The notes beneath the pieces were generated by a model, which saw only the letters and a program-made list of their open reading frames with translations, was not told the origin of the DNA and did no database searches. DNA of 64,000 bases from Eledone cirrhosa. Lineage: Eukaryota. This document shows positions 1-64,000 of this stretch, piece after piece. The position numbers and the translations under genes are program-made. Position 1 is the first letter of the stretch. Each line of letters starts with the position of its first letter. The stretch is from the NCBI GenBank assembly GCA_964016885.1, contig OZ024741.1, positions 75,020,001 through 75,084,000 of the forward strand, written 5' to 3'.

Positions 1-1289
1 AACCAGCCAAATACTAGATTAATTTTTCTTTCTTGTCCTGTATCTGTCTGTCACTCTTTCTTTCCTTCTCACTCCCCTCTTCCCCTCTCTTTCCAACTCT
101 CTCTTTCACCCTCGCTCTTTCTCTTTTCCCCTCTCTCTTCTCTTTCCCCACCTCTCTCTTTATCTCTCCAACCCTCTCTCTGAGAATTGATTATTGTTTC
201 AAGTATAGCTCATGTTCAGTTCCAATGTATCAATGTATGGATTATCTCTGGGTACTTTGGTTTCTATACATAACAATGATTTTATTCCCATTGGTGGCTT
301 ATGTCCTGTCACATATTTCTCTTAATGTTTAAAAGACTGTTTAGAATAAAACTATTCCAAGAAAAAAATATAAATATGTTTCAAATTAATTTAAACTGTT
401 TTCACTTTCACTTAATCCTGTGTTCTTATTTAATATGCATAAACTCTTTCAAGTATTGCTTTTAGTGAATTGCAATATTCAAATGTGTAGATTACTACTG
501 AGTACTCTGGTTTTCACACATTATAAAAATGATGCTGGTTCCACTGGTGGTTTTTCTCCTAATGTTCCAGCTTCTACTAATTTTTAAAAGTCTTTTAAAA
601 AGTATTAAAATCAAAAATAGATAAAATGTTATATTCAATAATAGTTTCAAATGAATTTAAACTTTTTTCACATTTTAGTCATGTATTCCTATCAAATATA
701 GTATGAATTAGCCATATGGTATTTACATAATTGAGTGATGAAGTATATTATTCATATTAAGTATGTATCTGATGGAGAGTGCATTAGATTCCAAAATTGG
801 ATAAATATTCTGGGAAAAAAATAATTTCTTTCTTAGTTAGCTTCATAATCACATAGTTTTGGGTTCATTCCCATTCCCATTGGCAAGTTCTTATGAATAA
901 AATGTGGTTGATAAAAACTAAAGTCGACGTAAAATGATGATGATGATGATGATGATGAAGATGATGATGATGATGATATATATATATATGAGACCGGTGG
1001 ACAGAAATACATGGAGCAGGACACTAAGGAGCACTGTCAGGCAGGAACCACCCCTACTTAGGGATTAATTGTGTCCTGCATAATCAAAAACTGGATGATG
1101 ATGATATATATATATATATATATATACATTATGAAGAGAGAAGAAACATTTAGATATAATTAGTAATAAAATGTATCATACCATATATATATATATAACG
1201 AAGGAAATGTGGTAAGGAACCAGGTGGACCATAACGCACCAAAGTACTCAATACTTAGGGTAGTAGAGTGGGTAATAGGAACGAGTAGG

Positions 1290-1385
1290 ACCCCGACGGC
1301 TGAGCTCAAGCCGTTTCGACGGCTAGTTCTGGACTAAATGAAAATTTTTATCTTGGTATATGAATAGCCGAGCTTCTCAGGGGGT
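1290..1385 (-). ncRNA. Type-I hammerhead-like motif (core CUGAGAA, extended stem II)
   Basis: Reverse complement reads acccc-CTGAGAA-gctcggcta...tagccgtc-GAA-acggct tgagctc agccgt-C-ggggt. Stems I, II and III and a GUC site are present; the core has C3.A8. Confidence 0.65.
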
Positions 1386-2523
1386 AATTCCATATATGGT
1401 AAAAGTGATTGTCACAAGGATTGGTCAAAAGTTTGTTGTAGAGACACATAATTCTATCATGGCAATTTGTGGAAGGAAGGGGTAGCTGAACCTGCCATTA
1501 GGAGAAAGAGGGAGAGGGGGTGGAGGAAACCCAGTCGTGCGTTGATAGTGCCAACTACAGCAGGGCAGGAGGTCAAGGAAGTATACTAGGGAGGGGGAGG
1601 GGGAGGAAGTCGAAACAATAAGTAAAACAATATGGGGTAAATATATAGAAAAATACCGAGAATGTTAAAAAAACAATTAAATATAGAAAAAAACAATTTC
1701 TGGTTACTATAACCTAAGGACAGCTATCAAGTCTATCACTGGTACTGCTAGACTAAAGAAAGGTTTACTAGGTGGGACGGAATTATAATGAGACCCTTTT
1801 AAGAGGTAGTAGTAATCAACCGAGTATATCTTACGGTGACGGGTCAACAAGTGGGGGGCCAAAATACTAAAGAAACTACCACAAAATAATAATTCAGAGT
1901 CCCGAGACTAATACGAAATAATGGTTTCTACCCTAGGCTCAAGGCCAGCAACCACCCAGTGCAAAAAATAAACTAATACGAAATAATAATTCAGAATCCC
2001 GAAAAAGAATACTAATACTATCTCTAAGGGTGCCGCTACGATACAAAAATTCTAGTGCAAACTACATAAATGCTCGTACGAAGTATATGAAAAATTTGAT
2101 ACGGAAAATTAATTCAGAATCCCCCCCCCTCCCCCCCAAAAAAAAATAAATACTGATATACGAGAAATTAAAGCAAAGATACCACCAAGAAATGTAGAAA
2201 GCACGGAAAAGGGGCAGCCATCGGATAAGAAGGCAAGTATCCGGGGTCTATCACATCTGCTATAAAAACCGGAGTTGGCCAATTCTATCATAGAATAGGG
2301 GAAGGGGGTGGGGGTACTGAGGCTACAAAGGACCGAGGGGCTACCTCGGGTGGGCGAGAAAGTGAAAAGGACGACGACAAAGAAAGAGGACTGGGGTGGA
2401 AGGACTAGGGAGGGATGGGGGGAAGAAGGAAATATAGAGGAAGCGATAAAAAGATATAAAAGAAGATCTTACGTCTACCTTTGCAAGCAGGGGTTACCCA
2501 TTACAAAGTCGGCAAGTGGGGTG

Positions 2524-2776
2524 TTACAGCCCTTGACTACCCCCCCCCCCCTGGTCATTATGGGGTTTGAGAGCGAGGTAAGTCCTACGCAATCTGTGTT
2601 TGCATGCAGTTACCAGTTCATCTTTCTTGTTTAGGAGTTGGTCCGTCGAAAACAGCATTTGTAAAGTTTCCTCCGAGCATAAATTGCACGGACGGCGTCC
2701 TCCCGTGTAAGAGTTGGCTCTGGACAGTAAGCTCCAAGTGAGATCATAGGTAATATTGTTATTCTTGAGGTCCCAG
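2524..2776 (-). pseudogene. Penelope-like GIY-YIG endonuclease C-terminal fragment
   Basis: Manual translation: WDLKNNNITYDLTWSLLSRANSYTGGRRPCNLCSEETLQMLFSTDQLLNKKDELVTACKH. This fits the W-LK...W...Y...CxLC..E...LLN..E...CxH pattern of PLE endonucleases. It is absent from the ORF track because it has no start codon. Confidence 0.8.
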
Positions 2777-3129
2777 TGATAGACTTGATAGCTGTCCTTA
2801 GATTATAGTAACCAGAAATTGTTTTTTTCTATATTTAATTGTTTTTTTAACATTCTCGGTATTTTTCTATATATTTACCCCATATTGTTTTACTTATTGT
2901 TTCGACTTCCTCCCTCTCCCCCTCCCTAGTATACTTCCTTGACCTCCTGCCCTGCTGTAGTTGGTACTATCAACGCACGACTGGGTTTCCTCCACCCCCT
3001 CTCCCTCTTTCTTCTAATGGCAGGTTCAGCTACCCCTTCCTTCCACAAATTGCCATGATAGAATTATGTGTCTCAACAACAAACTTTTGACCAATCCTTG
3101 TGACAATCACTTTTACCATATATGGAATT

Positions 3130-3225
3130 ACCCCCTGAGAAGCTCGGCTATTCATATACCAGGATAAAAATTTTCCTTTAGTCCAGAATTAGCCGTCGAA
3201 ACGACTTGAGCTCAGCCGTCGGGGT
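3130..3225 (+). ncRNA. Type-I hammerhead-like motif (inverted copy of 1290-1385)
   Basis: acccc CTGAGAA gctcggcta...tagccgtc GAA acgact tgagctc agccgt C ggggt, with one stem III mismatch. Confidence 0.6.
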
Positions 3226-3255
3226 CCTACTCGTTCCTATATATATATATATATA

Positions 3256-3384
3256 TAATGAAGGAGTTGTGGTAAGGAACCAGATGGACCATAACGCACC
3301 AGAGTACTCAATACTGAGGGTTGTGGAGTGGGTAATAGGAAAATATATGACCCCTTGAGCTCTGCCGTCGGGGTTATACATTTT

Positions 3385-3390
<6 letters not shown>
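3256..3390 (-). mobile_element. Short terminal fragment of the 1197-3240 PLE family with mini foldback
   Basis: Matches 1197-1310. Internal hairpin ataggaaaatatatgacccc...ggggttatacattttcctat; flanked by (TA)n. Confidence 0.7.
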
Positions 3391-3425
<35 letters not shown>

Positions 3426-5214
3426 CAATGGATTCTACAGGACTGTGGTTATCCCTAATTGAACCCAGGATATATATATATATATATATGCATGTGTTTA
3501 CGTCCATGTCTGCGTTTGTCTTGTAACTTAGTGGTTCAACAAAAAAGAGATCAATAAAATAAGTACTAAACACGACAAAAAAATAAGTACTGTGGTTGAA
3601 AAGAGTGAGTAAATTCTTTTATGGTGGCCACAATCTAGATGACTGAAACCAATAAGAAAAAAATAAAAGAATGCTTATATTTCAAAAGAAATCATTAACT
3701 CTTAACGTCTTGTATCACATGAAACAGCATTAAAAAGACTTAGAAAAATACAAAACAGTACTATGACTGCCTCACATAAAATTAACATCTTTACTCTAAT
3801 TCTGCAAATATTTGCAAAGATTTGTCAACTAATATAGATATGACAAACATTTGAATTAACAACCAGTTTTTGATATTTTCTACTAAATCTTTACAGGATG
3901 TTAAAAGTAAAGAACAATTCTAGAGTATTTATAATTACATTTCAACCTGGCTATTGAACACAGGGCGCAGTGAGCCAGAACAAAACACTGCAACAACATT
4001 CTGTTTGAACGCTCTAACAACTCTAATAATGGACTTTATTGTAGGAAATAATAAATGGAAAAATGGGTGCCATTCATCTGACAGCTTGGTAATTTAACTT
4101 CCAATCTTCTCTGGATATTTCCTTGTCCATTAAGAGATCGGTTTCAATTAGAACTTTGCATATTTCCGGAGATTGTTGCTAGTTGACATAAATTTCAATG
4201 TTTGTTGTTTTGTGGCAATGATATATATTCATGCGTGTGTGTGTATGTGTGTATGTGTGTGTGTTAACATGACAACTTTACTGTGTGTGTGTGTTAACAT
4301 GATAACTTTACTGTATGTGTTATCTGTATATATACTTAATGCTTGTGTATGTAGTAGTGTGGGTGCAGGCATGGTTGAATGTTCAAGAAGTTCAATTCAC
4401 AATCATGAGGTTCTGGGTTCAATACCACTGGGTGGCATCTTAGCCAGGTGTCTTTGCCATGGCTTCAGGTTGACCCAGGTAGACAAAAACTGTGTGGATG
4501 CCTAGCAGATGGATTGTACCTCTAATTCATAGACTTTGCCTTGTGACATATTGTGTCATACTTGAGTATTACATTAAGGGTACTCATGTCCATGGAATAC
4601 CCAATTGCTTACAGCTTTGTGCAGAAGCAGTACCATAGCGAATGAGGGTTATCTGAGGTGTGGCTATTGCTAGTTGAAAACTATAAATTATGTTAATTCA
4701 CAAGCTGCACAACTATTTGATTGAACATCTGAATGCTCATTGTTGAAACTCATTGAAGATCTATGACCATTATCATCAACTTGTATATATCATGGTGGTG
4801 TATTAGCTGTAGTATACATTGTGAATGGTGTCTAGTATATATTGGGATGTTTTGTTCAGAAATGTACTCAGCTTACATTGTAAATTGATAATGCAGTTGC
4901 AGCATAAATGCACCCAGCCCACTCTGTATAGTGGTAGTGCTCATGCCATGATAAAATGCATCCACTTCACTTATTAGGGCTATGATAAATGCATCTAGCC
5001 CACTCTGAAGTGGTTGGCATTAGAAGGAGCATCCTGCTGTAGAAAATATTCCAAGATGAAAAGTGTGAGCAAGACATAATTGTCTGACATGTCTGGCTTC
5101 AGATGATGACAATAGTGATAATAATGATGATGTTGATATATGTTGTGATCTTTTATTATAGTGCACCTCAGCACTGTACACAATAATTTCATTATTATTA
5201 GCATTATTATATAG

Positions 5215-5960
5215 TATATGTTGTATAGTATATACAGGATATGTTGTGATGTATGATATAGGTAGCATATGTTGTGATGTTGTATGGTATATATAGTATA
5301 TGTTGTGATGTTGTATGGTATATATAGCATATGTTGTGATGTTGTATGGTATATATAGCATATGTTGTGATGTTGTATGGTATATATAGTATATGTTGTG
5401 ATGTTGTATGGTATATATAGTATATGTTGTGATGTTGTATGGTATACATAGTATATGTTGTGATGTATTGTATATATAGTATATGCTGTGATGTTGTATT
5501 TTTTATATAGTATATGTTGTGATGTATGGTATATATATAGTATAAGTTGTGATGTTGTATGGTATATATAGTATATGTTGTGATGTTGTATGGTATATAT
5601 AGTATATGTTGTGATGTTGTATGGTATATATAGCATATGTTGTGATGTTGTATGGTATATATAGTATATGTTGTGATGTTGTATAGTGTATATAGCATAT
5701 GTTGTGATGTTTATGGTTTATATAGATATGTTGTGATGTTGTATGGTATATATAGTATATGTTGTGATGTATGGTATATATAGTATATGTTGTGATGTTG
5801 TTGGTATATATAGTATATGTTGTGATGTTGTATGGTATATATAGTATATGTTGTGATGTTGTATGGTATATATAGTAAATTTGTGATGTATGGCATATAT
5901 AGTATATGTTGTTTGTTGTGTGGTATATATAGTATATGTTGTATAGTATATATAGTATAT
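5215..5960. repeat. 31-bp minisatellite
   Basis: More than 20 copies of atgttgtatggtatatatagtatatgttgtg, with variants. Confidence 0.95.
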
Positions 5961-7184
5961 ATTGTATGTTATACACAGTATATATTGTGTTGTGCATATT
6001 GAGTGTATGCATGGTAAATACATTCTGTTATTGTTTTTATCACTTGTCATATATATTAACTTCCGTACTTATTTTATTGACCTCTATTTGTCGAGCTGTT
6101 AAGTTACAGGATATAAACAAACAACAAATGTAAACAGAGGCATTGACACACACACACATACATGTATAATAGGCTTCTATTGTTTCTATCCATCAAATTC
6201 CACTTATAAGGCAAGGTAATGGGTCAAACCAAGACTATAGTAGTAGACACTTGGACAAAGTGCCACAAAGTGAGACTTAACAATAGAGATTGTAAAGCAA
6301 ATGCCTTAACCTCAAAACCATATTGAAGTGTTTACAATAAATGGGATGTAATAGAATCTAGTTATTTGTCTTCTACCTACACAAAACCTCTCACCATTCA
6401 CTTCGTCATCATTCATTAAATTTAATTATGGATATGGCTTTCTATTTGTTGCTGTGGCATCTGTAAAGAATTAGAAGGGATATTTGAGATGATACATTTA
6501 TAAACTGCTCCCAAACACTAAACTGGTTGACTTCTTGTTAACATGGACACTCAAAATCATAACACCTCATCAACCACTAGGAGCCTTTTATGTGGTTGCT
6601 TGATTTTGCAAGAAATAACCAAACCACTTTCAAACTATTCCTTGCTATCTAAAAAAAAAATGTTTTAAATGAAGTAAAGTGCACATCGAATAATGTGGCC
6701 CAAGATACACAAGGTATAAAAACTAGCATAGCTTGGTTACAGTTAAATTTCATTTGATCATAAAGGGGAACAGCAACATCAAAAACAGCAACAGCAACAT
6801 CAAGAGTAGCAACAGCAACAATAGCAACACCAACAATAGCAATAACATCCAAACAGTGACATCAACAACAGCAACAACAACAGCCTATAACAATAGCAAC
6901 AACAATGTGGTGAACACACCTCACATCACAGTTGAATTGATTTTCTTTTTCAGATTATGGGGAGATAATGCATGTGGTCTAAACCTGTAGAATAAATAGC
7001 TAAAGTGGGAAAGAGAGGATATAGGGGTTTCAGTCTGCCTTCGAAACAACACTTTTATGATGGTGGTGCTTTTGGGATTGTTGTATATATTTGCGTATGC
7101 AGGGGTCAGAGAGGTAGCTAGTATATTGAAGGGCTGCCCTGGGTAATACACCCTAGCTATGTCACTCGGGTAACCCACTTTCAT

Positions 7185-7230
7185 TACAGGACTAGAAGTG
7201 TTTCATTCGGGAGAAATCATCAGGGGCTTC
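7185..7230 (-). ncRNA. Hammerhead-like motif (family shared with 12305 and 13417)
   Basis: Reverse complement: gaagccc CTGATGA tttctcccgaat GAAAC acttctagtcct GTA. Stem I is degenerate. Confidence 0.55.
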
Positions 7231-8574
7231 ACTTACAGTGCTTTTTGTTGTGACACCTACACGACCACTTTACAGTGTGGACAGGGTGCTTTTTGTCTTG
7301 ACACCTACACGACCACTTTACAGTGTGGGGTGGGGCATACTGTATATATGCTTCAGCTTTGGCTTGTGCTTGTAGGAAGTTGGATCTTCTGTATTACTGC
7401 ATAACACCAGAGATCTCAGGTGTCCCCCCCCCCCCCCCGAATCACACTACCACCATTCTGTTATGCATGTTTAGCATTGTATGCATGCGACATGAGGGTC
7501 CGTGTTTTATATCCCTTTGTTCCTTGTTCTCCGTATGTATATCTGCATTTGTATTTATGTATATTTTTGTTCCTTTTGTTCCTATGTTCTCCATATGTAT
7601 ACCTGCATTTATATCTGTATACCAATATGTATGTTTTTTTTGTTCCTATGTTCGCTACCTACAACTCACATCCACAGTCTAGCAGTCCCTTTTTGTCCAG
7701 GTGTTGTTGTTGTCATTGTTATTATTAATACCAATGTAGTTATGACTGACTACTATTGTTGTTACTAATTATTATGCACTCAGATTATTGCTGGCCTTGT
7801 GCCAAACAGTAGAAATGATTATTATTATTATTATTACTATAGGAATTTATTTACAGCCACCGATACCACCAGAACATTTTTTTGTTGCTGTTGTCATCGT
7901 GACAGATTCATTACTAGTGTTGTTGTTGCCACTGCTTGGCTATCAGGTAGAGATATAGCTATTGCCATTAGCAGGGTATTACTATCACTGCTACTACAAT
8001 GGCCAGTGTAGGCGATGTGGTCGGTGTTGTTGTTGCTGCTGCTGTTATTGATGTTGATGTTGATGATGTTGTTGCTGCTGCTGCTGTCCTTGAATGTAGC
8101 TGTCATCAAACTGTTTATATCACCTTCCCTCAGAGTTCCATTTATTGCTTCCACTATTTGTTGAAATCTAGCTATGCATAGACTATTGTCTGGTGCAGAT
8201 CACCACAAAACACTTGAAGGATTATCCTTTTGGTAATTTACGACACTAAATCTGTGGTGGGTACATGAGTCCAGATTTGCTAATTGACACATAGATAGCA
8301 TTTCACTCCAGAAAATGAAAACACGACAGCTGAGAAAGACCCTTTTAGGAACTTATATGTCTGCCAGCCGCATGAACAGAAGGACATGTTTTTCTGCCTG
8401 TGGCATATCACAAAATCGAATTTCATCTGAAGATACCATTCTCATAACAACAACAAATAGATGAATTACATCTTGGATTGCATGGGAGAACCGTTGAAAT
8501 AATTATTATGAATAAACGATTTATGTAACATCAGCATCTTTCTTAATGTTATTCTTATATATATATATATTTTT

Positions 8575-9161
8575 TTTCTAGGGCGGGTAAAATTCCCGAG
8601 ATCCATGGACGAGTTCTCTCCAGTGGTCTCTGTCCCTCATTATCGCTGCCATGTCCTGCATCTACAACAGACCAGTGTCTGTCTTTAGGGCATCAACATA
8701 CGTTAACCTTGGTCTTCCTCTTCCAGTGTGTCCATGTAGGGGCTCCCACAGGAGCACTGAGTGAAATGTCAACTCTGGATGTTGGTGAGCATGTCCAGCT
8801 AACCCCAGTCTCCGCTGTGTCACTTTTGAGCTGACTTTTGGGAGGCTCCCATACAGCTCTGAGTTTTTCATCTTCAGTGTATACTGATTAATATTCAGAG
8901 CCATCCTCAACATTCTCGTAGCACCTAGCCGCTAGAATTGGTTGAGGACTTCCTGTATTTGGGAGCAAAGATTGGGAATATGGAAGATGATGTGGTTGAG
9001 AGGAAGAGCAAAGCCTGGGCGGCGTGCCACAGTTTGAGATCGGTGTGGAAGTCGGACCTTCGTAAAGACCTGAAAATCCGCCTCTTCATTGCTGTAGTGG
9101 AGTCTGTGCTGCTGTACGGGTCTGAGACTTGGACACTGACCAAGAAACTCACTCAGATGGT

Positions 9162-9165
<4 letters not shown>
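8575..9165. mobile_element. RTE-like LINE 3' fragment with inverted 5' segment
   Basis: Plus 8930-9165 encodes EDFLYLG...VESVLLYGSETWTLTKKLTQMVD. Minus 8925-8580 continues RMLRMALN...RRLGLAGH...GRGRPRLTY. Confidence 0.85.
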
Positions 9166-9198
<33 letters not shown>

Positions 9199-9774
9199 CA
9201 TCATCATCACTGTTTTAGATTGGCTTCTTCCTGTTTGCATGGGTTGGATGGGTTCTTTCCAGTGCAACATCTCTCCAATCATCTTGGACTTTTGTCCTCA
9301 CCTCTTTGAAACATAATTAAGATGTATCAGGTATGTTTTAAATAAATGAACTTATATACATACACACTATTGAGTTCTATCTCCATTGTTTACAATTACA
9401 ATACATATAATGTATATATTTTACTATAGAAAAATAATCTAGATCAGGCTGCGTGTGGCTCTTTACAAGCACACCTGCAGCCCGCACAAAGGTTTTTACA
9501 GTGGGAGGATGTTTTATCTTCGTAATATAAAATTTAAAAAATTGGTTGTAATGTGCACAATTAGTTGTCATGTGCAGTCCTCAGACAACACATATGTGAT
9601 ATATGTGGTCCCTGGAGAACCCTCAGTTTGACATGCCTGGTTTATCCAGATAATAGGGTGTAGAAGCCGCCTTAGTAGAAAAATGGACATTAGCACTTGC
9701 ATGACATGAACCCATACCTTCTGCATACCAGGTAGAAATGCTACCATTACACCAAAATGAGTGTCTCATTTTCT

Positions 9775-10260
9775 GTCAGACATCTTGCTTTGCAGCATAG
9801 AGTTATGGCCCTTTACATTCTGAATTCTAATCCCGCCGAGGTTAACTTTACCTTTCATCTTTATGGGGTCAATAAAAATAAAAGCACCGGTGATGCACCG
9901 GGGTAATTGCTGGCCTTGTGCCAAAAGTAGAAACATTATTTGCTGAGTTCAAATCCTGCCGAGGTCAACTTTGCCTTTCATCTTTACGGGATTGATAAAA
10001 TAAAGGATCAGTAATGCACTGGGATAATTGCTGGCCTTGTGCCAAATGTAGAAATAATTATTAGAGCGGTGGATTGGCAGTATCGTAAAGCATCAGACAC
10101 CATGTTTTGCAGCATAGAGATAAGGCCCTTTACGTTCTGAGTTCAAATCCTGCCGAGGTTAACTTTGTCTTTCATCCTTACAGGGTCAATAAAAATAATA
10201 AAACACCAGTAATGCACTGGGTAATTGCTGGCTTTGTGCCAAAAGTAGAAACAATTATTT
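9775..10260 (+). mobile_element. Three tandem tRNA-derived SINE copies
   Basis: B-box-like gttcaaatcc, core gcctttcatccttacggggtcgataaaataaagtaccag, and 3' ggccttgtgcc..tagaaac(att)n. Confidence 0.85.
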
Positions 10261-10458
10261 TGAAGCTATACATAAATAGCGAGAGATAAAGAAATGACTG
10301 TTTCAAAATGATGGAATTTGAAACTTTTATGAGAAAGAAGCTTCATTGAATTTCATTTTTTAGAGAAAAATAGGCTATTTTTCTGTTAAGGGAGATTATG
10401 TGACCTATTTTTAAGACTATTTTTCTATAGATATAAAAAAAAAGTTGATGAAGCTTCT

Positions 10459-10525
<67 letters not shown>

Positions 10526-11379
10526 AGGTGAAATTGGAAATAGCACGGAAAACATATTTAAGGATCTGTTTTTCCTTTTTTTTCCTTTCTTTGATTCATC
10601 AAAGTGACATTATTGAAAAAATATACATTTATATACATTATAAAAAAGATTTTTATAATGTATATAAAATGTGTATAAAATGTAACCAGTTTCGATGTAT
10701 TAGTGAAATCCATCTTATTCATATTACAATAAAAAAGAATTAAAAATTAAAGATTTAAAATTAAGTGTAGAGGCAAGTTTGTTCATCTTTCTTGTTGAGA
10801 AGAAGACTGGAAAAATGGAATGTTGTGTATAGAGAGAGAGGTAGTCATGGTAGTAGTAGCAGTAGCAGTGGTGGTAGTTGTGTTTTTTCACACAGAACAA
10901 AATTATTTTTAGGGAGAGGGATATTTTCTGTAAATATGTGTGTGTATCTCAATTGTGGTAATGGACTGGTCAAGAGTTCAGATGGGGGTGGCGAAGAGGG
11001 GAAATGTAAGCTAGAGACAAATTCAATGGGTGAGGGAGGTAAATAGGATTGGCAAAAGTAGGGTTATAAAAGAAATTTTATTTTTGGAATATGGTTTTAG
11101 AGAGTATGAGTGTGTATGTGTGAGAGTGTATATATAAAAATACACACATGTGTTTGCGTGTGGAAGTGTGGTGTGCATGTATGTGCTTTAGTTCATCTGT
11201 CACAGATTCCTTTGTGGTGGGAAATAAAAAAAAACAACAGGGCAAAGTATCAGTGGTGGCTTTCAAACAGGAATATTTGGAAAATATGTGTATGAGCAAT
11301 TTCTTTCTTATTTCGTGGTGTGTATGTGTGTGTGTGTGAGAGAGAGAGAGGGGGGGGGGGCAGAATCTAATGGGGGCGA

Positions 11380-12241
11380 TTACATATTTAACTTGGGTTT
11401 AAATCCATTAATAAATAGTTTTTCTTTATTCTTTGTTGTTGTGTGAAATAATCCAAGCACTTGTAAAGGGGGAAAGATTTTAAAGTTGGGTAGGGTCATT
11501 CCTGCACAATCTGCAATGTGGCTACTTAAGGGGATTTTTCTTGTGTTTACGTCTCAGGTTTGTTGGCTGGCGATGGATGGTCATTATTTTGCATAATGAC
11601 ACACCTGTCTGTCCTATGTAGTTATGTCAACAACCACCACATGTGATTACGTATATCAGGTTCTCTGAGTTGTAAGTGAAGTTTTTTTTTACTGTGAAAG
11701 TTTGGCCATCTTTAAATGTGAATTTTTGTCCTTCAATTAAGTATAGGCATGTGCCACAGTTTGTTCATCTGTATATTGTTACCGTAAGGTTGAAGATTGG
11801 TTTGTGTATTTTTGTTCCAGTGAGAATGTGTTTTAGTGATTTGGGTTGATTTTCACTTTTAATGATCTTGTGTGTTTCTAGGATTCTTTTAATTTTTTTC
11901 ATCTTTATATAGAATGGGGCGATTTTTGTGAAGATGGTCGAACATTTCCGTGTTTCTATGGTTGAAGATGGAAACATATGGTAAGGTATTGTTTGTGGCA
12001 CTGTGTTTTGGGTTGTTGAGTTGATGAAAATTTGCATGTTTTGCTCTGTCTATTCCGTTATTAATTATGTCAAGTGGGAAGGGTCTTAAGGTAAGTGTGC
12101 TTTTTGGTTCATTTAGTCTTTGCTCCCGTTTAGCTGGGTCTGATACTATGGGCATATATGTTTGGCTAAATTAAAAGGAATGTTAAGTTTTGTATGTTTT
12201 GGGTGATTTGATGTGAAGAGGAGGTACTGTTTGGAGTCCGT

Positions 12242-12248
<7 letters not shown>
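11380..12248 (-). pseudogene. Penelope-like element remnant: RT thumb, linker and GIY-YIG endonuclease
   Basis: Minus translation gives KPTDSKQYLLFTSNHPKHTKLNIPFNLA, SENLIYVITCGGC*HNYIGQTG and KEKLFINGFKPKLNM*. The frame is broken by frameshifts and truncated at (TA)n. Confidence 0.9.
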
Positions 12249-12304
<56 letters not shown>

Positions 12305-12305
<1 letters not shown>

Positions 12306-12356
12306 GCTTCCCTGATGATTTCTTTCAAATGAAACTTTTCTAGTCCTGTAGAAGCC
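12305..12356 (+). ncRNA. Hammerhead-like motif
   Basis: ggcttc-c-CTGATGA-tttctttcaaat-GAAAC-ttttctagtcct-GTA-gaagcc. Stem I is ggcttc/gaagcc. Confidence 0.6.
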
Positions 12357-12479
12357 ATTTCTATATTAAACATTGTATATACTCTACAATGTATTGAGTA
12401 CCTTACTTATTGTGGTTACCCCCGATTGAACCCGGGATACACACACACATATATTTAAAATGTATCTTCAACATAGCTG

Positions 12480-12900
12480 TATACATATATGTATGTGAAT
12501 TTCATATATATAAAGATATATGGTATATTTAATAAATAAGCATTTTGAAAGCCTAGCTGTGAATATTGAAAGGCTGGCAACCAGCGCTGTCTAGCAGATT
12601 CCAGCACTTTTAAGTTGAGCCAACTTACACAGCTTCATATACAAATGAGGCTGATCAGCCTACCTACACAGGCGAAAATACTATATATTCTCGCCTGTTC
12701 TCAAGTTCCAGCACAAAGCAGCGGGATGACACCGTCCCGATGAGAGCCATCAGCTTGAAATATAGGCAATTATCCCTAGCTACTTCTGCTGGAATCTGCC
12801 AGACGGTGTTGGCCATCAACCTTTCAATATTTATAGCTGGGCTTTCAAAATGTTTATTTATTAAACATACCTTTAGATATATGAAATTCACGCATACATG
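12480..12900. mobile_element. Non-coding foldback element with degenerate minimal hammerhead (12734-12767); related copy at about 33497-33830
   Basis: About 12490-12606 is inverted at about 12787-12897. Motif: gtc-CCGATGA-gagc catca gctt-GAA-atat-A-ggc. Confidence 0.6.
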
Positions 12901-13014
12901 CATATATACATAATGTTTGTGTGTGTATGTATATCATCATCATCATTTAGTGTCTATTTTCCATGCTTGCATGTGTTAGATGGCTGTAATGTACTGAAGC
13001 CTTGCATGTTGATA

Positions 13015-13195
13015 TTGGCAGTATCGGTAGAGAGTCGGACGCCATGCTTTCCAGCATGGTTACGTCCCTTTACGGTCTGAGTTCAAAAGCCGCCGAGGTT
13101 TACTTTGCCTTTCATCCTTACGGGGTCGATAAAATAAAGTACCAGTAATGCACTGGGTATTTGCTGGCCTTGTGCCTAACGTAGAAACAATTATT
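13015..13195 (+). mobile_element. tRNA-derived SINE
   Basis: Same family as 9775-10260. Confidence 0.85.
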
Positions 13196-13416
13196 TTCCA
13201 TTATAGGGTCTTATATGTTCTGCTATCAGGCTATTCTCTATAGTCAAAATAAATCAAAAGCTCTAATTCAATCTTTAAATTTTCATTGCTACTGTGTTCA
13301 TTTACACACACAGCCATGCATGTATATATTTTTAATAGAGGATGAGAAGGGAACCACAATTAAACAAGGTACTCAAAACATTAATAGAGAAGGTATATAT
13401 TTATTTCATATAGAAA

Positions 13417-13463
13417 GCCCTGATGATTTCAAATGAAATGAAACAGTTCTTGTCCTGTAGAAG
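13417..13463 (+). ncRNA. Hammerhead-like motif
   Basis: CTGATGA tttc aaat gaaat GAA acag ttcttgtc ctgt A. Stems II and III are intact, stem I is weak, and it abuts (TA)n. Confidence 0.55.
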
Positions 13464-13465
13464 TA

Positions 13466-13511
<46 letters not shown>

Positions 13512-13594
13512 GCAAGTATATATATATATATACATGCATGTATATATATATATATATTTATATATGTGCATGAATAAATATATATGTATGTATG

Positions 13595-13630
<36 letters not shown>

Positions 13631-13647
13631 TATGTATTTATATGTGA

Positions 13648-13689
<42 letters not shown>

Positions 13690-14534
13690 GCTCACACCCA
13701 CACATACATATGCTAGTATTTATTACACTGCACTATCTTAGTATATATAATCGGGCCGCCAGATTTGTTTACTCCTAAGGAATCAAAGGGGAATTAATTA
13801 CGTGAAATTAAACTATGAAAGGAATGTGTTGTCATTGAGAAAAACTATGATAAAATCAGTTAACAATCTTACACATTGGTAGTCAAGCCCTTCTGTTTTA
13901 TATGAGGTTTAATATTGGGTGACAAGCATGAACAATAACAATAGAGATTCTATATAGCTGTGACACTGCTAGTGGTGGTTCAGTAGAATTGTGGTAGTGA
14001 TGTTGGTAGCGGATGGTGTTACGGGGCTGTTGTTGTTTTATGGTGGTGATAGTGATGTGGGTGGTAATGGATGATGGTCTGTGGCATTGGTGGGTGGAGA
14101 TAGTTTGTGGTTGATAGTGTTGTTGGTGATAATGGTTGGTGGTAATGTTGTTGCTTACTAGTGGTAGTGGTGAGTGCCGGGGCTCGTATTGTTGATTGGG
14201 AGAGGTGGTTTTATTACTGCTATCAATGGTGTTAGAATTACTGCTATTGTTGATTGTAATGTAATGACTTTGTTGTTGGTAGTGATGATGTTGGTAGTGT
14301 TGTTGTTGGTGATGATGGTGTTGTTGTGGAGGGTGTTGTTGTTATTGGTGCTGTTGTTGTTTGTGGTAGTGTTAGTGTTGGTGAAAATGTTGTTCATCAT
14401 ATAATTTGTTACAGATAAAAATACATGCAAGAAAATCTAACTGACTTTTTTCTTACTAAATACGATTTTGGGTTTCAAATCTTATGTGAAATTGTTTCAA
14501 TGTCTGGGCCATGATTTGCAGATATTATTTCAAT

Positions 14535-14712
14535 TGGTGGCAGCATAAAGTTACAACCCTTTATGTTCTGAGTTTAAATCTTGCCGAGGTTAGCTTTGCA
14601 ATTATCCTCACTGGGTCGATAAAATAAAGTACCACTAACACACTGGAGTCGATTTAATCGACTTTCCCCTCCCCCAAAATTGTTGGCCTTGTGCCTAAAT
14701 CAGAAATTATTA
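14535..14712 (+). mobile_element. tRNA-derived SINE
   Basis: Same core and 3' end as the other copies. Confidence 0.75.
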
Positions 14713-16439
14713 TTTTAATTTTAAAAAATAAATCAGTGTTTAAAGTGCTGCAAGTTTTTGACCAGCGTCTGTCTTAAAGGAACTAATTCTGAATTAAAGA
14801 ATATATGGTTACTAATACCTGCAGGTTGACCCTGATCATATATGAAGAGCCATTGAATAATAGATTTTATGTGTATTCAAATTAGTTATGAATTACAAGG
14901 TATGAACTTCAGGAGTCAATATTGTTTTAAGGAGTAGATTTAATCTATCGCCTGGTTTAACACCACAACATTGTATTAGGTTGATTGTAGCAGAATTCAC
15001 TCTTTTGTTCTTGGTAGGCATAATCTACCAGCTTGTTTAAGACTATGGATCAGCCATGTGGTACATTTAACAGAGTTTATGCCATTGCATGCATTCAGAC
15101 CAGATCTTCGTTTTCAAGATGTCTCCGCTTTCTCCATTCTAATAGTCTTCATGTCCCTGAGAATGATCATGTACACTGTGCTTTCCTCTCTAACTAAACA
15201 TATGTTTACAATATGATAAATGTATTTAAAATACACCAGTATGAGTGTTTTATTATGCTGAAGCTTGATGTGTAAATATTTTTCTTTAAGCCTAATATAT
15301 AATTTGATACACACAAAAATGAAACTTGACTTAAAATCCACTTAACAACCCACATTGTTTCCTCTGCATATTACACTTGCTGTTCCTGCTGTTGTTTAAC
15401 CCCAGGTCATACTCCATGGATTAGGTCATTTTTCCTAACATCCCCCCCCTCCCATACACCTTTTAGAAAATATTTTAACTGTAAAGCTGATAAAAATAAA
15501 AATTAAATTCTAATAATTTTTTTATTTTATTTTATTTAAGCATTTATCGAATAACTAAAGGTGACAGCAACTACTAATTTGTATTCCTTGTCCCTTTCCT
15601 CCCTCACCACTCCATAGCTTCCAGTATCTCTCCTGAGTCTTTCTATGTCTTCAAGGATCTGTAAGCACCCTCTTGAACTACTTTTTGTATGAAACTGTCT
15701 GAAATTAACCCTGGTTCTATGATACTAAATTGTTTGCTTAGAGCATGGCTTGTGAAAGCATTCTACACAGACTCCTAGAGATAAATAAAAGGTTAGTGGT
15801 CCACAGGGGTGGATTTAGTAGTTTGCATTTTTTAATCCATTTACAACAAGGGAACAGAAATCACTGGATCATGTAGACTAACTACCCATAGTAAAATGCC
15901 TGATTTGGTGTAATGGCTACTAATGTCATTCCTGAACAACCCATTCAAAACGAATGGGTGGTTAAAATGAACAAACAATTATACTCTAACTGAAAAGCTC
16001 CAGATCTTTTCAGCTTCATTAACAATGCATATAACCTTATTTTCCTAAAAGAAAACATTTAAAAACAACTATATTTTAAACAAATTAAATTATAAAAACA
16101 CTAAATTCTAAAATATTCCTTTCTGTAACCAGTTTTTTAATTGTACTTTTTGTACCATAACCAAATAAGTTTGTAACATTCCTTTATTGTGGTAGGTTTT
16201 CGTGCAACATTCAATTTAATAACATCACGATCATCATTTTTATCATCATCAGCACCATCATCAGCATCATCATCATTATCGTCCGTGCCATAATCACCTT
16301 CATCTTCGTCGTCATGGACATCGTCATCAACATCTCTGTGAAATTAAATAAAGTATCTGCAATACCTGATGTATGGAAGATGAAATAGTTACTAACTGTA
16401 AGTTATTAATCCGTATGGTGAGCAAATGGGGTCCCACAT

Positions 16440-16900
16440 GCTGGCCTCCCCACAGCCCCGGCAGACAGGATGGAGAAGGCATTTCCCCAGATGATGGTAA
16501 GAGAGATGCACTGGAAGAGCTATTCCAACTCGTGAGGCTCACACCTGCAGCTGGCCAGCTCAGTGCCTATGGTGGTGAATAGGGAGGTAGCCCTAGGGCC
16601 AAGGACACCAGAACACTCCACTACCAAGTGCATGAGCGCAAACCTGTCAGAGAGCAACCAGTACTTGGAGAGTTTGGCCTCCTTAGCCCGACGTGCAGCA
16701 GCACCTGAGTTAGTCGCAGACTGCACCAGGTTGCGGCTGGAGAAAGTGTCGCTGCAAGTAGCATCCCAGACGAGGGGTTTGCCACCGTGGAATGGGAAGA
16801 TGGGCTTACCGTCTGCCCTTTTGCCTTCACCTCAGTCCAGCTCTACCAGTTCGAGCTGAGAGGGGAAGCCTGCAGCGTCCAAGCCATGCTTAATGACCTT
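16440..16900 (-). mobile_element. CRE-like non-LTR retrotransposon 3' end (RLE domain)
   Basis: Minus translation includes GKPLVWDATCSDTF...AARRAKEAKLSKY...VECSGVLGP...EP..LE.LFQ.ISL...GNAFSIL. Confidence 0.75.
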
Positions 16901-17177
16901 GTTGAGACGTTTTTAGTAAAAAAGAGATTATTTAATAAGAATACAAATCCCCATCAACATCAGCTAAAATCTGTTTCCCTGCTAGCAAGGGTTGACTGGG
17001 TCATCACAGTCCATGTTAGCACTCTAACAGAGCTACTGACATCTCAGGTAAGTTTCAGGGATGTCCACATTTTGCTTACATTCTCACACTGTACCCAATA
17101 CTTGACACTCTTTCTGACAGACTGAGGAATAGCATCTTGCTTACATATATTCCTGCATTCTACTAAGATTTAAAACA

Positions 17178-17600
17178 ATGGATTTTTTTACACTTGCAAA
17201 TGAAATAAATGTAAAAGCCTCTTTTTATCTGGCAAACTTATATAGTAAATTTAATGAAATCCAAAATAGAATACAAGGAAACGATGTCACATTTATTGAG
17301 GCAAACACTGTTATTTTAAGATTCAGGCTAAATTTGGTTTATACAAATCTACTTTGGAGCAACACAACTTCCAGTATTATAGAACCCTCTATAAATAATC
17401 AATATAACTTGTATAGATATACAAGTGATATTGAGAATTTGCAAAAAGATTTTAAAACTTGGTTCAAGCATCTTCTAAACATAAAAGTTCCCTAATGGAT
17501 TATTTTTCCATTTGATATTGATGTGGGAAGTGCAAATGTAGTATCTCTCTTAAAGAAGAACTTATTGAAAAGACCTTCAATCACGAAGTGAAATCTATGT
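17178..17600 (+). mobile_element. Decayed hAT (Charlie/Buster-like) transposase fragment
   Basis: FYLANLYSKFNEIQNRIQGNDVTFIEA resembles the hAT motif YLaDIF..LN.ln..LQG. Confidence 0.55.
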
Positions 17601-17649
17601 TCACATTTAAAGAAATTGAATATCCACAAAGGCACTGTTCTCAGCCCTT

Positions 17650-19010
17650 TCCTGTTTATTATTATCCTCCAGGCCATAACAGTATAAAGATGGTTGCCTA
17701 TGAGAACTCCTGCATATTGATGATCTAGTTCTTATAGCTGAATCTGTGGCAAAAGTAGAGAAGTAATTTCAAATCTGGAAGTAAAATGTTTATAAGCCAA
17801 CTTGGCAAAGACTGAAATCCTAGTAAGTAGAAAAGAAAACAGCCTTGGTGTCCTCAGGAAATGGCTCTGCTCAGTATGAGGAAAAGGGTAGTTAGAAATA
17901 CCATCTATGTTCTGAATGTAAACTATAGGTACACAAGAAATGTAGCAGGATCTCAAGAGGCTTGTAAAGAATGTAGGCTTTGTGCACAGGAGCAATAACA
18001 AGAACCCACACAAAACAAGCTCAATCACATACTCAGTGGGCTCTGTAGAAGTAGTCAACTGCTTTTCTTACCTGGGTGACTAATTTAGCACTGGAGATGA
18101 GTGTTCTCTAAGTACAGCTGCTAGAGTGAAAATGGAGTGGAGTGGAAAAAAAATCAAGGGAACTACTGTCACTGCTAGTTATAAAAGGTTTTTCTTTCAA
18201 AATAAAAAACAGATTGTATGATGCTTGTGTGTGAATAGCAATACTGCTTGAGAGGAAGATGGACTCTGTGTGCAGATGACCTATGAAGATTGGAGAGAAA
18301 TGAAGTAAGTATGCTCCAGTGGATGTGTAATAAGTGTGTACATGAATGACAAAGCATCAAGGAACTGAGAGCGAAACTGAGCATAAAAGGGGTTTTCTGC
18401 CTGGCATAGTCTCTAGATGGTGGGAAGTAGATGTCTGTTGATGTACACCCCTCCCCATTCTATAGCCCTGTTACAACTCTCCTGTCCAACCCAAATATGC
18501 ATGCATGGAAAGCCAGATATGTTCCACATCTACTCTCCCATAGTGCTGTTGTCCTGACAAAAATTGCCAGTTCAACTTGTACAATGGTAGAGCTGGTGCA
18601 CTCAGTGGAATGGTAAGGTAGTCATGCAAGTGCCACAATAAAGCACACAGTCCACTCTGTAAGGTGCATGTTCTGGTGCCATGGTAAAAAGCACCCAGTC
18701 CACTCTGTAAAGTGGCTGTGTTGGTACCATGATAAAAAGGCACTCAGACCAACCTGCTAGGTGGTCATCCTGATGCCATGGCCAAAAAACACCCAATCCA
18801 CCCTGTAAGTTGTAGTGGTGGTGCCATGAGAAAAGCTACCAATATTTATTGTAATATGGCTGGCATTTGGAATGGCATCTTGCCATAGAAAGCCAAACCA
18901 AAAACAAATTTGTATGAACAACACATGGTCACCTAACCTGGCTGGTTTCATAACATAAGCCGTTTAACCCATGCAAGTATGGAAAATAGATGTTAAATGG
19001 TGATGATGAT
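17650..19010 (+). mobile_element. Decayed RTE-clade LINE 3' part
   Basis: Degenerate PxELLxxDDL, WxCSV, FSYLGD and RLERNEVSMLQWMC motifs. The 3' end acccatgcaagtatggaaaa...(gat)n matches other copies. Confidence 0.75.
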
Positions 19011-21842
19011 TAATGGATGAAATGAAAAAACTAGCAAAATATCTAACGTTTTGTGCAACTGGTTTAATCAATGTTACTAACTTTTCCAAGTTTACATATG
19101 ATGGAATCTACTGAATTATTTACTAAACAATCAGAAAAGTGCTTTCAATGTAAAATGTGGTGATTTGTGGTTCAAACTCACTGTGTTAACAGTTTTCAGA
19201 GAGCTAATGTTGTCTTCTACTCATCAATTGTTGATGCTTCTTACTGCATTCAATATGTTAAGACTAACTTAACTATTTTCATGCAGATAGTATATCTGGA
19301 GAAATAATTTTAATTATATTTTAAAAAAAACTATTTTTATAAATACTAATACATAATTCACTGTTTTATGAAAGGAATAAGCAATATAGTTTCTTCAAAC
19401 AAATTGTAATTGCAATAGCAATGTTTGTAGATTACACACATACATATTTGTGCAGTAAAATATAAGGATTAAAAACAATACAAAAACAAAGAAGAAAAAA
19501 TATATTCACGCTCTGACAGCTAAACGAATTTTAAAAGCTACTCTTGGGATGCGTTGGTGGAACTTTTTAAGAAATCCTTCGGAAAGTTTTGTTGGGTAAT
19601 ATGAGATATGTCTTGCACTTGACCGACTTAAAATATCATGATTTTTCCACCTAGGCTTCAGGATGGTGTCTTGTTCAGATAATCAAAATGAACAGCTGTA
19701 ATGCTATGTGCAAGATTTGCTTACAGAACAATTGGTATTGTTTAACAAGCTCAGTTTGTAACTAAATGGTTCTGGGTATGAAATTGGAGCATGGTACAAC
19801 ACGGGGTAATGATGGGTGATAGATTTAATTGGGTGGTAGACTTTGTCATCTGGTCTAACAACAACACCATCTTTTTCTTGGATGCCTTTAGTTAAGCATG
19901 ATCTGTTGCATGTATTCAGACCAAGTTGCCAGTTTGAGGATGTCTTCTTTTTCTACTGCCCAGAAGATATATATACACTGAAGCCTGTATGTATGGAACT
20001 GGTGGAATTGTAGGGATGCCAAAGTAGCATACAGAGTTTCTGATGTAGTTTAAACCTGGCAGAGCCCATTTCACTCCAGATATGAACACAGCTGATTTCT
20101 CTCAGAGAAAGAGACTGTGTGTGATAGAGAGGAAGTGAGAAAAAGATATAGAGGAAGAATCAACCTTAGTACTGAATTAGTACTTGTAAAAAAAGTTCAA
20201 AAAGATGAAAGACAAAATTGACCTTCGAAGGATTTGAACTCAGTGTGCAGAGAGCCAAAACGAATAGCATAAAGCATTATATCTGACATTCTGATGGCTC
20301 AGTCAATTTGTCACCTATACACTGAATGATGCTTGATTAGAGATCGATGTTTTAACTTAAGATGTTTTATTTGTACTCATGTGTCACATGTGTTTTGCAA
20401 ATGATCAGCTCATAGCCTTAATTGATTATATTCAGCCCTGAGTCTGGATCGATTTGTTCATCAGACTCAATGGAGATCATAATTTGAGTAAATTCACCCG
20501 TGTAAGGCATCAAACTTGCCTATATATAGTATTTTGACCATACCTGGATGTGATATTAAGTATTGGTGGGATTCATGTGAGATTGCCCACATACTACAAT
20601 TAATCTGATCGGGTGTGAGGTTGAAGTGAGGACCATAATGAAAAGAATACAAAACTATAAGCTACAGTAATGCCAGGAATAGGTGTATGTTGGTATGTAT
20701 ATATGAGTGAAAATAGATAGGCAGAACCTGCTGAAAGCCCATTAGATGGACTGTATCTCTAATTCAGAAGGCCAGTCTGTTGCACACTGTAACATTAAAT
20801 CTTACTGAGAATTACATTATGTGTGCATGTGTCTGTGGGATGCTCAGCTAGTGGCATGATAATTTCAGAAGCAGAGAGATACTTTATTCAGCAGTAACCT
20901 GGCAAATTCAACAGATCCAAACTCCATTGCCTGACAATCCAAAGATTGCAAGCTGTCATAGTATTGGATACTCTCTGAGAGGTTTATCATCAAACTCAAA
21001 ACAGTGGAAACATCTGGTATCCTGGGTACTAGAACCATTTTCCTACTTATTGTGATCAATATGGAAATGGCAATCTTCATGAATGAATCTCCTTCGTTTT
21101 TCAGAGTAATGTATTTTCCTTTTTGTCCACTGGGATCATGAGGTAACACCCACCTGATGTTTTGCAAAGAACATAAGATGGTTGTATTTCTTAGTGGCAT
21201 CTGAATACATAGCATGTAGTTCCCTTGTATAGGCAGAAAATTGGTATAGAATGTTGGATAGAATGTTTTGTGGTATTCATTCTGGCTCTCTTCTTTCTGA
21301 GTTCAAAACCCACCGACGTCAACTTTTCTTTTTGTCCTTTTGAGGTCAGTAAAAAAAAGTACCAGTCTTGTACTGGGGTCGATTCTTCCTCTATATCTCT
21401 ATTTCACTTTTTCTCATACACTTTCTCTTTCTCTGAAAGAAATTAGCTGTGTTCAGACCTGGAGAGGGGTAAACACATACCAGGTTTAAAAACCCATGGT
21501 ATCCTGTATGTCACTATAGCATCCCTACAAATCCATAGAGATCCAGGTTCATACATACAATTCCCTTTCTTAATGTCTTTCTTTTATCCTGATTACTTAA
21601 AGCAATAACACACACACTCTCTCTCTTTCTCTCTGCCTTGTTAGATTATTGATACAGAAAGGCAATCAGATGATTGATACTTTGTGGTTGAATTATTTCA
21701 TTATTTGTTGCATCTTTTTGTTTCTCTAACAATTCCACAGAGAATTCAAGGCTTATAAATCAGCTTTTGTAATCTATTGATTTCATCAAAGTTTGGGGAT
21801 TTTCAGTTGCTCAATCCTTCATTAGTGTGGAGACTGTAAAAG

Positions 21843-21876
<34 letters not shown>

Positions 21877-22149
21877 CAAAAAACCAAAATCAAAATCAAA
21901 GCAGCACAGCAACAACGAAAAACGTAAAGAAAAGAAAAATGAAGAGAAAAACAAACAGACGGACAGAGAAGGGAAGGGAAAAACTAAGTCAGACATTCAA
22001 ACATTACATTACAATGAAACTTATGCTTATTCATTTTTGGTTTTTTTTTTGCCTGTTTGTTTGTTTGTTTATTTATGTTTGTCTACAGCGTGATAATGCC
22101 ACACAAAAATCACCGGGAGTGATGAAATCACTGGTGGTTATGTAACCAT

Positions 22150-25100
22150 ACACTCACCAATCCTCGATAAGAGTGTTTAAATGTCGAACCTAAACAGTTC
22201 GAATAACGGTGAAGTGGAGACTAGAATGTCATGTGACAGACTCTCACCCAGCAAGTGCTCCCTGGCTCAGCAGCAGGGACCTGGCTGTCAACCAAATACT
22301 GCTGGTGTCGGAGGAAGAAGAAGAAGAAGGCAAGGGACCAGAACCAACTGGACGAAAGAATTGAATAGAACTGTTATGCAATGTTACCTGAAGAGTAACC
22401 CCAAGGAGAAAGGCTATAGGAAACGGATGCATAACATCTGGAACGAGATTGGTCTATTTAAATTAGATGAACAAAAATTGGCCGGGCAGGCTCGGGTAAT
22501 AAGAACTAATGGGTAGATAAGCGAGCTGGAACTGGAGGAACTGAGCAGAGAGATTAGGTTGGAAATGGAGAGTGGAGTATGCCAGGCAAACGAGCCAAGG
22601 GGAAATGAAGGTGAAGAGGTTGAGAGAACGGAGGAACCATCCGAAGCAGACAATGATCTGAATGCTGAAATAAATAATACCTGGAACAAAGATACGGCCA
22701 TTGAGGAGATGAATGCTGACGGGCTAGGACAAGATTTGGTTGATATCCTAAACTTAGTGGTAGATGAAATGAACAACGATAGTGGGAAACCTATGAACCT
22801 AAGATTTGTAGACAGGAAAAAGTTAAAAGAAACAACAGCTAAGGTAAACAAAGTCATCCCATACCATGAGGCGAGGAGCCTTCACCAGTGCAACAATATC
22901 CTCAAAGCAACAGCAAATGCGGTGAGGAAATTACTTGGTATAAAAGCGAGAGGAAACAACAAACAAGAAAGATCAGAGCCTTGGTGGAAGAAACGACTGA
23001 ATGGTCAAATCAGGGAAATGAGAAATGACATTGGAAAGCTTGAGTCCCTACTGAATGGGACACTACAAAATATAGACACTAAAAATAGACTGGAAATAAA
23101 GTACAAAACTAGGAGGAAAAAGCTAAATATTATCATAGAGGAACTGAAGCAACGCATAGTAGCAAAGAGTGCAAAAATTAGGCGATACGAGAGTAGAGTC
23201 AGTCAGTATAGACAGAACCGCATGTTTGACAACAACCAGAAGATGCTGTTTGGACAGCTTGAAGGGAAACAAAGAGGCAACGACTTGATCCCTGAGGCGG
23301 AACAAACTAAAACATTCTGGAGAGGAATATGGGAGCAGGATGTTAAACATAATGACCAGGCAGTGTGGATTGAGACAGTACAGAAGGAGATTAGTGAACA
23401 GGCACACCAACAAACTGATTTGAGTATCACAGTTGAAACTCTTAAGGGGCAGGCCAAAAAACTAACCAACTGGAAATCACCAGGCCCAGATGGTGTGCAG
23501 GGGTATTGGATTAAAAATATAACATCCCTCCACCCGAAACTGACAACCATGTTCAATGACTGCTTGATGTCAGGTGAGGTACCAGAGTGGTTGACAAAAG
23601 GTACCACAGTTCTGGTAATGAAAGACCGAATCAAGGGTAATGATGTTACCAACTATAGACCTATCACATGTCTGTCCGTAATGTGGAAACTGTTGACAAG
23701 CATTGTGTCTGAGGAAATCTACCATCACCTCCACACAAACAACTTGTTACCGGATGAACAGAAAGGATGTCAAAAGAAGTCCCGTGGTACAAAGGACCAG
23801 TTACTTATTGTTAAGATGGTAATGAGGAATTGCAAGAGGAGACACACTGGTCTTGCCATGGGATGGATAGACTACAAAAAGGCATTTGACATGGTGCCTC
23901 ATTCTTGGATCACCAAAAGCCTAGAGATCTTCAAGGTGGCAGATAACATCAGACAGTTGTTGAGCAAAAGTATGAAGTACTGGAAAACAGAGTTAACATC
24001 AGCTGGAGAATCCTTGGGAGGCGTGAAGATCAAGAGAGGTATCTTCCAGGGAGATAGTCTGTCCCCTCTGTTGTTTGTCCTTGCCCTGATGCCCCTGACC
24101 ATTATACTGCGAAAAGTGAGAGCAGGATACAAGTTGGGAAAGGGAGAGTTTACCATCAATCACCTCCTCTTTATGGATGATCTTAAGCTCTTTGGGAAGA
24201 GTGAGAAGGAGTTGGATGTACTTGTTGACACTGTCCGTATTTTCAGCAATGATATATGTATGCAATTTGGTATTAGTAAATGTGGAGTCCTGGTGATGAA
24301 GAGGGGTAAATTGAGAAGAAGCAACGGAATCCAGGTACCAACAGGTGAGATGATAAAGGAAATTGACACTGAAGAAGGATACAAGTGTTTGGGTGTTCTG
24401 GAGGCTGATGACATCAAGAACAAACAAATGAAGGAATTGATAAGATCTGAATACATTCGGAGAGTAAGGAGCGTATTAAAGTCACATCTGAACAGTAGGA
24501 ATGCCATAAGTGCAGTAAATTCCTGAGCTGTGCCTATTATTAGGTACAGTGCGGAAATTCTGAGATGGAATGTTGCTGAACAAAAAGAAATGGATAGGAA
24601 GACTAGGAAGCTATTGACTATCTACAACAGAAATATATCTACAACATGTTCCACAAGAGGAGTGATGTCGATAGACTCTACTTAAGGAGATCTGAAGGTG
24701 GAAGAGGTCTTATTAGCATAGAGGACTGTGTTCAGATGGAGAAAAACAACCTACGCAAATATGTGACTGATAGTAAGGAGCCAATGCTCAGAATTGTACT
24801 GAAGGAGAGGACAATAGACCAGGGGATGTCCAAGGAGGAAATAACAACAAGGAGAAAGAGCAGCCTTCATGAAAAATCCCTTCATAGTACCTTCTTTGAG
24901 AAAACTGAATTCAGAGATCCGCAGACATGGAACTGGTTGAAAATAGGAGACCTTAAAAAGGCTACAGAAGGAATGCTAATGGCTGCGCAAGAGCAGGCCC
25001 TCAAAACGAAGTGGCTGAAACACCATATTTACAAGGAGGAGGCTTGCCCACTGTGCAGGATCTGTGGAGAGAGAGAGGAGACTGTGGCTCACATTGTATT

Positions 25101-25691
25101 CGAGTGTAAACACCTAACCCAGACTCACTATAAAGTCTGGAGACATGATGTGATGGGCAGGGTGATCAACTGGCACCTATGCAAAGTAAACAATTTACCA
25201 CATTCTGAGAAGTGGTATGAGCATAAGCCAGAGTCGGTGATAGAAAACGATCATGTGAAGGTGCTGTGGGAATTTAGGATACAGATGGACAAGAAACTGG
25301 AACACAATAGACCTGACCTGGTGGTTTTGGACAAGGAAAAAAGATCGTGCCTGATTGTGGATGTGGCCTGCCCATTCGACACGAGAGTGCAAGAGAAGGA
25401 GAGGGAGAAAATTAACCGATACCAGGACTTAAAGTGGGAGGTTAAAAGGATTTGGAACTGCCATGAGGTCAAAGTGGTCCCGATTGTCATAGGCGCACTA
25501 GGTACTATCTCAAGGAGTTTCCAGAAATTTGGCCCCGCCCTGCTTTTTGGAACACTTCAAAATGCATGCTTGCTGGGAATAGCAAGAACCCTCCGATACA
25601 TCTTGAATATCTGAGGCTGCAGTTAGTGGCTTGATATTCATTTCAACAAACTTTCCAGTTAACTAACATCAATGACTGAGACTCAAAGAAC

Positions 25692-25742
<51 letters not shown>
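22150..25742 (+). mobile_element. Near full-length R4/Dong-clade non-LTR retrotransposon (RT + CCHC + restriction-like endonuclease) with (TAA)n tail
   Basis: ORF pieces 22181-22516, 22559-24526 and 24646-25614 contain KSPGPDG, NYRPITCL, WIDYKKAFD, GIFQGDSLSP, LFMDD, CRICGEREETVAHIVFEC, RHD and NRPDLVV..D..K. Tail (TAA)n at 25693-25742. Confidence 0.92.
22181..25614 (+). pseudogene. R4/Dong polyprotein ORF, disrupted
   Basis: In-frame stops at 22514 (TAG) and 24524 (TGA), both at likely Trp codons. A short duplication of tctacaaca near 24620-24646 shifts the frame. Confidence 0.88.
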
Positions 25743-25743
<1 letters not shown>

Positions 25744-25936
25744 GTAGTAACCATAATGTCTGTTTCTGGTTGTTTCGCTACTCCATATAATGTAACCATT
25801 CATGTAACCATCTTTCTTTACCTTAATTTATATTCCTTTTGAAGTTCCGACGAACTGCTCCAATATTTCCTAAGTTAATTATCTTCAACTGAACCAGATC
25901 AATAATGATCTATGATCATTTGATCCAGAAACATTA

Positions 25937-26969
25937 GGAGTGATGTCGATAGACTCTACTTAAGGAGATCTAAAGGTGGAAGAGGTCTTATCAGCATAGA
26001 GGACTGTGTTCAGATGGAGAAAAATAACCTACACAAATACGTGACTGATAGTAGGGAGCCAATGCCCAGAATAGTACTGAAGGAGAGGACAATAGACCAG
26101 GGATGTCCAAGGAGGAAATAACAACAAGGAGAAAGAGCAACCTTCATGAAAAATCCGTTCATAGTACCTTCTTTGAGAAAACTGAATTTAGAAATCCACA
26201 GACATGGAACTGGTTGAAAAGAGGAGACCTTAAAAATGCTACAGAAGGAATGCTAATGGCTGCGCAAGAGCAGGCCCTCAAAACGAAGTGGCTGAAACAC
26301 CATATTTACAAGGAGGCTAGCCCACTGTGTAGGATATGTGGAGAGAGAGAGGAAACTGTGGCTCACATTGTATCCAAGTGTAAACACCTAGCCCAGACTC
26401 ACTATAAAGTCTGGAGACATGGTGTGATGGGCAGGGTGATCCACTGGCACCTATGCAAAGTAAACAATTTACCACATTCTGAGAAGTGGTATGAGCATAA
26501 GCCAGAGTCGGTGATGGAAAACGATCAGGTGAAGGTGCTGTGGGATTTTAGGATACAGATGGACAAGAAACTGGAACACAATAGACCTGACCTGGTGGTT
26601 TTGGACAAGGGAAAAAGATCGTGCCTGATTGTAGATGTGGCCTGCCCATTCGACACGAGAGTGCAAGAGAAGGAGAGGGAGAAAATTAACCGATACCAGG
26701 ACTTAAAGTGGGAGGTTAAAAGGATTTGGAACTGCAATGAGGTCAAAGTGGTCCCGATTGTCATAGGCGCACTAGGTACTATCTCAAAAAGTTTCCAAGG
26801 ATGGTTAAAGAAAATTGGTCCCGCCCCGCTTTTTGGAACACTTCAAAATGCATGCTTGCTGGGAACAGCAAGAACCCTCCGATACGTCCTGAATATCTGA
26901 GGCTGCAGTGGCTTGATATTCATTTCAACAAACTTTCCAGTTAACTAACATCAATGACTGAGACTCAAA

Positions 26970-27023
<54 letters not shown>
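25937..27023 (+). mobile_element. 5'-truncated second R4/Dong copy
   Basis: Near-identical to 24658-25742. ORF 26103-26900 holds the zinc finger and RLE; ends in a (TAA)n tail. Confidence 0.92.
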
Positions 27024-27027
<4 letters not shown>

Positions 27028-27194
27028 GCTGATGATATTAAAAACAGCCCTTATTTTGTGCAAGACATCGATTCATAGCACAAAACAATCTCCTCCCACA
27101 ACACCCACCCCATAAAATAAAAAAACATACATTACACATAATATACACAATAGAACAAACAGTAAAATAACACGAGAAACAAGCTACACCCCCA

Positions 27195-28380
27195 TCTATA
27201 TTATAAAGCTGACGGCCGTATGTATGTAACAAACTTTTCGCCAAATGGCTGGACCAAACAGCACCAAATTTGCACCATAGATGTAACTTTTTCCAAGTAA
27301 GAAAGTTTCGTTAAAAGATTAAAGATATTTTATCGTTTATTTAAATATTCACTTCTTTAAAATTTTCAAATGTCACCACTTCCAGTTATACGACATTCCC
27401 CTCTCTTTCTTAGTCTGTCTTTTTAGACATAGCTATAACGCTGCACCCTTATAATATATCTCTGTATGTCTGGCTGTCTGCATTAGATACATAGCTATAA
27501 CATCGCATGCTTATAATATTTGTGTGTCTTCATGAACCAAAATATCGTCTTCCTGTTTTCCTTCGGTTGCAACGTTTTTCGAAATATTTACTTTTGCATT
27601 CAGAGATTGATTTTTTTAGTTTCAGAAGATCCTATTAAGGGTGAAAGCAGCGATTCTTTGCTTAAACTTTAATCTGTTATTTTAATATATATATATAATT
27701 ATATATTCGTGTACAGATATTTTTGCATCACAAAAACAAATTATAAACAAATGTATTTATTTCATGAAAGCATAGCCGGCTTATCGTCATTGTTGCTGCC
27801 GATATGCCACCCAAAAAGTCCCAACCTGGCCGCAAGATCAGATTTTCCAGAAGAAAAAATGTTACTAAAGCAACAGAGAGACTAAGCTTCGCGATTACCA
27901 TCGACAAAGCTCAGGGTCAAACCTTAAAAGTGGCTACCCTTCATCTGGGAAAACCATGCTTCTCCCATAGTCAATTGTATGTAGGATGCTCTAGGGTGAG
28001 CTCGCCAAACAATCTCTTCATCTTTGCTCCTGAGGGCCGAACAAAAAATATTGTATACTCTGAGGCTCTAACAATGTAATTTATGTATTTTCTGTTACTT
28101 GGAATTTCCATTATGGTTGTATAAATTATTGTTAAGTTTTTTAAAAATGTCTTCTCTGTTCAGCCTTTATTGTTGTAACTATCAATTTTCTTTAACGTAT
28201 TGACTGCTGAACTAGGGAATCCTAAAAACTATTCAAACCCAACATCAGAGCACATTCCCCCCACCCCCTCCCTGACTTGAGAGGGCCTGCGGTATCTTTG
28301 CACCAGAGTGGAGGAGGGGATTCCTGAAAAGATAAAATGCCGGTATACCTAGCCGGACGTCAGCCGGACAGGCCAGCTCG
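27195..28380 (+). mobile_element. Non-autonomous Helitron with PIF1 helicase C-terminal remnant
   Basis: 5' A|TCTATATTATAAAG; helicase segment LSFAITIDKAQGQTL...FSHSQLYVGCSRV...TKNIVY; GC-rich 3' end finishing CTCG|T (CTAG-like). Confidence 0.75.
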
Positions 28381-28429
28381 TAACAAAATAACAGGCATCC
28401 AATCTTTTGATTGTTAGCATTACACTCTC

Positions 28430-28773
28430 ATTGTTGTGGTTGTTGCTGTTGTTGTTGTTGTGACTGTTACTGTTGTTGTTGTTGTTACTGTTGTTGTTGT
28501 GGTTGTTGTTGTTGTGGCTGTTACTGTTGTGGCTGTTACTGTTGTTGTGGTTATTGCTGTTGTTGTGGTTATTGCTGTTGTGGTTATTGCTGTTGTGGTT
28601 ATTGCTGTTGTGGTTATTGCTGTTGTGGTTATTGCTGTTGTGGTTATTGCTGTTGTTGTGGTTATCACTGTTGTTATGGCTGTCGCTGTTGTTACTGTTG
28701 TTGTTGTGGCTGTTGCTGTTGTGGCTGTTGTTGTGGCTCTCACTGTTGTTGTTGTTGTTGTGGTTATTGTTGT
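28430..28773. repeat. (GTT)n-derived repeat with 15-bp higher-order unit
   Basis: gttgtggttattgct repeated within a GTT tract. Confidence 0.9.
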
Positions 28774-29449
28774 TAAACATGATCATTGTTTGGGTTTGTT
28801 TTAGCTTTTCTTCTTTCCTCATTTTGCAATGATTGCAAAATGATTCTTTTATTATCATTTAGTATCATTCTAGCATCTTTTGATATTTTAGACATGACAT
28901 GCAACAATCCCAGAACACCATTATATGCTTTAAAGAATCATAATTGCAACCATCAGAACTCATGTTACCACAGTGATTAATACACTGGTGCATGTTGTTG
29001 TATGTAGTTGTGTCTTCATAATTTGGATTAGCTCCGTAATTATAACTCCACCAATCGAGTGGACAGCAACTTGTTTGGAATACTGATTATCACCATATTT
29101 CATTCACCTTTCAGTTTATTTTATTCTTTTACTAGTTTCATTTTTAAAACTGCAACCATGCTGGGGCACTGGCCTGAAAAGATTAATTTAATCATATCAA
29201 TCACAGTAGTATTTGGGGTGGAGGTGGGGTTACTTTGGTGCTTATTTTTTGGACCTCTTTTTTGCTAAACCACAAAGTTATGGAGTAAACAGTAAATATA
29301 AACACAATCATGGTCTCATGGTCATACACATACATATATATATATGTGTGTGTGAGTGTATTCATACATACTCACATGCATATATATACACACACACACA
29401 TATACATATGTATATATGCATATGTGTGTGAATGTATTGTGTGTGTGTA

Positions 29450-30650
29450 TTCGGTTGTAACAAAAGTTCATAGCGTTTTTAAAGTAAAATTCATTACTAA
29501 TATTTAAATAGTTGTACATATCTTTAATCCTTTAATCAACCTCATATTTTCCATTTTGTTCCACTACTATTCGCCATCTTTGAGGCAACTTCATGATCCC
29601 ATCCACCTGGAACTTGGCATCTTTCTGGGTCATGAACTGGTCTAGGAAGTTTTTGCAATCTTCTGAAGAATCGAAGTTCTTCTCATTAAGAAAATGTTGA
29701 AGGGATTGGAATAGATGATAATCTGAAGATACATGGGCAAGTGAATACAATGGGTGTGGTAGGACATCCAAGCCAAGATGTACCAATTTTTGCTAAGTCT
29801 GCAAAAAACGTGTGGTTCAGCGTTGTCCCCATTTATGACCACACCTTTCTGGTTTGCCAATTCTGGACATTTCTCATTGCTTACCTCCTTTAATTGGTCT
29901 AATTGAGAACAATAATAGTCTGAATGTAATGACTGATTTCATGGAAGGAGCTCATAATATGTAACACTCTTCCAATCCCACCTGATACAGAGCATTACCT
30001 TCTTTGGATACTGACCAGATTTTGGACTGGTTGAAGGTGTTTCATTTTGTTTTCTCCACATTGCTGCAAGCAATTCATTTTTCATCGCCCATGATCATTC
30101 TTTTCAGAAATGGATCATTTTTGTTTCGTTTGAGCAAAGGTTCACAGATGGAAGTGTGCTGTATCAATTTTTTTTTGTTAAATTATGGGGCAAACATCAG
30201 AGCATCCAAATATTTTCAAATATCTTGTAATGTTCATATGAGATATGTAAAGTTTTTCTCTCATGTCTCACGTTGTTTTAACTGGATTATTTTTCGTTAA
30301 AGTTTCAATTTGCTCATTATCAATGACTATAGGCCTGTCTGAATCTTTGAGTTCATAATTTTCAACTATAAACCTAGTGAACCATTTGTGAATAGTACTA
30401 TCTGCTATGGTACTATCTCCATAAACACCACTTATCATTTTCACTGTTTGTGCAATATTCTTTTCTTTCCATTTTCAATTTTATTGTAAACACAGGAGAA
30501 GTAAATAATCCACATAATATTTAGATAGAAAAATGCGTTAAGATCTCCTCTTTCAGAAAATATGTCATATGCTTCTGTCACATGATCAACTGAATCACAT
30601 GATTAAAAACAACCAATAGAAAAACTCTACAAACTTCTGTTACAACCCAA
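29450..30650 (-). mobile_element. Mariner DNA transposon, decayed, with TIRs and TA flanks
   Basis: TIRs TA|ttcggttgtaacaaaagttc and aaacttctgttacaacccaa|TA. Minus translation VLPHPLYSLAHVSSDYHLFQSL...GIMKLPQRWRIVVEQNGKY is YSPDLAPSDYHLF-like. Confidence 0.9.
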
Positions 30651-30916
30651 TATATATATATATGTGTGTGTATATCACAAGCATGAACCTACACTGTTTG
30701 TACTGCACTCTTTGTTATTGTTTTTGTTTTTTGTTTTTAACTTATATATATATATATATAATACAATATATAGAGGGGAAAGACACAGAAGAGTGTGTTT
30801 TTCATTAGAGGAATTCAAACCACCAGTGTGAAGAGAATATAAGCTACTAGAGGCATAGGTAAAACATTAAAATTAAAAGTATAAATTGAAATGAGAAACC
30901 AACCTCACCTAAATCA

Positions 30917-30993
30917 CACATGTACACACTCACCAGGAGCATGTTTCGCCATTTTAGTGGGTCCAATACGGCCCGGTGGGTCATCAGCATGTG
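30917..30993 (-). ncRNA. Type-I hammerhead ribozyme motif
   Basis: Reverse complement of 31311-31387. Confidence 0.75.
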
Positions 30994-31310
30994 GAAGGCC
31001 GATATTGTCCGCACTACAGAACAAGCTGCTAGAGATGGCAGCCTATACTATTCAATTTATGGTGCTCAACAGCAGAGAGAGCGCAAGGAGCAAATATCAA
31101 GTAAAAATAACGGAGCAAAGGACTCGCGTATAATCTTGTAATTAAATGATCTCAAAGGAAATAGTTTTCCTGGGCACTTTGAAATACAATATTTTATTTT
31201 TACTTGATATTTGCTCCTTGCACTCTCTCTGCTGTTGAGTACCATAAATTGAATAGTATAGGCTGCCATCTCTAGCAGCTTGTTCTGTAGTGCGGATAAT
31301 ATCGGCCTTC

Positions 31311-31387
31311 CACATGCTGATGACCCACCGGGCCGTATTGGACCCACTAAAATGGCGAAACATGCTCCTGGTGAGTGTGTACATGTG
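31311..31387 (+). ncRNA. Type-I hammerhead ribozyme motif
   Basis: cacatg-CTGATGA-c cca...tgg c-GAA-acatgctc ctggt gagtgtgt-A-catgtg: 6-bp stem I, 8-bp stem III, GUA site. Confidence 0.78.
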
Positions 31388-31577
31388 TGATTTAGGTGAG
31401 GTTGGTTTCTCATTTCAATTTATACTTTTAATTTTAATGTTTTACCTATGCCTCTAGTAGCTTATATTCTCTTCACACTGGTGGTTTGAATTCCTCTAAT
31501 GAAAAACACACTCTTCTGTGTCTTTCCCCTCTATATATTGTATTTTAAAGTGCCCAGGAAAACCATTTAATTACAGG

Positions 31578-31622
<45 letters not shown>

Positions 31623-31954
31623 TAATGTGTTAACTGATTAGAGTTGTGCAATCCACACTCCAATCAGTCAATGGTGATGCTGTTGATAGAATAAAGCACT
31701 CCATGACATGTACCAACCTAAGTGTGTTTTGGTAGTGCAGGGCATACTATACATATAGTAAGTATTAGTGAAGGCCATATGAAATTGTGAATAAATTTAC
31801 TCAGCATTTATACATAATTTTCTGGGTTGATGACTAGGTGATGTGATTACCATGTAACTGTCAGCCTGAGTTCATTAGAGATAAAAACAACCAACTTCTA
31901 AAGCTAATCAATAGGAGTTGCCTGCATAGATCCTGTTCCCATCTAGCTGGCTAT

Positions 31955-33495
31955 ATCACCATCATCACCTTTTAACGTTTTTTTTCCATGCTAGCATAGG
32001 TTAGACGAGCTGTTCTATTGTGTGACAAGCCAGGTCGGATACATACAAAACTGATTTTGGCTTGGTTTTTATGGTTGGATGCCCTTCCTAATGCCAACCA
32101 CCTTTACAGTGTGTACTGGATCTTTTTGTCATGACCCCTACATGAACACTTTATAGTGTGGACTGGGTGCCTTTTGTTGTGATGCCTACACGACCACTTT
32201 ACAGTGAGAGCTAGGCACTTTTTGATGTGTCAACAACACAACCACTTTAGAGTGTATGCTGGGCATTTTTTTTTTTGTGACACCTACATGACCACTTTAC
32301 AGTGTAGACTGAGTGCTTGATGTTGTGGCACCAAAACAATCACTTTTCAGTGTGGAATAGGGACTTGGGTCAAGAAGGTGAATGGGGATTGGGGAGGTAG
32401 ATCTAGGGACATGGGTGAGGGGTGGTGTGTTAGGACGAGGGTAGGATATTACAACATGGGAAGGGTGATGGAGGTGTATGGGGTGCATACTAGATGCATG
32501 CCTCAGCCCTTGCACACGGGAGGCAGGACTTCTGTATTACTGCATAACACCAGAGATCATGGTCCTGCATCATCGCATTGAGTGGTGCAATTGTGCAAGG
32601 TCAGCTTTTATCACCTCATTCCAGTCTTCCTATTCTTCCTCATTCCAGTCTTCCTATTCCATAGCTTCCATCAACTTTGATTGCTCTGCACCTTTTTATA
32701 CAGCTGTCATCCTTCATATGTATCATATGTCCATACCAATGCAATCTCCTCTCCTGCACACTGCATCTGATCCCTCTTATGCCCAATTTCTCTTTTAGTT
32801 CATTTATGCTCTGCTGTCCATATATATTACTATTAATCATCCATCGAAACATGGAAGCTTCATTTCTTTCCAGTCTTCACAGATCCTCTGCATACAGTGC
32901 CCAGGTCTCATTACCCAGCAACATTGGTGTTCATGTTCAGGCATCATAAAATCTGCCTTTCATTTTGAAGATAACAGCAATAACTCCCTGAATAACTCAT
33001 TCTCACTCTGGCTACTGTGCTTTCGGAACACCTACCTCCACTGCTAATTTGGTCACTCAGGTAACAGAAACTAGCAACTACTTCTACAGAACCCTCTGGG
33101 CATCTGAAGGAGCTTGTATCCTGTGGGCTCTTGCTACTTACTGCACCTGTGCAATGGCCGCATGTAAAACATACTTTCTTTGTTAGCCTGCCTAAAATCT
33201 CATTACATCTTTTGTGTACCCAATGTGTGCATTTGGGACATAGGATGGAATGTCTAACTACGCCTTTTCTGTACACTGAACAAGGCCATTTTCCTGAGGG
33301 AATCTGGGCTCTGTTTCTTTTCTACATACTATAACTTTGGTCTTTGGCAAGTTAACTTTAACACCTTTTGATTCTAGGTCATGCTTGAAGGTTTGGAAAT
33401 TCTTCTCTAATTCTGCCATAGATTCAGCTATAAGGGTTAGATCTTCTGTATACAGGAGTTCCCATGGGCAGCCAGTTGTAAACTCCTCTGTTATA
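31955..33495 (-). mobile_element. RTE-clade LINE 3' part, decayed
   Basis: CPKCTHWVHKRC, FCYLSDQISSGG, ERRLHWYGH, and a (GAT)n-type tail. Confidence 0.85.
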
Positions 33496-33856
33496 GTTTT
33501 TTCGCCTATGTAAATGGGCTGATTAGCCTCATTTGCATATGAAGCTATACAGGCCGGCTCAGCTTGATAGTAGAATTAAAATTTTCACTCTGTCATAGCT
33601 GTACACATATAAGTATTTCAATGTTGTATATCTAATGATATACAGTATGTTTACGGCAAACACTGTCTAGCAGATTCCAGCAGAATTGGGGGGGGGGGGA
33701 CTGTAGCGGGTTTCAGCAGAATTAGCGGGGGGGGGGGGGGGGGGGGCAACAGCCAATGTGTTTATGGCTCTGGATGGTGCTTCCCCTGATGTCTGCTGGA
33801 ATTTGAGACAGGAGAAAATATATATTTTTTTTTAGTATATATATGAGTGTATATAT

Positions 33857-34837
33857 ATCATCATCATCATCATCATCATTTTACGTCTGCTTTTCCCTGC
33901 TTGCAAGGGTGGGACAGGTCCTATTCAGCACAGCATCTCTCCACTTGTCACGGTCCTTTGTCATCTCCACCGTAAGCTTCAGCGATCTGAGGTCTGCTCT
34001 CACCACCGCCACCCATGTTTTTCGAGGTCTTCCTCTACTACGTCTTCCTTCAACTGGCATTTCTTGGCATTTCTTTACCCAGTGGTCAACCTCCATGCGC
34101 ATCACATGTCCATACCATCGCAGTCTTCTCTCCCGCACACTACAACTTATCCCTCTTAAACACAGTTTCTCTCTCAACACATCCATGCTCGGCCGTTCAC
34201 GCACATTGACATTGCACATCCAACAGAGCATGCTAGCCTCATTTCTCTCCAACCGTCGCATATCCTCTGCAGTTGCTGCCTATGTCTCACTACCATGCAG
34301 CATCGCGCACCTCACTCAGGCATCATATAACCGGCCTTTTGTATGCAGGGAGAAACCCTTCTTCATCAGTAGAGGAAGCAGCTCCCTAAACGTCTTCCAG
34401 CTCGTCCTTATTCTAGATACTATGGCCTCAGTACATCCCGCTCCCATGCCAATCTGATCACCTAGGTACCGGAAGCTATCAACCACTTCTATAGAACCCA
34501 CCTACATTTGAAAAATGTGTCTATCACTGCGACTTCTACTGTCAAATTTCCCTGTACATCTACTGCATACGTATTTTTCTCTACTTGTTAGTTTGCCTGC
34601 CATCCAACTACATCTCTTGTGTACCCAAGATCTGCATTGTGTACATTTTATAGAATTTATGTCAGTTCATTTCCTACATATCGAACATGGCCATTTCCCT
34701 GACGGAATCAGAGTTTTGTCCTCTTTTCTACTCATCAACACTTTTCTCTTAGCTAGGTTCACTCTCAGTCCTCTTGCTTCCAACTGCTTTTTCCATAGCC
34801 AGAATTTATTCTCCAGCTCTTCTACTGATTCTGCTAT
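33857..34837 (-). mobile_element. RTE-clade LINE 3' part
   Basis: SFRYLGDQIG, RRLERNEASMLCWMC, RRLRWYGHV, RGRPRKTW, and a (GAT)n tail. Confidence 0.9.
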
Positions 34838-35099
34838 ATATGTGTGTGTGTGTATATATATATATGTATATAATGTGTGTGCGTATATAAATACATATAT
34901 GTGTGTATATATATATACATGTATATAATGTGTATGCGTATATAAATACATATATATGTGTGTATATATATCTATATAATGTGTGTGTGTATAAATACAT
35001 ATGTATGCTCGCATGAAAGATGAATGTTAAACGATGATGATGATGATATATATATATGTATATATACACACATATATATGAATTTTTTAATACTTATAT

Positions 35100-35408
35100 C
35101 ATCATTTCATTTTACGTCTGCTTTTCCCTGCTTGCAAGGGTGGGATGGGAACTGATTCTGGCCTGATTTCTACAGCTGGATGCCCTTCCTAACACCAACC
35201 TCATTTACAGTAAGTGCTGGGTGCCCTTTTGCCGTGGCACCTCCACGACCCCAGTCCCTATCATCTCATTTCTACAGCTGAGTAAACTGGAGCAATGTGA
35301 AATAAAGTGTCTTGCTCAAGAACACAACACATCACCCGGTCGGAGAATTGAACTCACAACCTTTCGATTGCAAGGGCCAATGCTCTAACCACTAAGCCAT
35401 GTGCCTCC
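35100..35408 (-). mobile_element. tRNA-derived SINE with RTE-derived 3' tail
   Basis: Reverse complement head tggcttagtggttagagca...gtgagttcaattctc has A and B boxes, followed by cttgagcaagacacttta. The 3' end matches the RTE end at 33877-33915. Confidence 0.75.
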
Positions 35409-35559
35409 ATTATATATATATATAAATGCACAAATCATTTTGGATTTCAATATTTATACCCAACAAAGTCCTAAATTTTACCCACCTTTGAACACACTAT
35501 CTGATTTCTCTAGACAAAGCATAGTAACTAGAATAATAACAGGATAGTAAAAGTGAAAT

Positions 35560-35830
35560 GAGCTACAGCTTCAGTTGATAACAAAAGTATTTTCTCTCTG
35601 AGCGAAGGGTTGACTCTATGATCCTTGCATGAGGAATGTGATATTCTATGCCAGTGGGACATGGGTTGTAAATGTAGAGGATATGAGAAGGGTGGAGAGA
35701 AATAAAACGAACATGCTTCATTGGATATGCAATGTTAGTGTACATGAATGACAAGGTATGGGTGAATTGAGAGAAAAACTGGATACAAAAGGAATCAGAT
35801 GTAATGTGCAATCGCATGATCAACAGTGCT
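35560..35830 (+). mobile_element. Decayed RTE fragment
   Basis: MLHWICNVSVHE..ELREKL..KGIRC. Confidence 0.65.
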
Positions 35831-36007
35831 TCACTGGAACCCTGCAAGGACAAAAATGCAACTGATAGTTAATAAGTTGGAAAAAATACAGGGGAAGAAT
35901 GGTTGTTTATAGGTCTAATCAATCAGGGCTGACCTGTGGTTAAACAACACCAGCAACAATGATGATGATTATGACAACTGCAACTACTACAACAACTGCT
36001 GCTTCTG

Positions 36008-36052
<45 letters not shown>

Positions 36053-37884
36053 AGGCAGCCACTACTACAACAACAACAATGGCAACAAAAGTAACAACAA
36101 CACTGACAGCATTGAGGGCAACTACAACAACAGCAATAACTACTATTATAAGAGCAACAAAGACAACTACAACAAGGATGACAAATTCAACAACAACAGT
36201 AATAACCACAAAAACAACAGCAATAACAGGAATTGCACCCAATATACAGGCAATAGCAATAACATCAATACAACCACCAATAAGAAACCACCAACAAACA
36301 GCTCTCATGATGCGACAACTGATTACGTCAGGTTTTTTCTATAAAATTCAAATGGCAGGTCTCTTTGTTGTGCTCTACTCTTTACATGAGTCAAGGTTTG
36401 TTTATGAATGTAGCTGATTAGCTCTTACTGCCCAGTCTCTATAACTGCAAACTTTGAAGTTAAATGTTCTCTCTCTCTCCTTATATATTTGTATCCACCT
36501 ATCTACCTATATATCTACTATCTTTCTCTCTGTCTATCTATCTACTGACTAACTAATCTACCTCTATCTATCTATCTATCTCACCCTTGTGGCAAATAAA
36601 GAAATCTATCTATCTATCTATCTATCTAAATACCTATCTATAATTCCTGTAATTCGAAGGTCTAGCCTTGCCACACACTGTGTCATGTTGAATTTCTCTG
36701 ATAATCATGTTAAGTGGTAAATATGATTGCAGAATACTTAACCACTTACACTACAATACAAGCTGGATAGTACCTGTAATTCAACAGACCAGCTTTTTCA
36801 CATATGATGTCATGCTGAATCTCCCTGATAATTAACATTAAGTGGTACACATATCTGAGGAATGCTTAGCCATTTGTAAACTAATTACACAAGCAAGCTG
36901 TTCTGTTGATCGAGCAGCTGGAACACTCATCATCGAAACTGTTGGAGGTTCATTCTTAACCAAATCAACAACTACCAAATAAATATTAAAGATTGAATAA
37001 GTACAGAACATGATATATTTTGCTGTAATTTCATCAGTGACATTGCACATTCATGTCTATATTCCTTACAGCAGAGATGATAAAATACACAGCTGATACA
37101 GAATACAGCTGAGGTTATATATAAGTTATGGTGGTGTTTGATACTGCTGTTGCTGTTATTATTGGTGTCTTGTTTTTCTTGATGTTACCTTTGTTACTGT
37201 TGGTGTAGTAATAGTAGCTGTTGTTGTTTTATCATGATAACAACACTACCACTTTACAGAGTGTATTGGGTGCCTTTTATTGTGGCACCAGCACTAAATA
37301 GGTTTTTGTGTCCTTCACAAGAGCAGAGACTCCTCTGTACTCTGTTGACTTGGTTCATTCATCAGCCTGTCATCTCCATTGCAGATCTCTCTTCTCCCGC
37401 CAGTCTCTGATCCTGCACCACAAAATCTGTCCTAAATATCTCAGGTAAAAAGATTACCACAAAAGATTTGTCTTCCTTTTAATTCTTAACATTCTGTAAT
37501 TATTTAAAAGAAAATTACTTTAAAAAAAGGTTTGTTAATTCAAATGTTTAGAGTGTCTTTACAGATCATTGGGAAAAACTTACAGCATTAAAGTAGAGAC
37601 TTCAATTTTTGATGTGGTGTATTCATAGTGCTGTTTTACACTATTCAAAGATGATTTGCTAATGCAGTGTGATGTGGCACATGATGTTATTAGTTAATAT
37701 AGCTATGTTGAGCACACTTATAGAAAATGGTCAACAATATTATTTCTGTATGAAATGATTTCAGCTAAGTATAAAAATCTGCACTCTGTATCTTCTCCAC
37801 AAAATAGTTTTGATAATTGAAATAGTATTATATGATTAAATGCTATTTTGGTAACTTAAGGTATAGTTAGTAGTTCTTTCTTTT

Positions 37885-38500
37885 TGGCAGTACCGGTAGA
37901 GGGTTGGATGCCATGCTTTGCAGCAAAGAATTACGGCGCTTTATGGTCTGAGTTCAAATCCCGTCGAGGTTAACTTTGCCTTTCATCCTTACGGGGTCAA
38001 TAAAATAAAGTACCAGTAATACATTGGGATAATTGTTGGCCTTGTGCCAAAAGCAGAAACAATTATTATTATATTTATTTTGGAACCTCGGGATCAAGAT
38101 CACAAACAAAGTCCAACACAACTGCCTGGATATTGTTGTAAAAACAAACAACCACACCAAATGGACACTAATTTATATTGCAGTCCCTCAAGACCCCAAT
38201 GTGGCTGAAAAGGAACTGGAAAAGATCAATAAGTATGCAGACCTTTCAGGTGCTATTAGATCACCATGTAGAGACAGAAGCCAAGCCAATCATCATTGGG
38301 TCACTAGGCATGGTACCTAAATGCCTTATGTATTTTATCAAAAGCCTTGGGATCCCAGACTTCATAGGCAGTGCCTAAATTACTACCATCACTAGCGCTG
38401 TCAGAATTCTGTGCTATATATTGAGCCTCTGATATCAGGAACTGATCTGAGGCAATTAATGCTTCACCTAGCAAACAATTGCTAGAGAAACCTTACAAAA
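37885..38500 (+). mobile_element. SINE followed by a divergent RLE-type (R4-like) 3' fragment
   Basis: SINE at 37885-38070, then HNCLDIVVK...IAVPQD...ELEKINKYADL...PIIIGSLG. Confidence 0.7.
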
Positions 38501-39169
38501 AAAAGTTATATTATTATTATTATTATATGTCATTACTGCATTACCAAGCACAGGTGTGTACCTTGGGTAAGTGCACATGACTGGATTTAAAAGTTGGGGG
38601 CTGGGTTATTTCAGGTTAAATGAGGCAGGCACGTAAGGTTTTGGAGCCCTGGGGCTCAGGTTTGTGGGGGGCCCTCATACAAAAAAAAAATAATAATTAA
38701 ATAATGCAACCCTCAAGTTTACATTTCAAAGTTTGCTTGGCACATGTAATTGGAATTGTTAAGTTATACATACAGATGTTAAATGAAAAAAATCTAACCA
38801 AAAATAAAAATGAAAAGTTGTCTAAAAAATAAAACCATCAGTGGCATGCATTTGGTAGTCTTTAGGTGCATCTATTTTACTAGGCTCCACTACAGCTGAT
38901 AAGGCACCCAGCTGATGATGGGGGAGGGGGCAAATGCCCCATCTTCCCTACTAATAACTCCAGCTCTGTATGTGCAGAGTTGTTTTTGATGTTTTTGTTC
39001 CAATTTTATTGAGATTACTCTTCGTAATAGGTATGCAGTGCTTAGTAGTACTATTTTCTGTATGTTGTATATATTTATAGGTCCTGGGGTTTTGGTTATC
39101 TATCTCTGTGTGTGCGTTTTTTTAAATTATTCTCCAAAGCACATTACTATTATTATTCTTACTACTATT

Positions 39170-39400
39170 ATTAGGTTGGTGGATTGGCAGACTTGTTAGA
39201 GTGTGAAATAACATGCTTCGTGACATACTTACGTCCCTTTATGTTCTGAGTTGAAATCCTGCTAAGGTTAGCTTTGCCTTTCATCCTTACGGGGTCGATA
39301 AATAAAGCACCAGTAATGGACTGGGGTTGATTTAATTGACTCTCTCCCCGCCCAAAAAAAATTGCTGGCCTTGTGCTTAAAGTAGAAAAAATTATTATCA
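39170..39400 (+). mobile_element. tRNA-derived SINE
   Basis: Same family as 9775-10260. Confidence 0.8.
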
Positions 39401-39420
39401 TTATTATTATTATTGTTATT

Positions 39421-39930
39421 CTTTGAGTCTCAGTCATTGATGTTATTTAACTGGAAAGTTTGTTGAAAGGAATATCAAGCCACTACCTGCAGCCTCAGAC
39501 ATTCATGACATATGCCTCAGACATTCAGCAAGCATGCCTTTTTAAGTGTTCCAAAAAGCAGGGCTGGGCTAATCTTCTTTAACCATCCTTGGAAACTCTT
39601 TTAGATAGTACCTAGTGCTCCTATGACAATCGGGAGACCTAGATTTCATGTCAGTTCCAAATCCTTTTTAACTCCCACTTTAAATCCTGGTATCGGTTAA
39701 TTTTCTCCCTCTCCTTTTCTTGCACTCTCGTGTCAAATGGGCAGGCTACATCTACAATCAGGCACAATCTTTTTTCCTTGTCCAAAACCACCAGGTCAGG
39801 CCTATTGTGTTCTAATTTCTTGTCCGTCTATATCCTAAAATCCCATAGCACCTTCACCTGATCGTTTTCTATCACCGACTCTGGCTTATGTTCATACCAC
39901 TTCTCAGAATGTGGTAAATTGTTTACTTTA
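39421..39930 (-). mobile_element. R4/Dong 3' fragment
   Basis: Reverse complement of about 26460-26970. Confidence 0.9.
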
Positions 39931-39940
39931 TTATTATTAT

Positions 39941-41990
39941 TGGCGGTCTGGTGGGAGATGCGCAGACATGCGCCATTCCAGACAGATCCTACCACGACAA
40001 TCTCCACCTCATACGATACATCGTGGAGAGGGTAGCTAGGGAACCTGGCACGGGTGGGTCCTTGATCAATTTAGATCAGTCGGAAGCTTTCGATAGGGTC
40101 GACCATCGTTATCTGGTGGCAGTCCTGAGGGCGGCTGGCTTTGAGCCCATCTTCAGAGGCTGGATCAGTGCCATGCACAGTGACATCTCCTCTGTGGTGA
40201 GAGTGAATGGTCACCTTTCGGAACTGTTCAACATCAGGCGCTCGGTCCACCAAGGATGTCTCCTCTCATCCCTCTTGTACGTATTGACTCTCAATACTGC
40301 ACAAACTGGAGACGTTGAGGGGAGTCCCGCGTGAACTAGAATGCGGAAGATCCATGTCAGCATATGCAGACGATGTCACCGTAGTGGTGTCGAACGCCAA
40401 ACACATCGAGGCGATCGGCACCACACTAAGAGAATACGAAGCGGTGACAGGAGCAATGATCAACCAGGAAAAGTCAGTGGGCCTGCAGCTCGGCACCTGG
40501 AGAGGCAGGTCCATGCCGTCAAACAGCGTCGTCGGGAGCTGGACGGATGGACCGGTTAAATTGCTTGGGGTCTGGTTTGGTCCGGACCTCCAGACGGACA
40601 AAAACTGGGACGAGGCGACAAGCAGGGTGGTTTCTCTCACCCAGAAATGGGCAGAGAGGAAGCTATCCCTGAAAGGTCGAGCGGAGGTGGCGAATACGTA
40701 CATCGCGTCCGTCATCTACTACCGCCTGACCGTCGTGCCTTGTCCTAAGCCTCGTCTGACTGCGCTGGAGCGTTTGCTCTTTCGCTTTTTGTGGAAGGAA
40801 CACGCTCCGATGGTCAGGCGGTCCATCTGCTGTCAACACCTACTACATGGAGGGCTGGGCATGCCATGGCTGATGATGCGCAGACATGCGCTCAGGCTAC
40901 GACATCTCCACCTCTTCCTCGACGGTGATCAGGTGTGGTCGCCGTTTGCTAGACACGTCTTTCCCCAGCTAGTTTCCTTGACGGAGCTGCGAAGACCGAG
41001 AGGGAGCATTTAGAGACAGGAATGTCTTCAGGCGCTCACAGCCCCTAACCAGTTGGGCAATGTGATCGGTGGAAACTCCACCTTGGCGATCTATTGAGCA
41101 TTAGTGGAGGGGAAGAGCGACGACGTACTTGGGGAAACACTAGTTGTCGACGAAAATCAACTAGCCAATCTCTTCAGAAGAACTTTCGGCCCAGGGCCTA
41201 TGGACAAATTCCAGAAATCCTTGGCATGGCAGTGCTACCGAGGAGCCTTGCCAGTTCGGGATAAACTCTACAGGCATGGAAGTGCCATCAGCCGGGCATG
41301 TCTGAGATGCGCGCAGGGCTACGAAACCGTCCTGCATGCACTCGTCCAGTGTCCGAGCATTGCTGACTTGTGGGTTTATGTTGAACACCTGTTGTTGCGT
41401 GTAGAACGGATCCGGCTATCAGCTGAGTCCATCGTGAGAATTGCCAGGCCCTTTTCCTTTAGCCGGGAAGGGCAGGCAGTTTTTATCTGTCTGGTGGCCA
41501 TGGGAAGAGATAGTATGGTTGACGCATCTGAAAGGGCTGAAGACGAGCACTTACCTCTTCGGTGATGTCCTGATTAACTTTTTCAAATTTCATTTGAAAA
41601 GGAAAATCAAGGTAGAGAGGGAGGTGCTCTCTTCCCAGCATTTTGTTGAAAGATGGGTGAGAGAGGCAAGAATGACCCGAGTGAATGAGCCTACTCTGAG
41701 TATGTGTCTGTAAATTAAAGGTGGAAAACTGGGAGAGGGCACTTGCCCTGGTGGTCAGGGTCACTATGGCCTTTTAATGGACTTTCTCCACAAATGTCCC
41801 TCCGAAGTCTCCCCCCTATTGGGGAATTTTTCATTGTTATTTTTATTACATCCTCTGTTTTTTTGTTTTTTTACAGGCAGAAATGCCCATTTGTACCGTC
41901 CTTTATTGTCCTGTACTGTCCTTAATGTCTACTTTATGTAAACCCTTGTGGTTAATAAAGAAATCATTATTATTATTATTATTATTATTG
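39941..41990 (+). mobile_element. 5'-truncated, decayed copy of the Tx1-like LINE
   Basis: High identity to 45910-47978, with frameshifts; ends aataaagaaatc(att)n. Confidence 0.92.
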
Positions 41991-42203
41991 AATGCCATGG
42001 TTGACGGAGGCTCGGCTCTGTAAGGTATAGTAATTTTTAACCGTTAAAACAATTGTAAATTGTTTAAAACTTGAACCAAATTGTTGATAAAGACACCCTC
42101 CTCCTCGTGAGAGGGGTCTTTCTGTACGTTATTTGGCCCTTCGGGGCTAAATAACCAGTTATTGGGGTTTTGTACCCAATATTCATTTTAAACAAAAAAC
42201 AAC

Positions 42204-44249
42204 ATGGCTACGAAAAAGAAATTTCATACGTCACTCCCACTCATTCCGTCTTCTTCCTCAATCATCACTACAGCAGAGAGAAGATTGTCTCTCTCCCTCC
42301 CTTCTCTTTCGCAAGTGACGAAAGAAAAGAAAAGTCTCGTGCAAAGCGTGCAAAGTTTCTCCACGACGACGACGACAGCGACGAAACAGGTGTGCGGGAA
42401 ATACGAAAACCCAGTTCATTCGTCTGACGTCAGGAATAATAGCAGTAGCAGCCGTAATAACAACAGCAACAGTGACAATGAAAACAACAGTAGCAGCCGC
42501 AACAGCATCACCAGCAGCATAAACAACAACAGCATTAGCAGCAGCAACACCAACAACAACCACAGCAACAGCGGCGGAGGCAGTAGTCGTAGTACCTGCA
42601 GCAACAACAAAAGTACCAGCAGCTCTGACGACAACAACAACAGCAGAGAAAAACCAATCTCATTTGCAGGTATTGCGAAAAACTTGGAAACAATCCTCAT
42701 AACAAATGAGGAATTAGAGGAAGCGAAGAAGATGGTTACAAAGAACGGACACCGAGCAATCTGCAAGGCAGCGGAAACATTTTTCGAAACCCAAGAGCAC
42801 TGTACGGTCACGTACCGTACAGTAAGTACAAAATCCCGTAGGGTGGAAAGAGCCACAGAGGCCCAAATACAAAAAGCCTTGGGGTCTGTGTGGCAGCGGA
42901 AAACGCACATCACCCGAGGCAAAAAATATGCCACCGTAGACGTACTTTTTGCCACACCCCAGGAGGCAAAGGCCCAATCAGTAGTGACCCTAAGGAGCGA
43001 GGAAATGGTGTTGGTGCCCTCCTACTGTGGGCAAAAAATTGTGAGGGTCAAACTAACCCACGTCCCCCCCGGAATGACCCCTTCTTGGCTGGCCGCGTCT
43101 GTCCTCGTCGGAATCGAGGACAAAACAACTGTACTGCAAGTACAGAAAAAAGTAAGAGAAGATTGGGTCGGCTCCTCCATTGAGATGCTAATCCAAACCA
43201 ACCAGGAGTGCATCGAAGCTATCCCGGATGTGATAGACTTCGATAACGGCACTCAACTGCCCATAAGTGTTGAGGGCAAACGCCCGAAATGCTTTCGCTG
43301 TGGATCGAAGACTCACCCCAGGGCCTTCTGCAACGAGAAGACCCTGAGAAAGGAGAAAACCCCCCTCCTTCCGAATCCGGCTCCACGGCTACCAGCAACA
43401 GGACAAGCGGCAACCAGGAACGATAGGTCCGTGGCACCCATACCCACTCCACGGAAATCAAAAACAGCAGCAGCAGTGGAAATATTAACAACAACAGCAA
43501 TACCAAATGCAGCTGCAACAGAGACTCCAGTGCAAACATCACCAACAACAAGTGAAAGAGTGGAGCTGGTACCCCTCCCCGACCTCACAGAATCAGACAT
43601 GGAGTGTGAGGTGGGAGAGGGATGGCAAAAGGTCGTAAGAAGGCACAAACGCAGAAGCAGCGCATCGTCGCCTTTGAAAAGGGAGGAAAGAAATGAGAAA
43701 AGGGTAAAGTCTACTGCAAAGAGACCCACAGCAGCAACAACACCAACACCATCACCACCCACACTAGCACCACCATCACCACCGCCAGCAACACCCTTAA
43801 CACCACCACCACAAGCACCAACATCGCAAACACAACAACAAAACACACACACCCAGCAACAACGACAAGAAAATAGTAGAACCACACCCCACCCCCAGAA
43901 AAACAAATGCACGGCAATAAATACACACAACAAGAAACTAATGACTTACATAATTGAACACACAGACATTTCACAACAGGACTACATAATACCAGCACCA
44001 ATCAAAACGCCAACTAACATAAGACTGCTAAAAATAGCACAGAAACAATACACAAACATTAAAACGAAATTCCCCAACGCAGTTGGTGATTTCAGGGACC
44101 TAGGAGGAACCATCAATCGAAGAGTATACTCAGACATTCTCTTAGAAGAGCCGACGACCAGCCGAAGGGACGATTCAACGGTCCCTTCACCAGACGATCA
44201 AGTGAAAAGGGATGTAAAAACCATCCCTCCTCTACCAAAAGTACGGTAA
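42204..44249 (+). CDS. LINE ORF1 (gag-like; CCHC zinc knuckle; N/S-rich and P/T-rich low-complexity tracts)
   Basis: 681-aa open frame containing CFRCGSKTHPRAFC and WQKVVRRHKRR, directly upstream of ORF2. Confidence 0.85.
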   Translation: MATKKKFHTSLPLIPSSSSIITTAERRLSLSLPSLSQVTKEKKSLVQSVQSFSTTTTTATKQVCGKYENPVHSSDVRNNSSSSRNNNSNSDNENNSSSRNSITSSINNNSISSSNTNNNHSNSGGGSSRSTCSNNKSTSSSDDNNNSREKPISFAGIAKNLETILITNEELEEAKKMVTKNGHRAICKAAETFFETQEHCTVTYRTVSTKSRRVERATEAQIQKALGSVWQRKTHITRGKKYATVDVLFATPQEAKAQSVVTLRSEEMVLVPSYCGQKIVRVKLTHVPPGMTPSWLAASVLVGIEDKTTVLQVQKKVREDWVGSSIEMLIQTNQECIEAIPDVIDFDNGTQLPISVEGKRPKCFRCGSKTHPRAFCNEKTLRKEKTPLLPNPAPRLPATGQAATRNDRSVAPIPTPRKSKTAAAVEILTTTAIPNAAATETPVQTSPTTSERVELVPLPDLTESDMECEVGEGWQKVVRRHKRRSSASSPLKREERNEKRVKSTAKRPTAATTPTPSPPTLAPPSPPPATPLTPPPQAPTSQTQQQNTHTQQQRQENSRTTPHPQKNKCTAINTHNKKLMTYIIEHTDISQQDYIIPAPIKTPTNIRLLKIAQKQYTNIKTKFPNAVGDFRDLGGTINRRVYSDILLEEPTTSRRDDSTVPSPDDQVKRDVKTIPPLPKVR

Positions 44250-44284
44250 GTGGTCTTTCCCATCTTTTCCACTCTATTTTAAAC

Positions 44285-47200
44285 ATGACCTCACTCAGAA
44301 TAGGCAGCATAAATGCGCGTGGCTTGGGGTCGTCATGGAAGCAGGGTCACCTGCTCAACGACCTCAGGTCACTAAACATAGATGTAGTGGCCATTAGCGA
44401 GACCAGAATCTCCGAAGCACGGGCATTCGCACCGATCTTCGGCGGCTACGATGTGTACGCATCTCCCAGCCGTCCTGGATCGGGTGGAGGAGTTGCTGTG
44501 CTTTTTCGGAGAGGTTTGGATCTCGCCATACGGGCCATCTTCCTGGACCCAGAGGGTAAGCTGGTGGTACTGGACATGACCAGCGGAGACGGGCAAGCTT
44601 TCAGGCTAGTGGCCGTCTATGCCCCGACAGGAGCAGGGCGGCCTGATTTCTTCCGGCGTCTGGAGACCTTTCTTGGAACGTCCCGCTCTTTAGTGTTAGT
44701 GGGCGACTGGAACGGGATCTTAGATGCACGCTGGGACTGTGTGGGATTAGCGGATAGGGGTGGAGGGTGCAAGAGCCTCACCAACCTGCTCAGGCGTTTT
44801 GAACTGTCTGACAGGTACCGATTGGATTTCCCGAATGTGCCAATGTGGACTTGGACAAACCGCATAGGGTCATCCAGATCATATCTAGATAGAGTATTTT
44901 GTAGGGAAATAGATAGGTCTAGCATAGGCTGTCCACAATTCAAGATAGTCAGCTACACGGACCACAAATTCGTGACCTGTGTGCTTGACTTAGATAGGCT
45001 TCATAGACGAGGACCCGGCTACTGGAAGCTAAACGCGTCCTTACCAGCGCGCAAGGCCTACAGAGACCGGATTAGCGAACTAGTTAAGCGGGCGTTGACG
45101 GGGGCCATCGTCAACAACAAGTGGTGGTTTGCTCTGAAAAGAGCGATTAGAATAGAATCGATTAGGTTTAGTAAGGCTTTAGCAATAGAGAAAAATAGAG
45201 CAGAGGGAGAACTAGTTAAAAAATTAGACGAGGCGCTTAGCAAAGGCATTGCGACCGACGTGCTTGCGGCGAAATTGGCCCTTGACCAATTCTTCAATGC
45301 AAAGCACGAAGGCTGCGTTGTCAGAGCTAGGGTGCGTGCTCTCAGACACGAGGGGACGAAAGCCGTTCAATGGGCCCGAGTGGCGGAGGCGCGTCGTGGC
45401 AACAAAGCCACGATCCGGTCTTTGGTGGACCACGACGGGCGCATGCTACTCGATCCCGGGCAAATGTGTGAAGCTTTTCAGCGACACTTCGCTCAGCTGT
45501 TCGGGGGCAGCGGGGGGCCGGGTAGAGGGATGGACTTTAGTGTCTACCTCGACGGACTGCCGCGGCTCTCGGCCACTGAGGCGAAGTGTTGCGAAAAGCC
45601 GATAACAGCCGCTGAAGTAAGGGAGGCAATGACTGGCTGCACAAGGGGTAAATCGCCTGGTTTGGATGGTCTGCCCTATGAACTTTACGTACAGATGCCA
45701 GACTTGTTCGGAGGCCTCTTGGCGGACGTCTACTGCAACTGGCAACAGAACGGGACAATTCCCAGTTCTGTGAGCTGAGGAGCGGTGGCACTGCTGAGAA
45801 AGGATCCGAACAAGGGGGATAACATAGACAATTTCCGGCCCATAACTCTGCTAAACACAGAGTTTAAGATTTTGGCCAAGGTGCTAGCAAAGAGGTTGGC
45901 GTTTGTCGTTGGTGGTCTGGTGGGAGAGGCGCAGACATGCGCCATTCCCGACAGATCCATCCACGACAACCTCCACCTCATGCGATACATCGTAGAGAGA
46001 GTAGCTAGGGAACCTGGCACGGGTGGGTCCTTGATCAATTTAGATCAGTCGAAAGCTTTCGATAGGGTCGACCATCGTTACCTAGCGGCAGTCCTGAGGG
46101 CGGCTGGCTTTGGGCCCGTCTTCAGAGGCTGGATCGCTGCCATGCACAGCGACATCTGCTCTGTGGTGAGAGTGAACGGTCACCTGTCGGAACCGTTCAA
46201 CATCATGCGCTCGGTCCGCCAAGGATGTCCCCTCTCGTCCCTCTTGTACGTATTGACTCTCGAGCCATTACTGCACAAACTGGAGACGTTGAGGGGAGTC
46301 CCGCGCGAACTAGGATGCGGAAGATCAGTGTCAGCATATGCGGACGATGTCACCGTAGTGGTGTCGAGCTCCAAACACATCGAGGCGATCGGCACTACAC
46401 TAAGAGAATACGAAGCGGTGACAGGAGCAATGATCAACCAGGAAAAGTCAGTGGGCCTGCAGCTCGGCACCTGGAGAGGCAGGTCCATGCCGTCCAACAG
46501 CGTCGTCGGACGCTGGACGGACGGACCGGTTAAATTGCTAGGGGTCTGGTTCGGTCCGGACCTCCAGACGGACAAAAACTGGGACGAAGTGACGAGCAGG
46601 GTGGCTTCTCTCACCCAGAAATGGGCGGAGAGGAAGCTATCCCTGAAAGGTCGAGCGGAGGTGGCTAACGCGTACATCGCGTCCGTCATCTGCTACCGTC
46701 TGACCGTCGTACCTTGTCCTAAGCCTCGCCTGACTGCGCTGGAGCGTTTGCTCTTTCGCTTTTTGTGGAAGGGACGCGCTCCGATGGTCAGGCGGTCCAT
46801 CTGTTGTCAACACCCGCTACGTGGAGGGCTGGGCATGCCGTGGCTGATGATGCGCAGGCACGCGCTCAGGCTACGACATCTCCACCTCTTCCTCGACGGT
46901 GATCAGGTGTGGTCGCCGTTTGCTAGGCGCGTGTTTCCCCAGCTCGTTTCCTTGACGGAGCTGCAGTCCTGGGTCAAGCGAAGACCGAGAGGGAGCGCCT
47001 GGAGACTGGAATGTCTTCAGGCGCTCACAGCCCTCGACCAATCGGGCAATGTGATCTGTGGAAACTCCACCTCGGCGTTCTATAGAGGTTTAGTGGAGGG
47101 GAAGAGCGATGACGTACTTGGGGAAACTCTAGGCGTCGACGAAAATCAACTAGCCAATCTCTTCGGAAGAACTTTCGGGACAGGGCCTATGGACAACTTC

Positions 47201-47704
47201 CAGAAATCTCTGGCCTGGCAGTGCTACCGAGGAGCCTTGCCAGTTCGGGATAAACTCTACAGGCATGGAGGTGCCGTCAGCCGGGCATGTCCGAGATGCG
47301 CGCAGGGCGACGAAACCGTCCTGCACGCACTCGTCCAGTGTCCGAAAATTGCTGACTTGTGGGTTTATGTCGAACACCTGCTGTCGCGTTTAGGACGGAT
47401 CCGGCTATCATCTGAGTCCATCGTGAGGATTGCCCCGCCCTCCTCCTTTAGCCGGGAAGGGCAGGCAGTTTTTATCTGCCTGGTAGCCATGGTGAAAGAG
47501 ATAGTATGGTGGACACGTTTGAAAGGGCTGAAGACGAGCACTTACCTCTTCGGTGATGCTCTGATTGACTTTTTCAAATTTCATTTGAAAAGGAAAATCA
47601 GAGTAGAGAGGGAAGTGCTCTCTTCCCAGCATTTTGTTGAAAGATGGGTGAGAGAAGCAAGAATGGCCCGAGTGAATGGGCCTACTCTGAGTATATATCT
47701 GTAA
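44285..47704 (+). pseudogene. LINE ORF2 (APE endonuclease + RT + C-terminal zinc finger) with a single in-frame TGA at 45776-45778
   Basis: SINARGL, ISETR, VGDWN, SYLDRV, YTDH, KSPGLDG, NFRPITLLN, LDQSKAFD, VRQGCPLS, YADD, CPRC..ETVLHALVQC. The 497-aa and 639-aa ORFs share one frame. Confidence 0.92.
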
Positions 47705-47978
47705 ATTAAAGGTGGAAAACTGGGAGAGGGCACTTGCCTTGGTGGTCAGGGTCATTGTGGCTTTTTACTGGGCTTTCACCACAAATGTCCCTCCGAAGTC
47801 TCCCCCCTATTGGGGAATTTTTCATTGTTATTTTCATTGTTATTTTTGTTACATCCTCTGTTTTTGTTTTTTACACGCAGAAATGCCCATTTGTACCGTC
47901 CTGCATTGTCCTGCACTGTCCTTAATGTCTACTTTATGTAAACCCTTGTGGTTAATAAAGAAATCATTATTATTATTA

Positions 47979-48430
47979 AGTGGCAGTGGATTGGCAATAT
48001 AAGTAGAGTGTCAGACACCATGCTTTATGGCATAGAGTTATGGCCCTTCATGTTCTTAGGTTAGCTTTGCCTTTCATCTTTATAGAGTCATAAAGATAAA
48101 GCACCAGTAATGCACTGGGGTAGAATTAATCGACTTTCCCCTTTCCCCAAATTGCTGGCCTTGTGCCTATAGTAGAAATCATCATTATTATTATTATATT
48201 GTGGTTGTTAGAGTGGTGGATTGGCAGAACCACTCAAGCATTGGACAATATACTTTGCAGCATTTGTTCTGACTCTTTACAGTCTGAGTTCAAATTTCAC
48301 CGAGATCAACTTGGCATTTCATCCTCACATAATCAAGAAAATAATGTATTAATCAAGTACTGGGGTCAGTATAATCGACTTTCTCCTACCCTCAAAAATT
48401 GTAGTCCTTGTACCTAAATCAGAAATCATT
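47979..48430 (+). mobile_element. Two tandem SINE copies
   Basis: gtggattggca head, gcctttcatc core, ccttgtgcct 3' end. Confidence 0.75.
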
Positions 48431-49029
48431 ACAAGGGTGATGGAAGCATTTCTGAATTGGTGGGGCCAAATTTGGACAATTTAGTTGTAGTGATTAATTT
48501 AGCTCTTTGCACTCTAAAATCGTCAGAAAATGCAATTTGAGTTCAAGCAGGTCATATTACATTTACAGCTTTCAATAATTATAAGGTGATTATAGCAAAA
48601 TGACCTATGAAATCTGTCTCTGAATACACATACTAACAATTGGCAAATAGTGAAATGTGGAGAAAAAGTTATGACACAACAAAAAAAAATTTGTTTCGAA
48701 TGTTAACATAATATATTATAAAATATCAAACATGATATTAAAAAAATTTTCGATATGCAATAAACATAACATGTACATAAATTGTAGCACATATACAAAT
48801 AGATGTGTTTTGTTAGTTTGGGGAGAAAAATATAATTATTGGGGATCCATGACTCCCTGTTCCCCTCACCCCTGATTGTCATGGCTGTTGTTTTTGTTGC
48901 TGTCATCATTTTCATTGTTTGTATGTTAATTGAAAGACATTTTCAGTTGTTTCAATAACTTCTATCATGTCATTAAGTATGTATTTGTGAACAAAAGCGA
49001 CAACAATAAAAATAAAAAAGAACAATAAT

Positions 49030-49415
49030 AATTGTTTCTACTTTTGGCACAAGGCCAGCAATTACCCAGTGCATTACTGGTACTTTATTTTATCGACCCC
49101 CGTAAGGTTGAAAGGCAAAGTTAACCTCGGCGGGATTTGAACTCAGAATGGCAAGGGCCGTAACTCCATGATTCAAAGCATGGCGTCTGACGCTCTACCG
49201 ACTACTGCCAATCCACCGCCCTAAAAAGAACAATAATAATGCTTTCTAATTTAGACACAAGGCCAGCAATTTGGGGAATGAGGCAAGTCAATCATATTGA
49301 CTCCAGTACTTAACTTTTACTTTCTTTTAACAACATCAGAAAGAGGAAAGGCAAAGTTGACCTTAGCAGGATTTGAACTTAGTATCTACAGAGTCAGAAC
49401 AACTCTGCCAAGTCA
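49030..49415 (-). mobile_element. Two SINE copies, minus strand
   Basis: Reverse complement of the family consensus. Confidence 0.8.
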
Positions 49416-49587
49416 CTTGCCTTGTTGATTTCTAAATTGATTAAATTACCACATTTTTCCTAGGAAGCATAAGTACTACAGTTGATATCATTATCATCAC
49501 TGTTTAACATCTATTTTGCATGCTTGCATGAGTGAGACCAGTCAGGTGACTATGATTGTTTATATGTTCTATTTTGGCTTGGTTTCT

Positions 49588-49730
49588 TCATATGTATAAT
49601 ATGATCAATTTAATTGATCATATGTATAATATGATCAATTTAATTGATCATATGTATAATATGATCAATTTAATTGATCATATGTATAATACGATCAATT
49701 TAATTGATCATATGTATAATATGATCAATT
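49588..49730. repeat. 30-bp tandem repeat with internal palindrome
   Basis: tatgtataatatgatcaatttaattgatca, about 4.7 copies. Confidence 0.9.
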
Positions 49731-50819
49731 CAAATCCAGCATGACTACACAATGACTAAAACTAGTAAAAGTCTAAAATCTCCTCGAGGTGATGCCCCAG
49801 CATGGCCATAGTCTAATAAAATTCTTTTAATGAAAGCATTAAAAGAATAAAAGAATGAAAGTGATGCTCTAGCATGGTCACAGTCCAATACTGAAACCAG
49901 TAAAAGAATAAAAGAATAACAACTACAAACTAAATTAACTTTAGCAGTGGTTAACAATGGTTATTAATCCATATCAGATGAAGAAACCCCAGCCTTAATC
50001 CTCTTGTAGTAAATCCTTTCACACACTTTATATTACAGACAAGTAATAATGTATTAAATAAAAAAAACTATAGCACCTACCCCACTGCTTCACCCCAGGC
50101 CCCACCTCTATCACACTACTCAGTACTATATTTTTTTATTTTTGTTTTATGCTGTTTTCTTTTCTTATTTATTTCTCTCTCTCTATCTAATCTATTTTAT
50201 CTTATTTGAAATTTTCTGTCACCATGCTGGTCTCTATTGTAACATATCTTTTTCCTCAACTAACTAAAGTCATTCTTCCTGTTTATGAATTAATGTCGAT
50301 TCTTCTTATTTCTTTCTGTTGTTGTTGGTCAATGAAAAGGAGCTTGTGACAACCAGCTTTCATTTATCGATTTCTCACACTGATAATCCAGCCAGTGAGA
50401 TAATATTTCTTTACTTTAATGCAACTTTTTCAACAACTGAAACAATAAATAAATTTTGACAAACTATCGTTTTTACATTTACTTTACTATGCCTGCATGG
50501 GTTGGGCTTGATTTTTCATGCAATGTTTTAAAGCCTGATGCTCTTCCTGACATTAGCCCGTTTAGTCTCTTATGATATGCAGGGACTTGATGTACCTATT
50601 CTAAACCAGATACACATGGAATATATATACTAATGGCCTCCCTGTACTGTGCTCAAATCTATTCATAAGGTTCCTATTGGCATCTATCATAATGCCAATT
50701 TTCCTTAAAATAAGAGATGTATTTAAACATTATATAACATACTATTAAAAATGTATTTAGAATAACTAAATGCAGAAAGTAATAAAGAAAATAACAGAAA
50801 AATCTATTCTACGTCAATT

Positions 50820-51310
50820 ATAAAACGTTTACAGAACTTCAGTATATACAATTTAAAAAATGTTTTTTCTTTAGAGCATGTATGAAGAGTTTGTTGGGTT
50901 TTCCTACTCTGGAACAATTGACCATGTAAGAAACAGCCCTATTCTAGATGAAGACCAATAACCTGCAGTGTTTGACCTTGGGACTTGTTAATGGTCATTG
51001 CATGACTGACTCTCATTGGGAAATGCAATTGTTTGAAATGAAAGAAGACATCTGTTGGTATTAATATTATTCTAGGTATAAATTGGATGTATCCCTTACC
51101 ACATCCAGTGAGGATTTTGGCTTCGATAATGTTAGGCTGTAGTTCAGTCACAACCGTACGTGTCCCAAGGCTGAGCAATGTTTCTAAGAAGCATAATGTC
51201 TGTGGTCTTCTTCAATTCAAGGTCGTGTGGCAGCATATCAGACGGTTGAGAACTTCAGTGGAATAATGGACAGCTTCGTCCTTGTTGACAGCTTTGTCAA
51301 TAGATTTATA
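50820..51310 (-). mobile_element. Helitron PIF1 helicase remnant
   Basis: IIEAKILTG..G...FIPRI.LIP...F.FKQLHFPMRVSHAMTINKSQGQTL. Confidence 0.85.
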
Positions 51311-51534
51311 GGTCTGACTGAATATGGCAATTCACCTTATTGCCAGGATATCGCCATTAGAAATTGTACTGTCTAAATAGTTGAACTTCTTCATTACATT
51401 CATTGGCAGATTTGGGATCAGGATGGTCGGAGGTTCATGTTCTGGCATTCCAGATTCCAGTAAATTATATAGTACTATTTATCCAGAGTATTGAAGTATT
51501 GAAGACTATTCAACAGAATTCGTAATATAATTGG

Positions 51535-51685
51535 CTTGTCTCCCCACAGCCCTGGCAGACAGAATAGAGAAGGCGTTTCCCTGGAGGACGGCAAGGGAGA
51601 TGTGCTGGAAGAGCCACTCCAACTCGCGGGGCTCACACCTGCGGCTGGCCAGCTCAGCACCTATGGTGGTGAGTAGGGAGTAGAT
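51535..51685 (-). mobile_element. CRE-like 3' end fragment
   Basis: Similar to 16440-16590; EPRELEWLFQHISLAVLQGNA. Confidence 0.7.
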
Positions 51686-51689
51686 TCCA

Positions 51690-52990
<1,301 letters not shown>

Positions 52991-53021
52991 CAAGAGTGAA
53001 GAGTTAAAATATAATAACAAT

Positions 53022-53210
53022 AATTGTTTCTACTTTAGGCACAAGGCCAGCAATTACCCAGTGCATTACTGGTACTTTATTTTATCGACCCCGTAAGGAT
53101 GAAAGGCAAAGTCAACCTCGGCGGGATTTGAACTCAGATCGTAAAGGGACGTAACTATGCTGGAAAGCATGGCGTCCGACCCTCTACCGATACTGCCAAT
53201 GCACCGCCCT
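53022..53210 (-). mobile_element. Full-length, young-looking tRNA-derived SINE
   Basis: Reverse complement gggcggtgcattggcagtatcggtagag...gttcaaatcccgcc...tagaaac(att)n. Confidence 0.88.
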
Positions 53211-53895
53211 ATATTATAACAATAATAATACATATATGTGTAGCTTATTTAAATTGAATTCCATTCTTGTGATTTGATACTCACCCTGTTGGGTGCAATT
53301 CATGTCAGAAGAAAGGAAATGAATTTAAATAAACCTGATGGACCAGTATGTTTTGAGTATTTGCCTGCTCATTTATTGATAAACAGCTATGTTTGAAGCC
53401 CCCACCTGCTACATTTTCTTATATTTCACAATTCATGAAGAAATATGCAACCAAAGGCTTTATATATCCAACTATGGTTTCTACAATACAATGTCCTTCC
53501 TATCAACAACCACTTTACAAAATATCCCCTACTACTTCCATGCTACAACTGCATTTTGATGGAGTTAATTGGTAACATTATGCCACAATTTAGTTGAGTT
53601 ATATATTTTTTTTATTGATGTTTATATTTTGTCTCATGTGACTGTCGCTGAATGTGTTTTTGCATCTGTTAAGTTAACAAGTATGTGAGCATAGATCTGT
53701 GTTTATGTGCATATATGTGTATAATATTTATGTCATTTAGCGACAACAGTTACTAAAATAACACAGCCATCTATTATATATATAATATGTGTGTATGTGT
53801 GTGTGTGTATGTGTGTATGTATTTATATGTATGTGTATATATATGCGTCTGTATATATATATATACATGTGTATATATATATATATATATGGGTG

Positions 53896-53978
<83 letters not shown>

Positions 53979-53981
53979 GTG

Positions 53982-54018
<37 letters not shown>

Positions 54019-54087
54019 TTATGTATATATATTTCGTTTCTGAATTTGTTTAGCAAGATTCTTTATCTGAAAACGTGTGTTGAAACC

Positions 54088-54556
54088 GATATTGTTATAC
54101 TTTGGGAGGGTCATGTTGCCAATAAGAAACACACGCACCAGTTGCTTTTACTTCAATTTATTAAAATGAAAACACACACGCACATAGAACAAACAACCAA
54201 CCAGAAACATGTAAATAAAGGAATAAATAAACAAATATAAACACACACAGACACCCGGATGTAACACATGCGCAAACTAAGCACACAACACACACAAAAA
54301 CAAGATGGCGTAGGACAGAACAAAGGAGAGGCACAAAAACAAAGAAAAGAATCCCCAGTCACTGCAGAGGTCACAGAATGTGTGACGAAAGAACTTTGAC
54401 AATATACGAACAATCGTTTGGTTGTGGAACCAACCAACCAACCGGAAATTTATAAATTCCTAAATTTATCAATTATAATAAATTGTAATAAATTGAAGTG
54501 AAAGCAACTGGTGCGTGTGTTTCTTATTGGCAACATGACCCTCCCAACGTATAACA

Positions 54557-54560
<4 letters not shown>
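54088..54560 (+). mobile_element. Non-coding foldback element with hammerhead-like motif (54358-54400)
   Basis: 54088-54162 is inverted at about 54488-54560. Motif: gtca-CTGCAGA-ggtcaca gaatg tgtgac-GAAA-gaactt-tgac. The 3' flank is (TA)n. Confidence 0.7.
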
Positions 54561-54612
<52 letters not shown>

Positions 54613-54811
54613 CTTCTCTCTTCATAATGTATTTTTAACTCTGATACTGGTTCAGTCTAGTTCAACTGAATTGGTCTGTCCCAGTCATTCATTGAGCAAC
54701 ATCGGTGAAGTTGGCACCCTTAACTCACAGTTGGGTGCGGATGCATTCATGTATATATGTGTGTGTCCGCATGTATCTGTGTGTTTCTAAATATATATAA
54801 ATATATATATA

Positions 54812-54922
54812 TAACGAAGGAAATGTGGTAAGGAACCAGATGGACCATAACGCACCAAAGTACTCAATACTTAGGGTAGTAGAGTGGGTAATAGGAACGA
54901 GTAGGACCCCGACAGCTGAGCT
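54812..54922 (-). mobile_element. Terminal fragment of the 1197-3240 PLE family
   Basis: Near-identical to 1197-1306; flanked by TA-rich microsatellite. Confidence 0.85.
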
Positions 54923-55098
54923 GTATATATGTGTATATATACGTATGTGTATATATATGTGTATATATACATGTGTGCGTATATATATATATGTATATAT
55001 ATGTGTATGTATATATATGTATATATTTAAATGTATAGCTTTATATATCTATCTATATCTTTGCATACATATATTTATATGTATATATATATATATAT

Positions 55099-58000
55099 GA
55101 GTCGTTAATGCTCACTACCTTTTAACTAACCGACAGTGACTACATAATTATCGCTGGCGACCTAAATGGTCACGTTGGACAACATTGTGACGGCTACGAC
55201 GGAATCCATGGAGGCTATGGGTTTGGTACTAGAAATGAGGTAGGCTCCAGAATCCTGGAATTCTGTGACGCAAATAACCTGACTATTGTAACACTAACTT
55301 CAAAAGACGAGACAATCACTTGATCACCTATAGATCAGGGGAACACACCAGCCAGATAGGTTATATCCTTACCAGAAGACGTGACAGTGTGTCTGTTGTA
55401 AACTCTAAATCCCTCTCCCATGAAGAATGCACCTCTCAACATAGACTCATAATTAGCGATCTCATAGTCAGGACGAGACGTACTCGACAACAGAGGAGGA
55501 CTATCCTCAGGAGAAAAAATATGGAAGCTAAAGGACCCCACAGCCAGTAATAAATTTAAAATCATATTACTTGATGCTTTTGATAGTAAGGAAGAGCAAT
55601 TAGAGTCGTACAATATAGAGGAACAGTGGGAATTCCTGAAAGCTAACCTGCTGAAGGCGACAGATGAAATCTGTGGCTGGAGCAGGCCTATAGGCAGGGG
55701 GAGAGTAACGTGGTGGTGGAACAGTAAAGTGGAGGAGTCAATCAAGGCCAAAAAGCAGGCTTGGAAAGCATGGCGGGATGGGGGAAGTAGAGAAGACTAT
55801 CAAGTGGCCAGGAGGGAAGCTAGGAGACAAGTGTACTTCGCCAGAAGGGAAGCAGAGGAAAGAAAGTTCAAGCATGTTCTACAACGCGAGGACCAAAAAC
55901 GTGAGGTGTTCAGGATTGTTAGGCAATATGTCAAGGAAAACCGTGATATTGTCGAGGAGAAGTGTGTCCTTAATGATGATGGTGTACTTGCCATCACTGA
56001 CGCTGATAAGAAGGTAGCTTGGAAGTGTCACTACGAAAAGCTACTAAATGAGGAGAATAAATGGGAGAAAGACAGTCTCCCCCACATCAATCCAATAGAG
56101 GGACCAGCAGTGCAAGTTAAAGGTAGTATAATAAGTAAGGCGATCAAAGATATGAAGACAGGCAATGCGACTGGGCCTTCGGAAATAGTTGCTGAAAGCA
56201 TCTGGAACGGTGGGACACACTATGGTCACCCGGATAGTAAACCAAGTCATACAGAATGGGGTCGTTCCAAAGGACTGGCGTAGCAGCATCATCATTAACT
56301 GCTACAAGGGTAAAGGAGATGCCTTAGATAGGGGTAACTATAGAGGCATTAATTAATTAGGAGGTCACAGAAAAAGTAATAGCGCAACTAATCAGAGAGT
56401 GAATTGATCTAGATGAAATGCAGTTCGGTTTTGTGTCAGGTAAAAGTACCACAGACGCTCTTTTCATTGTACGACAACTACAGAAGAAGTACCTAGCTAA
56501 AAGTAAACCCCTATACTTAGCTTTTGTTGACTTGGAGAAAGCCTTTGACAGAGTCCCCCGCTCCATTATCTGGTGGGCTCTTAGAAAACTAGGTGTTGAT
56601 GAATGGCTTGTGAGAGCTATACAAGCCATGTATAAAGAAACAGTCAGCAAGGTTAGAATTAACAACGAATATAGCGAAGAGTTTAGCGTAAAAGTTGGTG
56701 TTCATCAGGGCTCTGTCCTTAGCCCCCTCCTATTTATTATTGCCCTTCGGGCTATAACAGAGGAGTTCAAGACGGCTGCCTATGGGAACTCCTATACGCA
56801 GATGATCTAACGCTCATAGCTGAATCAATGGCTGAACTAGAGAAGAAATTCCAAACATGGAAGCACGGTCTAAAATTAAAAGGCCTTAAAATTAACCTGT
56901 CTAAGACTAAAGTTCTAGTTTGTAGGGAGGAAAATAGGGCACTGGTCTCATCTGGGAAATGGCCATGCTCAGTGTGTAGGAAATGAGTAGGCAGAAACCC
57001 CATTTTATGTCCCAAATGCAAAGTATGGGTGCATAAAAGATGTAGTGGGATCACAGGTAAGCTAACTAAGAATATAGATTTTATGTGGCCGGTGCTCTGG
57101 TGCAATAAGTAGCAGCAAGTGCCCACAGAATACTAGCTTATTTCATTGCACAGATGGTTCTATAGAAATAGTGGACACCTTCCGTTACCTGGGTGACAAA
57201 ATCAGCAGTGGTGGAGGGTGCTCTGAAAGTACAGTAGCTTGAGTCAGAACGGGATGGAAAAAGTTCAGAGAGCTTATGCCACTATTGGCCGCTAAAGGGT
57301 TCTCTCTAAAAATGAAAGGCAGGCTGTATGATGCCTGCATACGAACAGCAATGTTACATGGCAGTGAGACTTGGGCATTGTGTGAAGAGGATATACGCAG
57401 ACTGGAGAGGAACAAAGCTTGCATGCTCCGCTGGATGTGTAATAGTAATATACGTGAACGGCAAAGCATAAATGAACTAAGGGAGAAATTAGGAATAAGA
57501 GGGTTCAGATGTTGTTTACTCGAGAGAAGACTACGTTGGTATGGTCACGTGATGCGCATGAAAGACGACAGTTGTATAAAAAAGTGCAGGGCGATAAAAA
57601 TAGACGGTAGCCACGGAGTAGGCAGACCCAGAAAAACCTGGGACGACTTGATAAATTCCGACCTTACACACTTACACCTCTCCAAGACAATGTCACTGGA
57701 CCGAGATCTTTGGTGCTACACAGTAATACAGAAGCGAAACCTACAGTCAGTAGGCACCTCTAACAAAAATACACCCCCGTCCCACTACCCCCACCACCCC
57801 TTTCAATGTAAAGTTATTTTGGTACCACAACATCCAGTCGGAAATAAATGAGGTCGTGTAGGTGTCACGACAAAAAAACACACAGTCCACGCTGTAATGT
57901 GGCCATGTAGGCAACACGGTAAAAACCTCCCAGTTCCACACTGTAAACGTGGTTGGTGTTAGGAAGGGCATCCAGCCGTAGAAATCCCGCCAGACAGTCC

Positions 58001-58105
58001 TCTACGAGCAAGACAACCAATCTTGCCTCAAGTGGGAAAATTCCCGTCCAAACCCATGCAAGCGTGGAAGATGGACGTTAAACGATGATGATGATGATGA
58101 TGATA
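55099..58105 (+). mobile_element. RTE-clade LINE, nearly full ORF (APE remnant + RT + PHD-like insert), frameshifted
   Basis: IIAGDLNGHVG, QFGF..GKSTTDALF, AFVDLEKAFD, GVHQGSVLSP, LLYADDL, LHGSETW, RRLRWYGH, and a (GAT)n tail. Confidence 0.92.
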
Positions 58106-58221
58106 TATATCACGATAAATTAACGGAACCATAGGCTCTCGTTATCCCCTGTAAATTATGTGCTCAAAGGAAAAGGAATCCTAAGCTCTTTAAAATACAA
58201 TATGTTGAAAGAGTAACATAC

Positions 58222-58309
<88 letters not shown>

Positions 58310-58900
58310 GTGTGCCATCAATAAAACAGGGAAAACCACCAGTGTATGGAATCTATAACCTATGGTAGACACACAATAATTAAAAATATCAATTAAAATG
58401 CATATACGCACCTCTATAACTATAAATACATATATATGTAGGAGGTGAGTTTTATTGTAGCACAATAAAGCAATGCAAATATCGGATAAGTAGCACTCAA
58501 CAGTTTATAGGACTGGAGTATAAATAATATAAAATCAAAAGATGGTTAAAAGAGTTCCATGTATTATGCGCATTTCAAAAACAAATATCAACCCATGATG
58601 ATATTTTGATTTTATATTATATATACATATATATAGGTATATATACATTTATGTGTGTGTGTGTATATATATATAAAATAGTATTTTTCTCTGTGACACG
58701 CATGCCGTTTCTACAATGTTATACCTCTTACTTCAACTCACTTTCACTTTAAATGGCTCACTCCCATGTAGGCTTTACATGTTTTATACTCCAGTCAAGC
58801 ATGACAGATAAACTCCACTAAATTTCATCTTGTGTCCCTCTATCTCATTTACACACATGCGTAGTGCTCCTGAGCACTGTATACAATAATTTCATTATTT

Positions 58901-58931
<31 letters not shown>

Positions 58932-58934
<3 letters not shown>

Positions 58935-59135
58935 GAAAGATTTGAATGGATACAGTTTAGTTGAAAAGAATTTATTGACACGTGTTTCTATAACAGTTAC
59001 ATAACCTGAAAACAGCTGCTATCTACAAACTTTCAAGTTTGTAGATAGCAGCTGTTTTCAGGTTATGTAACTGTTATAGAAACACGTGTCAATAAATTCC
59101 TTTCAACTAAACTGTATCCATTCAAATCTTTCTAT
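58932..59135. repeat. Near-perfect 204-bp palindrome (about 101-bp arms)
   Basis: Centre aaactt-tc-aagttt at 59033/59034, with one mismatch. Contains GAAACACGTGTC-aataaa. Confidence 0.95.
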
Positions 59136-59401
59136 TTTTCTCCGGATTACTTTTGGAACTACAACTGGAACCGTCGAGCAAACTCTACGTGAGCTGATAA
59201 TCTACTGTGTGTAATATTTATATTACAACACAACGGAAAATACTGTATATATATATATATATATTAGAAAGTGAGGTTTTTTTTACAAAATGAAAAATAA
59301 CCGAGGTGTCCTACACGAGTGGAAGTATAAAGAAAAAGGGATGAAATCGAAAATGCAACTGAAGTCTTATTTTTTTTAAAAATATATATATGTATTTGGT
59401 T

Positions 59402-59439
59402 CCTTTACCGGTTTCGCAGTTCTTCTGCTTTTCAAAAGG
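59402..59439 (-). ncRNA. Minimal type-I hammerhead, U3-A8 core variant
   Basis: Reverse complement: cctt-TTGAAAA-gcag aagaa ctgc-GAA-accggt-A-aagg. Confidence 0.75.
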
Positions 59440-59470
59440 TGAGTTGAGATGGAGGGTCTGTGGTTTTTCT

Positions 59471-59524
<54 letters not shown>

Positions 59525-59646
59525 GACAAACATAGAATATTCGAAAATATTCTGTATGTTTATAATAAACATTTTGAAGACCTAATCGCTATAGAATAGA
59601 ATACGTCACGTATTACAATTTGAGATTCTCGATAAAAGCAAGGGAA

Positions 59647-59689
59647 GTAACCTACGCGTTTCATTCTTATTAGAAATCATCAGGATTAC
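59647..59689 (-). ncRNA. Minimal hammerhead ribozyme
   Basis: Reverse complement of the 60248-60290 motif. Confidence 0.82.
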
Positions 59690-59958
59690 ATATCCAGTGC
59701 TTTTATCGAGAATGACACAGCTAGAGACTTATAGAATACTTAGCTGTGTACAGGGACTGGTTTGAAAGAGCGGTTGCCGGTCCGGCAGAAATTAGAATTT
59801 GGATTTAATGCTCTGAAATAGCGATATATATGTGAAGACAAACATAGAATATTCGAAAATATTCTGTATGTTTATAATAAACATTTTGAAGACCTAATCG
59901 CTATAGAATAGAATACGTCACGTATTACAATTTGAGATTCTCGATAAAAGCAAGGGAA

Positions 59959-60001
59959 GTAACCTACGCGTTTCATTCTTATTAGAAATCATCAGGATTA
60001 C
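59959..60001 (-). ncRNA. Minimal hammerhead ribozyme
   Basis: Reverse complement of the 60248-60290 motif. Confidence 0.82.
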
Positions 60002-60247
60002 ATATCCAGTGCTTTTATCGAGAATGACACAGCTAGAGACTTATAGAATACTTAGCTGTGTACAGGGACTGGTTTGAAAGAGCGGTTGCCGGTCCAGCAG
60101 AAATTATATATATCGCTATTTCAGAGCATTAAATCCAAATTCTAATTTCTGCCGGACCGGCAACCGCTCTTTCAAACCAGTTCCTGTACACAGCTAAGTA
60201 TTCTATAAGTCTCTAGCTGTGTCATTCTCGATAAAAGCACAGGATAT

Positions 60248-60290
60248 GTAATCCTGATGATTTCTAATAAGAATGAAACGCGTAGGTTAC
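60248..60290 (+). ncRNA. Minimal hammerhead ribozyme
   Basis: gtaatc-CTGATGA-t ttct aata agaa t-GAA-acgcgt-A-ggttac. Confidence 0.85.
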
Positions 60291-60559
60291 TTCCCTTGCT
60301 TTTATCGAGAATCTCAAATTGTAATACGTGACGTATTCTATTCTATAGCGATTAGGTCTTCAAAATGTTTATTATAAACATACAGAATATTTTCGAATAT
60401 TCTATGTTTGTCTTCACATATATATCGCTATTTCAGAGCATTAAATCCAAATTCTAATTTCTGCCGGACCGGCAACCGCTCTTTCAAACCAGTTCCTGTA
60501 CACAGCTAAGTATTCTATAAGTCTCTAGGTGTGTCATTCTCGATAAAAGCACTGGATAT

Positions 60560-60602
60560 GTAATCCTGATGATTTCTAATAAGAATGAAACGCGTAGGTT
60601 AC
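60560..60602 (+). ncRNA. Minimal hammerhead ribozyme
   Basis: Identical to 60248-60290, 312 bp downstream. Confidence 0.85.
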
Positions 60603-60758
60603 TTCCCTTGCTTTTATCGAGAATCTCAAATTGTAATACGTGACGTATTCTATTCTATAGCGATTAGGTCTTCAAAATGTTTATTATAAACATACAGAAT
60701 ATTTTCGAATATTCTATGTTTGTCTTCACATATATATCGCTATTTTAGAGCATTAAAT

Positions 60759-60854
<96 letters not shown>

Positions 60855-60856
<2 letters not shown>

Positions 60857-61073
60857 GCAGTAGATTGGTAGTATCAGTAGATGGTCGGACGCCATGCTTT
60901 GCAACATAGAATTACGGCCCTTTATCATCTGAGTTCAAATTTCGCCGAGGTTAACTTTGCCTTTCATCCTTACGAGGTCGATAAAATAAAGTACCAGTCA
61001 TGCACAGGGTTCGATTTAATCGACTTTTCCCTCCCCCCAAAATTGCTGGCCTTGTGCCTATATAAGAATCCAT

Positions 61074-61078
<5 letters not shown>
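60855..61078 (+). mobile_element. tRNA-derived SINE
   Basis: Family head, core and 3' end are present. Confidence 0.85.
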
Positions 61079-61106
<28 letters not shown>

Positions 61107-61127
61107 CGTCTCACTCTCTCACTCTCA

Positions 61128-61176
<49 letters not shown>

Positions 61177-62042
61177 TTAATGACAAGTTCCTCCATATTG
61201 CACAGATAAGACATAAAATCCTCCTTTACAAAAAAAATCTCTTCTGCCAATCTTTAGTCGTATATAATCCTGGAATCAGTAAAATTCTGCGGCAATATTG
61301 GAACATCTGCTGATAAGCTAAATACAATCTGTGTAGGTGTTCCAATATTCTATGCCAAAATCTGAACCATTTCTCAGACAAGTTACAAACTGAGAACAGC
61401 AAAAAAAAAAAAAAAAAAAATTTCTCCACACAACCTGAAACCTGTTTTACCCATTTTTTTTTATTTTGTCTTCCAGGATAGGAATGTTGCAAGAAACACA
61501 ATCAAGCTTTCTAATCTAGGCACAAGTTCTGCAATTTGTACAGAAGAGAAAATCAATTATATTGACCCAGTATTTGAAAGGCAAAGTTGATCTTGATGGG
61601 TTTTGAAAACAAATGCTGCAAAGCATTTTATCTAAGAAAAAGATATAACATAAATACAAAAAAAAAAGCATCATTTGTGTGTATGTGTGTATGATTACAT
61701 TTACTGTTTATGTCCCAAAACCTAGCAGTTGGACAAAAGAGATTGATGAAATAATTACCAGACTTGAAGAAAACAAAGAAAAGGTACTGAACTAAAACTC
61801 TTTGAAGGCAGTGTCCCAGCATGATTGTAGTTTAATGAGTGTAACTAGTTAAAGATTATAAGGGAAATATATGTCATATATGTAGTGTATATATCATATG
61901 CAATTTGAAGATGTATGGACTAGTGGTTAGGTTGCTGAACTCATGATATTAAAGGTATGAGTTCAATTCCTAGACTGAGAAGCACATTGTGTTCTTAGAA
62001 AAGATGCTTTATCTCCTGTTGCTTTTTATGATAGGACTGGGG

Positions 62043-62662
62043 ATCATCATCATCATCATCATCAACGTTTAACGTCCGTGTTCCACGCTTGCATGGGTTT
62101 GGACGGGGGTTTTCCCACTTGAGGCAAGAGTGATTGTGTTGCTCGCATAGGACTGTCTGGCGGGTTTTCTACAGTTGGATGCCCTTCCTAACACCAACCA
62201 CATTTACAGTGTGGGGCTGGGAGGTTTTTACCGTGTTACCTACACGGCCACATTACAGCGTGGACTGTGTGTTTTTTGTCGTGACACCTACACGATCTCA
62301 TTTGTTTCGGCCTGGATGGTGTGGCACCAACATAACTTTACATAGAAGGGGGCGGTGTGGATGGGGTGGGGGTGGTGGGATGGGGGTGTATTTTGTTAGA
62401 GATGCCTACTGACTGTAGTAGGTTTTACTTTGTATTTAGGTAAGGTGGGTCTTCTCTATTACTGAGTACCGCCAAAGGTCTCGGTCCAGTGACATTGTCT
62501 TGGAGAGGTGTAAGTGTGTGAGGTCGGAATTTATCAGCTCGTCCCAGGTTTTTCTGGGTCTGCCTATTCCGTGGCTACCGTCTATCTTTATTGCCCTGCA
62601 CTTTGTTATACAGCTATCGTCTTTCATGCGCATCACGTGACCATACCAACGTAGCCTTCTCG
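62043..62662 (-). mobile_element. RTE 3' fragment (same subfamily as 55099-58105)
   Basis: Close reverse complement of about 57525-58100. Confidence 0.9.
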
Positions 62663-62922
62663 TACTATTAAAACACTATAAGATGTAATGTAGGAGCTAA
62701 ACCTGCATAGGTTTGAGCTAAACATTTTTATTTGCAGCATGTATATAAATAAAATGTGAATGTATGTTTGTGTACATCTGTGTGTGCATATGTATATTGG
62801 TGAAAGATCTAAGCATTGATGTGAAAATAAATGGTAAGGTGGCACAAGCTAGTCATCCACACTGACAGTAATGTAACTTACCTATAATTGGTATTGCTTG
62901 AAACCAGGGACCAATGAACTGC

Positions 62923-63109
62923 AAAATAAAATAAAATAAAATAAAATAAAATAAAATAAAATAAAATAAAATAAAATAAAATAAAATAAAATAAAATAAA
63001 ATAAAATAAAATAAAATAAAATAAAATAAAAATAAAATAAAATAAAATAAAATAAAATAAAATAAAATAAAATAAAATAAAATAAAATAAAATAAAATAA
63101 AATAAAATA
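62923..63109. repeat. (AAAAT)n microsatellite
   Basis: Direct reading. Confidence 0.98.
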
Positions 63110-63673
63110 GATAGGTTTAGGCATGGCAGTTTGATTAAGGAGTTTGTTTCATAGGCATAGAATTTCCAGTTCAGACCTACTGCATGGTACCTTGGGCAAC
63201 TGTCATTTGTACTATAGCCTCAGGTTGATCAATGCCTTGTGAATGAAGTTTGGTGGGTGGAAACTGTATTATATTCACAGGGGAAAAATAGAGATAAATA
63301 TATATGTTTATATGTTTTCACAAATAGCTTTATGCTTGAGTGCTGTCTTAGTGCTACCGTCAATTAAATCTATGTATATATTTAAATTTTTATTTTTTTT
63401 ATTTTATACATAATAAACAGCATAATATAATTATTCCATTACCAAAGGTTTCATGAAACTAGACCATCTTAACAGAAACGTCCAGCACGGCCATCTAATT
63501 GTGTTGTTTATTATGTAATCTAATCAAATAGCTCTGTACTATACACAGAGCACTCTTCTTTTCTTTACTTTTCTCCGGAAATACATATAAATATCGCTTT
63601 TTCTACCCGCTGAAATGCGATTCTCACTGAATTTATATTTATATATATATGTATATATTTATACATATATATA

Positions 63674-64000
63674 TATTGTTATGCTTTGGGAGGGTCATGT
63701 TGCCAATAAGAAACACATGCACCAGTTGCTTTCACTCCAATTTATTATAAATTAAATTTATAAATTTAAAAATTTATCAATTTCCGGTTGGTTGATTGGT
63801 TCCATAACCGGACGGTTGTTCATATATTGTCAAAGTTCTTTTGTCACACATTCTGTGACCTCTTCAGTGACTGGGGATTCTTTTCTTGGTTTTTGTGCCT
63901 CTCCTTTGTTCTGTCCTACGGCATGAAGATGGCGTAGGACAGAACGTAGGACAAAGTCTGTTTCTTACTGGCAACATGACGCTCCCAAAGCATAACAATA
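63674..64000 (-). mobile_element. Second copy of the 54088-54560 foldback family; hammerhead-like motif at 63829-63871
   Basis: Reverse complement gtca-CTGAAGA-ggtcaca gaatg tgtgac-aaaa-gaactt-tgac. Terminal inverted repeat 63675-63715 pairs with 63961-64000. Confidence 0.72.

What the first reader, a model, noticed from the sequence alone, without database searches (positions are those of the whole stretch)
59520..60761. Palindromic array of four 312-nt non-coding units, each with a minimal hammerhead: candidate retrozyme or circular-RNA element
Seen: four near-identical units, two tandem on each strand. Each has gtaatc-CUGAUGA-(uucu aaua agaa)-GAA-acgcgu-A-gguuac, and the predicted GUA sites (60284, 60596) are exactly 312 nt apart. 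Stem I is extended by a perfect 16-bp inverted repeat (attctcgataaaagca/tgcttttatcgagaat). The unit holds more hairpins (cagcta..tagctg, aatacgtgacgtatt, agaatattttcgaatattct) and has no ORF in the track. Established: minimal hammerheads with a palindromic stem III occur in Penelope pLTRs and tandem retrozymes, and cleave as dimers. Inference: a read-through transcript would self-cut into a structured 312-nt monomer that could circularise and be retro-copied by a Penelope RT. Because of the palindrome, transcription from either side gives a sense dimer.
Basis: partly seen in the sequence, partly recalled or inferred. Interest (0 to 1): 0.9.

Follow-up and report, generated by a model that had tools for sequence, protein, structure and literature searches.

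The report
Back-to-back hammerhead retrozyme arrays
This is one of more than a thousand recent insertions of a small non-coding jumping element with a hammerhead ribozyme motif; the copies examined mostly sit as two back-to-back runs of one repeat with one short and one long end, a pattern that likely records two Penelope-type enzymes copying one RNA circle.

Summary
The locus is a head-to-head pair of tandem arms (1.9 and 2.1 copies of a 312-nt unit) carrying four type I hammerhead cores. The genome holds 14,242 such cores.

Of 76 loci examined, 65 have two arms; 59 pair a short end with a long end carrying a ~35-nt tail, 6 have one atypical end, none has two like ends. An independent coordinate test gave 53 of 53 mixed pairs. 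Ends run into (TA)n. Inner ends are scattered and ignore the cleavage site.

In the youngest subfamily all 324 units in 29 loci carry their locus's haplotype, including ten haplotypes seen once and fixed on both arms. Young autonomous Penelope-like elements here show the same two-end rule.

Verdict: a non-autonomous Penelope-type retrozyme. It is likely inserted by priming on both DNA strands and likely copied by rolling circle from one monomer. Cleavage, circles, expression and the partner enzyme are untested.

The parts
59521..60106 (-). Left arm: 5'-truncated unit (from q38) plus one unit, ending at the short end (q311, no tail) in (TA)n
60106..60761 (+). Right arm: two 312-nt units plus a 32-nt tail (long end)
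60106..60106 (.). Central head-to-head junction of the two 5' ends, 1-nt overlap
60248..60290 (+). Type I hammerhead (helix I GUAAUC/GGUUAC, palindromic ACGCGU); predicted cut 3' of 60284
60560..60602 (+). Type I hammerhead; predicted cut 3' of 60596
59647..59689 (-). Type I hammerhead, outer unit of the left arm
59959..60001 (-). Type I hammerhead, inner unit of the left arm
60224..60312 (+). 16-bp helix extending helix I (60224-60239 with 60297-60312; repeated at 60536-60624)
60345..60452 (+). Conserved 3' module: closing helix, two covarying hairpins, the internal CACATATATAT tract (short-end site) and the tail up to the long-end site; likely what the reverse transcriptase recognises
60730..60761 (+). 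Tail, present at this end only
59474..59520 (.). (TA)n target tract, left
60762..60853 (.). (CA)n(TA)n target tract, right

Best explanation
It is a young, non-coding repeat family with a type I hammerhead motif that sits in (TA)n tracts as two back-to-back tandem arms, and it is likely a non-autonomous Penelope-type retrozyme that a borrowed Penelope enzyme inserts by priming on both DNA strands, likely copying one circular monomer repeatedly. Steps: (1) inferred: a sense multimer is transcribed, most plausibly from single-armed copies or from within an arm, not across the palindrome. (2) Inferred: two hammerheads pair through ACGCGU and cut out a ~312-nt monomer, which is ligated into a circle. 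(3) Shown as a genomic pattern, enzyme inferred: both strands of a (TA)n tract are nicked and both 3' ends prime cDNA, one at the internal CACAUAUAUAU tract (short end) and the other ~35 nt further 3' (long end), one of each per insertion. (4) Inferred: both enzymes run round the same template for a variable number of turns. Shown: the arms pass the cleavage site without stopping and, in young loci, carry one haplotype. (5) Shown as a pattern: the two truncated cDNA ends are joined at microhomology, which gives the palindrome.
For: 14,242 exact cores, reversed control 0. 987 exact long ends and 1,162 exact short ends of the young subfamily. 53 of 53 outward-facing end pairs within 10 kb are mixed. 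59 of 65 two-armed loci are short+long and none is like+like (with three re-reads by eye). 118 of 123 typed ends run into (TA)n. Inner ends: 3 of 130 within q175-185 against 4.6 expected; 70 of 130 arms cross the cut site at least twice. Junction overlap of 2 nt or more in 38 of 50 gap-free junctions against 18% by chance. All 324 units in 29 young loci carry the locus haplotype; there are 15 haplotypes, and the 10 seen once are fixed on both arms. Helix I stays paired across subfamily changes. The 3' module covaries: 4 pairs changed on both sides, 98.9% of cells paired. Autonomous elements here obey the same rule: F3 has a 1,025-aa RT plus GIY-YIG ORF, 98-100% identical copies, and 6 of 6 two-armed loci are short+long with a 41-nt tail; 7 two-armed F1 loci also do, with a 70-nt tail. 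Literature: an inverted truncated copy, a one-sided 30-40-bp tail and (TA)n bias in Penelope-like elements (PMC8557442); extension of both strands and two internal start sites bounding the tail in vitro (PMC11167929).
Against: There is no direct evidence of transcription, cleavage or circles. The double-hammerhead fold lies 10.6 kcal/mol above the predicted minimum, and G10.1-C11.1 is missing. Only 1 of 9 Xenopus retrozyme dimers cleaved in vitro (bioRxiv 10.64898/2026.07.22.740005), and hammerhead mutants did not affect insertion in vitro (PMC11167929). No sequence homology was found between the unit and 8 sampled autonomous families, so the partner is not identified. In this very locus one variant (q77) is confined to the left arm. 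Older loci show variants shared by runs of neighbouring units or missing from single units (L043, L044, L045, L047, L051, L057, L065, L066), and two young loci (L291, L292) have repeated variants, so DNA-level conversion or multi-unit templates also act. In vitro, start-site use did not differ between strands (PMC11167929).
Confidence: 0.6

Rival explanations
1. Same element and same priming on both strands, but the template is an uncut linear multimer transcribed from homogeneous parent arrays. The hammerhead is dispensable or acts elsewhere, and homogeneity comes from copying already homogeneous parents plus occasional single-unit founders expanded in DNA.
For: Unprocessed RNA was the dominant substrate in vitro, and hammerhead mutants inserted normally (PMC11167929). 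Autonomous F3 and F1 show the same end rule with kilobase units. Arms that cross the cut site fit an uncut RNA equally well. Nine of 29 young loci share one haplotype.
Against: Ten of 15 haplotypes are singletons fixed in every unit of both arms, for example one change in all 22 units of L304. Non-overlapping copying of a linear RNA would put a new mutation in one unit of one arm, and 5' truncation alone can only shorten arrays, yet one arm reaches 27 units. Helix I pairing is kept through subfamily changes.
Confidence: 0.27
2. Short two-armed insertions were expanded and homogenised afterwards at the DNA level (unequal crossover, gene conversion between arms), like satellite DNA.
For: Runs of shared variants in adjacent units of older loci. 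Local amplification is the model discussed in bioRxiv 10.64898/2026.07.22.740005.
Against: The least diverged arrays are the longest: up to 27 full units per locus at 0.034% private variants, against at most 7 full units in the older 312-nt sample (that sample was chosen by BLAST score). Intermediate-frequency variants, expected during conversion, occur in only 2 of 29 young loci.
Confidence: 0.11
3. The palindrome is an assembly or foldback-read artefact.
For: No read or contig laid here spans the whole locus.
Against: The arms differ in length and ends, dozens of loci have different breakpoints, the short+long rule is strict, and some loci show target-site duplications.
Confidence: 0.02

Closest known systems
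Non-LTR retrozymes of animals (Cervera and de la Pena 2020, PMC7229834; Li et al. 2026, bioRxiv 10.64898/2026.07.22.740005)
   Same: Non-coding tandem units of ~300 nt, low GC, one type I hammerhead per unit, dispersed dimers to multimers, coexisting Penelope-like elements, proposed circular intermediate.
   Different: Neither main text describes inverted two-armed arrays ('inverted' 0 hits, and 1 hit in a reference title), and Li et al. mentions no tail. Expression, cleavage and circles are shown for those elements but not here. Homology to a pLTR was found for 24 of 57 Xenopus families; none was found here.
Endonuclease-bearing Penelope-like elements (Craig et al. 2021, PMC8557442), including non-autonomous Chlamys such as MRC1
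   Same: 5' truncation, partial tandems, an inverted truncated copy at the 5' end, a 30-40-bp tail often at one end only, (TA)n bias, a hammerhead near the 3' end, multicopy head-to-tail non-autonomous forms.
   Different: No ORF. Both arms are long multimers of a 312-nt unit. The one-sided tail is a strict rule here (53 of 53), not a tendency.
PAc (Poseidon of Anolis) in vitro system (Frangieh et al. 2024, PMC11167929)
   Same: Two internal start sites bounding the tail, AT-rich targets, extension of both strands, a predicted protein dimer.
   Different: PAc start sites lack homology to the target and did not differ between strands. Here the short-end site is a (YA)n tract mostly in register with the (TA)n target, and the two sites are used one per strand.
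L1 twin priming (recalled, not read here)
   Same: Priming from both nicks gives an inverted arm joined at microhomology.
   Different: In L1 the two primers copy different parts of one linear RNA and the first primes on poly(A). Here both arms carry the same unit repeatedly and both start sites are internal.

Membership tests
Non-LTR retrozyme | Tandem 150-450-bp non-coding units, GC below 50%, no LTR/PBS/PPT | tested here: met
   310-312-nt period, 34% GC, longest ATG ORF 34 aa; PBS/PPT not searched for separately
Non-LTR retrozyme | Type I hammerhead in each unit | tested here: met
   Core boxes intact and helices I-III assignable; pairing kept across variants; G10.1-C11.1 absent and Rfam score below threshold
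Non-LTR retrozyme | Dispersed multi-copy family | tested here: met
Non-LTR retrozyme | Self-cleavage of multimeric RNA | not testable with these tools
   Only folding energies: double hammerhead 10.6 kcal/mol above the minimum
Non-LTR retrozyme | Expression as linear and circular monomers | tested here: inconclusive
   The runs that could be laid were contigs, which cannot show expression; indirect support from haplotype fixation
Penelope-like element (non-autonomous) | 5'-truncated tandem copies with an inverted truncated copy | tested here: met
   65 of 76 loci two-armed and head-to-head
Penelope-like element (non-autonomous) | 30-40-bp tail at one end | tested here: met
Penelope-like element (non-autonomous) | (TA)n target bias | tested here: met
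   118 of 123 typed ends (some loci were selected by patterns that contain the TA run)
Penelope-like element (non-autonomous) | 3' sequence shared with an autonomous partner | tested here: inconclusive
   No homology to 8 families drawn from 50 of the 150 scored GIY-YIG hits (10,597 candidates) plus one neighbouring locus; F3 matches in geometry only
Penelope-like element (autonomous) | RT plus GIY-YIG ORF | tested here: not met
   No such ORF in the unit or between the arms
Minimal hammerhead (min-HHR, PMC4209133) | No helix III insert, helix II 7-8 bp, helix I 4-5 bp, G10.1-C11.1 | tested here: not met
   Helix I 6 bp, helix II 4 bp, palindromic helix III, U at 10.1

The most novel reading that the evidence does not exclude
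These arrays are a genomic record of twin rolling-circle retrotransposition. An asymmetric dimer of a Penelope enzyme loads both nicked DNA strands onto two fixed sites 35 nt apart on a single hammerhead-made RNA circle, and the two polymerases chase each other round it by strand displacement. That would be direct evidence for the circular-template model of retrozymes, a role for Penelope hammerheads, and an explanation of the one-sided tail.
Probability: 0.4. Interest if true: 0.82.

Novelty: new variant of a known kind. Interest (0 to 1): 0.6.

Why it matters
How Penelope-like elements make tandem and inverted insertions, what their hammerheads do, and whether retrozyme circles are real templates are stated open questions (PMC8557442, PMC4209133, PMC7229834, PMC11167929). 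This family gives more than a thousand very young insertions of a tiny template with two sharp, countable rules: one short and one long end per insertion, and one haplotype per young locus. Both can be tested in vitro with a 312-nt RNA and an intact candidate enzyme from the same genome. Separately, hundreds of kilobase-long near-perfect inverted repeats would be a source of double-stranded RNA and of fragile DNA if transcribed (inference).

Tried and rejected
Rfam gave no hammerhead at gathering score; its microRNA hits are generic hairpins. No RNA holder was listed among sequencing runs, which says nothing on expression. The four runs laid were contigs, none spanning the locus. Search for the autonomous partner: GIY-YIG loci, altered-spacer hammerheads and the shared 3' module found sister retrozymes but no ORF-linked homologue. 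Two chimeras of a sister retrozyme with F3 (L224) and F2 (L225) are like-ended and fit later insertion with deletion, so they are not used as partner evidence. Cleaved linear monomers as templates were rejected, since inner ends are not enriched at the cut site. A signature of A-to-I editing was not seen: 4 A>G against 6 T>C among 79 private changes. Obligatory telomerase-like addition of TA was rejected: L141 has a 15-bp duplication with no added TA, and TA runs at short and long ends are alike (medians 22 and 21 nt). No periodic variant pattern supports a multimer circle. Three look-ups of earlier scan findings returned nothing. The host looked like a cephalopod from its repeat landscape (recalled, unverified); two literature searches on that guess listed nothing on such an element.

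Full report
Observation. The window holds two tandem arms whose 5' ends meet at 60106. Numbering the unit from 60418 (q1 to q312), the left arm (-, 59521-60106) runs from q38 through one junction to q311 and then into (TA)24. The right arm (+, 60106-60761) runs from q1 through two units to q32 and then into (CA)16(TA)31. Four hammerhead cores are present and none is expected by chance. The predicted cut is after q179. The motif has helix I GUAAUC/GGUUAC, a 4-bp helix II flanked by two unpaired U, and the palindrome ACGCGU, which cannot close helix III in a monomer but can between two units. That double fold is nested and feasible, 10.6 kcal/mol above the predicted minimum. The cut-to-cut monomer is more structured than shuffles (z -3.7).

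It is a large young family. A DNA search of the own genome gave 449 candidates, 40 scored and 200 matches, most at 97-100% identity. Pattern counts: 14,242 exact cores; 20,959 matches to a 3' module shared with sister families; 128 exact long ends of the 312-nt subfamily; and 987 long and 1,162 short ends of a younger 310/311-nt subfamily. Sister families of ~324-333 nt share the layout but not the sequence of the helix I extension. One has the U3-A8 core variant described for Penelope hammerheads in PMC4209133. Helix I stays paired across subfamily changes: GUAAUC/GGUUAC, GUAGUC/GAUUAC, GUAGUC/GAC(U)UAC. In 15 sequences of the 3' module, chosen by me from 22 pattern hits, 98.9% of cells pair and 4 of 18 pairs change on both sides; RNAalifold finds the same fold unprompted. 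These sequences are related, so the shuffle control overstates significance.

The palindrome is a rule of insertion. I examined 76 loci: this one, 37 other BLAST clusters, 15 taken in chromosome order, 3 more, and 20 chosen only for having a long end. Sixty-five have two arms, all head-to-head. The script called 58 short+long and 7 with one untyped end. By eye L128 and L272 are short+long and L044 is atypical, giving 59 short+long, 6 with one atypical end, and no like-ended locus. Independently, among the first 100 short and 78 long ends on contig C1, all 53 outward-facing neighbours within 10 kb are mixed, P about 2e-17 if ends were drawn independently. The other listed ends had no exact-pattern partner. 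118 of 123 typed ends run into (TA)n. Short ends fall at q307-312 in the internal CACATATATAT tract, mostly in register with the target. Long ends fall at q29-41, with modes at 33 and 35. Left and right flanks share an interrupted motif in 11 of 65 loci against 0.3 in swapped flanks. Several of these are pre-existing minisatellite tracts, but L141, L040 and L286 read as target duplications. Inner ends are spread round the unit (3 of 130 near the cut, 4.6 expected). They join with overlaps of 2 nt or more in 38 of 50 gap-free junctions (18% by chance), and 15 of 65 junctions have filler.

These are Penelope hallmarks. Craig et al. (PMC8557442; passages read) describe partial tandems, an inverted truncated copy, a 30-40-bp tail often at one end and (TA)n bias. 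Frangieh et al. (PMC11167929; first two of four parts and passages read) show a Penelope protein extending both strands from two internal sites that bound the tail, without needing its hammerhead. This genome has 10,597 GIY-YIG candidates. Family F3 has an intact 1,025-aa ORF with RT, a CxxxxCxxC linker and GIY-YIG, copies 98-100% identical, a cut-to-short-end distance of 123 nt (133 here) and a 41-nt tail (38 here, measured from the same GTCTT). Six of 6 two-armed loci among 23 examined are short+long. F1 does the same with a 70-nt tail. No sampled family shares sequence with the unit, so F3 is a candidate by geometry only.

Template. In 29 loci of the young subfamily (9 from earlier fetches, 20 long ones picked), all 324 full units carry their locus's haplotype. 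There are 15 haplotypes, and the 10 seen once are fixed on both arms. Private changes are 0.034% per base. Three loci had no full unit on one arm. A change fixed in all 22 units of both arms at one locus of 29 needs a single-unit bottleneck that both polymerases passed through. A monomer circle gives this, and also supplies the length gain (up to 27 units) that 5' truncation cannot. This is the model proposed in PMC4209133 (first two of four parts read) and PMC7229834 (part 2, discussion and passages read). Against it: two young loci have repeated variants, older loci have runs of shared variants, this locus has one arm-specific change, assembly polishing could smooth arrays, and homogeneous parents copied as linear RNA would look similar for common haplotypes. 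Li et al. (bioRxiv 10.64898/2026.07.22.740005; first three of five parts read) discuss local DNA amplification and found cleavage in 1 of 9 dimers.

Expression. A transcript across the whole locus is predicted to form 591 inter-arm pairs. Such loci are therefore poor sources of circles unless transcription starts inside an arm, and single-armed copies (11 of 76 here) are the likelier parents (inference).

Verdict. The element fits non-LTR retrozymes on the features testable here and works like a non-autonomous Penelope element. The inverted copy and one-sided tail are known for Penelope elements. I found no description of two-armed retrozyme arrays, of the strict end pairing, or of both-arm haplotype fixation in searches. 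Those searches cover open-access text only, and I read no supplements. Confidence that it is a Penelope-mobilised retrozyme is about 0.9; confidence in the full model including the circle is about 0.6.

Noticed in passing
window 59256-59475 (-): 5'-truncated 3' end, with its 70-nt tail, of autonomous Penelope-like family F1 (95-99% to copies downstream of ORFs in L143, L144, L148). It has a hammerhead-like core with CAGAAGA and a palindromic ACCGGT. The retrozyme sits in the TA run at its inner end.
   Followed up: partly
window 58932-59135: Perfect palindrome with 101-nt arms beside TA runs; the arm sequence recurs at 98-99% in L145 and L146. Probably another inverted Penelope-type insertion.
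   Followed up: partly
window 57524-58104 and 62046-62661: Inverted pair of a ~600-nt interspersed repeat, 83-93% complementary, flanking the region.
   Followed up: no
window 22517-25611 and 42192-47701 (+): Long open frames that read like two LINE-type retrotransposons (judged by eye; not scanned).
   Followed up: no
L040, L286; window 60762-60791: Where a target duplication can be read, the repeat runs next to the element are longer than the matching runs on the far side (L040: 31 vs 12 nt and 20 vs 7 nt). The (CA)16 here may be the same effect. Primer slippage at initiation or later expansion; unexplained.
   Followed up: partly
L141:7812-8460, L136:4271-4640, L099, L189/L190: At least three sister retrozyme families (~324-333 nt) with different hammerheads and the same 3' module. 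Ten two-armed examples read by eye also look short+long.
   Followed up: partly
L224:2736-5589 and L225:4284-4896: Chimeras joining a sister retrozyme to F3 or F2 Penelope sequence; template switch or later insertion with deletion.
   Followed up: partly
L131, L141, L289: Three unrelated loci share the same inner junction (q119/q192), made at the unit's 16-bp inverted repeat.
   Followed up: yes
runs X1 and X5: Contigs of two runs under different organism codes cover the unit at very high summed depth with their own variants, so related families probably occur in other species. X4 and X6 each hold one ~340-nt contig of it.
   Followed up: no
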